Shown: piece by piece, positions 1 through 64,000 of the stretch
Layout of the letters: each line of letters starts with the position of its first letter
Numbering within the stretch: position 1 is the stretch's first letter
DNA from: Octopus vulgaris
Taxonomy: Eukaryota
Direction: 5' to 3'
Length of the DNA: 64,000 nucleotides
Assembly (NCBI GenBank): GCA_951406725.2
Contig: OX597829.1
Location: forward strand, 45,880,001-45,944,000
Program-made: the position numbers and the translations under genes
The notes under the pieces: generated by a model
What the model saw: the letters and a program-made list of their open reading frames with translations, nothing else
What the model was told of the DNA's origin: nothing
Database searches by the model: none

Positions 1-469
1 TTGTGGCAGGAGTGATTCTCCTGGTTCCCCCTTTTTTATTATGTCTGCAAGTGAACTAAACAGAAGAGGAAAAACAGGTTGAATAGAAAAGTCGCTGAAG
101 AGGTCACAGATGTGCTACGAAAGATTTCCAGACAATGGATATAAGATAAAATAAGAACAATAATAAACGAGTGTTTTCATTTTGTTCATTGATATGTATG
201 TTGTAATAGAGACATATAAGTAGTCAAACGAACATTAGAAGAACTATGTGCCATGTGGTTTTAATAACTAGATGAATGAATCGACCCCAGTAAGTGATTT
301 TAAAGCCTGGTACTTACTCCATCGGTCACTTTTGTCGAACCACTGAGTTACGGTGACGTAAACAAACCAATATCTGTTGTCAAGCGGTGGTGGGTGACAA
401 ACAGACACAAATACACTCAAATACACATGCATGCACACACACACACACACGCGTGCGCGCGCATATATT

Positions 470-661
470 AGCTCCTACACGCATTTTTTCTCTCCTTTTT
501 TTTTTCTCCTTGTTTCTTTTCTGTGTATCTTTCTGTCGAAGAGCGTAGGCTCGAAACGTAAAAGACTTGTTCTATTTCTATTCCTGACCGCCATACTAAT
601 ACAATTGTTTGTTTGTAGTCCACCTGCCTTCGTCTTTTGTTTATTTTTGTAAACCTTCCGG

Positions 662-663
<2 letters not shown>
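470..663 (+). mobile_element. Penelope-like terminal-repeat fragment carrying a minimal hammerhead motif
   Basis: Near-identical to 8045-8236; contains tcttt-CTGTCGA-a-GAGC-gtag-GCTC-GAAA-CGT-A-aaaga; sits within microsatellite. Confidence 0.65.
528..565 (+). ncRNA. minimal type I hammerhead-like ribozyme motif (A6U core variant)
   Basis: Stem I tcttt/aaaga, core CTGTCGA, stem II GAGC/GCTC, GAAA, palindromic stem III ACGT, triplet GUA. Confidence 0.55.
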
Positions 664-693
<30 letters not shown>

Positions 694-774
694 CGGGCTT
701 CTTTCAATCTTCGTCTCCCAAATACACTCACATGGCTTTGGTCGGCCCGAAACTGTGGTAGAAGAGACATATAC

Positions 775-1160
775 ATGTGGCTCTGTGATAGAAGCTTGCT
801 TCCCAACCACGTGGTACCGGGTTCAGTTCCACTGCGTGGGACCTTGGGCAAGTATCTTCTACTATAGCCTCGGGCCGACCAAAATCTTGTGAGTGGATTT
901 GGTAAACAGAAACTGAAAGAAACCGTCGCATATATATATATATATATAATATATAATATTGGTGTGTGTGTGTGTAAGTCTTTGTGCCGCTTGGCGACCG
1001 GTGTTGGTGTGTTTACGTCCATGTAACTTAGCGGCTCGGCAAAAGAGATGCGATAGAATAAGTACTAGGCTCACAAAAATAAGTCCTGGAGTTGATTTGT
1101 TTGACTAAAGCCCTTCAAGGCGGTGCCCCAACGTGTCCACAGTCAAATGAATGAAACACA
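775..1160 (+). mobile_element. tRNA-derived SINE, dominant family
   Basis: A/B-box-like head (tggctctgtgata...gggttcagttcc), ccttgggcaagt core-like motif, internal microsatellite, 3' ggcggtgcccc...cagtcaaatgaatgaaac. Confidence 0.85.
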
Positions 1161-1876
1161 CACACACACGCACCCACATTTCAACAATAAAACTAGAATA
1201 TTATTAATGAAAGCTTTGTTAATAGTAAAATACAGATCTAACATTTACAGTTCTCTAGAGATGAACGAGTAGTCAGATCTCGATCAAAACAAGCAGGAGT
1301 CAACGGATAAATATTGTCATTTCAACTTTGATGCTTCTCCCTTCAATCACAGCACCATTCCTAATGTAACCTTATCGCCTACTACACAAATATTCAATTA
1401 AAACGTCAGTAACAGTACTAAAATCATTCAGAAGACGAGACCCAGAGGTCGAAAAATGTAAATAAATTATTGCTCTGGTTTCATCAAGAGTATATATATC
1501 CAAATTATGATTTCTGTTAGATTTAACGATATTAATAACCTGCTGTCAGAACTCAAAATACTTATGTTTGAGAGTAAAGCGTCAGGAGAGTACGGAGCGG
1601 AATGTTAATTAATAAATGGCAAAAGAATAGGAGTTAGGTGTTCACTTTCATTAGCTTGCAGCTGTTTCTGCTGTAATATGCATTGCGCTCAGAGCTGAGT
1701 GCTTCTGCGACATCTTATAATCTTAGAGATTAAGAAGTGTATGGTTATTGCTGAAAGCATTTAAATTCAAAGTTAGTTACCTGTAGAACCATATATATAA
1801 TATTATACGGCTGGAGGAAGAGAAATTTCCGCCTAATGATAACTACGTATATCTACATATATATCTTTAAATCAAA

Positions 1877-2093
1877 ACACATACACACACACACACACTC
1901 ACACACTCTCTCACACACACACACAAACACACATGCACGCATACAAGCGAGCGCTGTCATACATAAATGTACACGTACAAAGAGATAAGAACAGACAAAT
2001 ATGCACAAACGTGTCTTCGTATCTACACTCATGAATAGAAATGCAGCCTACACATACACACAGACACACACACACACATGTATACACATATGT

Positions 2094-2128
<35 letters not shown>

Positions 2129-2141
2129 TAGATGGGTAGAG

Positions 2142-2189
<48 letters not shown>

Positions 2190-2269
2190 GGATAGATAGA
2201 TATATGTATGTATATATATGTACATAGATATATGTGTATATATATATTTATTTATATCTATATATATGC

Positions 2270-2301
<32 letters not shown>

Positions 2302-2910
2302 ATATTTATATATACATACAAATATACACATTTCTGTGTATATTTGCACACATACACACACACACACACACATACACACACGCATATATATATATATACA
2401 GAAAGACAAGTACAAAGATGTGTATGCTTGTGTGCGTGTGTGTGTGTCTGTAAGCGCATGCGCAGTTACATAGACACAGACATACACACGAAGACACCTA
2501 CAAATGAATCTACGGACGTATACACGTATATTATATAAGTATGTATGTATGTATGTATGTATGTATGTATGTATGTATGTATGTATGTATGTATGTATGT
2601 ATGTATGTACGTATGTGCGTGTGAATGTGTATATATGTATGCATGTATGTATATGTATGATTCTTTCACTGTGTTGACCATTTTAAAACCATCGAACTGA
2701 GACCATTTAGCAATTTCAAAGACTTGCTTATAATCATTTCCTTTCATTTCATTTTACGTAACTAGAGACATCGAAAAAGCTACGAACATTACGCAATATC
2801 ATTGCCATCTCCACTATAAATAAATCTGAATCTCTTTGTCTATTGTAAGAAATACATTTAAATGAAATCTTTGAAGTTGTGTGTGTGTATATATATATAT
2901 ATATATAGAC

Positions 2911-2974
<64 letters not shown>

Positions 2975-3018
2975 GTTGATATATTCACATATATGTGTAG
3001 AGATGTATATATAATGTG

Positions 3019-3056
<38 letters not shown>

Positions 3057-3156
3057 TATGCATAGCTCGTTATGTACGTGTATAAGCTCGTGTGCATGTA
3101 AGCATGTTTGTGTATATATGTAATTGTGTATATGTACGTACATATAAACATAGACA

Positions 3157-3211
<55 letters not shown>

Positions 3212-3560
3212 GTAAATATCTGTACATATATGTAGGTATGTATATGTGTGTGTGTTCATATATATATATATTTATATACACACACACACACAGATATATG
3301 TTCTTGCATATATTTACAGGCATAGATCAAAAGATACATACATTGATATACATACATGCGTATATATATATATATGTATATATGTATGTATATACATATA
3401 TATTTATATATATATATGTATATATATATATACACATATATATATGTATATATATATATGTATATATGAATATATACATGTATACATATATATGTATATA
3501 TATATATATATATACAAATATACATATATATATGTATATATGTATATATATATGTATATA

Positions 3561-3654
<94 letters not shown>

Positions 3655-3760
3655 CACACAGACACACATATCAACACACATGCTCGATGCCTACTTTGAT
3701 ATCAAGAAGATAATGCCCATCTATCTATCTATCTATCTATCCATCTATCTATCTATCTTT
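1877..3760. repeat. compound microsatellite tract (CA, TA, TAGA, TATG)
   Basis: Directly visible simple repeats; explains the overlapping YIYI/HTHT ORFs. Confidence 0.95.
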
Positions 3761-4016
3761 ACAAATGCTGTCAATTGCTAACACAATTAGTATCCAAAGA
3801 ATGTTGATTAATTAACGTTTGAATTTTACCTTAAACAATGTTTCGTCGGCATTCACCAGCGATAATTTCCGATAAAATCAAATTACTATCAATCGTTAAC
3901 GATTGCCAAAAGCTTCGGTCTACTTAAACTTCTCTGGGATTGACAGCAAACTCGATTCAATAAAACCTATCTCGCAAGACTAGTTAAAACAACTGCAGAT
4001 TCACTGCGTTACTATC

Positions 4017-4019
<3 letters not shown>

Positions 4020-4100
<81 letters not shown>
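4020..4100. repeat. (TTA)n microsatellite
   Basis: Perfect trinucleotide run. Confidence 0.95.
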
Positions 4101-4404
4101 GTTGGTTGTAGTAGTAGTTGTTGCAGAAGTTTTCAGATATTTACGATATTAAGTTTTTGTTTTGTTTATGGCCGCGAAAGATGAAGTATGGCGCTGAGAA
4201 ATTGCGAAGCATATAGTCTTGGGTGCTCGTATGCTTGCATGCTTGCATGCTTGTAAGCGCTGTGCATGTATGCATATGTTTATCCATGTACATATATATA
4301 ATAAGTATGTTTGAATATCATATATGTATGATATATATATATATATATCATATATGTATGATATATATATATATATATATATATATATCATACATATATG
4401 TATA

Positions 4405-4703
4405 CTAGCAGTATCGCCCGGCGTTGCTCGGGTTTGTAAGGGAAATAACTATATAAGCATTTTTAGAGAGTTACTTCCCTTATATAATAGCAAAAAATGC
4501 ATTAAAAATGGGAAAAAATGGTGGTAATTATTTTTAAATCGTAGACTCATCATAGACGCGCGCTAATACCCCGAAGGGCTCGATATGAATCACGACTATA
4601 AGATACCCGCTTTTGGTTACACTGCACCGCAAAATGTGGGGGTAGTTAGGAATTTAAATCGTAGGATACAGACAGCACACAACTTCACTTTTATATATAA
4701 AGA
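4405..4703 (-). mobile_element. non-autonomous Helitron
   Basis: On the minus strand: 5' A|TCtttatatataaaag and 3' cccgagcaacgccggg hairpin followed by CTAG|T; inserted between A and T with no TSD; second copy at 49577-49976. Confidence 0.8.
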
Positions 4704-4991
4704 TATGTATATATATGTATATATATATGTCGTTTACTATTTACTTTCCCTCTTTCTGTATCCATACACATACACACATTGCTTACAGAAAACAGAGTAG
4801 CTACGACTTCGAAGTTCCAGATGTCTCACGAGTTGTTGTTGTTGTGGCGTGTTTGTGTGTCTATCTGTTGTATATGTGTATGTGTATGTGTGTGTGTTTG
4901 TGCTTATGCGTATGTGAATGCTTGTGAATTTTCATACGCATACATATATACGTATCTCTGTCTCTTCTCTGTCTCTCTCTCTGTCTCTCAG

Positions 4992-5023
<32 letters not shown>

Positions 5024-5078
5024 CATATACTTATATATATGAGTGTGTATTTATATATATATGTGTGTGTATGTATAC

Positions 5079-5117
<39 letters not shown>

Positions 5118-5120
<3 letters not shown>

Positions 5121-5265
5121 ATCAAACAACGCGAGGACGTGGAACAAATATAGTATTATTGGGCGCTCAGGAAGGAATGGAAGAAAGAGGGTTTAACGTT
5201 TCGAGCGGAGCTCTTCGTCGTTAACATAGGAGAAGGAAAGATCCAGAGAAGGGAAAAAAATCGCC
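5118..5265 (-). mobile_element. Penelope-like terminal fragment with decayed hammerhead (5191-5225)
   Basis: Minus strand gttaacgacga-a-GAGC-tcc-GCTC-GAAA-CGTT-aaac, then ttcctgagcgcc.aataatac shared with the 470-663 family. Confidence 0.55.
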
Positions 5266-5385
5266 TTCGCGTTATAGCTAATTACTTGTCCAATGTGAAT
5301 AAATTTTCTTTATATAAATGCATAGATAAATGAGTATATGCTTAGAAAAACAGCACACTCACATTTCATACATATGTATACCACA

Positions 5386-5430
<45 letters not shown>

Positions 5431-5469
5431 CATATATACACACACGCACACACAGATATATATATATAT

Positions 5470-5602
5470 TGCAGCGCAGTCGATAGCGCGCTGAAATTCT
5501 AATTCAGAAGACACAGGTTCGAATGCTACCAGGAATGAGAATTACCATTTTTATAGTTCAGCCAAACAGCTGAAAATAAAAATGAAAATAAAATGAAAAA
5601 AG
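5470..5602 (+). mobile_element. short tRNA-derived SINE, decayed
   Basis: gcgcagtcgatagcgcgctg...ggttcgaatgc B-box-like head; 3' stem-loop ttcagc-caaaca-gctgaa followed by an (aaaat)-rich tail. Confidence 0.5.
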
Positions 5603-5646
5603 AAGTATCTATCTACCGGTCTGTCTGTCTGTCTATGTATGTATGC

Positions 5647-5742
<96 letters not shown>

Positions 5743-6079
5743 GTCTGTCTATCTGTCTGTCTGTCTGTTTGTCTGTCTATCTATCTATAGATGGAATTCA
5801 CAGAAACACAAAACAAAAGACGAAGACGGGTGTGTAAATATATACACACACCAATGTGTAGTACACACATAATTTACATGTAGAAGCATGGTGAAATTTG
5901 CTTGAAGCCTTTTGGAATGCATAGAAATAATGTACAATGGCTACAACCAATGTGCAGGCAAATATCATACGTTTGAAATATTTAATGAGTCGTAATATTT
6001 CGAGTAAAATGACCCCTCTTCTAATGTCTTAAGTGAGCAAGAGAAAACGAGAGGTAGTATTTTCAGTATGTTTTCATGC

Positions 6080-6189
<110 letters not shown>

Positions 6190-6497
6190 GGGTATCAAAT
6201 TAACACGTGCTGAGCGACGGGAATTTCAATCTAAACGCAGTGTTCCATGTGGCGTAGATATGAGTGCGAAGTATTGGGTCAAATATAGTCAATCTAGTGT
6301 CTATGAGGCACTGCATTGCTATAATATTTCCCAGCATTTTGATTCACTTAAAGCACACTTTTTCTCAAATGCTGCATCGCGGCACACGTCACCTTTTGAA
6401 CACTTCGTGGATAGAACTAGGACATCAACATAATGGATTTTTTTTCTCTCTCAATTTCTGTTTCTCTGTCTCTTTGCCTGTCTGTCTGTTTATCTAC

Positions 6498-6541
<44 letters not shown>

Positions 6542-7101
6542 TGTTTTCTTGAAAAGGGATATTTTACTCGAAAAATCACTAGTTAAATGATTTTACTGTC
6601 ACATTTCAGTACTTTTGTTATTGATATTATTGATGTCATTGCCGCAGATACAAATCCATGGCGATGACAGAATATTGGAAGAACAATCAATGAAGTCAAT
6701 AGTGAAAATATTGAAATGCAACAGCAGCAAGATGTATTTACGTATGTATGTATTTGTGTATATGAGTGTGTGTATATATAAATAAGTGTATGCATGAATA
6801 TATGTGTATATGCGTGCGTGTGCATGTATGCGAGTGTATGTGTGTGCGTATGTATAGATCGATAAATATCTAACAAATACATCGTTTTTTAAGTCCAGTA
6901 CATCCGTCTATGCTACAGAAAACAAACGTTCTCGATGCAATATACAAATAAATATATATTTACATAAATTCGGAATGTGATATGTAGAATTTATTGTACC
7001 AAAACAAAAAGAAGAAAAAACTGGTAAAATGGCAAATAAACTACGAACATAGATATTAAAACAAATATATAAATTCGACATTTATATCTTGTGTTTATAC
7101 A

Positions 7102-7198
<97 letters not shown>

Positions 7199-7479
7199 AC
7201 ACACACATATATATATGTATTTACATATATATGCATGTATGTCTTTATAGGTGCATATATGCACAATCACATCTCTTTATGTATGTACGTACGAACATAC
7301 GCTCAGACATTCATAGATTACATAGTCATAGTTATGTATACGACTATACATAAATGTATAAATGAACGTTTGTTTTATACACACGCATATGTATGTATGT
7401 ATGCATGAATACATACAAAACCCAACTATGAATATGCATACATGCGTGCGCAGTATGTGTTTTGTACAAATGTGTTTTG

Positions 7480-7513
<34 letters not shown>

Positions 7514-7857
7514 TCGTGTTTTTCTTTGTTTTTGCATGTGTGCGAAGCCAACGAACATGTATTTAAACAGAGAAATATTTGGTTTTTATTTATTACCGCT
7601 GGTGATTTAATAATGGTCATAAAATAAAACATCATTGCATCTTCTCAGACAAGTTTCACCCGCTACATATATCCGAAAATACCAAACAACAAAAATACCC
7701 CCAAATAAAGCATATGTACGCTCATAAACATTAATTCAGTATGAACTTGCAAAGATCTCCAGTAATTGCAGACCATAATCTGATTCTATATATTGACTAA
7801 TATAGTAGGGATAGTTGACGGAATCGGTTCCAGGTCTGTGGTATTTAAATTAGGGGT

Positions 7858-8015
7858 AGTCGTGGCTTTGTGGTTAAGAAGTCCACCTTACAACAACGTG
7901 GTTTCGTGTTCAGTTCTTCTGCAAGACACTTTGGGCAAATGTCTTTCAGTCTAGCACCGGAACGAACAATGCCTTGTGAATGAATTTGGCTGAAGGAAAT
8001 TCTGTGGAAGCTCGT
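7858..8015 (+). mobile_element. SINE 5' half, dominant family, decayed
   Basis: cgtggctttgtggttaagaag...gttcagtt...tttgggcaaatgtctt...gccttgtgaatgaatttgg. Confidence 0.7.
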
Positions 8016-8044
8016 TTTATGTATGTATGTATGATAGATTGTTC

Positions 8045-8234
8045 GCTCCTACACGCATTTTTTTCTCGCCTTGTTTCTCTCCTTGTTTCTTTTCTGTGTA
8101 TCTTTCTGTCGAAGAGCGTAGGCTCGAAACGTAAAAGACTTTTTCTATTTCTATTCCTGAGCGCCATACTAATACATTTGTTTGTTTGTACTCCACCTGC
8201 CTTCGTCTTTTGTTTATTTTCGTAAACTTTCCCG

Positions 8235-8236
<2 letters not shown>
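8045..8236 (+). mobile_element. Penelope-like terminal-repeat fragment with minimal hammerhead motif (8101-8138)
   Basis: Near-identical to 470-663, including CTGTCGA-a-GAGCgtagGCTC-GAAACGTA. Confidence 0.65.
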
Positions 8237-8329
<93 letters not shown>

Positions 8330-8343
8330 CATTTATATATATA

Positions 8344-9190
8344 TACGATGTGGTATCAAAAGATTCCAGGACTAGTTCTGTATCGCGCCAACGGATGGTA
8401 GCACACGGTTGCGTGCGCAGTGAGACCTAGCAGTGATCTTCATGCGGTAGTATGCCGAGTGATATCGTTGTGTTTACTTCGCAAGTTGTGAAATTCGTGT
8501 TTTTGTGATCACGTGTATGCTGTAGTCTGAGATTTTGTCACGGTCAGGAACAAGGTGCTAACGTGAATTTTTTGCGTTAAACTTGGCAAGTCTGCTACAG
8601 AGACATAGGGTATGCTTCGGTAAGCTTAAAGCATTGAGGCAATGGGTCGTACGCAATATTTCGAGTGGTACGGGCGCTTAAAAAGGCACGAAAAACCCGC
8701 AGCTCAATCAAGATCATCGTTTTTTTTTTACATCATCCGTGGTATTGTGCATCGAGAACTCGTCACCCAGAGCCAGACTGTCAATCGAGAGTTCTCTTGC
8801 AATGATTTGAGGCGACTGAGGGAGAACATTTGGCGAAAGCAACCGGATCTGTGGGAAGCGAAGAATTGGATTCTTGACGACCACAATGCATCCTGTCATC
8901 GAGATCTCCTCGCTCGTGAGTTTCTCGTCAAAAACAACTTGGTATCGCTCTGCACCCGCTCTATTCGCCAGATTTAGCACCTCCAAACTTCCGTCTTCCC
9001 CCCATGGTGGAAATGCAACTCAAAGGTAACCGTTTTAACACCGTTGTCGAGACCAAGAGCGAATCACAGAAGTTCCTCGATTCGCTTGCGGGAAATGACT
9101 CCTACGCAAGATGGCTATTTCGAAGGAGATGATGTAAAACAGGTAAAGTTGTTTTTTTTATACCAAACATAACTAATTCGGGAAAATTAT
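8344..9190 (+). mobile_element. mariner (Tc1/mariner) DNA transposon, internally deleted and decayed
   Basis: ORF 8642-8977 resembles mariner transposase (RTQYFEWY..; FF.IRGIVHRE..QTVNREF..LRRLRENI.RK.PDLW; decayed HDNA and YSPDLAP equivalents); TIR-like tacgatgtggtatcaaaag..ggactagtt at left with a partial inverse near 9171-9190. Confidence 0.75.
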
Positions 9191-9199
9191 ATTATATAT

Positions 9200-9640
9200 A
9201 TAGAAAGGTGTGCTAGGAATCTTAATCCTAATTTCCTAATTTCCCCTTCTATCAATGTTCACAGAACACCTCAGTACAACAAAAAATAAATAAAGAGGCA
9301 ACTTTCATCAATAAATATCTTCCACACTCAATATGAACACATAACATAATACAGAACACTAGAAACTTTTCAATGAATACAACTAACCCCCATACATGCC
9401 ATACACCATTCACATTACAGATCTATATCTACCCTAATTGTATCAAATCCCGAACTACTTACTTCCCTTACACATAATCTTTTTACTCCCGATATATATA
9501 TATCGGTGAGCATTCAAAGCAGTGATCAGTAATTTTACGAAACCGGTATGCTTTTGAATCTCTTTAACAATTCACAATAATGACTTTTATTACTTTTATT
9601 CCTACCTCTGTTCATCTAATTGTATATATCTACCACTACC
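9200..9640 (+). mobile_element. probable Penelope-like 3' remnant containing a hammerhead motif at 9513-9558
   Basis: ttcaaagca-GTGATCA-gtaattttac-GAAA-CCGGT-A-tgcttttgaa; palindromic stem III typical of PLE hammerheads; boundaries uncertain. Confidence 0.45.
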
Positions 9641-9839
9641 TTTCATAAAAAGCCTTTACTTTTTTGATTTCCAATGTGCATTTTTCACTTATTTTTCTTC
9701 TTACTTTCCCCTTACATTTCCACGAGTTGATTCTATTTTCTTTTTGTAACATATTTCTATTATATATATATACATACATATGCATGTATGTCTGTGCGCA
9801 TGTGTTTATGCGCTCGCATGCGAGTTTTCTACTTGTCTC

Positions 9840-10035
9840 GTTATCGCTTGACAACAGATATTGGCTTGGTCATGTCCTTGTAACAAAGTGGTTTGGCAAA
9901 AGAAACCGACAGAGACCAGACTTTTTTGAGTTTTTTTTTAATAATTACTAGGATTGTTTTGTTGGACTAAACACTTCAAGGCGATACCTCAGCATGGCCT
10001 CGATCCCGTTGACTTAAACGAGCAAAAAAAAAAAG
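9840..10035 (+). mobile_element. SINE 3' half, dominant family, decayed
   Basis: cgcttgacaac...ttggcaaaagaaaccga...ggcgatacctcagcatggcc. Confidence 0.65.
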
Positions 10036-10439
10036 ATGAGAAAACAAAGATAATGAAATTAGGCAAAAACCGGGGCTGAGTACAGTCGCAAACTGAAAGA
10101 AAGAACTCTAACACATTAGTATAACATAGATTTAAGCATTATCCACAGCAACCCAGCTGCAGCAGCAGGAACATTGTTTCTAATAGTAGTTGCCGAGATA
10201 CATGCAGATATATTCATATCTTCACAGAAAACCCCTACGAACACAGACATGCCTATACACATACACGTCTTAGTTATGCACATCCAAGAATGCGATAGTT
10301 CAATAAAGAACTCAATACATCTAAGGTGTGCAGTGTTTACAGTCATCTGTTATTGACATCTGATCTTATAGAATGCGACACCGATCTTTTTAATCGCTGT
10401 GTCGGGAATGGAACTTGCTTAGTGGATGCAAACCCAGGT

Positions 10440-10780
10440 CCTTGGGCTGACCAAAGCCTTGTGAGTGGATTTGATGGATGGAAACTGAAAGAAATCCGTC
10501 ATATGTGTGTGTGTGTGTATGCGTGTGTGTGTATGTGTGTGTGTGTGTGTATGTGTGTGTGCATGTGTGTGTGTGTTTGTGTGTGAGTTCGTCACCCCAA
10601 CATCGCTTGACAGAGCCGATGTTGGTGTGTTTACGTCCCCGTAACGTAGCGGTTCGGCAAAAAAACCCCGATAAAGTGCTAAGCTTACAGAGAATAAATC
10701 CCGGGGTTGATTTGTTCGACTAAAGGCGGTGCTCCAGAATGGCCGTAGTCAAATGACTGAAACATGTAAAGGAGAGTAAA
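10440..10780 (+). mobile_element. SINE, dominant family, 5'-truncated
   Basis: gaccaaagccttgtgagtggatttg...ggcggtgctccagaatggccgtagtcaaatgactgaaac. Confidence 0.8.
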
Positions 10781-11165
10781 GTCTTATTGTTTTTATTATT
10801 ATTATTATTTTTGTTCTTTGTTCTTTGAGAAGAATCCTAACTTCACGTTACTTTTGACAGATCACTTTTTTACGCACAGTTTTCTAAACCTGCGCAAAGT
10901 AAATAAGAGGTGGAAATTTTGATTTTGCACCCCACAAAAATTTTAAGAGGTGAGATTGCAATCCCCTGCACCCCTGTTCCCGAGCACATGATTTTAATAT
11001 GTTTCCACATTAAAACGTTTCGAAAAACGTCTGAAGCTATTTTGGGAACACGCTGGACACGGTTCACGTGCAGTGAGACGAGCTATCCATGAATAAATCT
11101 AACAGGGTGATCAGAAAGTGATAGAAATACTTTCTAGCCCGTTCTCATACATATCTACTTACTTG

Positions 11166-11197
<32 letters not shown>

Positions 11198-11274
11198 CTA
11201 CCTACCTACCTACCTACCTACCTACCTACCTACCTACCCACCTTCTGTTGTCTGCTTCTCTGTTTGTCTGTCTG

Positions 11275-11366
<92 letters not shown>

Positions 11367-11701
11367 CCTACTTACCTTAAGCGTAAATCTGTGACCAAAA
11401 GAGACAACGAGAGGTAAGGCGACTTACTCATGTGTTCATTTTCGAACTGTCTGAGGTGACCTTCGTCTTTTTTGTAGGTTTTTCTTTCCAGTGCTACACC
11501 TAAACTGTGAACTTTATTTATATATATATATATATTATATTTTTATACACCACACAACCCACAGATCCCTATTGATCGAATGTTTTTTCTTTTTTTTTTT
11601 CTTTGTATGTCCCACCCATCCCACCTCGAAAAGAAAAAACTCTACATTGTATTTCGTCCATTTTTATTCAGTGTTTAACCCTGTGTGGCCACAATAAAAA
11701 G

Positions 11702-11774
<73 letters not shown>

Positions 11775-12465
11775 AATCTATCTATCTATCTATCTATCTA
11801 TCTGTCTATCTATCTTTATAAATATATGTGTACGCTTGTGTGTGCCATTGTGATGAGCTTTTGAAACTACACACACACATACGCACACACACACACACTC
11901 ACACACAAACACATTCATGCAGACATACATACATACATACATTTTCTCTCTTACTCTCTCTCATTCTTTCTTCCTCTCTCTCTCTCTCTCTCTCTTTCTA
12001 TTCAAAATTTTATTGAGACAATAGAGAATTTGTATCATGTCTGAAAAAAAAAATAAAAAAACGTATTACAAAAAAAAAAATAATAATAAAATCAAAAGTG
12101 AGAACTTTTCCAGCAGAAAGCAATATCTTGAACCGAATAAAAAGAAAGAAAAAGGAGACCTTAGTTACATATAAGAATAGTATTTTATTAGATTAGAGGA
12201 ACCAGTTCTCTTCTAGTTTCAGATGACGATCATAATTGTATGAAAAATTTAAATAAAATATTCATAATCTTTGGAAGACTACCAAAAATCGATGAGGAAA
12301 TTTGGAAGAGGAGGCATAAAGATGGCAGATTGGGTGTTTTCCAATCAAAGAGTTGAACCACGGCTTCTCTAAAATAACGATACCGTGGCTGCATGGCCGA
12401 CGGGTTTCCTTTGCAACCTTGTGGTTCCGAGTTTAAGAATTATATATATATATATATATATATAT

Positions 12466-12694
12466 ACTCTTTTACTCTTTACTCTTTTACTTATTTCAGT
12501 CATTGTGACTGCGGCCATGCTGGAGCATCGCCTTTAGTCGAGCAACTCGATCCCGGGACTTATTCCTTTGTAAGCCCAGTACTTATTCTATCGGTCCCTT
12601 TTGCCGAACCGCTAAGTGACGGTTGACATAAACACACCAGCATCGGTTGTCAAGCAATGCTAGGGGGAAAAACACACCCACACAAACACACACA

Positions 12695-12746
<52 letters not shown>

Positions 12747-12918
12747 TATATATGACGGGCTTCTTTCAGTTTCCGTCTACCAAATCCACTCACACAAGGC
12801 TTTGGTCGGTCCGAGGCTATAGCAGAAGACACCTGCCCAAGATGCCACGCAGTGGGACTGAACCCAGAACCATGTGGTCGGTAAACAAGCTACTTACCAC
12901 ACAGCCACTCCTGCGCCT
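12466..12918 (-). mobile_element. SINE, dominant family, full length
   Basis: Complete head-to-tail match on the minus strand with (aaaagagt)n tail. Confidence 0.9.
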
Positions 12919-12920
12919 AT

Positions 12921-13390
12921 TATTATATTATTATATTTGATTATATATAAATTACTTACATGTCTGCATTAAAGCAAATTCAACCCCTCCCCCACAAAAA
13001 AATCTTTCAAACTAATGCAGAATTGAAGCTACGTCCTCAGGTGAATGAAAGTCTTTGTTAAATATTAAATTCTCGACGTAACGTTACAAGAACGCAAAGG
13101 GAATTTTAGTAATATAATTAAAAAGTAATTAAAAAAAATAAACGATACATTTATTACTAAAAATTTAGAAAATAAAAAGATCGTAAATATAGAGAAAAAA
13201 AAATAATAAGATTACTTTTATTTAGCTTTAGTTTGTTGTTAATATTATTATTATATTATTTCTTTGTTTTTACGATCTTTTATTTTCTAGATTTTTATTG
13301 TACTAATTATATCTACAAGTTACATTTTAATTATATTACTAAAATTCCCTTCCATTTATTAGACAATCGTCTTATCATTTTATATCAGTC

Positions 13391-13437
<47 letters not shown>

Positions 13438-13626
13438 GTCTTCCATAATATCTTAAATATTGACTTAGCGTTCTTGTAACATTACGTCGTGAAGTTTAGT
13501 ATTAAACAAAAAACGTTCTTTCACCTACGGACGTAGCTTAAATTCTGCATTATTTTGAAAAATTTTTTTGCATTTTGCATTGACGCAGACATATAAGTAA
13601 TTTATTCATAATTAAATATAATATAA
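12921..13626. repeat. long imperfect palindrome / foldback element (arms ~300 bp)
   Basis: aattacttacatgtctgc...taatgcagaattgaagctacgtcc..aggtgaa..cgacgtaacgttacaagaacgc (12949-13095) is the reverse complement of 13469-13603; inner arms 13097-13205 / 13255-13352. Confidence 0.85.
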
Positions 13627-13907
13627 AATTTGTTTTTATGTTTTTAAGTTATGAAATAATTTGTCGTGGTATTAGAATTTTCTTGTTAAATAAATTTTCA
13701 TCAAACTATTTCTCTCATTTATGACTTTATACACTCCTTGTAGCTTTTTCTTGTATTGTACTATATACTCTGTTTTGTAGAATTATACATTAAGGAGTAT
13801 TTGTTATGAGTACTACCACATTACTTGAATCCATATATTATGACTTAAATTTACACACACGCACACACAGATAATAGATATATATAGCTACAGATCTATA
13901 GATACAT

Positions 13908-13963
<56 letters not shown>

Positions 13964-14285
13964 TTATACTTACACACACACACATAAATAAAAATGTTTT
14001 TCTTTTGTAAGAATATTTGTTTTTATGGAATAATAAAAAACAATTTTACGTTAAACCCACGAATCAGCGGCTCAGCTTTCATGAGTCTGTTTGACCATTG
14101 AAAAATAACAACCAAACCTTCCTTAAATTACACTTCGAATTTCAAATTTATTATTCTTTAACAAGATTAGAATTGAGAGTGACTTCGAAATTTCGACCAA
14201 CTAAGCCATCATCAGGCAGTCCGATGATGGCTTAGAAAAAAAAAATAAAAAAGGAACATAAAGGGCAAAGGAGTAAGAAGAAAAT

Positions 14286-14700
14286 AGGCGCAGGAGTGGC
14301 TGTGTGGTAAGTAGCTTGCTAACCAACCACATGGTTCCGGGTTCAGTCCCACTGTGTGGCATCTTGGGCAAGTGTCTTCTGCTATAGCCCCGGGCCGACC
14401 AATGCCTTGTGAGTGGATTTGGTAGACGGAAACTGAAAGAAGCCCGTCGTATATATGTATATATATATGTGTGTGCGTGTATGTTTGTGTGTCTGTGTCT
14501 GTCCCCCTAGCATTGTTTGACAACCGATGCTGGTGTGTTTACGTCCCCGTCACTTAGCGGTTCGGCAAAAGAGACCGATAGAATAAGTACTGGGCTTACA
14601 AAAGAATAAGTCCCGGGGTCGAGTTGCTCGATTAAAGGCGGTGCTCCAGCATGGCCGCAGTCAAATGACTGAAACAAGTAAAAGAGAGTAAAAAAAGAGA
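14286..14700 (+). mobile_element. SINE, dominant family, full length
   Basis: aggcgcaggagtggctgtgtggtaag...gggttcagtccc...ggcggtgctccagcatggccgcagtcaaatgactgaaac. Confidence 0.9.
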
Positions 14701-14789
14701 GAGATGGAGAAAACGAGAGAAAAGGCGATGAAATAAGAACAGGACTTACTCCTTTATACTACAGGCATATAGTCGGAAATTTTGAGGCA

Positions 14790-14960
14790 AGGGGATAGTC
14801 GGTTACATCTACCCCCAGTGCTTGACTGGTATTTATTTCATCCCGAAATGATGAAAAGTGAAATCGACTTCGGCGGCATTTAAACGTAACGTAATGATGG
14901 GCGAATCTGAGTTCAAATCTGCCTTGCGTGCAAACGATTCTGCCAGCTCTCCATCTTACC
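14790..14960 (-). mobile_element. SINE, second family (gcctttcatcctttcggggtcgataa central domain), decayed
   Basis: ccccagtgcttgactggtattt...cccgaaatgatgaaaagtgaaatcgacttcggcggcattt...gattctgccagctc. Confidence 0.6.
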
Positions 14961-15098
14961 GGACTTAAAAATAATAAGTACTAGAGAAGATTTAATGGAC
15001 TAAAAGTACTTGGAGGTGGAATCCCAGCATGGCTGCTGTTCAATGATTGCATCAATTTACAGAATTATAGAAAAATAAGAATCACTATCCACTCTCAG

Positions 15099-15400
15099 GT
15101 GGAGGCGCAATGGCCCAGTGGTTAGGGCAGCGGACTAGCGGTCGAAGGATCGCGGTTTCGATTCCCAGACCGGGCGTTGTGTGTGTTTATTGAGCGAAAA
15201 CACCTAAATTCTCCACGAGGCTCCGGCAGGGGGTGGCAACGACCCCTGTTGTACTCTTTCGCCACAATTTTCTCTCACTCGCTCTTCCTGTTTCTTGAGT
15301 AACGCTGCGATGGACTGGTGTCCCGTTCAGCTAGGGAATACATACGCCACAGAAACCGGGAAACCGGGCCCATGAGCCTGGCTAGGCTTGAAAAGGGCGA
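15099..15400 (+). mobile_element. tRNA-derived SINE, third family (tail type A)
   Basis: ggaggcgcaaTGGCCCAGTGGttagggcagcgg...GGTTTCGATTCCc head; body shared with 60632-61023. Confidence 0.85.
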
Positions 15401-16876
15401 CGTTTTATTCACTATCGGGGGCAGAGATTGCTGTCTGCAAGTGCGAGCCCCGTGCGTCAGAGTGGCTGTCTCAGCGCGTCTCCCTCGCCAACCTCCGGGT
15501 CAACGCCTTTTCCATTTTGTCTGCTGGTGCCATGAGAAATGTTGAACTATTGTGGAAGAGAGTGGCCTTTGCTTCGGTTTGCTTCTTGAAAAACAAGAAA
15601 TAACTCTTGTTAGAATGAAAATATTCTAGTGAAACAGTTTTATTTTTATATAATAGCTAACTAACGATCAACAGAAAAACATACAAGAACCATGAATCGG
15701 TCACTCAGCTTTCATGAGTCTGTTTGACCATTGAGAAATAACAACCAAACCTTCCTTAAATTACACTTCGAATATTGGAGATGAAGGAACACGTTGGACA
15801 AAATAGAATTTGTTAAGTAGTGCCCACCAAAAATAAATAAATAAAGGAAGGGGATTAAAAGCTTTTGGTCATAAGTCTGCTCAGTCACGGTTTATCTTGG
15901 AGCACAACAGCAGCAGCAACAACAATAACAGCAGCAGCAGCAACTACAGCGGCAGCAACAACGATAGTAACACCACCACCACAACCACCACCACCACCAC
16001 CACCACCTCCATCACCACCACCACTACTGCAACCACCATCATCATCTTCATCATTACCATCATCATAATTATCATCGCCACCAATTTCAACTACAGCAAC
16101 AAAGTACCAACACGATAAAAATCTCTTACCAATTAGCCAGTGATGTCTGAATTTCTCTTCAAAGGAATTCCGTTTTCCTTCGCCAATTAACGTAGAAACC
16201 TGTACACTTACTTCGTGATACTTTCGTGACAACTTTGATAATTGAAGTGAAATCAGTGCTTCGCTAGTGATACCATGATTATATCGAAACGTGTCAGATT
16301 TGTCTCCTGTATTTACTTGAAAACTGATTATAATATTTCCTGTCTGCTGGTTAAATGCGACACCAGTAACCTTTCTATCACTGTTTAACTATATCAGCTA
16401 TTAGTCGATGTTTGTTTGATGTGAGGCGACGTGAATATTTGCTGCTGAAGAACCTAACAAGCAGAAATTTAGATATAATAATTTTATCCGCCAAAGTTGA
16501 ATGATATTCGACTGTAGTTGGTATTTTTATATGGTTTTAACACTATATGCTTTTCTCAAGATGAATACCGCAGTTTATTAGGCTTTCAACCTTTATACAA
16601 TTTCAGTAAATATACAGATCGCTAATTACTCATTAACAAATCATAATTTGTTTTCCCCTATCGCATTATTTTACTTGTCAATATTTTACATTAAATATGC
16701 AAACACAAATATAACCATTGGATTAAAACTGAATTCACTGACGTTTACAAAACAAGGAAAAAATATTTTTTTGTCGTTGTTCCGGAAGAATGGTATGAAT
16801 CAGATCATGTTTTATGTACATACAAACAATAATTGGAAAAAATTAGATGCTCTGGTAGGTAATAGTGATTTCTAAC

Positions 16877-17245
16877 GCAGGCACAATGCTAGATGACTGT
16901 AGGGTAAGAAGTTTGCTTTCCAACCACATTCTCCTGGGTTCAGTTTCACTACGTGGCATCTTGGGCAGGTGTCTTCCACTGTGTAGCCCCGGACCGACCA
17001 AAATCTTGTGAGTGGATTTGGTAGATGGAAACTGAGAGAAGCCCCCGTATATATTTATATTTATACTTATATCTGTATATGTGTAAATCAATATGTGCGT
17101 AACTTTGTATTTGCTTTTGATCCCCACGATCGCTTGATGACCGCTTGACGACCGCTTGATGACCGCTGTTGGTTTGTTCACGTCCTTGTAACTTAGGGTT
17201 CAACAAACAAAAACCTATAGAATAAGTACCAAGCTTACAAAAAGT
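16877..17245 (+). mobile_element. SINE, dominant family, decayed
   Basis: gtaagaagtttgctttccaaccac...catcttgggcaggtgtctt...gtgagtggatttggtagatggaaactg. Confidence 0.75.
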
Positions 17246-17974
17246 ACTTTAAGGTTGTGTGTATCCATGCATGTGTGCATACATGCACGTATGTATGTAT
17301 GTATGTATGTATGTATGTATGTATGTATGTATGTATGTATGTATGTCATTATTCAGTTTTATTTCAAGATTCCTTTGCCAATAGAGAAAGAACCGGTATC
17401 TAACCTTGATGTTGAAATTCATTGGAGGTTGAAAGAAAGGGAGATAATATAAATATGTTGAATGAAAGGGAGATAATAAAGTGCTAGTGATCCCAAGAGA
17501 AGGTGTATGTGAGGATGGAGTGTGTGTGAGTAAGTAGGGGCGAGCAACTCTGATGTGTGTATGTGCGTGTGTAACGTGTGTGTGTTGTCTGTAACAGTTG
17601 CTGTGTGCTTTTTCACATGGTGTGTGCACATGTGTGTGGGTGTCTGTGACCTAACAGTGTGCATGTGTATGGTGTATATAAGTGAGCAAAAGTTATCTTT
17701 GTCTGTGTATGTTGCCTGTGTTAATGCATGTTGCATATGTAAGTCTATAAAGCCTATGTTCAGGTATTATGTGCTTGTGTGGGTGTGAGAGTGTGCATGA
17801 TGGTGTGTGATGTGTGTACTGAGTTAAACAGTGTGTGTGGCTGCTCATATAATGGTATGTGCGGTGACGCTAATGAAAACTGTGTGTGGATGTGTGGATG
17901 ATGGTGTGTACTGAGAAGTGGTCAGTGCTAGTGTGTATGGAGTGAAAATGAAAAGAGGAGGAGTGGTTGGTGTC

Positions 17975-18945
17975 CGATGTAGAAAGGAGGAGAGTTGAGG
18001 CCATATGGTGCAAAAGAGCGAAGACAAGAGATTAATCCCTGTTCACGACGAAGGCAGGAGTCCGGATGTCCTCTGCGCAAAAACACTCCGAACACAGACA
18101 GATGTCGTAGCGAAGGACTGGTAGAGTAGAGATGGTGCGAGACCGGGATGTCATTGCCAAGTCTGATGTCTCGGAGGTGCTCCGCGAACCGGTCAGCCAA
18201 GCGGCGTCCCATTTAACCGATGTACAGGAAAGGACAGAGAGAGCAGAAGATGTAGTAAATGACGTTACTAGAAGTGCAGGTAATGGAGTCGGTGATGCGA
18301 TAGGAACGATGATGGGTGCCTGCGAGGATGGTGGTGTTGGAGTGATAGCGCCACGTGCGACAACGTGGACGGGAGCAGGAGAACGAGCCAGGCTAGGCGA
18401 TGGGTTTAGGGAAGAAACTGTGGACCAGGAGGTCGCACAGGATATGGAATCATTTGAGCGAGGGAAGGGGTAGGTTGAAGAAGATGTGCAAGGTAGAGGG
18501 GTCGGACTAAGGTCGCCGGTAAGCTAGGAGAATGGTACATTGGAGGGGCAGGGTGGAGGGGTGGTAGGTCAGAGGAAACGGGAGACGGGCAACGGCGGGG
18601 CGGATGCAAGGATAAATAGTAGAGGCACGATCAACAGATCGTGCCCTGGTAAGGGCAGTGTGAATAGTGGTGAGGGGACTGAGTCTCAATGTCATGGTTG
18701 TCACTGCAGAACCTGCGCAGACGGAGGAATTGGGAATAGGGGAAGGAGAGCTTGGTGTGGGTAGGGTGGGAAGAGAAGTTGAGGTAATAGTGTGAGTCAG
18801 TGTGTTTGTAGTGGATGGAGGTAGTGAGAGCGGACTGGTGTATTCCGCCAGAAATGTTGCACTATCATGGTCAGGATGGTAGGATTGGACAAAAGAGAGG
18901 AATGAGTCTAGTTGTTCACGAGAGAGTGAGGTCACGCTGATACAA
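17975..18945 (-). mobile_element. Penelope-like retroelement remnant (RT C-terminus + GIY-YIG endonuclease), pseudogenised
   Basis: Minus-strand peptides GRRLADRFAEHLRDI..PVSHH..RREQ.LI..L..FAPYGLN and SREQLDSFLSFVQSYHP; upstream NVIY/CSLC/LYIG motifs; frameshifted. Confidence 0.8.
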
Positions 18946-19459
18946 TCGTATATATATATATATATACGCATGTATGAGTGTATGTAGTTAGTAATTAATA
19001 AAGCATATTGTATACATTTGGTAGTTTGCCGTCGAAGCACGTTCACTTCCTATGGTCAGCTAATGACATCTGTAGTATTATCATTATGTCACTGGATCTA
19101 CCTTAGGAATTCCTCAGTGTTCGTCGAGTATGGAATTAATAAGAGATACGGAGGATGGAATATACGAGAATCTTTATTGGTCACAAAAATCGTTTCTATC
19201 CATGTAGCATTGATGCCCCTCGGGTGTGGTATACTACGTCCTTCAGATCAGATGTGCTTCCTCAGGTGATTTTCAAGAAGTATCTCGTTAAAATAAACCC
19301 TGTTCCCCACAACTTATTACTGCATGTTTACTCATTGGGCTTCGAGATTAGATATGGCAAACTGACAGACATTGCTTCATTCTTATAGAAATCAAAGTGT
19401 GTACGTGCACCTGACCACGAATGCATGTGCGTTTGTTAATACATATTTACTAACGATGA

Positions 19460-19790
19460 AGGCACATGGCTCAGTGGTTAGAGCGCCGGGATCACAATCA
19501 TAGGGTAGTGAGTTTGATTCCCAGACCGGGCTGTGTTGTGCTGTGTTCTTGAGCAAGACACTTATTTCATGTTGCTCCAGTTCACTCAGCTGTAGAAATG
19601 AGTTGTGACGTCACTGGTGCTAAGCTGTATCGGCCTTTGCCTTTCCCTTGGATAACATTGGTAGCAGCGTATGCATGGGCAACTGCTGGTCTTCAACAAA
19701 AAACAACATTGCCCAGCCTTGAACCTCGGACGGAAAGTTTCTAGGTGCAACCCCATGGTCATTCATGACTGAGGGGAGTCTTACCCTTTT
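19460..19790 (+). mobile_element. tRNA-derived SINE, fourth family
   Basis: TGGCTCAGTGGttagagcg...gagtttgattcc head; tgttcttgagcaagacac..gttgctccagttcactcagctgtagaaatgag; inverse copy at 43330-43635. Confidence 0.8.
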
Positions 19791-19952
19791 CCCTTATATG
19801 TAATAATTATTTTTACCTTTATTGTATATTTGTTTCTTTTTGTATCAGCTCTTTGTCATTGATGTATAAGAATGAAGCATTGTCCGGAAAATTTTTTATT
19901 TCAATCCACGAAGCCCAAGAACTTAAATGCAGTACATATTTGTACACACACA

Positions 19953-20028
<76 letters not shown>

Positions 20029-20034
20029 CTCTCT

Positions 20035-20652
<618 letters not shown>

Positions 20653-20898
20653 TATATACATATATATATACATATATACATACATGAGGAGCAGATAGAC
20701 AGCGGACAACTGTGTTTACTTGTCCTCTTTTCCACTTTTATTCTCGTTGTTTATGTATTTCCCTCGTTTTCCCCTCTTTTGTTTACGCATTTCATGTTAT
20801 TTGCATCGTTGGTGACGTCCTGCACTCATATATGAATGTGTGTGTACACACACACACAAACACACACATAAATGTATATATATATATATACATATATA

Positions 20899-21094
20899 TG
20901 GCGTAGGAGTGGCTGCGTCATAAGTAGCTTACTTACGAACCACATGGTTTCAGGTTCAGTCCCATTGCGTGGCACCTTGGGCAAGTATCTTCTACTATAG
21001 CTTCGGGCCAACTAAAGCCTTGTGTGGGGATTTGGTAGAGGGAAACTGAAAGAAGCCCGTCGTATATATATATATATATATATATACATACGTA

Positions 21095-21138
<44 letters not shown>

Positions 21139-21370
21139 CGTATGTGTGTGTATATGTTTGTGTGTCTGTGTTTGTCCCTCCTAACATTGCATGAATACCG
21201 ATGCTGGTGTATTTAGTTCCCCGTGACTTAGCCGTTCATCAAAAATTGACCGATATAATAAGTATTAGGCTTACAAAGAATAAGTCCTGGGGTCGATGTG
21301 CTCGACTACAGGCGGTGCTCCAGCATGGCCACAGTCACATAACTGAAACAAGTAAAGAGTAAAAAGAGTA
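20899..21370 (+). mobile_element. SINE, dominant family, full length
   Basis: ggcgtaggagtggctgcgtcataag...ggcggtgctccagcatggccacagtcacataactgaaac. Confidence 0.85.
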
Positions 21371-21832
21371 TATATACATACAAACATATTTATACAGACA
21401 TACATACATACATATTTATACATACATATATATATATATATATAGCTAATTTCACCCGGTTCTAACATTTATATTGAAATAATTGATGTCATTATGTAAA
21501 AGTATGATGAGTACATTAACGGGGGTGTTATTCGTTATTAGTAGTTCTCTGTCTGCTTTTAGTATTGCTTGCTATTATTTATCTACTTAAAATAGTATCG
21601 GGATGTTTACTGAATGCGTGCGCGTGTCTCTCATTGCTATAAGGTCTTGTGCGAACGTGTGAGCCAAGTAAAAGAATATGAAAAATGAAAAACACGCGTA
21701 TGCATACATACACCTGTATGTATGTATGTATGTATGTATGTATGTATGTATGTATGTATGTATGTATGTATGTATGTATGTATGTATGTATGTATGTATG
21801 TATGTATGTATGTATGTATGTGTGTATGTATG

Positions 21833-21882
<50 letters not shown>

Positions 21883-21893
21883 TATATACATAC

Positions 21894-21941
<48 letters not shown>

Positions 21942-21944
<3 letters not shown>

Positions 21945-23930
21945 AGCAGACAAAGAAGCCTGGGCTATAGAAAACATAAAATCTAACCCCAGAGCTTTCT
22001 ACAGGTATGCCAAAGAAACAGCTACAGTGCACTGTAGAATAGGGCCACTCCTCGAAAAGGATGGCACACTTACAGGAAAACCAATGAGGGTAAGTGAAAT
22101 ACTGAATGAGCAATTCAAGAGTGTTTTCACTCCACCCCTTGGGCATCTCCAAATCACCAATCCAACTGACTTTTTTACCACTGCAGATATAAAATCAGAG
22201 GCGGCGACGATAGATTACATCGATATAAAGGAAGACGATGTAACCAAGGCTATAGATGAAATGAAAACAGACTCAGCTACTGGCCCCGATGGATTCCCGG
22301 CAATCCTCCTAAAAGCATGTAAGAGAGTCCTAGCAAGACCACTGCAGTTCCTCTTTCAGAGCTTCCTTGCAGCTGGCAAACTTCCAGGAAAACTGAAGGA
22401 AGGTAAAATATGCCCCATTCATAAAGGAGGTAGCAGAGCGGAAGCCAAGAACTATAGACCTATCTCTCTGACCTCACACATCAGCAAGGTCATGGAACGA
22501 ATAGTCAGAAGGAAGCTGATCACCTTCCTTGAAGAGAATGACTTGCTGCCCGACACCCAACATGGTTTCCGACCAGGGAGAAGCTGTTTAACTCAGCTCC
22601 TACAACACTATGACTGGGTGCTGAAACGGCTGCTCAACCACTCAAATGTGGAAGTGATATATCTCGACTTTGCAAAGGCCTTTGATAAAGTCGATCATGG
22701 AATGATATGTCACAAACTGCGTGATCTCAACATAGTTGGAAAACTGGGAGAATGGCTTCATGACTTTCTGAAGGATAGAAGTCAGGTGGTAGTAGCCAAT
22801 GGGGCCACCTCCATTAACACACAAATAGTGAGCGGTGTTCCGCAGGGCACTGTTCTGGGACCACTACTGTTCATAATGGCCCTCTCAGACATGCCCTCAG
22901 CCACGCAGAGAGCCACGATCACAAGTTATGCAGATGATACAAAAGTTTCACAGGCAATACAGAACCCTGAGGACACTAAACACCTGCAATGTGAGCTGGA
23001 CGAAATATACAAGTGGGCTGAAAAGAATAGCATGCAGTTCAATGCTGGAAAGTTTCAAGCTTTATACTATCAGCATGCAAAACTGAATGCAATACCCAAT
23101 GAATACACTGGACCCGGAGGGATTGCAATCCCAGAGGCACAATCAGTGCGTGACCTGGGTATTCACATGAGTGATGACGCGACCTTTCATGTACATGTTG
23201 CTAAACTGACAATGAAATGTAGACGGCTGGCTGGATGGATTCTTAGAACCTTTAGAACAAGAGAACAAGAAACCATGATGGTCCTCTGGAAGACACTTGT
23301 CCTAAGCCACTTTGACTATTGCTCTCAGCTATGGTCACCATCCAGTGTCAAGTTGATCACAGAACTTGAGGCGATCCAACGAAGCTACACAAAGAAGATA
23401 GCCTCTATGCAGAATGTAAGCTACTGGGAAAGACTCAAGAGATTAAAATTATATTCCCTGGAGCGTAGGCGGGAAAGATATGCCATAATATACATCTGGA
23501 AGATCCTGGAGGGAAGTGTCCTGAACTTTGGCATCGAGAGTTACGCAAATGCCAGAACTGGGCGCCACTGCGTGGTGCCTAGGACTCCAAACCTGCCATC
23601 AAGATGTAGGACAAGATTCTGTGATAGCCTGGGCTTCCGAGGCCCACAGCTCTTCAATATCCTCCCGAAGAACCTGAGAGACCTGCATGGGGTGGATACA
23701 GATGTCTTTAAAATGAAGCTGGATCTCTTCCTGTCAGGTGTCCCAGATGAACCAACTTCACGGCAGGAGGGGCAGATGAGGGCAGCTGCATCGAACTCTC
23801 TCATGCACCAAATAGCAGTTGCTAGAAAGCCTCCATGAAGTGAAACCAAGTAGCAACACCAAATGGCGGTGCCCCAGCATGGCCACAGCTCATAAGCTGA
23901 AACTAGAATCAATCAATCAATCAATCAATC
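21942..23930 (+). mobile_element. 5'-truncated CR1/L2-group LINE (LINE-A), young, inserted in (TA)n
   Basis: Uninterrupted RT frame; 3' UTR stem-loop and (AATC)n tail; both flanks are (TA)n. Confidence 0.9.
21943..23838 (+). CDS. LINE ORF2 reverse transcriptase, N-terminally truncated (lacks endonuclease); the upstream part of the 717-aa ORF is microsatellite read-through
   Basis: [58 protein letters not shown] motifs with no stops. Confidence 0.9.
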
Positions 23931-23964
23931 ATATATATATGTATATGTATATATATCTATATGT

Positions 23965-24000
<36 letters not shown>

Positions 24001-24062
24001 GTATATGTATATATATGTATATGTATATATATATGTATATGTATATATATATGTATATGTAT

Positions 24063-24118
<56 letters not shown>

Positions 24119-24163
24119 GTATATGTATATATATCTATATGTATATATATGTATATGTATATA

Positions 24164-24203
<40 letters not shown>

Positions 24204-24233
24204 TAGATATATTTATATATCTATGTGTGTGTG

Positions 24234-24264
<31 letters not shown>

Positions 24265-24488
24265 GTGTATATATATATATGTACACACATATATATATAT
24301 ATATATATGTACATGCATCACCGGCGCAACAACAACAACAACAACCTCAACAACAACAAACTCAGCGGCAGCAACAACAACAACAACAGTTACAGCAACA
24401 ACAACAACTTCAGCAGCAACAACCTCAGAGGCAACAACAACAACGTCAACAACAACAACAGGATGAACCACTCCTTGATTCATCTACA

Positions 24489-25298
24489 ATGGCCGATTTG
24501 CTAAATGAAACGATTGACCCCCCAGTCATCAGGGTCACACAGCAGGAAGCACCACCCCTTCCTTTCACTGCCCCAGCAGCTCAATCATCATCATTGTCAA
24601 CACCATCTCCTCTGCTTACTACTACTAGTACTACTCCCACTATATATCGACAAACATCTTTGTCTTGGAATCGACCTCCTCAATCATTACCACCGTCAAC
24701 ATCTCTTCTACCTACTACTACTACTACTACTACTACTACAGCTACTACTACTAATGCTATCTCAAGGAATTTACCTCCTACAGGTCACAAAGGTCGCCAA
24801 AACTTCAAACTATCATCTACACCTTTCACAGCTCACACACATACACGCACCTACACACCCACTCGAAACCCCATCATTTGCCGATATTCTCTTCGCCATA
24901 GACTGTGCACTGATAGAGACTGCAAATTCACCCATTTACCTGGAACAAAACGCTCTATCCCCACAAACTACAACAGCAACCACCATAATACAACATCACC
25001 ACAACCACCAATATCTCAAACAAGGAATCCCCAAATCTGCCGCTATTCCCAGCGGGACAGATTGTGTTTGCACAGGGATTGCCCCTTTACCCATCTCCCG
25101 GGGACTCGTCGGACATTTAAAGATAACCACTCACATAAAAATAGCCGCGGCCACAGTCACCTGCGGTTCCCTAGACAGGAAACCACCTCTTCTTCCTCTT
25201 TTTTAGCTATAATGAATCTAGCAAAAGAACTGGAAAAAAACATCCGAGCTATCACCCACCGCCATCCACCACTATTACCCCACTACACATGCCATTAA
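24489..25298 (+). CDS. LINE ORF1-like protein with two C-x8-C-x4-C-x3-H zinc fingers (start uncertain; the frame is open upstream through a polyQ tract)
   Basis: [24 protein letters not shown] and [24 protein letters not shown]; stop overlaps the ORF2 ATG (cacATGccatTAA). Confidence 0.7.
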
Positions 25299-28200
25299 AA
25301 AGCAATCAAATAAACAAATCACCAAAACAATTAAAACCATCCACTCTCGCCTCAACATTTCTGCTTAATGCCCAAGGCATCAGCCCTTCCACCAATACAC
25401 AAAAATGGAAGATAAGATTCCTGGAGGACTGGGTCGAGGCCCATCCAAACCACATCCCTTTCTTCGTCCTCACTGAAACCCATCTTAGTGACCTCCACTT
25501 GGAAGCCGAGGTGAAAGTTAAAAATTTCAAAACCATTCGTGCTGATCGTGTTGGCAGAAGAAAGGGTGGGACTGCCATTTATGTCCATGATTCATTCTCA
25601 ACAGAAGCCATGAACATATTTTCGAATGGATACTGCGAAGCAGTCGCTGTATTCAGTCAAACCAACAACTTAACAGTAGTTGGGCTCTACAGACCACCCC
25701 AAACGCCCCTACCATGCTTCAAGGAATGCCTCAACAGCATAAAGTGTTTCATTCAGCAGTGTCAACCTGACAACATTTTAATGATGGGAGATTTCAACCT
25801 TCCCGGGGTTGACTGGTCTATAAACAGTCTGCCGCCAGGTTCTTCTCTCTCAACCCCTGACAGGGAGGCAGTGGAATCGCTTCTTGACTTCATGGATGAC
25901 TTCTTCTTGTCCCAACTGGTACTCGAACCAACGAGATGTCACAAAAACGTCTTAGACTTAATTTTCAGCAATCACACTGATACTATCTACAATATTGCAG
26001 TGGAGAAAACCCTACTCTCCGACCATGACATGGTTCTCTGTGATCTGAGATTTCACTGGCCAAAATGCAAAACAAATGTCATCCCTCCTGTTCATCCATT
26101 TGACACTATGGATTTCCACAATGCAAACTGGGAAGCGATCAATAATGATCTTGCACAAGTCGATTGGTCCTTCACGCACACATACACACCCACTAACATC
26201 AAAAAGTCCTGGCAGTCACTTGTAGACACCATCACGAACATATGTGCAAGACACACCCCATTAAGATCTGCAAACAAATCTAAGTGTCGAATCCCTAGAA
26301 ATAGAAAATCTCTCATAAGGAAAATTAAAAGAATCAACAAAAAGATCAACATGCTGAAATACTGTCAACAGCAACACACCAACCTGACTGCCATCTCGTC
26401 GCTAGAGATTAAAAAACATAAACTCCAAAACAACATGATGTCTATCATCAATAGTCAGCGAAGAGCTGAAGAGGCCTGGGCCATTGAGAAGATCAAACTC
26501 AATCCCAAAGTGTTCTTTTCATTTGCAAAAAAACACAGAGTCACTGGTACTACTGTTGGCCCTCTGTTTGATGAAAATGGTACTCTTCAAGACAATGCCA
26601 AAACCATGGGAGAAATATTGCAGAAACAATATTGCTCTGTTTTCAGCAATCCTGATATGACTGATCTGGGCTGTATCAGTGATGTTACTCCCCAATACAC
26701 TTTATCGGACATAACATTTGGCGCTCCTGATGTCTTAGCAGCAATAAAGGAAATGAAGCATAATTCAGCAGTAGGTCCCGATAGGTTCCCTGCTTGTGTC
26801 TTGAAGATGTGTCAAAACCAACTTGCACCCCCTCTAGCCAATCTGTGGCGGAACTCATTGGATGCTGGATATATACCAGAAGACCTTCTATCCCAGTCTG
26901 TTGTCCCAGTTTTCAAAAAAGGAAACAAATCGCTTGCCGTGAATTACCGTCCAATCTCACTCACCTCTCATATCATCAAGGTATTTGAGAGGGTGCTGAG
27001 ATCGCGTATGACTCACTTCCTTGAGAGTCATAATATGCTGAACCCCAACCAGCATGGATTCCGTAATGGGAGAGATTGCCTGACGCAGCTACTGCATCAT
27101 TTTGATGACATTTTGAGAGCCTTGGGAGAGGGTTCCAACACTGATGTCATCTACCTTGATTTCAGCAAGGCCTTTGACAGGGTTGATCATAAGATCCTTC
27201 TGAGAAAGCTGTCCAATATTGGTGTCACTGGAAAGCTGCTGCAATGGATCAAGTGCTTCCTCTCTAACAGAACCCAACATGTTGTAGTCGAAGGAGTCAA
27301 ATCCAGCCCAGCCAAAGTCAGCAGTGGTGTCCCACAAGGCACTGTGTTGGGCCCACTTCTCTTCATCATCTACATAAATGACATTACTGACACCATCAAA
27401 CACAGCAACATCAGAACCTTCGCTGATGATTCCAAGCTCCAGAAGGTCATCAATGGCGTGGATGACCGAATAAACCTTCAGTCAGACCTACTAGCTGTTG
27501 TCCAATGGGCGGAAAAGAATAACATGTTGCTAAATGAAGACAAATTCGAACTGATCCACTTTGGAAGGGAGGACGCTCTGAAACTCCCATACTCTCTTCC
27601 TTCTGGAGAAATTCTCATGGCATCCAACAACATCAGAGACCTGGGAGTAACAGTGGACAACAACATAAGCTGGGCTACACATATAAGCAGCAAAGTTGAC
27701 ATGGCCCGCAGAATGTGTTCCTGGATTCTCAGAACCTTCCAGTCGAGAGATTCCCACGCTATTATCCTTCTCTTCTCCACTTTTGCCCGACCCCACCTTG
27801 AATACTGCTGTCCACTGTGGTCTCCCTACACAAAACAAAATATTATGAGAATTGAAGCTCCCCAAAGGTCAATCACAAAAAAGATAGATGGCATGTCAGA
27901 CCTTGACTACTGGGGTAGACTAGAGAAGCTGAAATTGTATTCACTCCAACGACGCCGTGAACGCTACATTATCTGTATGATGTGGAAAATATTCCATCAG
28001 CACTGTCCGAATGATGTTGGCATCACCTTCAAAATGCATCCAAGGCTTGGACCACGTGCCATCCGTCCACAACAAAAATCTAAATCGCATCACATAACGA
28101 CAATACGGCACAACTATTTCACCTCAATTGGACCCGCTCTCTTCAACATTACACCAGGACACGTCAAAAAAGAAACTGACCACACAAAATTCAAGAAGTC

Positions 28201-28306
28201 TTTGGACAAATTCCTTCAAACAGTACCGGACAAACCATCCACACCCGGATATGTCTCCGCAAACAATAACTCTCTGCTCGAATGGGCCTTGGTGCCCAAA
28301 TCCTGA
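25289..28306 (+). CDS. LINE ORF2: apurinic-like endonuclease + reverse transcriptase, 1005 aa, intact
   Basis: APE motifs LNAQG, LTETH, YRPP, MGDFNLP, LDLIF, SDHD; RT motifs [32 protein letters not shown]. Confidence 0.95.
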   Translation: MPLKSNQINKSPKQLKPSTLASTFLLNAQGISPSTNTQKWKIRFLEDWVEAHPNHIPFFVLTETHLSDLHLEAEVKVKNFKTIRADRVGRRKGGTAIYVHDSFSTEAMNIFSNGYCEAVAVFSQTNNLTVVGLYRPPQTPLPCFKECLNSIKCFIQQCQPDNILMMGDFNLPGVDWSINSLPPGSSLSTPDREAVESLLDFMDDFFLSQLVLEPTRCHKNVLDLIFSNHTDTIYNIAVEKTLLSDHDMVLCDLRFHWPKCKTNVIPPVHPFDTMDFHNANWEAINNDLAQVDWSFTHTYTPTNIKKSWQSLVDTITNICARHTPLRSANKSKCRIPRNRKSLIRKIKRINKKINMLKYCQQQHTNLTAISSLEIKKHKLQNNMMSIINSQRRAEEAWAIEKIKLNPKVFFSFAKKHRVTGTTVGPLFDENGTLQDNAKTMGEILQKQYCSVFSNPDMTDLGCISDVTPQYTLSDITFGAPDVLAAIKEMKHNSAVGPDRFPACVLKMCQNQLAPPLANLWRNSLDAGYIPEDLLSQSVVPVFKKGNKSLAVNYRPISLTSHIIKVFERVLRSRMTHFLESHNMLNPNQHGFRNGRDCLTQLLHHFDDILRALGEGSNTDVIYLDFSKAFDRVDHKILLRKLSNIGVTGKLLQWIKCFLSNRTQHVVVEGVKSSPAKVSSGVPQGTVLGPLLFIIYINDITDTIKHSNIRTFADDSKLQKVINGVDDRINLQSDLLAVVQWAEKNNMLLNEDKFELIHFGREDALKLPYSLPSGEILMASNNIRDLGVTVDNNISWATHISSKVDMARRMCSWILRTFQSRDSHAIILLFSTFARPHLEYCCPLWSPYTKQNIMRIEAPQRSITKKIDGMSDLDYWGRLEKLKLYSLQRRRERYIICMMWKIFHQHCPNDVGITFKMHPRLGPRAIRPQQKSKSHHITTIRHNYFTSIGPALFNITPGHVKKETDHTKFKKSLDKFLQTVPDKPSTPGYVSANNNSLLEWALVPKS

Positions 28307-28462
28307 ACTGAAAGACTTCGCCAGGTGGTGCTATTAAGTTAGACATGGCCTGGGCCAATACTGGCCCAAAACCTTTCTAAGTTATTCTAAGTTACATATA
28401 TATATATATATGTGTGTGTGTGTGTATATATATATATGTATATATATGTATATATATATATA

Positions 28463-28531
<69 letters not shown>

Positions 28532-28651
28532 GTATATATATGTAAACTCACATAAACACTTACACTTTATAGCGCCGTAAATCTAATTATATATTTGAAA
28601 ACCAAAATATAAAATATTTTCTATGCGTAACAATACATCAAACATATATAT

Positions 28652-28692
<41 letters not shown>

Positions 28693-28871
28693 TATCAGTA
28701 GAAACCGTTACTAGCATCGAATACACTATACAAATTTAATTGCCTTCGGGGAAGTTGCAAACCGTATGATAATGTATCTTATTTACTTAAGTTATCACAA
28801 AATAACATTAAGTGCATTTTAATTAATCCAATTGTATAAAAACAACAACAACAACAACAATAACGGTAGCT

Positions 28872-28904
<33 letters not shown>

Positions 28905-29129
28905 CCATTATCATCAACAGCAACAACAACAACAACAACAACAACAACAGCCATAACAACAAAATAAACCAAGGCAGAAGAAGAATACTAATTAGGAAAT
29001 TTGAAAGATTTTTATATCTCTAGAAGCGAAATTTTTTTGTCATACGATATACCGTTGCTTATTTGTAAATTTAAGCTTCTCTCTCTCTCTCTCTCTCTCT
29101 CCCTTCCTCTGCATACATACATATATACA

Positions 29130-29161
<32 letters not shown>

Positions 29162-29306
29162 CATACATATGTATATGTATGAATATATATATACACATGT
29201 GTACACAAGCATATATATATGTGTACACATACTCACAGACATATACATATATGCAATTTACATATTCATACCAAGCAAGTACTCATGCGCATTTATATAG
29301 ATGAAT

Positions 29307-29352
<46 letters not shown>

Positions 29353-29744
29353 ACCCATATTACGAGTGCTCTGATACATCTGTTTACGTGTTTGCTTGTC
29401 TATCTATTTATCTGTCTGTCTGTCTTTCTCTCTCTGTCTCTGTTTATCTATCTATGTATCTATCTCCATGTCTCTACACCCGTCTATTTATCCATCCATC
29501 TACCCCACCGACGCACACATATATATATCCATCCATCCATCCATCCACCCATCCATCATTCTCATAAATACATTTATACATACATTCATACACATAAATA
29601 CATTCATACGCACACATACACATAAATACATTCATACACACACATACGTATACACTTACACATACACATACCTGCATGCATATATACATACATAGACACA
29701 CATAAACGTACGTAATACATACATACGTACATGATTCATGCACA

Positions 29745-29912
29745 CTGTATAATACCAAAAGTCCCAACATAGCCGTCTGGATACAGGTCCAAATAATGCA
29801 ACAGCTTGGTCGTCAAGGGCCCACAACTCTTAAATATCGACCCACAAAGCCTAAGAGACCTACATGGCTACATGGGTTGATCGTAGGAGTCTTCAAAACA
29901 AAACTGGATCTC
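29745..29912 (+). mobile_element. short decayed fragment of a LINE-A-related ORF2 C-terminus
   Basis: aagggcccacaactctt..cctaagagacctacatgg..gtcttcaaaacaaaactggatctc parallels 23640-23730 ([24 protein letters not shown]). Confidence 0.7.
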
Positions 29913-30058
29913 AATACATACATACATTCATACATACACACACACATACATTCATACATACATACATACATACATACATACATGCATGCATGCATACATA
30001 CATACATACATACATACATACATACATACATACATACATACATACATACATACATACA

Positions 30059-30090
<32 letters not shown>

Positions 30091-30110
30091 CACACACATA
30101 TTGACATATA

Positions 30111-30344
30111 TATTTCTTTATTGTCCACAAGGGGCTAAACCTTGAGGGGACAAACAAGGACAGACAAAGGGATTAAGTCGATTACACCGATCCCAGTGCG
30201 AAACTGGTTCTTTATTTAATCGACCCCGAAAGGATGAAAGGCAAAGTCGACCTCGGCGGAATTTGAACTCAGAACGTAACGGCAGGTGAAATACGGCTAC
30301 GCATTTCGTCCGGCGCGCTAACGTTTCTGCCAGCTCGCCGCCTT
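30111..30344 (-). mobile_element. SINE, second family, full length
   Basis: Reverse complement aaggcggcgagctggcagaaacgttagcg...gagttcaaattccgccgaggtcgactttgcctttcatcctttcggggtcga... Confidence 0.88.
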
Positions 30345-30855
30345 ATGGACATATAGCCAAACAAATTTTCAAGATTTAATCATAACCACAACCAAGAGTT
30401 TGACGCTTGAAAACAGCAGGAAACAACCATGAATATATGCGCACATAAATAAGCGAACTTGTATGCCCATATTATATGACTAACGAATTTAACAGCAACA
30501 TCATTGATTTTTATTGACATGAGATGAATATTTGATAATAAATTCAACGTAATTTATAAGATATTAAATTGCCACAAAGTGATTCATGTGTCACAAATTT
30601 CAACGGGTGAGAGTTTTTGTCACGAAATTATTGTAGATTTTTTTTAATAGTAATTATCGTTATCCCCCGAAGGCGATTAAACGTTACCGTGGACAAATAA
30701 TTAGTTATGATGATTAATTTAATTCGTGTCTGTCGACAGAAATGCCGTTTTGTGAGTTAGAATTCGGAAGCAGTCAGTGTATTGAAAAATAAAAATAAAT
30801 TGTGTTGTATATATTATTTATTCATAGCAGTGTCAATATAAGTTAATCCGATGGG

Positions 30856-30867
30856 TACATACATACA

Positions 30868-30901
<34 letters not shown>

Positions 30902-31434
30902 CATAATATACATACATAATACGTACATACATACATATATACATAATATACATACATATTTACATACATACACACATACATACATACATACATACATACA
31001 TACATACATACATACACACATACATGCATTACATACATGTACGTATACATAATACATACATATATGCATATATACATACATACATGCATGGGTGCAAACA
31101 TACATACATAATACAATACATAAATACATACATGCATACATACATACATACATACATACATACATGCAAGCATACATACATGCATGCATACATACATACA
31201 TACATTCATACATACATACATATATACATAAATACATACATGCATGCATACATACATACATACATACACACATACATACATACATACATACATACACACA
31301 TACATGCATTCATACATACATACATACATACATAGATACATACATTCATACATACTTACATACATACATACATACATACATACATGCATACATACATACA
31401 CATACATACATACATACATACATACATACATACA

Positions 31435-31468
<34 letters not shown>

Positions 31469-32472
31469 CATACATACATACATACATACATGCATATATA
31501 CATACATACATACATTCATACATACATACATACATGCATACATACATACATACATACACACACACACATACACACACATACATACATACATACATACATA
31601 CATGCATATATACATACATACATACATACATTCATACATACATTCATACATACATACATACATACATACATACATACATACATGCATATATACATACATA
31701 CATACATACATACATTCATTCATACATACATACATACATACATACATACATACATACATACATACATTCATACATTCATACATACATACATATATGCATA
31801 TATACATACATACATGCATGGGTGCAAACATACACACATAATACAATACATAAATACATACATGCATACATACATACATACATACATGCAAGCATACATA
31901 CATGCATGCATACATACATACATACATACATTCATACATACATTCATACATACATACATACATACATACATACATACATACATACATTCATACATACATA
32001 CATACATACATTCATACATACATTCATACATACATACATACATACATTCATACATACATACATACATACATACATACATTCATACATTCATACATACATA
32101 CATACATACATACATACATTCATACATACATATATACATACATACATACATACATACATACATGCATACATACATACACATACATACATACATACATACA
32201 TAGATACATACATACATACATACATACATACATGCATACATACATACATACATACATTCATACATACATTCATACATACATACATACATACATACATGCA
32301 TATATACATACATACATACATACATACATGCATGCATACATACATGCATGCATACATACATACATACATACATACATACATACATACATACACACATACA
32401 TACATACACACATACATACATACATGCATGCATATATACATGCATACATGCATACACACATGCATACACACA
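30856..32472. repeat. 1.6-kb (TACA)n degenerate microsatellite array
   Basis: Visible repeat; internal duplicated variant block at ~31057-31200 / ~31787-31920. Confidence 0.95.
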
Positions 32473-32474
32473 TG

Positions 32475-32975
32475 TTCTGCTCTATTTCATCGATCATACC
32501 CGTCTCGTATTTCTTCTCTTTGTCAACGGCATGTCTGACTCTACCATCCGTGACCTCCCAGATGACTATTCAGTCACGATACACACACACCTGCACAGTT
32601 CGAAGCTCAGGTGACAGACGGAAGCTGTAACTTACAATGCGTTTCTGGAGGGGGGGGTCTGCACATCCCATCCTCTATTAACGCAATTGGACTTTCTGCT
32701 GTAGATGGAATGACAAGTGAGATTACCCTAAGTAGACATCTGTATATCATTTGATTATTGTGATAAACGGTTTTGCATCGCAAAATTTACTCTCTGATTG
32801 TCCGTAATAATTATCTAGTGACAGGTGGAAGCGAGATAACTAGTAATCACGTGAAGCCTCCAGTTTCACATTAGAACGTTCCTCTTTAGGAACCGTGCTG
32901 TGGCAACACTTAGGGGTCCCTTACTGCTGGTGGTGTTTTACTGTGCGCCCCGACACCAGCCAAGAGAATAGAAAT
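32475..32975 (+). pseudogene. highly decayed LINE RT fragment
   Basis: Peptide traces FLLFVNGMSDSTI..PDD (cf. LFLLFIND..ADD) and a segment resembling EWGSANL.FNA.KT; many indels. Confidence 0.4.
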
Positions 32976-34179
32976 ATGTATGTATGTATGCATGTATGTA
33001 TGTATGTATGTATGTATGTATGTATGTATGTATGTATGTATGGATGGATGGATGGATGGACGGATGTATGTATGTATGTATGTATGTATGTATGTATGTA
33101 TGTATGTATGTATGTATGTATGTATGTATGTATGTATGTATGTATGTGTGTATGTATGTATGTTTGTATCTATGTATGTATGTGTGTGTGTGTATGTATG
33201 TGTATGTATGTATGTATGTATGTATGTATGTATGTATACATGTTTGTATGTTTGTATGTATGTATGTATGTATGTACGTATGCATGCTTGCATGTATGTA
33301 TGTATGTATGCATGCATGTATGTATGTATACATGCATGTATGTATATATGTATCTATCTATCTATCTGTGTGTGTATCTATCTAGCTGTCTATATCTCTG
33401 TCTCTTTCTCTCTCTCTCTCATCTAATATAATAAATGCTTAAACTAATTTGACCCCCTCTCTCACAATTCAATGACACTTCTACAGTTGATGATGTTTTA
33501 TTAAAAGTAGTAGTGTTGATGGTGGCAGTGGGAGTAATAATAAGATAGAGAGAGAGAAAGAGTGGGTATGTGAGAGAAAGAGGGACTGAACACTGAACTC
33601 ATTTTCTTAGTACTACCACCATCGCCACCACATCTGCCATACATACACCATTCAGACTTCTGATATCACCCCCATCAATACCTTTGACTCCATCATCACC
33701 ACTGTCCACTTCCCCTCCACCACCACCACCACCACCGCCGCCACCAATTGAACGTTTCTTATTAAATATTGCTTTGTTTCTTTCCAGATAAAATATCATC
33801 CGAGTATTCAAAAAATTCAAAAGTAACAAGTAGTGACTTCTCTGTTATGAAGCATCTGTAGAGAATAGGGTTTAGCTCCAAAGGACGTTCGTGATGATAT
33901 TTGAAGATGATGCACTATCAACATTGCAAAATTGTGCAGGTGAATTTAGGAGAGGAAGGGAGGCTCTTTCTTGAAAGTCATCCGAAGTCTGGACGTTCTG
34001 CAACTGCCCACCACCGAAGAAAAAAATTAATCGTGTTTACCATCCATAGTGGTAGATGAGTGGCGATTGCCTATAAATGAAATAGAAAATACTATTAGTA
34101 TATCTCGTGAGAGAGCTGAGAATACATTATTTACATTATTTACGTTTGACGGATACTTGTCCTCATCTTTTTTGTTGTT

Positions 34180-34225
34180 AACACAACATTTCGGCTGATA
34201 TACCCTCCAGCCTTCATCAGGTGTT
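34180..34225 (-). ncRNA. minimal type I hammerhead ribozyme motif in SINE tail
   Basis: aacac-CTGATGA-a-GGCTG-gagggtatat-CAGCC-GAAA-tgt-t-gtgtt. Confidence 0.65.
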
Positions 34226-34290
34226 TTGAGGAAATTTCGAACCTGGGTTCCCATTTCTAAGGTATTTTTCGATGTTGTTGTTGTTGTTAC

Positions 34291-35754
<1,464 letters not shown>

Positions 35755-37439
35755 TCACTGCTTGGAATCCAACTCGGAATCTCGTGGTTAGTAGCCCGTG
35801 CTCTTAACCACTAAGCCATATGAGTTGAGAATATTGTGTACAATGAACGTGGAATGACGACGGCTTCTGCTCTGTCGCTACCACTTCTTATGACATCTGA
35901 TCAAAAGCGCACCGGGCTGATCATAACACAGTAAAATCTGACATTGTTCAAAACAGATCCAGCTGGTTTTCTTGAACGTTTCCTAAGCCAAGATGAGTGT
36001 TGGGCGAATCACTTCGAGCATGACACAAAGAGACAATCAATGCAGTGGAAGTATCCCGACTCACCTGCTCGAAGGAAGACCAAATTCATTTCATCTGTAG
36101 GAAAGGTAATGGCCAAAGGTTTTCTGGGATGCAAAAGGCATTGGGTTTATCTTCAAAAGGGCCATACCATCAATGGAGAGTACTATGCCAACTTGCCGAG
36201 GCAGTTACGAAAGGCTATCAACACCAAACACTCAAGAAAACTGATGAAAGGTGTATTGAATCATCAGGACAACGTTCCAGCACAGAAGTCCTTGGTCTCA
36301 ATGGCAGCTGTGCGCGACTGTGGCTTCGAATTAGATGATCACACTCCTTACTCTCTTGATTCGGCCCCTTCTGACTATTCCCCAACAATCTTGGCTTGGA
36401 ACCAGTATAGAAGTGATGACGTCATATCTGCTGTTGGTGAGGGTTTTTACCGACAGGACGAAAGTTTCTTCACGAATGAGATCCAAGCACTGCAACAAAG
36501 ACTAAAGAAGTGTATGAACCGCAAGGAGGACTTATGGTCACATTCCATGAGCTCAGCCTATGAACTTTTTAGCCGACCCCCGGAAACGCTATGGACTACT
36601 ACGTTTAAACGTTGCTGAGATGCTCATTGACATTCTCGCAGTTCTATAGATTCACAGGAAGGCTGCCATTGTCCAGGCGATATCCGAAATGAATAAAGGC
36701 AGCTAAATGCAGACATGTCAATGATTCTGGTCCTGAATTGAAACAAGCATCAAAGATGAAGGAAGATTCATAGAATAATCTTTCTATTAAAATACGTTTG
36801 GTTTTTGCTAGCTTAGATTTGTTTCATTCAATTACCAAATATGTCCTCAAATACCTCTCGCACCCAGTACATATATACTATAGATATATTCATATAACCT
36901 TATAATATGTTGGTATGCATGTGTATCTGTGTGTGTGTGTGTGTGTGTGAGTGTGTGTGTACATTAGGCTGAATAACAATATGAAAATATTTACAAAACT
37001 CAATTAAAATGTCAAGTAATTTATATACATATGAAACAATACAAATTGAATATCCAAGAAGCTATTAGCAACCACACTAAATGATCTGTAATTCGTATTA
37101 TTTTTACCCTGTTCTGCACTCACTCTCTCTCTTTCTCCCCCCCCACACACACATACACACGCATATGTATATTATATGTGTGTGTGTGCGTACGCACATC
37201 GATTGTGAGCAATTTTCGTTTTACATGTAGGCTTGCAAAGTTTTATGTTATTGCATTTTAATTTTTTTAGTTATTTTATTTCAAAACTTAAATTTTGATT
37301 TTATTTTTATTTTTATCCGAGGACTTTGGTATATGCAAGTGCTTAATTGCAACTCTATTTTTTAGCATTGATATTTGCACTACATCTGAACTTAGAATGG
37401 AAAAGGAAAGAGAAAAGAAAAAAGGAGACGAAACACAAG

Positions 37440-37992
<553 letters not shown>

Positions 37993-38188
37993 TTTTACAA
38001 GTTAACAGCTATCTTAATTCTTCCACCCAATGAATAAAAGTAAAATAAAATTAAGTACGCAACAGCACTCACTGATGATTCCAGATAAACAAATTTAGAA
38101 TCGAAGCTGTTGTCTGATTACTGCAAGTATTTTTCTAACTGCTAACCAGTTTATTTCTTTTAATACCGAAAAATACAATAATATGAAA

Positions 38189-38221
<33 letters not shown>

Positions 38222-38727
38222 AAAAGAAAAAACAAAAAAAAATGTAAAAAAGGAAGAATCTGCATTTTCATTCTTGTTTCTTTTCCAATCACCGAAATAT
38301 CAAAATTTTGCTTCATCACATATATATATATTTTTTTTACCCTTTAATGCACTTTTCATTGCAGCATAAATAGAATGATCGAAATATAGCATATCTTAGT
38401 TAATGTACTCAGGTAAAAAAAAATAAATAAATAAACAAAAAATATAAATTGTATTTTACTAAAGCTTAAAGACACCAGCATAGTCTTGTAGTTAAGGTGC
38501 CTGCTTTGCAGCAATACTGTTCCTGGAGTCGATCCAGGAACGATGTCGTTGAGCGGCAGTTTAGGGAAGTGTTATGTGTTGTAACTACGGCTTCGTCCTA
38601 AGGTGTTTAAGTGACACTTGAAGAAACGAACCTGTGCGTATGTCTATTGGCACACACATACAATGCCTTGAATGTGTGTGCATGTGTTGTGTGCGTGTGT
38701 GTCTGTGTCCATTCTCATTCGTCCATC

Positions 38728-38772
<45 letters not shown>

Positions 38773-38877
38773 GTTTAAATAATGTAAAAAATAAATATCA
38801 CTGAAGCAAAATAACACCAAATATATAGTGCGTGTGTTTTTATTGGCTAAACTGGCAATATGACCATTCCGAAATAT

Positions 38878-38938
<61 letters not shown>

Positions 38939-39076
38939 CATATATACGGCTACGCATTTCGCCCGGCTTGCTAACGGTTCTGCCAGCTCGTGCTAACGGT
39001 TCTGATAGACGAAATACCGCTAAGCATTACGTCCGGCTTACCACCTTCATAAGACAACATATTTTCAAAGATAAGA

Positions 39077-39175
39077 GTGCATATAGTTATATACACAAAG
39101 GAAGACCTACAGCAGCACTCCTGACATAAGGAGTCCTGCTATAGGTCTTTTCTTTCTGTATATGTCTACATGCAC
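39077..39175. repeat. ~46-bp-arm imperfect hairpin
   Basis: gtgcatatagttatatacacaaaggaagacctacagcagcactcct-gacata-aggagtcctgctataggtcttttctttctgtatatgtctacatgcac. Confidence 0.8.
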
Positions 39176-39186
39176 ACACACACACA

Positions 39187-39247
<61 letters not shown>

Positions 39248-41875
39248 ACACACACGCGCATACATATGGATTTATGGATAGACATATTGATGTGTAATTA
39301 TTAAATTATTAAGTAAACGAACGGACGTACATGTTAATCAAAATTTCTCTTTGTTTTTTACAGAAATAGGTCAACACCTCGGCGCCGAATTAATTGTGAT
39401 AAAAATACTAAAAGGCTAACTAACGTTAAATCGATTTGTTTGAACTCAGAACTTTGAGATGCCGAAACAGCCCTTCGTTTCTCTGAATTTACTTCAAAAC
39501 CGACCATTCGATTCTTTCATCATTATTTTCCTACATTCAGTCATTGAACTGAGGTCGTGTTCATTCACTGTTTATAAATTGGTACTTAGTTTATCGATTA
39601 CTGGAAAGATGAAAAAGCAAAGTTAACCTCGGCAGGATTTGAACCTAGAACAAATATGGACGCGCAATCGATTCTGTCAGTTCAATCAAACTACCGCCTT
39701 TATCACTTTTTATTTTATGATAAAGCATAGTTGATTTCTTTTATACTAACTTAGTGAGAAGATGTTTAAAGGGGATTTCATCTAGACTTTTTTCTTTTAT
39801 TTTATAAAGCTGAAATTTAAGAGTTCTAGCGGCAGGTGTTTAAACAATTTTAGTAAGAGCAGAGCAATACAAGATATAACGAAAGCGTGGCTGTGTGGTA
39901 AAATGGTTGCTGCCCAATCACTTCATTCCGGGTTCCGTCCTGCTGTAAACGATATTATTTAAAATGATGTATATGTCCATATTTTTTCTCTTATCAATTT
40001 TGAGATACAGTCCTTTACAATCTTGATATCAAGAATGATTGTCAAACTTAGTAACTTGTCTTATTATTATACTAAGGTCTAGCAGATTTTATATTGTTCC
40101 AGATATCATGATGATTTGTACCACATGAATTAAAGATTTGCATTCTCTCCTTGTGTGTGTACGTTTGTGTGTGTTTTACTTATGATTGGGCTATGGATTG
40201 AACACTGGACTACACAGTCATTTCAGATGAATTTTATTCGCCTTTATAGTCTTCTAGACTAACGGATGCTACCTACGCACATGCGTACACACGCACATAC
40301 ATACCTCCCGCCATTAATAAATTTAAAGTTTCTATTAGTTACTGATAAGTTTACATTAAAGCTTGTAAGGGTAATATATTAATGAGTATGCAGTGTTTTT
40401 ATTATTAATTTTTGAATTAAGAAATAATGTATTTCACTCAATTATTGTATCATTAATTAAATTAAATTCAATCGCGTTTGTTTTGTTTTGGAGAGAATTG
40501 AAATAAAGCTTTCACTTTTTTTAATTATAATAGTAACTATGGAAGAATGGTGGGATTATTATTTGTATGGACTTGGTCGCTATTTAGTATGTAATTTACT
40601 TATTGTAGGTTTACTACTAATACCGACACAGATGTACATAGATTTACGTGTTTCTTGCAGTTTCATTTAAAGTTAGTGTCTAATCCAGCCTATATTTAGC
40701 CTATGAATAAATGTGGTTATTAAGCATCCACTTTTTTATACTATGGAATACTGTAGGGAATAAAATGTATGGTTTAATGGTCTAGTCACTGTTCAGTTAC
40801 ATGTTTAGGAGTTAGTTAATGATTTACTTATTGAATTTATTTACTGATTCTGTTGTACATAGGGTGAATGTGTTTGAAAGTTATGGTTTCTTTGGTCTGT
40901 TAATTCTCAAACAACACCTATTTTAGTGGTGTTGACTCCACCGGATTGAATGGTACTGTGCAGGTGTCGAAACAATAATGATATCCGTGAGGTAGCTGAT
41001 GATGGAGGTTTGTTGGAATGTTTGTATGGCTGATTTTGTATATTTATATGTATAGTGTTATAACACATCATTTTGATACACACACACACACACACACACA
41101 ACACATATGATGTATGTATGTATGTATGTATGCTGGGCTCAAATCTCGTTTGCGGACCCAAGTCTGCAGGATATTTGACTACGATGAACTGCAGATCGTT
41201 CGACCGCGCAGGGTTTTTTTTTTGTCGTTAGTGCGAAGTATACTTTAGTGTTCCAGATCCTTCGTAGTCGAAAACCACAACGAAAGGCCCTCCGACCGTG
41301 CCAGTCACGCTGTTTATATATCAGCAGCTACTCTTCAGTACAGCCTTTATTTTAGGACGCGATTTGCAAGATTTAGCTGCCATTTTCAACAAATCTTACA
41401 AATACACCTGCCCACATGTATATATATGTACATACATTCATCCACACACAGACTCCCGCACGCATATACGTACAAGCATTCGTCCACGCACGTGCCACAC
41501 ACATCACGTGACATAGCCATTATTCAACAAGAAAATTATTCTCTCTAAAGCTGCAATTAATTTACCACCTGTTTGTTGAGTGATGATTTATCTACGGTAT
41601 GGTGTAAACAATAGATTTAGAGCAATTTACACTCTCTTAGACAATTCCTTACTTCCATTAAGCTCTTACAAACCATAATTGCTCTTTGCATTCCATATGT
41701 CTTTGAATCATAAATAACTGATCACTTCGAAAATCTGTTTTGATTTTCCATAAGAGGGCAATTAATGTATGAAGATACTTTGGCTAATCCGTTCTTTTTA
41801 TCACAGCTTTGCTCTTTCTTTCTCCCATTCTTTCCTTTTCTCGAATTCTGCTTGCGTGCATTCGCAATGATATAT

Positions 41876-42429
<554 letters not shown>

Positions 42430-42874
42430 AGCGTTATCGAAAACACTGAACGTGTGTGTGAGTAAGCATGTATGAATTTTTAATACATTCATTGATGCCT
42501 GGAGAAAACATAGAAGTTTGAGAAATGGTTGTCAGCATGAAATGTTGAAATGAACAATAGAAAAGGATATTGTAGATAAATGAAAAGGATAAAATTTTCA
42601 GTGAATTGCACACATGAATACACGCCTACACAGTCATAGGGACACGCGGGCGCATGCACACGCACATACTTACACATTCAGCACGGTGAAGCTTAAAATG
42701 TAATTCACAGTTTGTGATATATGGCATATGTATTTACTTTACATTTCTTATTAAGTTCTCTAGCAGGTAACGCTTAATCATTGCATGACATATACCTATG
42801 TGTATTAAACAACCACAACATTAAGTTATATATATAGATATATACATACATACATATCTACATACATACATACA

Positions 42875-42963
<89 letters not shown>

Positions 42964-43095
42964 GTCTATCTATCTTTCCATCTCTCTATATATATATACA
43001 CATACATTCACACACACACATATATACATATGTATGTATATATATATACATATATATATATATACAAACATTCACACATACGCACATATACATAC

Positions 43096-43126
<31 letters not shown>

Positions 43127-43329
43127 TGTATATATATATGTATATATATATATGTACAATATATATATATATACGCACACAAATGTGATAGAGATACAGG
43201 CGAAACTTTTAAATGCGAGAGCCGATGCAGACCCAGTGTAATTAGGAACGATATGGTCCACTTTATGAGCAACTATCCAAAAATGTCTTCACGATATGAT
43301 TTACTTATAAGTCACGATATAATGAGTTA

Positions 43330-43635
43330 AAGACCCCATCGGTCAGGAATGACCATGGCATTGCACCTAGAAAGTTACCCTCCAAGTTAGAAGTCTGGGC
43401 AAGACTGTTTATGGAGGACCAACAGCCGCCTATACATACCAGCTTCTCCTCTCCACGCCACTAATCTTATTCTAGGGAAAAGCAAATGCCTATACGGCTT
43501 AGTACCAATGACATCGCTACTAATTTCTACAGTTGAGGGAACTGGAGCAACGTGAAATAAAGTATCTTGCCTAAGAACAGAACACACAGTCCGGTCGAGG
43601 AATCAAACTCGCTACCTCATGGTTGTGAGCACGAC
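43330..43635 (-). mobile_element. SINE, fourth family, decayed
   Basis: Reverse complement of the 19460-19790 body (gaatgaccatgg..ttgcacctagaaa; ctggagcaacgtgaaataaagt.tcttgc). Confidence 0.7.
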
Positions 43636-44795
43636 TAAAATAGACAAAAATACACTTCTCAGAAAAGATGTCCTTTGATATCGAAGTCTATGAAGTTACA
43701 GTAGATGTACAGAGCCCACTCGTTCAATAATATAAAAGAATATTGGTAGATTCTTTGGGTCAAAACCTCTGTAAAATGGAAGCATTACAAAGCATAATAA
43801 TCTCTGATGGAGAAAACCATGCCTAGATGTAGAATTCGGTTGTCCAGTTAAGGTTAAGATAATGCATAAACACTAGAAATAAAAGATTAAACATCTGTGC
43901 CAAGATATTGAGAAATCAACTTACACTGCATCCGATCCGGTCAATTATTTTAACTTTATGATTGATTAATACAAAACATGATTATGTAACTAACTGGTTC
44001 AGCGCTAATTTTGAGAAGCTGGGTTTCACAAAACCGTGAAGGACACAGTTAATTAAGAAAATACTGGTTACAAGCCGTTAATGAAATCATGAATATAAGT
44101 GAAGCAATTGTGAAGTTTAGCAAAAAGTACGAAGATGCTAATGATTAAAATATTGAGTTCAGAATCGAACCGTGCGGTACGTTGTGTACGTTGTGTATTT
44201 TGTACATAAACAGTAGTAGAGATATACAAATATATCTTTGTATATGCATGTACATAAAACGAAACGTATTCGCTCTGACTATGACATTAATACATGCCTG
44301 CATGCATAGATACGTACAGACATGTACACAAGCATACATACATAAATGCATGATAGTTTGCACACACACACACATACACATCTACATAAAGGGTGAAGCG
44401 TAATAGGGAATCTATCTATCTATCTATCTATTTATGTATGTATGTATGTATCTATCTATCTATATATCTATACATGCATGCATGCATGCATGCATACATA
44501 CATACATACATACATACATACATACATACATACATACATACATACATACATACATACATACATACATACATACATGCATGCATGCATACATACATACATA
44601 CATACAAGCATGCGGAATAACGTAGTTGAGATCATCTAGATTCCACTGGACGACTCCTATTCTAGTTGGTAGTTCAAAATCGAAAATCAGAATAACATAC
44701 AAATACTGTTATAGAGATCAGCTGCCACGTGAATATGAATAAGTTCCTTCAAAATAAACAACAACGACAAAACTTTTGGATAACTACTTCGAAAT

Positions 44796-44960
44796 ATCTA
44801 TTATATAAAATCCGTTCTGTCTGTGTGTGTGTGTCTTGTAAGATCTCGGGCATCCTCCATCTGATTGCGCTCAAATTTGATATGTAGACACCAACGGTAT
44901 CAGGGCGTGTATTAGTCTTGAAAACATTACAAAAATCGATTCGAAGTGAGAATGCGAACG
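44796..44960 (+). mobile_element. possible Helitron 5' fragment
   Basis: a|tctattatataaaatccgttctgtctgtgtgt start resembles Helitron 5' TC termini; no 3' CTAG hairpin seen. Confidence 0.35.
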
Positions 44961-45454
44961 ATAAAGCCATTTTTGTCCTGCCTTTCTTCCGTCAACTTGT
45001 ACATAACTGCGCCTTCCATTTTTTGTTGTTTTTGTACTGCTTAAGGGCACGTTTCTTTCCTGCCAAGCTTACTGTTTAAACCATGTTTGTGTTCTCCCAG
45101 TCAACAGCCTTATCATTACTGGTACTTTAAACTCTTCGGTTGTATATTTGTGTCAATAAAATCATTTTTCTTTAGAATAGAAAAAAACGTATATCTTTAT
45201 TTCTATCTTTTGCTGGTGTCTCAAATTTAGGTTAAATCAGTGTTTCTCAAAGGAAAGGCCTATGGGACGGTCAGACAAGTTGTTTTGAGAAAATTTGGTT
45301 TAAATGTTTGACAACCCTGAAGTCATGAGTAATGTCATCAGATGTTATAATAGTAATGTGGAATACTTGAAGCTTTCAGATTAGTGAAAATGACCAGCTA
45401 AGATTATCTTACAAATTTGTTTTATAAGTGGAAAATCAATAATCTTAATCTTTT

Positions 45455-45910
45455 ATTTATTTGTTTCACTCATGAGACGGTGGCCATGCTGGAACACCAC
45501 CTCGAAAAATTTTTGCCGAACAAGTTGACCCCTGCGCTTATTTTTAAAAGCCTGATAGTTATTCTATCGATCTGTTTTGCCTAACCGCTTACTTAGGGGA
45601 TGGACGTAAACATTCCAACACCGGTTATCAAGTTGTGATGGGGGGGGACAAATACAGACACAGACAGACCAATACACTAACGCACACACACTCACACACG
45701 CACACACACACACACACACACAAAACACATACATACACACACGCAGACACGCGGGAGGTTTCTTTGCTTCCGTCTGCGAATTCCATTCACACAGCTGTGG
45801 GCGGCCGGGGGGCTATAGTAGGAGACATTTGCTCAAGGTACCACACAGTGGGACTGAACGCAGAATCAAGTGGTTGGGAAGCACATTTCTTACCTCACAG
45901 TATGCCTGCA
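45455..45910 (-). mobile_element. SINE, dominant family, old and decayed
   Basis: ggccatgctggaacaccacc...ggggctatagtaggagacatttgctcaaggtaccacacagtgggactgaac. Confidence 0.7.
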
Positions 45911-46167
45911 GCAAGACTTATAAAATTGATTATGTAACTCTTCACCATTTTGAACTGATCTAATTTGGAGCGACGGATTTAATTTCTTAACATGCATTGT
46001 TTTGTTTTCAAAAAGCAAAGTAAACATATATACATACATACATACACATTCCTTAAGATATATATATATATATACACAAGTATACACACTCACACAAATA
46101 TATCCACTTTTCTCTTTGTCTCCATATCTCCATAATAAGCAATTGATGCATATCGATCCATGAGCTT

Positions 46168-46636
<469 letters not shown>

Positions 46637-47053
46637 CACGTAGTATACATACATACAATCCTGTCACTTAAATTGTCTAACAATATTATTTATTTATAAT
46701 ATATATATATTTTTTTGTTACTATACTTGTTTGTCTGTGTGTCTTGCTTTGATTTACAAAATATCTCTATTATTGTGCAGGAATGAATGCAACATTGTGA
46801 CGAAACATTTGGTGTTGGCATTTCTTTAAACAATTCTTTGAAATGTCGACCGACAGAATATTAGAGACAGGAAAAGGAAAAGAAAACCAAAAAAAACAAC
46901 AAAGCTGAACAAAAAGTCTCAACCAAAGAAAAGACTAGAAAACGAAAAAAACACCCACATAAAACAAAAAAAAAACCAAGCAAAAATAAGTGGAAACATA
47001 CCGTAGATATTTGCTTCCAGCGATGAATAAGCATGTTTTTTGAAGAATTTCAG

Positions 47054-47107
47054 ATGCTCCAGACCTTGTTTACTGGTACGATATCGGAATTGGATACAGG
47101 ATATGAC
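47054..47107 (+). CDS. candidate 54-nt internal exon of an unidentified host gene
   Basis: Acceptor gttttttgaagaatttcAG, donor GTaagt; length divisible by 3; non-repetitive context; two open frames (MLQTLFTGTISELDTGYD or CSRPCLLVRYRNWIQDM). Confidence 0.4.
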
Positions 47108-48057
47108 GTAAGTATCCTATAGTTCTACTGGTCTGGGGGAATGGACAAAAAATGACAGTACTAACTTCACAGACAGAAGACATTTTTTGCTCAGTTTGTT
47201 TTTAAAGCCACTCTGGAACATTAATTTCATCAGTTATTGATGTTGTTCTTGTGCTTAATTTATTTTCCCTTGTTCAGCTCTGAGTGTGCAGACTTATTAA
47301 GTATTTTAAAGTCGTCAATGCCTGTTATCTTATTTAGAGTATCTCCATAAGTGCGGCATCCATTATATTTTCTTTAATGAAGCAAGATGTGGTTTTTAGA
47401 GGACTTGGCCGCCTTTTCATATTTTTCTTTCAATATGGTAATGCGTAATTCGAGTGAAAATAAAATTAATTGATATTTACAGCAGATCGAACAATCACAC
47501 GACAAAGCTGCTTCCGCTGAAACTAGCATGTAATGTGTTTAATAGTTATTTAATAGTTGTATGCTCTTTACAATACTAATAATACGCGTTCACGGATGGC
47601 CGCCTTCATCAAGTATGCTCACGTCGACTTCACTGTTAAGTTTCCATGGAGCAGGCCTGCTTAGTTATTTTTCGTAGCCATTCTTTTAATTTATGATACC
47701 TGTCTTTGTTCGGTTACAAGACAAATCTCTATAGTCATTCCAAGTTTCATCAGTCATATGCATGAAGTGAATCATGTTCGGAGTTATCACACTATTGCTA
47801 ATTATCAAACTCACTTCACCACTGTTTTCCATATTTAATCAACTAAAATTTTGAGGTTGACTCATCAAACAGCCAGTTAGAAAAATTATTTAAATTTCTT
47901 GGCTTACTCCATCGAATATGCTGACGCTTATACATTTGCCACAATGTTTTCTTGTGTTGCCTCTGATATCTCTTTCCTTACTCACTTCGCTGTTCATGTT
48001 TTCACTTTTGTCTTTGTTTTTTGTTTTTCACAGTCACTATTTCCAATCTTCACCAGT

Positions 48058-48229
48058 AGGCGTAGGAGTGGCTGTGTGGTAAGTAGCTTGCTTACCAACC
48101 ACATGGTTCTGGGTTCATTCCCACTGCGTGGCACCTTGGGCAAGTGTCTTCTACTATAGCCTCGGCCCAACCAAAGCCTTGTGAGTGGATTTGAGAGACG
48201 GAAACTGAAAGAATCCCGTCGTATATATG

Positions 48230-48293
<64 letters not shown>

Positions 48294-48510
48294 TGTGTCT
48301 GAGTTTGTCCCCCCACAACATCGCTTGACAACCGATGGTGGTGTGTTTACGTACCCGTAACTTAGCGGTTCGGCAAAAGACACCGATAGAGTAAGTACTA
48401 GGCTTCCAAAGAATAAGTTCTTGGGACGATTTGATTCGACTAAAAGGCGGTGCTCCAGCATGGCCGCAGTCAAATGACTGAAACAAGTAAAAGAGTAAAA
48501 GATTAAAAGA
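48058..48510 (+). mobile_element. SINE, dominant family, full length
   Basis: Complete head-to-tail match. Confidence 0.9.
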
Positions 48511-49007
48511 GTACTACGAAGGGTTCTTCTCAAAGCTTCAGTCTTCTACGTTTCCTCACGACAAAATAATTGTGAACTGTTGTATTTAACATCTGTCGAT
48601 GCTATTATTACTTCCCCTGGGTTCTATCGTCCCATTACGGTTCAGCAGCTGAGTTCTTTTTACATGCAACTAAATAGCAGGTGTTGTTATTGTTATTGTT
48701 GTTGAGACTCTAGCTAATCTTGATCAAATGTGTTCTGGCGGTTGTGACTAATACGGAAAAAATTATTGAGACAGTTTATCCAATAAGTAGATTTATCCAG
48801 TTCTCCTTCTAACTTTTTTTCTTAAGACGGTGAGATATGAATCTTTAAAGACACTTGGCCCTGCTTTTGCTAGTAGCCACGCATTCACGTAACCGCTCTC
48901 CCATTCATGGTATAGTTATCAACTATAAGCAAGAGGAAGAGTAACAGTAGCAGCTTTTGTATTAGTAGCAGCAGTAGTAAAGCGTATTTGACGAGTAGTA
49001 AAGCATA

Positions 49008-49240
49008 AAGGCGGCGAGCTGGCAGAAACGTTAGCACGCCGGGCGAAATGCGTAGCCGTATTTCGTCTGTCGTTACTTTCCGAGTTCAAATTCCGCCGAG
49101 GTCGACTTTGCCTTTCATCCTTTCGGGGTCGATAAATTAAGTACCAGTTACGTACTGGGGTCGATATAATCGACTTAATCCCTACGTCTGTCCTTCTTTG
49201 TCCCTTCTGTGTTTAGCCCCTTGTGGGTAGTAAAGAAATA
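49008..49240 (+). mobile_element. SINE, second family, full length
   Basis: aggcggcgagctggcagaaacgttagcacg...GAGTTCAAATTCc...gcctttcatcctttcggggtcgataaattaagtaccag...taaagaaata. Confidence 0.9.
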
Positions 49241-49576
49241 TATTTGACGAGAGGTGTAAAGGCCTGCAAAATTAAGTTCAAATTCTTCTGGTGGCTGAGC
49301 GACCGAGTCAGAAGCAGATCAGTTTCACATCCTAACCCTTGTTTCGAAATCTGGATACAAAGACCGAAAGACGATTAAACATTGCAATACCAATTATTAC
49401 ATGTTGCAATTATTACAGTCGCTATTGTTGTTGTTGTTGTTTTGGTTATTGCCGTGTTCATTTTTGTCTTCGGTATCTTGGAGCAGTAGCATTGGTATGA
49501 AGACAGCAAATCGAAGGGACAGAAGCGGTCGTCATCTATTCTTTTTTTAGATATGCTATTCTGCTTTATAAGATTA

Positions 49577-49976
49577 CTAGCAGTATTGCCCGGCGTTGCT
49601 CGGGTTTGTAAGGGAAATAACTATATAAGCATTTTTAGAGAGTTATAGCCAAAAAATAGCAAAAAAATGCATTAAAAATGGAAAAAAAAAATGATGGTAA
49701 ATTTGTTTTTAAATCGTTGACTCATCGTAGACATTTTTAGAGAGTTACTTCCCTTATATAATAGCGAAAAAATGCATTAAAATGGTAAAAAATGATGGTA
49801 AATTTTTTTAAAAATCGTAGACTCATCGTAGACGCGCGCTAATACCCAGAAGGGCTCGAAATGAATCACGACTATAAGATACCCGGTTTTGGTTAAACTG
49901 CACCGCAAAATGTGGGAGTAGTTAGGAATCTAAATCGTAGGAGACAGACACACAACTTCACTTTTATATATAAAGA
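49577..49976 (-). mobile_element. non-autonomous Helitron with internal ~100-bp tandem duplication
   Basis: Same termini as 4405-4703; catttttagagagtta...gactcatcgtaga repeated (~49630-49732 / 49733-49832). Confidence 0.8.
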
Positions 49977-50419
49977 TTTCATCCTCAAATGAACTCCAAG
50001 ACAGCAAACCAGCGATGAAAGGCAGCCGGTCATCTACATCTACATTATTAGAAGGGAAGGTGTGAAAAAAAATATTGGTTACTCTTTGTAATATCTCAAA
50101 CTACTGTATAGATATACTCTGATGTTATTAGATGCGCTTCTTTGAACAATCAATACAAAATGGGACCACATTTCTAGGATAACGGTGGTGCCCAAATATT
50201 TAACGCCTTTGGGATATTGTAATCGATAATATACCATTAACACACTAAAATTAATTAACTATTCTGACTATACTTACTTGTTCATAAAAATATATTTGTA
50301 TTCAATCTGAAGAAATTGAATTTATATTCAATGTTCCAAAAGAAAAGGACCTACTTTGAAAATTTAGTAATTCTAAGAGATATCCTCACAATAATAGCAT
50401 TAATGTAATTATACATTAA

Positions 50420-50978
50420 TGCATACATGCGTACATACATACATACATACATACATACATACATACATACATACATACATACATACATACGTACGTACGT
50501 ACATACATACATACATACGTACGTACATACATACATACGTACGTACATACATACATACATACATACATACGTACGTACATACATACATAAACACATACAT
50601 ACGTACATACATACATACGTACGTACATACATACATACATACATACATACGTACTACATACATACACATACATACATACGTACGTACATACATACGTATA
50701 TACATACATACATACACACATACATACATACATACATACATACATACATACATACATACATACATACATACATACATACATACATACGTACGTACATACA
50801 TACATACGTACGTACATACATACATACATACATACATACGTACGTACATACATACATACACACATACATACGTACGTACATTCATACGTATATACATACA
50901 TACATACATACATACATACATACATACATACATACATACATACATACATACATACATACATACATACATACATACATA
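50420..50978. repeat. (TACA/TACG)n microsatellite
   Basis: Visible. Confidence 0.95.
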
Positions 50979-51349
50979 ATAGAAACTGTTTACTGTTGTG
51001 GAAATCAACTGCCTGGTTTTATTTTAACATAAAGCTAAATCCCAACGAAAAAGAAAGTACCTACGCTGAATTATTGAGAAATATACAGTCACTTTATCCA
51101 GATTACAAGCACAGATTTATACCTGTAATAAGTTATAAATGAGGCACTGAGATGTGTAAACCATTACCTAATTACCCATCTTGAGAAAATAGGCTTCCCA
51201 AACCAGAAAGGAGAAAGTTGATTCGAAGACTACAAATTCAAGCCATCGCTGGAACTATAAAAATCTGTAAAACTTTCTAGAAGTTTATCATTTAAATATA
51301 TACAATACTAGTATATGCATGAGAAGACATACATAAAATAAAACATACA

Positions 51350-51768
51350 AATATGCATGTATACAAACATGCATACATACATAGATAATAATACATGCAT
51401 ACATACATACATGCATGCATACATAATATATACATACATACATACATACATACATACATACATACATACATACATACACACACACATACATACATACATA
51501 CATGCATACACACATACATACACACATACATACATACATACATACATACATACATACACACATACATACACATACATACATACATACATACATACATACA
51601 CACATACATACATACATACATACATACAAACATACATACATACATACATACATACATACATACATACATACATACATACATACATACATACATACATACA
51701 TACATACACACATACATACATACATACATACATACACACACACATACATACATACATACATACATACA

Positions 51769-51802
<34 letters not shown>

Positions 51803-51812
51803 CATACATACA
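51350..51812. repeat. (TACA)n microsatellite
   Basis: Visible. Confidence 0.95.
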
Positions 51813-51939
51813 AAAATACCTTGTTGATGTTGAAATTCCAATAAAGGAGCCGTGGATTTAGGTTAGAGACCGACTCTTTCTCTATTGGCAACAAATCTTG
51901 AAATAAAACTGAATAACACACACGCACACACACAGACAT

Positions 51940-52352
51940 ACCTGTAGCAGTATGGTAAGAAGTTTGCTTCCCAACCACATGATTCAAGGTTCAATTCTAC
52001 TGTGCGGCACCTTGGGCAAGTGCCTTTTACTATAGTGTCGGGCCACCCAGTCTGGTGACAGAAACTGAGAGCGGCATGTCGTTTCTATGTGTGTCTGTAT
52101 GTATGTGTGTCTGTGTGTGTGCATGCGTTTGTGTGTGTCTGTGTCTATGTGTATGTGTGGTTGCGTTTGTGTGTGTACGTGTGTTTGTTTTCCATCATGT
52201 GTTCGTATGTTTATGTCCCCCGTTACTTAGCGGTTCGATAAAAGAGGCGATAGAATAAATTCTACAGGGGTAGATTCGTTCAACTAAAATTCTATAAAAC
52301 GATGCTCCAGGAAGGCCGCAGACTAATAACAGAAACAAGTAAAAGATAAAAG
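51940..52352 (+). mobile_element. SINE, dominant family, decayed
   Basis: ggtaagaagtttgcttcccaaccacatg...ggcaccttgggcaagtg...gatgctccaggaaggccgcag. Confidence 0.7.
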
Positions 52353-52739
52353 ACGTGCATATAAATGGACGTCGGTCAGAATTTCTGGTAACGAGCAGTC
52401 TTGGCGTTCGATTAACTGAACTATTAAATCCTATGAATTCATCTGTAAGTGGCTGAGTATACCGCAGACACGCAACCGTAACGTAATTCTAAGGAGGAAA
52501 CCATCGAGTCATGACGTGAGAGTTCCGGAAGATTGAATTGCAATTCACCGACGGGGCTTCTGTACAGTTTCCGTCCACCCGTTTCCACTCATTGTAGTCT
52601 GGGTCGATTCCAAGCTGTAGAAAACGATACCTGCAAACATGCTCGCAGTAGGCTCGAAATCAGGACTTTCGTAGTTGCAAACGAACATCTTAATCCTTTT
52701 TAATAAGGGCACAAGGCCTGAAATTTTGGGAGGGATCTA

Positions 52740-53080
52740 GTCAATTATTACATCGACCCAGTGCGTAACTGGTACTTAATTTATCGACAGCGAAAGGATG
52801 AAAGGCAAAGTCGACCTCAGCGGAATTTGAACTCAGAACGCAACGGCAGACGAAATGCCTATTTCCTTAATACCCACAAGGGGCTAAACGCAGAGGGGAC
52901 AAACAAGGACAGACAAACGGATTAAGTCGATTATATCGACCCCAGTGCGTAACTGGTACTTAATTTATCGACCTCGAAAGGATGAAAGGCAAATTCGACC
53001 TCGGCGGAGTTTGAACTCAGAACGTAGCTGCTGACGAAATACTCAAAGCATATCGCCCGGCGTGCTAACGATTCTGCCAT
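52740..53080 (-). mobile_element. two tandem copies of second-family SINE
   Basis: tcgaccc(c)agtgcgtaactggtacttaatttatcgac...gaaaggatgaaaggcaaa repeated at ~52753 and ~52936. Confidence 0.85.
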
Positions 53081-53103
53081 CATTTGGGCATACTGTTTCG
53101 CAA

Positions 53104-53142
<39 letters not shown>

Positions 53143-53404
53143 TATGTGTGTATGTGTGTATGTGTGTATGTGTGTATGTGTGTATGTGTGTGCGCGCGCG
53201 CGCGTTTTATTTGAAATCTTTCTGTAAGGCAGAAAGCATTTCCAACAAAGATACAAAGCTTCATCTTTGGAATGTCACTTGATCACGTGACCGACCAGCC
53301 AATCAGATGTTGTTACGTATACATGTAACACGTGCAAATACATATACGCATACATGTACGAATATATGTACGTAAGTATGTAAGTACATATGTATCTATA
53401 TATG

Positions 53405-53631
53405 TATACTCTTTTACTCTTTTACTTGTTTCAGTCATTTGACTGCGGCCATGCTGGAGCACCGCCTTTAATCGAGCAAGTCGATCCCAGGACTTATTCT
53501 TTTGTAAGTCCAGTACTTTTTCTATCGGTCTCTTTTGCCGAACCGCTAAGTAACGGGGACATAAACACACCAGCATCGGTTGTCAAGCAATGCTAGGGGG
53601 ACAAACACAGACACACGAACACACACACACA

Positions 53632-53676
<45 letters not shown>

Positions 53677-53843
53677 GTGTATATATATATACGACGGGCT
53701 TCTTTCAGTTTCTGTCTACCAAATCCACTCACAAGGCTTTGGTCGGTTCAAGGCTATAGTAGAAGACACTTGCCCAAGGTGCCACGCAGTGGGACTGAAC
53801 CCGGAACCATGTGGTTGGTAAACAAGCTACTTACCACACAGCC
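53405..53843 (-). mobile_element. SINE, dominant family (left arm of inverted repeat)
   Basis: Full match on the minus strand. Confidence 0.9.
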
Positions 53844-54427
53844 ATATATGTATGTATATAAATATGTATATATGTATGTATATATCTATGTACGCACGCA
53901 TATACGCACGCACGTACGTACGTACATATGTCTGTCTCTCTCTATGTATGTATTATTTTACGCAGTCTTTGGATCAATCTTTAAATGCTAAGTAGAATCT
54001 TAAAAATTCCAATTTTAATAAACTTTAATGAAAATGGCAATATTGTTTTTAATTTTCAATACGATCTCTTACTCAAATCCCACACCTCACACCCTCAACA
54101 GCTTTCATTCAATGCAATCATTTTCTCTTTTATTCGTTATCGCAGCTTTATAACCTATATTCATCTCTTTGTTACGCCCGTCCGCGAATCAAACTTCCTC
54201 TGTCATGACGATAATGCGTGTAGCAATCATAATTTTAAAGGAATAAAAGAAATACTGTTCACGTATAGCAAGGATAGCAAATGAAAGTACTTTCACATTC
54301 AGCTTTTTATGTCTTATTTTCATTATCTGTTTTCTTTCTCCTTTTATATGTCATTATTTTATCCATTTTGATGTTATGAATAAATCTAGTGTTTATAAAA
54401 GAACTAATTATAAAAATTATAAAGAAC

Positions 54428-54826
54428 TGGCTGTGTGGTAAGTAGCTTGCTAACCAACCACATGGTTCCGGGTTCAGTCCCACTGCGTGGCATCTTGGGC
54501 AAGTGTCTTCTGCTATAGCCCCGGGCCGACCAATGCCTTGTGAGTGGATTTGGTAGACGGAAACTGAAGGAAGCCTGTCGTATATATGTATATATATATA
54601 TATATATGTATGTGTTTGTGTGTCTGTGTTTGTCCCCCTAGCATTGCTTGACAACCGATGCTGGTGTGTTTACGTCCCCGTCACTTATCGGTTCGGCAAA
54701 AGAGAACGATAGAATAAGTACTGGGCTTACAAAAGAATAAGTCCTGGGATCGAGTTGCTCGATTAAAGGCGGTGCTCCAGCATGGCCGCAGTCAAATGAC
54801 TGAAACAAGTAAAAGAGTAAAAGAGT
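54428..54826 (+). mobile_element. SINE, dominant family (right arm of inverted repeat)
   Basis: Full match on the plus strand. Confidence 0.9.
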
Positions 54827-54984
54827 ATACATATATAGATACATATGTACTTACATACTTACGTACATATATACGTACATGTATGCGTATATGTATTTGC
54901 ACGTGTTACATGTATACGTAACAACATCTGATTGGCTGGTCGGTCGCGTGATCAAGTGTAATTCAATAACGTAATACTGAAAGA

Positions 54985-55095
54985 CAACGAGCTGGTAGAA
55001 ACGTTAGCGAACTGATTAGCGGTATTTCGCCAGTCTTTACGTTTTGAGTTCAAATTCCGCTGAGGTCGACTTTGCCTTTCATCCTTTCGGGATCG
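54985..55095 (+). mobile_element. second-family SINE, 5' part
   Basis: cgagctggtagaaacgttagc...gagttcaaattccgctgaggtcgactttgcctttcatcctttcggg. Confidence 0.8.
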
Positions 55096-55355
55096 AAAGG
55101 AGGTACAAGCAAGAGTGCCTAATAATCGACGTGGCAGTGCCAGGAGATCAACATATCATCATGAAAGAAAGAGAAAAAAAAAATGATAAATATGGAAACC
55201 TGAGAATTGAGATCGCCAAGACGTGGCAGCTACGGTAGTCAAGCATAAAGGTTATCTCTGTTGTCATCGGAGTAATGGGTTCCAATGTCACTTAACCCGA
55301 AGAAACATTTGGAAACTTTAGAAATACCCTAAAATCTAGATGTATTGCAAAAAGT
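55096..55355 (+). pseudogene. decayed R4/Dong RLE endonuclease fragment
   Basis: ECLIIDVAVPGD..KE..K..KYGNLRIEIAKTW..KVISVVIG..G; same domain as 34491-34800. Confidence 0.7.
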
Positions 55356-56850
55356 CAATATTACATGTAAAGATCGACCCGACTGCTTTGATATCCCTAT
55401 GGGTACTAGCGATTCCGCTCAAATAGCTGATTTGGTCGGTATTTATATTCTACCAGAAATGGCCGACCAATTCCCATATATTCTCGGTGGTTTATATCGT
55501 GACGACTGCCCCCTTTACTTCCAAAATATCTGTAGTCAAAAATTACAAAAACTTAAACGCAAACTTGTCAAATTCTTTAGTAGTATGGGCCTAAGTCTTA
55601 CCTTCCATCATGATAGAACTAAGGTTAACTACCTTGATCTTACCCTCAACTTAAATGCAGCCTTATATTTCCCATACCATAAACATTCAACCAAGTTCAA
55701 ATACATCGGCATTTTTAGTAACTACCCTACCAATATAACAAAAATTTGGTTAAAAACATATCGCTTAGAATCTCTGAATTATCCGCCAAATAAACCCTTT
55801 TCAATAAAATCGTTGATTTCTATAATTCAGCCTCATATAAAGCTGGATATAAGGAACAGATTAAACCTTTTAACCATCTTGTCCCTAACTCTTCCTCTAA
55901 ACATCTAGATGGTAGTAATTATGCTATTGATAATAATAGTAGTAATAATAACAATAATAATACTAATAACAATAATAATAGTAATAATATTATTAATAGT
56001 AATACTCACATTCTTCCTCCCGTAGACAATAATCTGAATAATATCCCATTTCATCAAATTAGCTATAATCCTTACCTTCGGAATTTTAAAAACAGTCAAA
56101 GAGAAGTAATTCCCCACCCTTTTTCCATTCATAAAAAAAAACATTACAAATGTCCCCATAAATCGCTTAACTCTAGTAAAAATATCAGGTTGATTGTTCC
56201 ATACGCTAAAGAAGTTAAAAGTAAAATTCCCCACCTATTTTGTCAAGCTTTCGAAAGGAACTTTCCAATAAATTTCAGGTACCACTCAATGTTCAACACC
56301 CACTGTAGCAGAAATGGCTTCTCCAACACCAGTAGCCTCCTGCAGATTATATTATTGCATAATAACTATATTCTTAAAGGTAATAGAGTCTCTCTTAATA
56401 ACTCTAATAACATTAATTATATTTACGATAATCTTTCCTTGAATAATAATATCAATGATATTTCTCCTTACAACCGTGAACCGAATAAAACTTGTGTCCT
56501 CAATAGAAATTACCGTATTAAAAATGTTCACCAATGCAAAATTACTCTGGATCTAAAGAATTTTTTTTACTTTGGATTGTCTTCTACGGAGTTGAAATGC
56601 CGTATCGCGAACCATCTTTCTACTTTTAAATACAGTCATAAGTGTAATTCTACAGGACTTAGAAATCTAATTTGGCACCTTAACGACTCTAATAAACATC
56701 TCTCTTTAGATTGGAAAATTTTATCAAGATCGTTTCCCTATGACAAAGGGAAATCTTTCTGTCCTCATTGTGCCTTCTAACAACTATTTATTTTATTTTC
56801 TAAACATAATCTGGTCAACGCCTTTAATGATCGTGTTTACAGGTGTTTGC
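55356..56850 (+). mobile_element. Penelope-like element remnant (RT + GIY-YIG), frameshifted
   Basis: FDIPMGTSDSAQIADLVGIYIL, GGLYRDD, VNYLDLTLNL, PYHK, SNYP; then QCKI..FYFGLSSTELKCRIANH..TGL..IWHL..WKIL..C.HC. Confidence 0.8.
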
Positions 56851-56922
56851 TTTGGAAAAAAAACTCCACTCTTTTGCCTTTTTCAAATAATATCTACTCC
56901 TTACCTAATAATAATTTCTGCA

Positions 56923-57285
56923 ACTGCGTGGCACCTTGGGCAAGTGTCTTCTACCATAGCCTCGGGCCGACCAAAGCCTTGTGAGTGGATTTGGTAGACG
57001 GAAACTGAAAGAAGCCTGTCGTATATATATATATGTATGTTTATATATGTATATGTGCGTGTATGTATGTTTGTATGTCTATGTTTGTCCCATCCGACAT
57101 CACTTGACAACCGATGCTGGTGTGTTTACGTCCCCGTAACTTAGCGGTTCGGCAAAAAGAGAAACCGATAGAATAAGTACTGGGCTTACAAAAGAATAAG
57201 TCCCGGGGTCGAGCTGCTCGATTAAAAAAGGCGGTGCTCCAGCATGGCCGCAGTCAAATGACTGAAACAAGTAAAAGAGAGAGTA
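56923..57285 (+). mobile_element. SINE, dominant family, 5'-truncated
   Basis: actgcgtggcaccttgggcaag...ggcggtgctccagcatggccgcagtcaaatgactgaaac. Confidence 0.88.
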
Positions 57286-57576
57286 AAGCGAGTCATCTTT
57301 ATTCTTTATTCTTACTTCTCTCATACCAGCTATTCTTCCCTTAATCTGTTCTTTCCATCTTATCATAAATTCTCTATTCGCTCGTACCTCCCCCTCCTCC
57401 TTTAACTTTTGTTCTTTCTTTACTTCTTTCTTCCTCTATAGCTTCTCCTCTTCCCTCACCCAATGACGTCTCTTTCTTCAACGGCATTTAAAAAAATTAC
57501 TAGCGTTCCCTTTACAACGTCGCTTTCTCTACATGTATAAGTGTGTATGTTGGTAGGTGTTCCTGTATGTATATGC

Positions 57577-57619
<43 letters not shown>

Positions 57620-57794
57620 AAAGTAAAAAAAAATATACAAACTGGGACAAGAACGTGAAACATTTAGAAGATATATATGTGTGTGTGTGTGTGTGTGAGT
57701 GTGTGTGTGCATGTTTGCATGTGTATAAGTATGTGTGTATGCGTATGTATGTTTATGCGTATAAATGTTTATGAATATATGTATATGCTTATGC

Positions 57795-58173
57795 GGGATC
57801 TTTTCATTTGTGAAGCCAGTTTTTCCAAATTTTTCCTACTGAACCAAATAATTTGAAACTTCGTATACTGGTAGAATGTGTCAAAAGTAAACTTAATTGA
57901 AAACCAGAATGAAAACGGAATTGTAACTTCTAAGTTTAACATTGTTTAATAATTAGAATTTTGACCAATGGTATTCCGTCATTCGGCTTCATATTATTTA
58001 CTCCGTCTCGACCACCAATTTCGTGACGTATTAAACATGTGGTATCTGAAATGTAAACAAACTATTTTCGAGTGAATACTCGGTGTATGTGTATCTGTAT
58101 GTATGTGTGTGTGTGTGTATGTATCTATGTATGTATGTGTGTGTATGTATGTGTGTGTGTGTGTGTGTGTCTA

Positions 58174-58216
<43 letters not shown>

Positions 58217-58575
58217 CTATGTGTGTGTGTGTGTGTGTGTATGTAAAACTATAACTCTTTCGTCTTCAACACAAGAAAATAACTGGATAACACACGTGCT
58301 TATTAGCCTCAAATGTGCACAGTTGCTACGTCACAAAACTGCTTTCTACGTCACACTAACAGAATGCAGTAACGTATTATATGTGAAAACAAGCAATCTC
58401 ATTGGTTAAAATTCGCAGTTTTAATCTACGATTAAAGTCATAAAATAGATTTTTCTCAAATAAACTAGTTCCAACTTTTGTCTTGTTTTGAGATACCCTA
58501 CGAGTACACGAAGTTTCAAATTATTTAGTTAACTAGAAAGATCTGCGGTCCTGGCCACGATATTGAAAAGATCCC
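57795..58575. mobile_element. MITE / non-autonomous DNA transposon, 12-bp TIR, 6-bp TSD
   Basis: TIRs gggatcttttca / tgaaaagatccc; subterminal IR aaataatttgaaacttcgt / acgaagtttcaaattattt; TSD ttatgc at 57789-57794 and 58576-58581. Confidence 0.88.
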
Positions 58576-59337
58576 TTATGCGTGTGTATGTTTATGTATA
58601 TGTGTGTTTATATGTGTATGTGTGTGTGTGTGTGCATGTTTGCATGTGTATAAGTATGTGTGTGTATGCGTATGTATGCATATGCGTATAAATGTTTATG
58701 AATATATGTATATGCTTATGCGGGTGTATGTTTATGTATATGTGTATTTATATGTGTATGTGTGTGTGTGTGTGTATATGTATATGTATATATGTATGTA
58801 GAGATGGATAAGCGTATATGTGTGTATACATTAAGATTATATGTGAGTATGTGTAACTGTCTATATGATTGTGTACTTGTATATATGTCTAAGGTTATAT
58901 GTGCATATATGTATCTAAGACGTTGTATCCATTCACCGTTAGATGGCGGTGAGAGGGACAAATGCACACACACACACACACACATATATGTGTGTGTGTC
59001 TATATAAATGTATATGTGTGTATATATATACAACCTTCAACAAGGTAACAATCATGTATACAACTTGAACTGACACATATCAGTACATAAACATACGTTC
59101 ACATGTACATACACATGTACACACACACAGACACGTCTACACACAATTCTAAATACTCACATACATACGTATGTACAAGTACATACACACATACATGCGT
59201 ATAGGCATGCACACATGCATGCGCACATACATGTACACACATACATACATACATACGCACATACATACATACGCACATACATACATACGCGCATACATAC
59301 ATACATACATACATACATACATACATACATACATACA

Positions 59338-59371
<34 letters not shown>

Positions 59372-59425
59372 CATAGACACATACATACGTACATATATAT
59401 CATGAACTAACTGTTACTTTCTCAG

Positions 59426-59494
59426 ATGCAGCACGGAGATTTGTCAGTGAAGAGGTCGCGGTCTGACAGCGACGAAAATATTTTGACAAATTAA
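59426..59494 (+). CDS. candidate terminal exon of an unidentified host gene
   Basis: Branch-like ctaac and pyrimidine tract gttactttctcAG; frame MQHGDLSVKRSRSDSDENILTN*; AATAAA run near 59718. Confidence 0.35.
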   Translation: MQHGDLSVKRSRSDSDENILTN

Positions 59495-59625
59495 ATTTAA
59501 ATGTTGAAGTGAATCTAACGGTTTTTGTGTGTTTTTTCAAATGGCTTTTAAACACCTTTCACGCTGCAGTTGTTTTCGTTCCTGCACACGATCTATACAA
59601 GCACACCTCCGTAAAATACCCCCCC

Positions 59626-59685
<60 letters not shown>

Positions 59686-60631
59686 GTATTTTTCAATGTG
59701 TACAAATAACATGGATAAATAAATAAATAAATAGTTACTAGAGTAGCAAAAATATTCACATAAGTACCAAAGATGTCACAGCCTACTTATAAAGATAGAA
59801 GTTCGAGGGTTTAGTGAAATGTTTTTGTGTTACATATATAAATAAATAAATGGAGTTAAAACGATAAAGAGTTGTTGTTGTGGATCTTTATGCTGCTGTT
59901 GTTGTTGTTTTTGTACACAGTTCTTGTTTCTATCGCAGTGGTTCCTGTTGCTTTGGTTGACTTCGTTCTTGATGCTGTCTTCGATTTTGTTCTTGTTGTT
60001 TTTGCTGTTGTTGTTGTTGATGTTTTGTTGTTGTTTATCACGTTCTTGCCTTTCCTGCTACTGCTGCTGCTTTATTTAAATACATTGTCGTTACTGTTGC
60101 TATTGTTGGCTCTGTTGTTGTTGCTGCTGTTGTTGTTGTTATTGTTGTTGTTGTTGTTACCGTTCCTACTTGAATTTTTGCAGGTGTTTCCGTCGTCATA
60201 ACAAGACGACGATGATACTTCGCGAACTGAGATTCTATAAATTTGTTCCAGCTCCAACTTGTTTGTCATTTGACGTCATGTTCCCGTTGCCATGGTTCCA
60301 TTGCCACTCGAAACTGTGTCGACGGAACGCTTTCCGCAATCGATTACACTGGTCTACAAAAATTTTTGTTCTTTGCTCTGAGGCAAGGATGTGAATAGGT
60401 GTCGGTTTTTTTTTTTTTTTAACTAATTTTGATGTTGTGAATTCAATTTTCTGAACAGTTTTGCTCTATCACCTCTAGATTTTTTTTTGCTTTCACATAT
60501 CCCATTTTAATTATACGGCATATAAATTCAAAAACATAATGTGTTTATTTCATTTGCTACAAAGGCATATTGCAGAAAATAAAAAACAGCGTAGATACAG
60601 AACGTTGATGGAACTAAATTGCTTCGATAAT

Positions 60632-61023
60632 GGATGGATGGAAGCACTCCGTCGGTTTCGACGACGAGTGCTCCGGTTGATCCAAATCAACGGAACAGCC
60701 TGCTCGTGAAATTAACGTGTAAGTGGCTGAGCACTCCACAGACACGTGTACCCTTAACGTAGTTCTCGGGGATATTCAGCGTGACACAGAGAGTGACAAG
60801 GCCGGCCCTTTGAAATACAGGTGCAACAGAAACAGGAAGTAAGAGTGAGAGAAAGTTGTGGTGAAAGAGTACAGCAGGGATCACCACCATCCCCTGCCGG
60901 AGCCCCGTGGAGCTTTAGGTGTTTTCGCTCAATAAACACTCACAACGCCCGGTCTGGGAGTCGAAACCGCGATCCTATGACCGCGAGTCCGCTGCCCTAA
61001 CCACTGGGCCATTGCGCCTCCAC
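60632..61023 (-). mobile_element. tRNA-derived SINE, third family (tail type B), 12-bp TSD
   Basis: Same head/body as 15099-15295 but different 3' half ending (ccat)n; TSD tgcttcgataat at 60620-60631 and 61024-61035. Confidence 0.88.
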
Positions 61024-61099
61024 TGCTTCGATAATACAATACACACAAATCATAGGACAGCAGACAGAAGTGAGTTTTTTTTAAACGGTATTATGTACT

Positions 61100-63070
61100 T
61101 TGCCTACGGGATGACACGCAAGAGCTTCCAGCAAAAGTTCTCTATCGTGCTGGGGTTCCACTTGCCTTGGTAGTTGCTCTCCATCTTAGTAATATCTTGA
61201 TGGAGTCGATCTCCATGCTCATCACTCACTGTTCAGAGATTTGGAAGGAAGTAGTTGGGGTGGGAGTGGTGAAAGTGAAATTTGATGACGTCCGGCATCC
61301 CATATCCTCATTAGACTGTAACAGCTTATCTCTCTCCCTCTCTCCCTCTCCGTTCTCTTTTTACTTGTTTCAGTCATTTGACTGCGGCCATGCTGGAGCA
61401 TCGCCTTTAGTCGAGCAAATCGACCCCGGGACTTATTCTTTGTAAGCCCAGTACTTATTCTATCGGTCTCTTTTGCCGAGCCACTAAGTAACGGGGACGT
61501 AAACACACCAGCATCGGTTGTCAAGCAATGCTAGGGGGACAAACACAGACACACAAACACATACACATACATATATGTATACATATATACGACAGGCTTC
61601 TTTCAGTTTCCTTCTACCAAATCCACTCACAAGGCATTGGTCGGCCCGAGGCTATAGCAGAAGACACTTGCCCAAGATGCCACGCAGTGGGACTGAACCC
61701 GGAACTATGTGGTTGGTAAGCAAGCTACTTACCACAAAGCCACTCCTGTAATCTAGTACCCGTGTGTTACCAAGGAAGCCACGGCAGAATAACATAAATG
61801 CTTCTCATGCTCTCAGTTCCTTGAAGGTAAGAAGCCCCTCAAAGTACTTATCCTTCAGCACCTCTCGAATCTGAGGTCTGCCGAAGATGCCCTCCTTGAG
61901 CTTAGGAGAACTCAAAGCTGGGAACAGAGTGCAAAAGTATTGGAAAGCAGTACCATTTTTCTCCATGGCCTTCACGAAATTCTCCATGAAACCAAGCCTG
62001 ATATTTTGAAGAGGAAGAAGCACCTTGTTCATGTCCACCAGAGGATTTTCTTGGACACTGTGTTCACTAGGTACAAAAGTATTTCTAGATCCCCAGTCCT
62101 TCTGCTTGTAATGCTTGGACACATTCCGACTGCCCCAGAGACAGAGAAAGCAACAGTAATTTGTGAAGCCCACTTGCACGCCTATAAGAAGTGCAATGAC
62201 CTTGAGGTACCCGCAGACACTCCACTGGTACTGGTTGTACTTGACAGCTAACAAAAGGAGCGCCATATCGTCATACGACCCTATCAGAGGGACTGTCCCA
62301 TTGTACAGGAGTACAGCCTTCAGACTTCGCTTGGAAGAGTCTATGAAAAGACGTCAGTCTGAGGGATTGTGTGGGAAACCAAAGAAAGTGAGTGAACAAT
62401 CCAGAGACATTTGTGCAGTAGCGAAACCTGTTTCCCATGTCGGAGAATGAAGCAATGTCCTGGTTTGATGTCCTGAAACTGGTGATACTTACACTTGCTT
62501 AAGCCGGGATGCCAGGAGCTCTGACCGCTGCTTAGATAGATACAAATCATGGACAAGGCCATTCAGGTCTTCCTGCGTCATCCAGTGGGGCTCATTGCCG
62601 CTTGCTCCTGAATAAACAAGAGACGTTGTCTTAAGAAGAAACCGACTTGGCAGAATCTTCTCCTGAAGGCATTTTTTCATCTGATGAAGGACTAGGATCC
62701 TTATTTGCTGGGGGTGTAGGGACAGGGAAGTCATCTAAGTGGGAAGCCGGCCTCATAGCCGAGGGAAGGTTGGGATATTTGATCTTTTTTCTAGAAGAAA
62801 TATTGAAGCCTGTTATATTTGTTGGACAAACATAAGAACCATTTGCGTGGTTTCTTGGCTCTCTCCAGATCATCTGGACAGCAAAGTTGAAGGATGCCTT
62901 CCTTCCGTTAAACAATGCAGTTAGTCCATTGTAGCAGGGTTTACAATAGATGTGTGGGGCCCAGGATTTGTCCTGATCTCCAATTTTACAGTGAAAATAG
63001 TGAAAGTAGGTGGTTCTTATGAATGAGGTAATTGTTCAGCGTTGTGCAACTGTCGTAGCAGAATGAATTT
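61100..63070 (-). pseudogene. Chapaev3-like transposase, frameshifted
   Basis: CKIGDQDKSWAPHI, FAV.MIWREP.NH...C.TNI.G..I.YPNLPSAMRP, SELLASRL, WSVCG.LKVIALL.G.Q.GFT.YCCFLCLW.SR, KVLLP..I.LG.M.NFVKAM, KLKEGIF..PQIR, VSDEHG.R.HQDI..ME..YQGKW. Confidence 0.85.
61350..61748 (-). mobile_element. SINE, dominant family, inserted in the transposase
   Basis: Full match on the minus strand. Confidence 0.9.
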
Positions 63071-63310
63071 GCCTTGTTAATGAATACTCGATGTTTTGAA
63101 GTCCCTAAAGGCATTGTAGAGATATGTATCATATATATCACAAAAGCTGGAAAATGAAATAAAATCTGATCATATATATATGTTTATACGAATTGTCGCA
63201 AAATCTAGAAATTCAATATTTCTAGTTACGGTGACCAGTGAATAGATTTCACTGTAAATATATATATTTGCGAAGGCTTGGCAGGTATCTCAACTAGCAG
63301 GACTGGCTAC

Positions 63311-63358
63311 CCTGGACTGATGACGAGCAATGGACTCAGAAACATGCATGTCTCTAGG
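63311..63358 (+). ncRNA. type I hammerhead ribozyme with long extended stem I (rod 63263-63406)
   Basis: cctgga-CTGATGA-c-GAG-caatgga-CTC-a-GAAA-catgcatg-T-C-tctagg; GUC triplet, predicted cleavage after 63352. Confidence 0.7.
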
Positions 63359-63849
63359 TGCTAGCCCTAGCTGGTGGGGGGTGCTTGCCTCCCCTTCGCA
63401 AATATAAGAACACAGGAAATGTGTCAAAGCCGACAGGAAGTGTCGATGATAAATAGCGGTGGTGTAATTCCCTTTACGTTATGTTGACAGTCATAATAAT
63501 GTATATCTCAAAAACTAGAGGTGATGAGTGAAAAATGATTTTGTATCTGAAATCAGCACCCCAAAATTAGACTAGAAAGAACTATTTATATACTTATTTC
63601 TTTACTGCCCAAAAGGAGCTATACACAGAGGGGAAACTATTTTTATACTGTCAACTTAACGTGACAGTCCCATATACAACTGCTCTATCGTACCACCACT
63701 GCTCATATCTCTCTGAGATATTTAGAAATGTAATATAACTATTTTTATGTTTGTCTCAATTTCTCTTTTGTAAACTAGTGTTATTATTACTGACTGTATC
63801 ATGTTACGATATTATTTTCGATCTTAGGGAAATTCAAAAATAAATACCT

Positions 63850-64000
63850 ATTTGTTTATTACCCATAAGGGGCTGAACATAGAGGGGACAAACAAGGACA
63901 GACATAGGTATTAAGTCGATTACATCGACCCCAGTGCGTAACTGGTACTTAATTTATCGACCCCGAAAGGATGAAAGGCAAAGTCGACCTTGGCGGAATT
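63850..64000 (-). mobile_element. second-family SINE running off the window edge
   Basis: taaggggctgaacatagaggggacaaacaagg...gaccccgaaaggatgaaaggcaaagtcgacc. Confidence 0.85.

Follow-up and report, generated by a model that had tools for sequence, protein, structure and literature searches.

The hammerhead found in a window of 64000 nucleotides of the Octopus vulgaris genome (contig OX597829.1; the window is the whole stretch of DNA that we analysed, and positions below are counted from its first letter) belongs to a non-coding repeat of approx. 356 bp, which is likely, with a probability of roughly 0.7, to be a non-LTR retrozyme: its RNA is predicted to cleave itself in dimeric form, it is likely to be copied by a reverse transcriptase/endonuclease of the Penelope type and, in the window, it is inserted in a dead copy of a Chapaev3-type DNA transposon. 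The independence of the repeat from Chapaev3, the size of its family, the structure of its unit, the selection on its RNA fold and the geometry of its insertions were all observed in the genomic copies described below.

Hammerhead motif and rod-like fold

A type I hammerhead lies on the + strand at 63311–63358. Read from the sequence, its stem I pairs CCTGGA (63311–63316) with TCTAGG (63353–63358), and within it are found the CTGATGA core at 63317–63323, a GAG/CTC stem II closed by a C63324·A63338 mismatch (positions 10.1 and 11.1), GAAA at 63339–63342, a self-complementary stem III (ACATGCATGT, 63342–63351) and the GTC triplet at 63350–63352, with a cut predicted after C63352. Stem I is prolonged by a rod-like RNA helix (63263–63406, + strand), in which the outer helices GGCTA/TAGCC, ACTAGC/GCTGGT, a 12-bp helix with four G·U pairs and a perfect 14-bp helix are present, and both the core and the helices claimed in an earlier note on this DNA were thus found where it had placed them. 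The exception in its long extension of stem I is the outermost helix, ATTTCACTGT/ACAGGAAAT, which is lost when the flanks are folded too, each arm then forming its own local hairpin, and a local 7-bp hairpin close to the unit start (63236–63254, +) is its competitor; the inner helices stand, and the outermost one is an artefact of the chosen fold ends. A TATA-like run at 63255–63270 (+) may, from its sequence, be a promoter.

The 175 nt from 63246 to 63420 fold on the + strand to -79.8 kcal/mol (z -7.36), a value equalled by none of 200 shuffles, and the minus strand is weaker (-60.3, z -4.34). A strict hammerhead descriptor matched once in the window, both strands included, and did not match in 40 dinucleotide shuffles. 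The Rfam search called for in the earlier note gave no hammerhead family at E<=10 over 63100–63600, and the active monomer fold of the window copy, at -11.7 kcal/mol, lies approx. 9 kcal/mol above the minimum of -20.7 kcal/mol; both the lack of a match to the Rfam models and the position of the active fold count against our explanation. Two window copies together can form a 10-bp stem III (-14.7 kcal/mol). Elsewhere in the window, isolated CTGANGA...GAAA motifs with G-C closing stems occur on the - strand at approx. 34190–34220 and at 14190–14215; both resemble the minimal hammerheads of PLEs (Penelope-like elements) and both failed the strict descriptor.

Unit, family size and insertion geometry

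The unit was defined on locus L007, and 23 full monomers measure 346–359 bp with a mean identity of 85% (range 71–96%). One core pattern has 302 exact matches in the 2.8-Gb genome and a 19-mer from the 3' end of the unit has 2177, each with a reversed control of 0; these counts include the halves of inverted copies as well as related subfamilies, and leave out copies that have mutated. A sample chosen independently of the core was made up of the 100 matches to the 19-mer that came first in the list, every one of them on contig 1; after overlaps had been merged, these gave 81 loci. No ORF of at least 80 aa was found over the window insert.

Copies are 5'-truncated, and in most of those that extend to the unit start, the end of a preceding unit adjoins it. 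Dimers (L028, L063 and L080) and a trimer (L203) were found, and L028 and L266 each contain a pair of pattern-intact cores, spaced 355 and 363 bp apart respectively. These two were the only tandem pairs with both cores intact in a strict scan of the fetched loci, and long arrays are not the rule: most copies lie scattered, and no run of more than three units was seen in the sample; we count both the scarcity of such pairs and the dispersal against the retrozyme reading. The window copy itself lacks two hammerheads in tandem and, with its single hammerhead and two small deletions at the 3' end, is probably inert alone.

Head-to-head inverted copies occupy 40 of the 81 loci. In 31 of these 40, the ends of the two arms lie near unit positions 301 and 356, i.e. 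a short and a long 3' end are paired; long/long or short/short combinations did not occur (0/40), and in the remaining nine one arm is cut otherwise. By analogy with PLEs, this pairing of long and short arms is a Penelope-like fingerprint. Target duplications of at least seven non-simple bases flank 22 of 58 loci, compared with a mean of 5.6 (maximum 12) in 30 shuffled pairings.

Segments crossing the predicted cut site make up 42 of the 100 in the sample, and 5' ends are not gathered at that site (1/73 compared with 2.5 expected), a result which counts against our explanation. Because of these two observations, the template is taken to be circular or uncut RNA and not a cut linear monomer. 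An excess of 5' ends was seen at the foot of the rod (12/73 compared with 4.7, P=0.002, tested post hoc), which AT microhomology could explain. Unit position 176, which is the rod foot, is the exact site of six 5' ends, for which either stalling of the reverse transcriptase or AT microhomology may be responsible.

Evidence of selection on the fold, and how stem II is closed

Among 89 distinct rod-spanning copies, two-sided (compensatory) change was seen at 16 of 51 pairs, a pair being counted if each form occurred in at least five copies, and related copies share changes so that these are not independent events. Such covariation occurs in stems I and II and in the rod, e.g. C-G/U-A in 54/18 copies, U-A/C-G in 66/15 and G-C/A-U in 43/40 and 61/24. 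The pair cells of the 89 copies comprise 3464 Watson–Crick, 574 G·U, 124 A·C and 300 others; the preponderance of G·U over A·C therefore favours RNA of the + strand, the polarity which the earlier note had proposed.

In this set, which was partly chosen by its core, only 16 of 979 core cells depart from the majority, compared with 1537 of 11475 elsewhere, and a minor allele is present in at least eight copies at 0/11 core columns compared with 49/130 others, with the same partial bias. In the core-independent sample, the 42 core-spanning segments consist of 24 with CUGANGA/GAAA/GUC, eight with CCGANGA/GAAA/GUC and ten that are mutated, and stem III takes one of four self-complementary forms in 30 of 41 parsed segments. 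In genomic copies the core is mostly kept and the stems covary, and covariation also backs the suggestion in the earlier note of a dimer. Because a self-complementary stem III has been kept in four forms, cleavage is predicted to need a dimer. Covariation cannot separate a circle from a multimer, because the same rod forms in multimers.

The stem II closing pair is C·A in 66 copies, U-A in 13, U·U in six and another combination in four (n=89). As judged from these copies, C·A is a family trait and not a defect of the window copy, and the guess in the earlier note that position 63324 would be U in the consensus proved wrong, since it is C in 68 of 89. The canonical G10.1-C11.1 pair, called highly conserved in the available text of PMC4209133, is absent (0/89), and this absence also counts against our explanation.

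These data bear most directly on the possibility that the element is the same and is spread by PLEs, with a hammerhead that is dead or nearly so, the fold being retained for recognition or packaging and the templates being uncut multimers. We consider this rather unlikely. The missing G-C pair at 10.1/11.1, the U4C subfamily (8/42), an active fold that is not the minimum, cut ends that leave no footprint and the poor cleavage in vitro of PLE hammerheads (PMC4209133, as far as its text was available) would all fit a dead ribozyme, but such a ribozyme would hardly be expected to keep its core columns free of minor alleles, partly biased though that sample is, or to keep GUC and a self-complementary stem III through changes in length; in addition, an axolotl retrozyme with U·U at the base of helix II does cleave, and better as a dimer (PMC7229834, available part).

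Two candidate signs of activity in sequencing runs were rejected. A fall in read depth across the hammerhead in four runs guessed to be RNA was considered as a sign of cleavage, but the same fall was present in three large runs of unrecorded kind and in one more run guessed to be RNA; because it is the same across both kinds of run, it stems from mapping or from the structure of the copies. Joints spanning one unit length, considered as evidence of circles, likewise occurred in both kinds of run and are no proof of a circle. Among the records listed as containing the repeat, all were contigs and none was marked as RNA.

Penelope-like elements in the same genome

Three PLE families have been active recently in this genome, with 150 of 150 scored matches 98–100% identical, and each carries a hammerhead-like motif at its 3' end. 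One active family (L314–L345) has a 775-aa ORF with reverse transcriptase and GIY-YIG parts, a tandem period of 4271 bp and a hammerhead-like 3' repeat with a CCGAAGA core, U·U closing stem II and a palindromic stem III; this core and its U·U pair resemble the minor retrozyme subfamily. A further PLE (L346–L375) shows a CCGA core, a long stem II and two alternative 3' ends approx. 75 nt apart, and the hammerhead-like 3' motif of another active family (L376–L405) has a TTGAAGA core. The window contains a decayed PLE fragment at 55333–56780 (+), with reverse transcriptase and GIY-YIG remnants and a sequence unrelated to the unit, and no hammerhead was found downstream of it in 30 relatives. A diverged family of hammerhead repeats (L262, L263, L257, L168 and L199) has a UUGAUAA-type core, which we take to be a possible U3-A8 swap of the C3-G8 pair.

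The unit showed no likeness to the ends of four PLE families (the three active ones and one older, approx. 120 loci), so that none of them can be named as its partner; this counts against our explanation. The units could in principle derive from an autonomous PLE that was not found, as its solo terminal repeats (pLTRs) or as fragments of its 3' part, and such an origin would account for an insertion geometry that is the same as that of PLEs, which are themselves mostly 5'-truncated; the families compared were four only. We hold it to be improbable, however, given that copies reaching the unit start enter the end of a previous unit and not a reverse transcriptase gene, that PLE protein matches in the sampled loci are few and lie apart from, downstream of or opposite to the unit, and that the unit is unlike each of the four PLE ends tested.

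A nested ORF1-only cassette

Some copies of the repeat are split approx. 20–30 nt upstream of the core by a cassette of approx. 1.7 kb with one CCHC ORF of 440–460 aa, which lands in other copies approx. 25–40 nt downstream of the TATA-like run and is absent from the window copy. Its protein is homologous with ORF1 of a Tx1/L1-type LINE of the same genome (32–35% identity over approx. 180 aa, E values of 1e-32 and 9e-26), and its 3' end resembles the tail of that LINE. A homologue search with the cassette protein returned nothing at near lengths, and Atlas gave CCHC/ZCCHC3-like clusters for it (0.90–0.92). We read the cassette as a separate ORF1-only element, and liken it to the HAL1-type ORF1-only derivatives of LINEs: in common with them it has target duplications, a tail like that of a LINE and a single CCHC gene resembling ORF1, and it differs in being an element separate from the retrozyme that lands repeatedly just upstream of a hammerhead.

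Such ORF1-only CCHC cassettes were seen at L224:2694–4741, L176, L187, L155 and L228–L273, some with intact ORFs of 443–463 aa, either inside copies of the retrozyme or one after another in arrays, with periods of 1784 and 1861 bp, that comprise several diverged families, and one of these arrays ends in a full Tx1/L1-type LINE (L275). A very young Tx1/L1-type LINE with a 1149-aa ORF2 (L280–L313) is often found in tandem clusters followed by ATCT repeats.

The unit stands directly after the ORF in 16 of the 30 best ORF loci (the query included), and composites of ORF and unit recur at separate loci, some of them with inversions, as they would if the 356-bp unit were a deletion product of a hammerhead element of approx. 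2 kb encoding an ORF1-like CCHC protein. Against this derivation, which we regard as very improbable, the ORF is a LINE ORF1 homologue with a LINE-like 3' tail, the cassette has its own duplications of 14–20 bp and at least three landing points in the unit, it is also found in unrelated DNA (L234 and L246) and in arrays without a hammerhead, and it interrupts a rod that is otherwise continuous and covarying.

The Chapaev3-type host and its insertion sites

The host is an old, broken Chapaev3-type DNA transposon on the - strand at 60347–63780, with CAC/GTG termini and TTA at 60344–60346 and 63781–63783 between an outer A and T, in agreement with the Chapaev3 hallmarks of CAC...GTG ends and a TWA duplication between A and T given in the available text of PMC4079192. 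Its transposase, a candidate match to that of Chapaev3, survives as remnants at 61116–63056 (-; tblastn with P0018), split by a SINE and containing stops and frameshifts; of the C(2)C, LH and H(4)H motifs expected of a Chapaev3 transposase, CFLC and H-x4-H are present, LH reads LQ in this copy, and the homologues are unnamed. Pfam gave no family for the transposase or for the PLE fragments. The retrozyme insertion at 63206–63490 (+) comprises the end of one unit and most of the next, the former being the 3'-terminal hairpin of the preceding unit at 63206–63224 (+), a partial tandem repeat that matches positions 333–354 of the monomer and folds locally. Only TC is repeated at the ends of this insert (63204–63205 and 63491–63492).

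Further along the 5' end of the host lie a SINE-like fragment at 63592–63634 (repeat D1), with copies of AACTATTT-A/T-TAT at 63580 and 63635, and a second retrozyme fragment without a hammerhead at 63647–63736, which consists of an inverted short arm and a forward long arm and has a 12-bp target duplication (63635–63646 and 63737–63748). The AT-rich site in this 5' end has received separate insertions in four of 25 Chapaev3 copies (L052, L039, L041 and the window at 63580–63748) and is a possible target hot spot. One of them, L052:1970–2316 (oriented), holds a distant hammerhead repeat with A·G closing stem II and an AUA site.

Comparison with paralogues clearly separates the hammerhead from its host. 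From 40 scored Chapaev3 paralogues, 25 loci were fetched, 24 of them besides the window; the empty site AAAATC/ATAAT is present in 22 of these 24, the other two being interrupted there by other sequence, and the retrozyme unit was found at that site in none (0/24). Conversely, 40 of 1377 candidate hairpin matches were scored and 30 loci fetched, and in none of the 29 besides the window does a transposase adjoin the hammerhead. The host has 75–82% identity with its paralogues and has taken five later insertions, whereas the retrozyme insert has approx. 90% identity with the nearest copies of its own family. The hammerhead is therefore a passenger in a Chapaev3 copy that was already dead, and a passenger in one copy only, and is not a ribozyme module of Chapaev3; PMC4079192, in its available text, mentions no ribozyme. 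The headline proposal of the earlier note, a Chapaev3 module that processes antisense or read-through RNA, drew on the position of the hammerhead inside the transposon, upstream of and antisense to the transposase, and to this we now give virtually no credence in view of the empty sites, the 0/24 and 0/29 counts and a host that is broken and only approx. 80% like its paralogues around an insert approx. 90% like its own family. Its fallback, a small independent ribozyme-bearing insert, holds good and corresponds to the non-LTR retrozyme with Penelope-type insertion marks.

Proposed mechanism

In the retrozyme reading, the + strand of tandem or read-through copies would be transcribed, with the TATA-like run as a possible promoter. 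Two hammerheads would then pair via the self-complementary stem III and cut after GUC, which would free RNA of unit length. In a monomer running from cut to cut, the opening 50 nt are paired within the rod to a segment close to the 3' end, so that the two ends lie near each other; the rod may thereby hold them in place for ligation to a circle, probably by a host ligase, as has been found in vitro for mussel and axolotl retrozymes (PMC7229834, available part). The enzyme of a PLE would prime on AT-rich DNA and, starting at either of two preferred 3' points, copy RNA that is circular or an uncut multimer, and copying of this kind could give rise to permuted monomers, partial tandems and two-armed inversions. 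Counting against our explanation, only one of nine predicted dimers cleaved in vitro according to the accessible text of a recent preprint (bioRxiv 10.64898/2026.07.22.740005).

More tentatively, cephalopod retrozymes and their Penelope hosts may use a working hammerhead variant that dispenses with G10.1-C11.1 (having C·A, U·U or U-A instead), tolerates U4C and is missed by Rfam, and the retrozyme may also serve as a vehicle, with promoter and ribozyme, that spreads nested ORF1-only LINE genes. An active PLE of this genome bears on the first part of this suggestion, as it shares the CCGA core and the U·U closing pair.

Comparison with known systems

We found no description of this repeat family, nor of a cephalopod retrozyme, among the papers listed, mostly from open-access journals; the supplement of PMC7229834 may list cephalopod repeats. 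A hammerhead belonging to a cut-and-paste transposon would have been new and is excluded here; in its place, non-LTR retrozymes would be extended to the octopus genome, in thousands of copies. The fixed long and short arms would provide a sequence fingerprint for the proposed, unproven link with PLE enzymes, and the family supplies a candidate for a naturally occurring hammerhead variant that lacks the G-C closing pair and goes unnoticed in standard Rfam scans.

The comparisons that follow draw on the available parts of the cited sources. Metazoan non-LTR retrozymes have units of 350–390 bp in mussel, 330/350 bp in axolotl and 220–245 bp in coral (Cervera and de la Pena 2020, PMC7229834). With them the octopus family shares a non-coding unit of the same size class (about 150–450 bp), a type I hammerhead with a short palindromic helix III, tandem copies, target duplications of more than 4 bp, highly self-paired RNA and coexisting PLEs, and one axolotl family also has a mismatch at the base of helix II (PMC7229834). 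The octopus copies differ in being for the most part dispersed, truncated and two-armed, in reaching no more than three units in the sample, in having C·A, U-A or U·U for G-C at 10.1/11.1, and in their U4C subfamily and unusually long stem I rod; cleavage and circles of the octopus family are predictions from sequence. Vertebrate non-LTR retrozymes likewise occur as monomers, dimers and multimers, with dispersed monomers and a proposed dependence on PLEs (bioRxiv 10.64898/2026.07.22.740005). Of the 57 Xenopus families, 24 correspond to known elements, which are almost always PLE termini, whereas the octopus unit matched no pLTR among four PLE families.

Compared with the hammerheads of PLE pLTRs, the octopus unit lacks a reverse transcriptase/endonuclease gene and G10.1-C11.1, and its helix I has 6 bp and a long extension in contrast with 4–5 bp. 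It has in common with them a palindromic stem III, 5' truncation, partial tandems, an inverted 5'-truncated copy, a tail at a single end and TA-rich targets (PMC4209133 and PMC8557442), the one-sided tail being described for PLEs in PMC8557442. At the level of sequence, the family combines the features of metazoan non-LTR retrozymes with the insertion geometry of PLEs.
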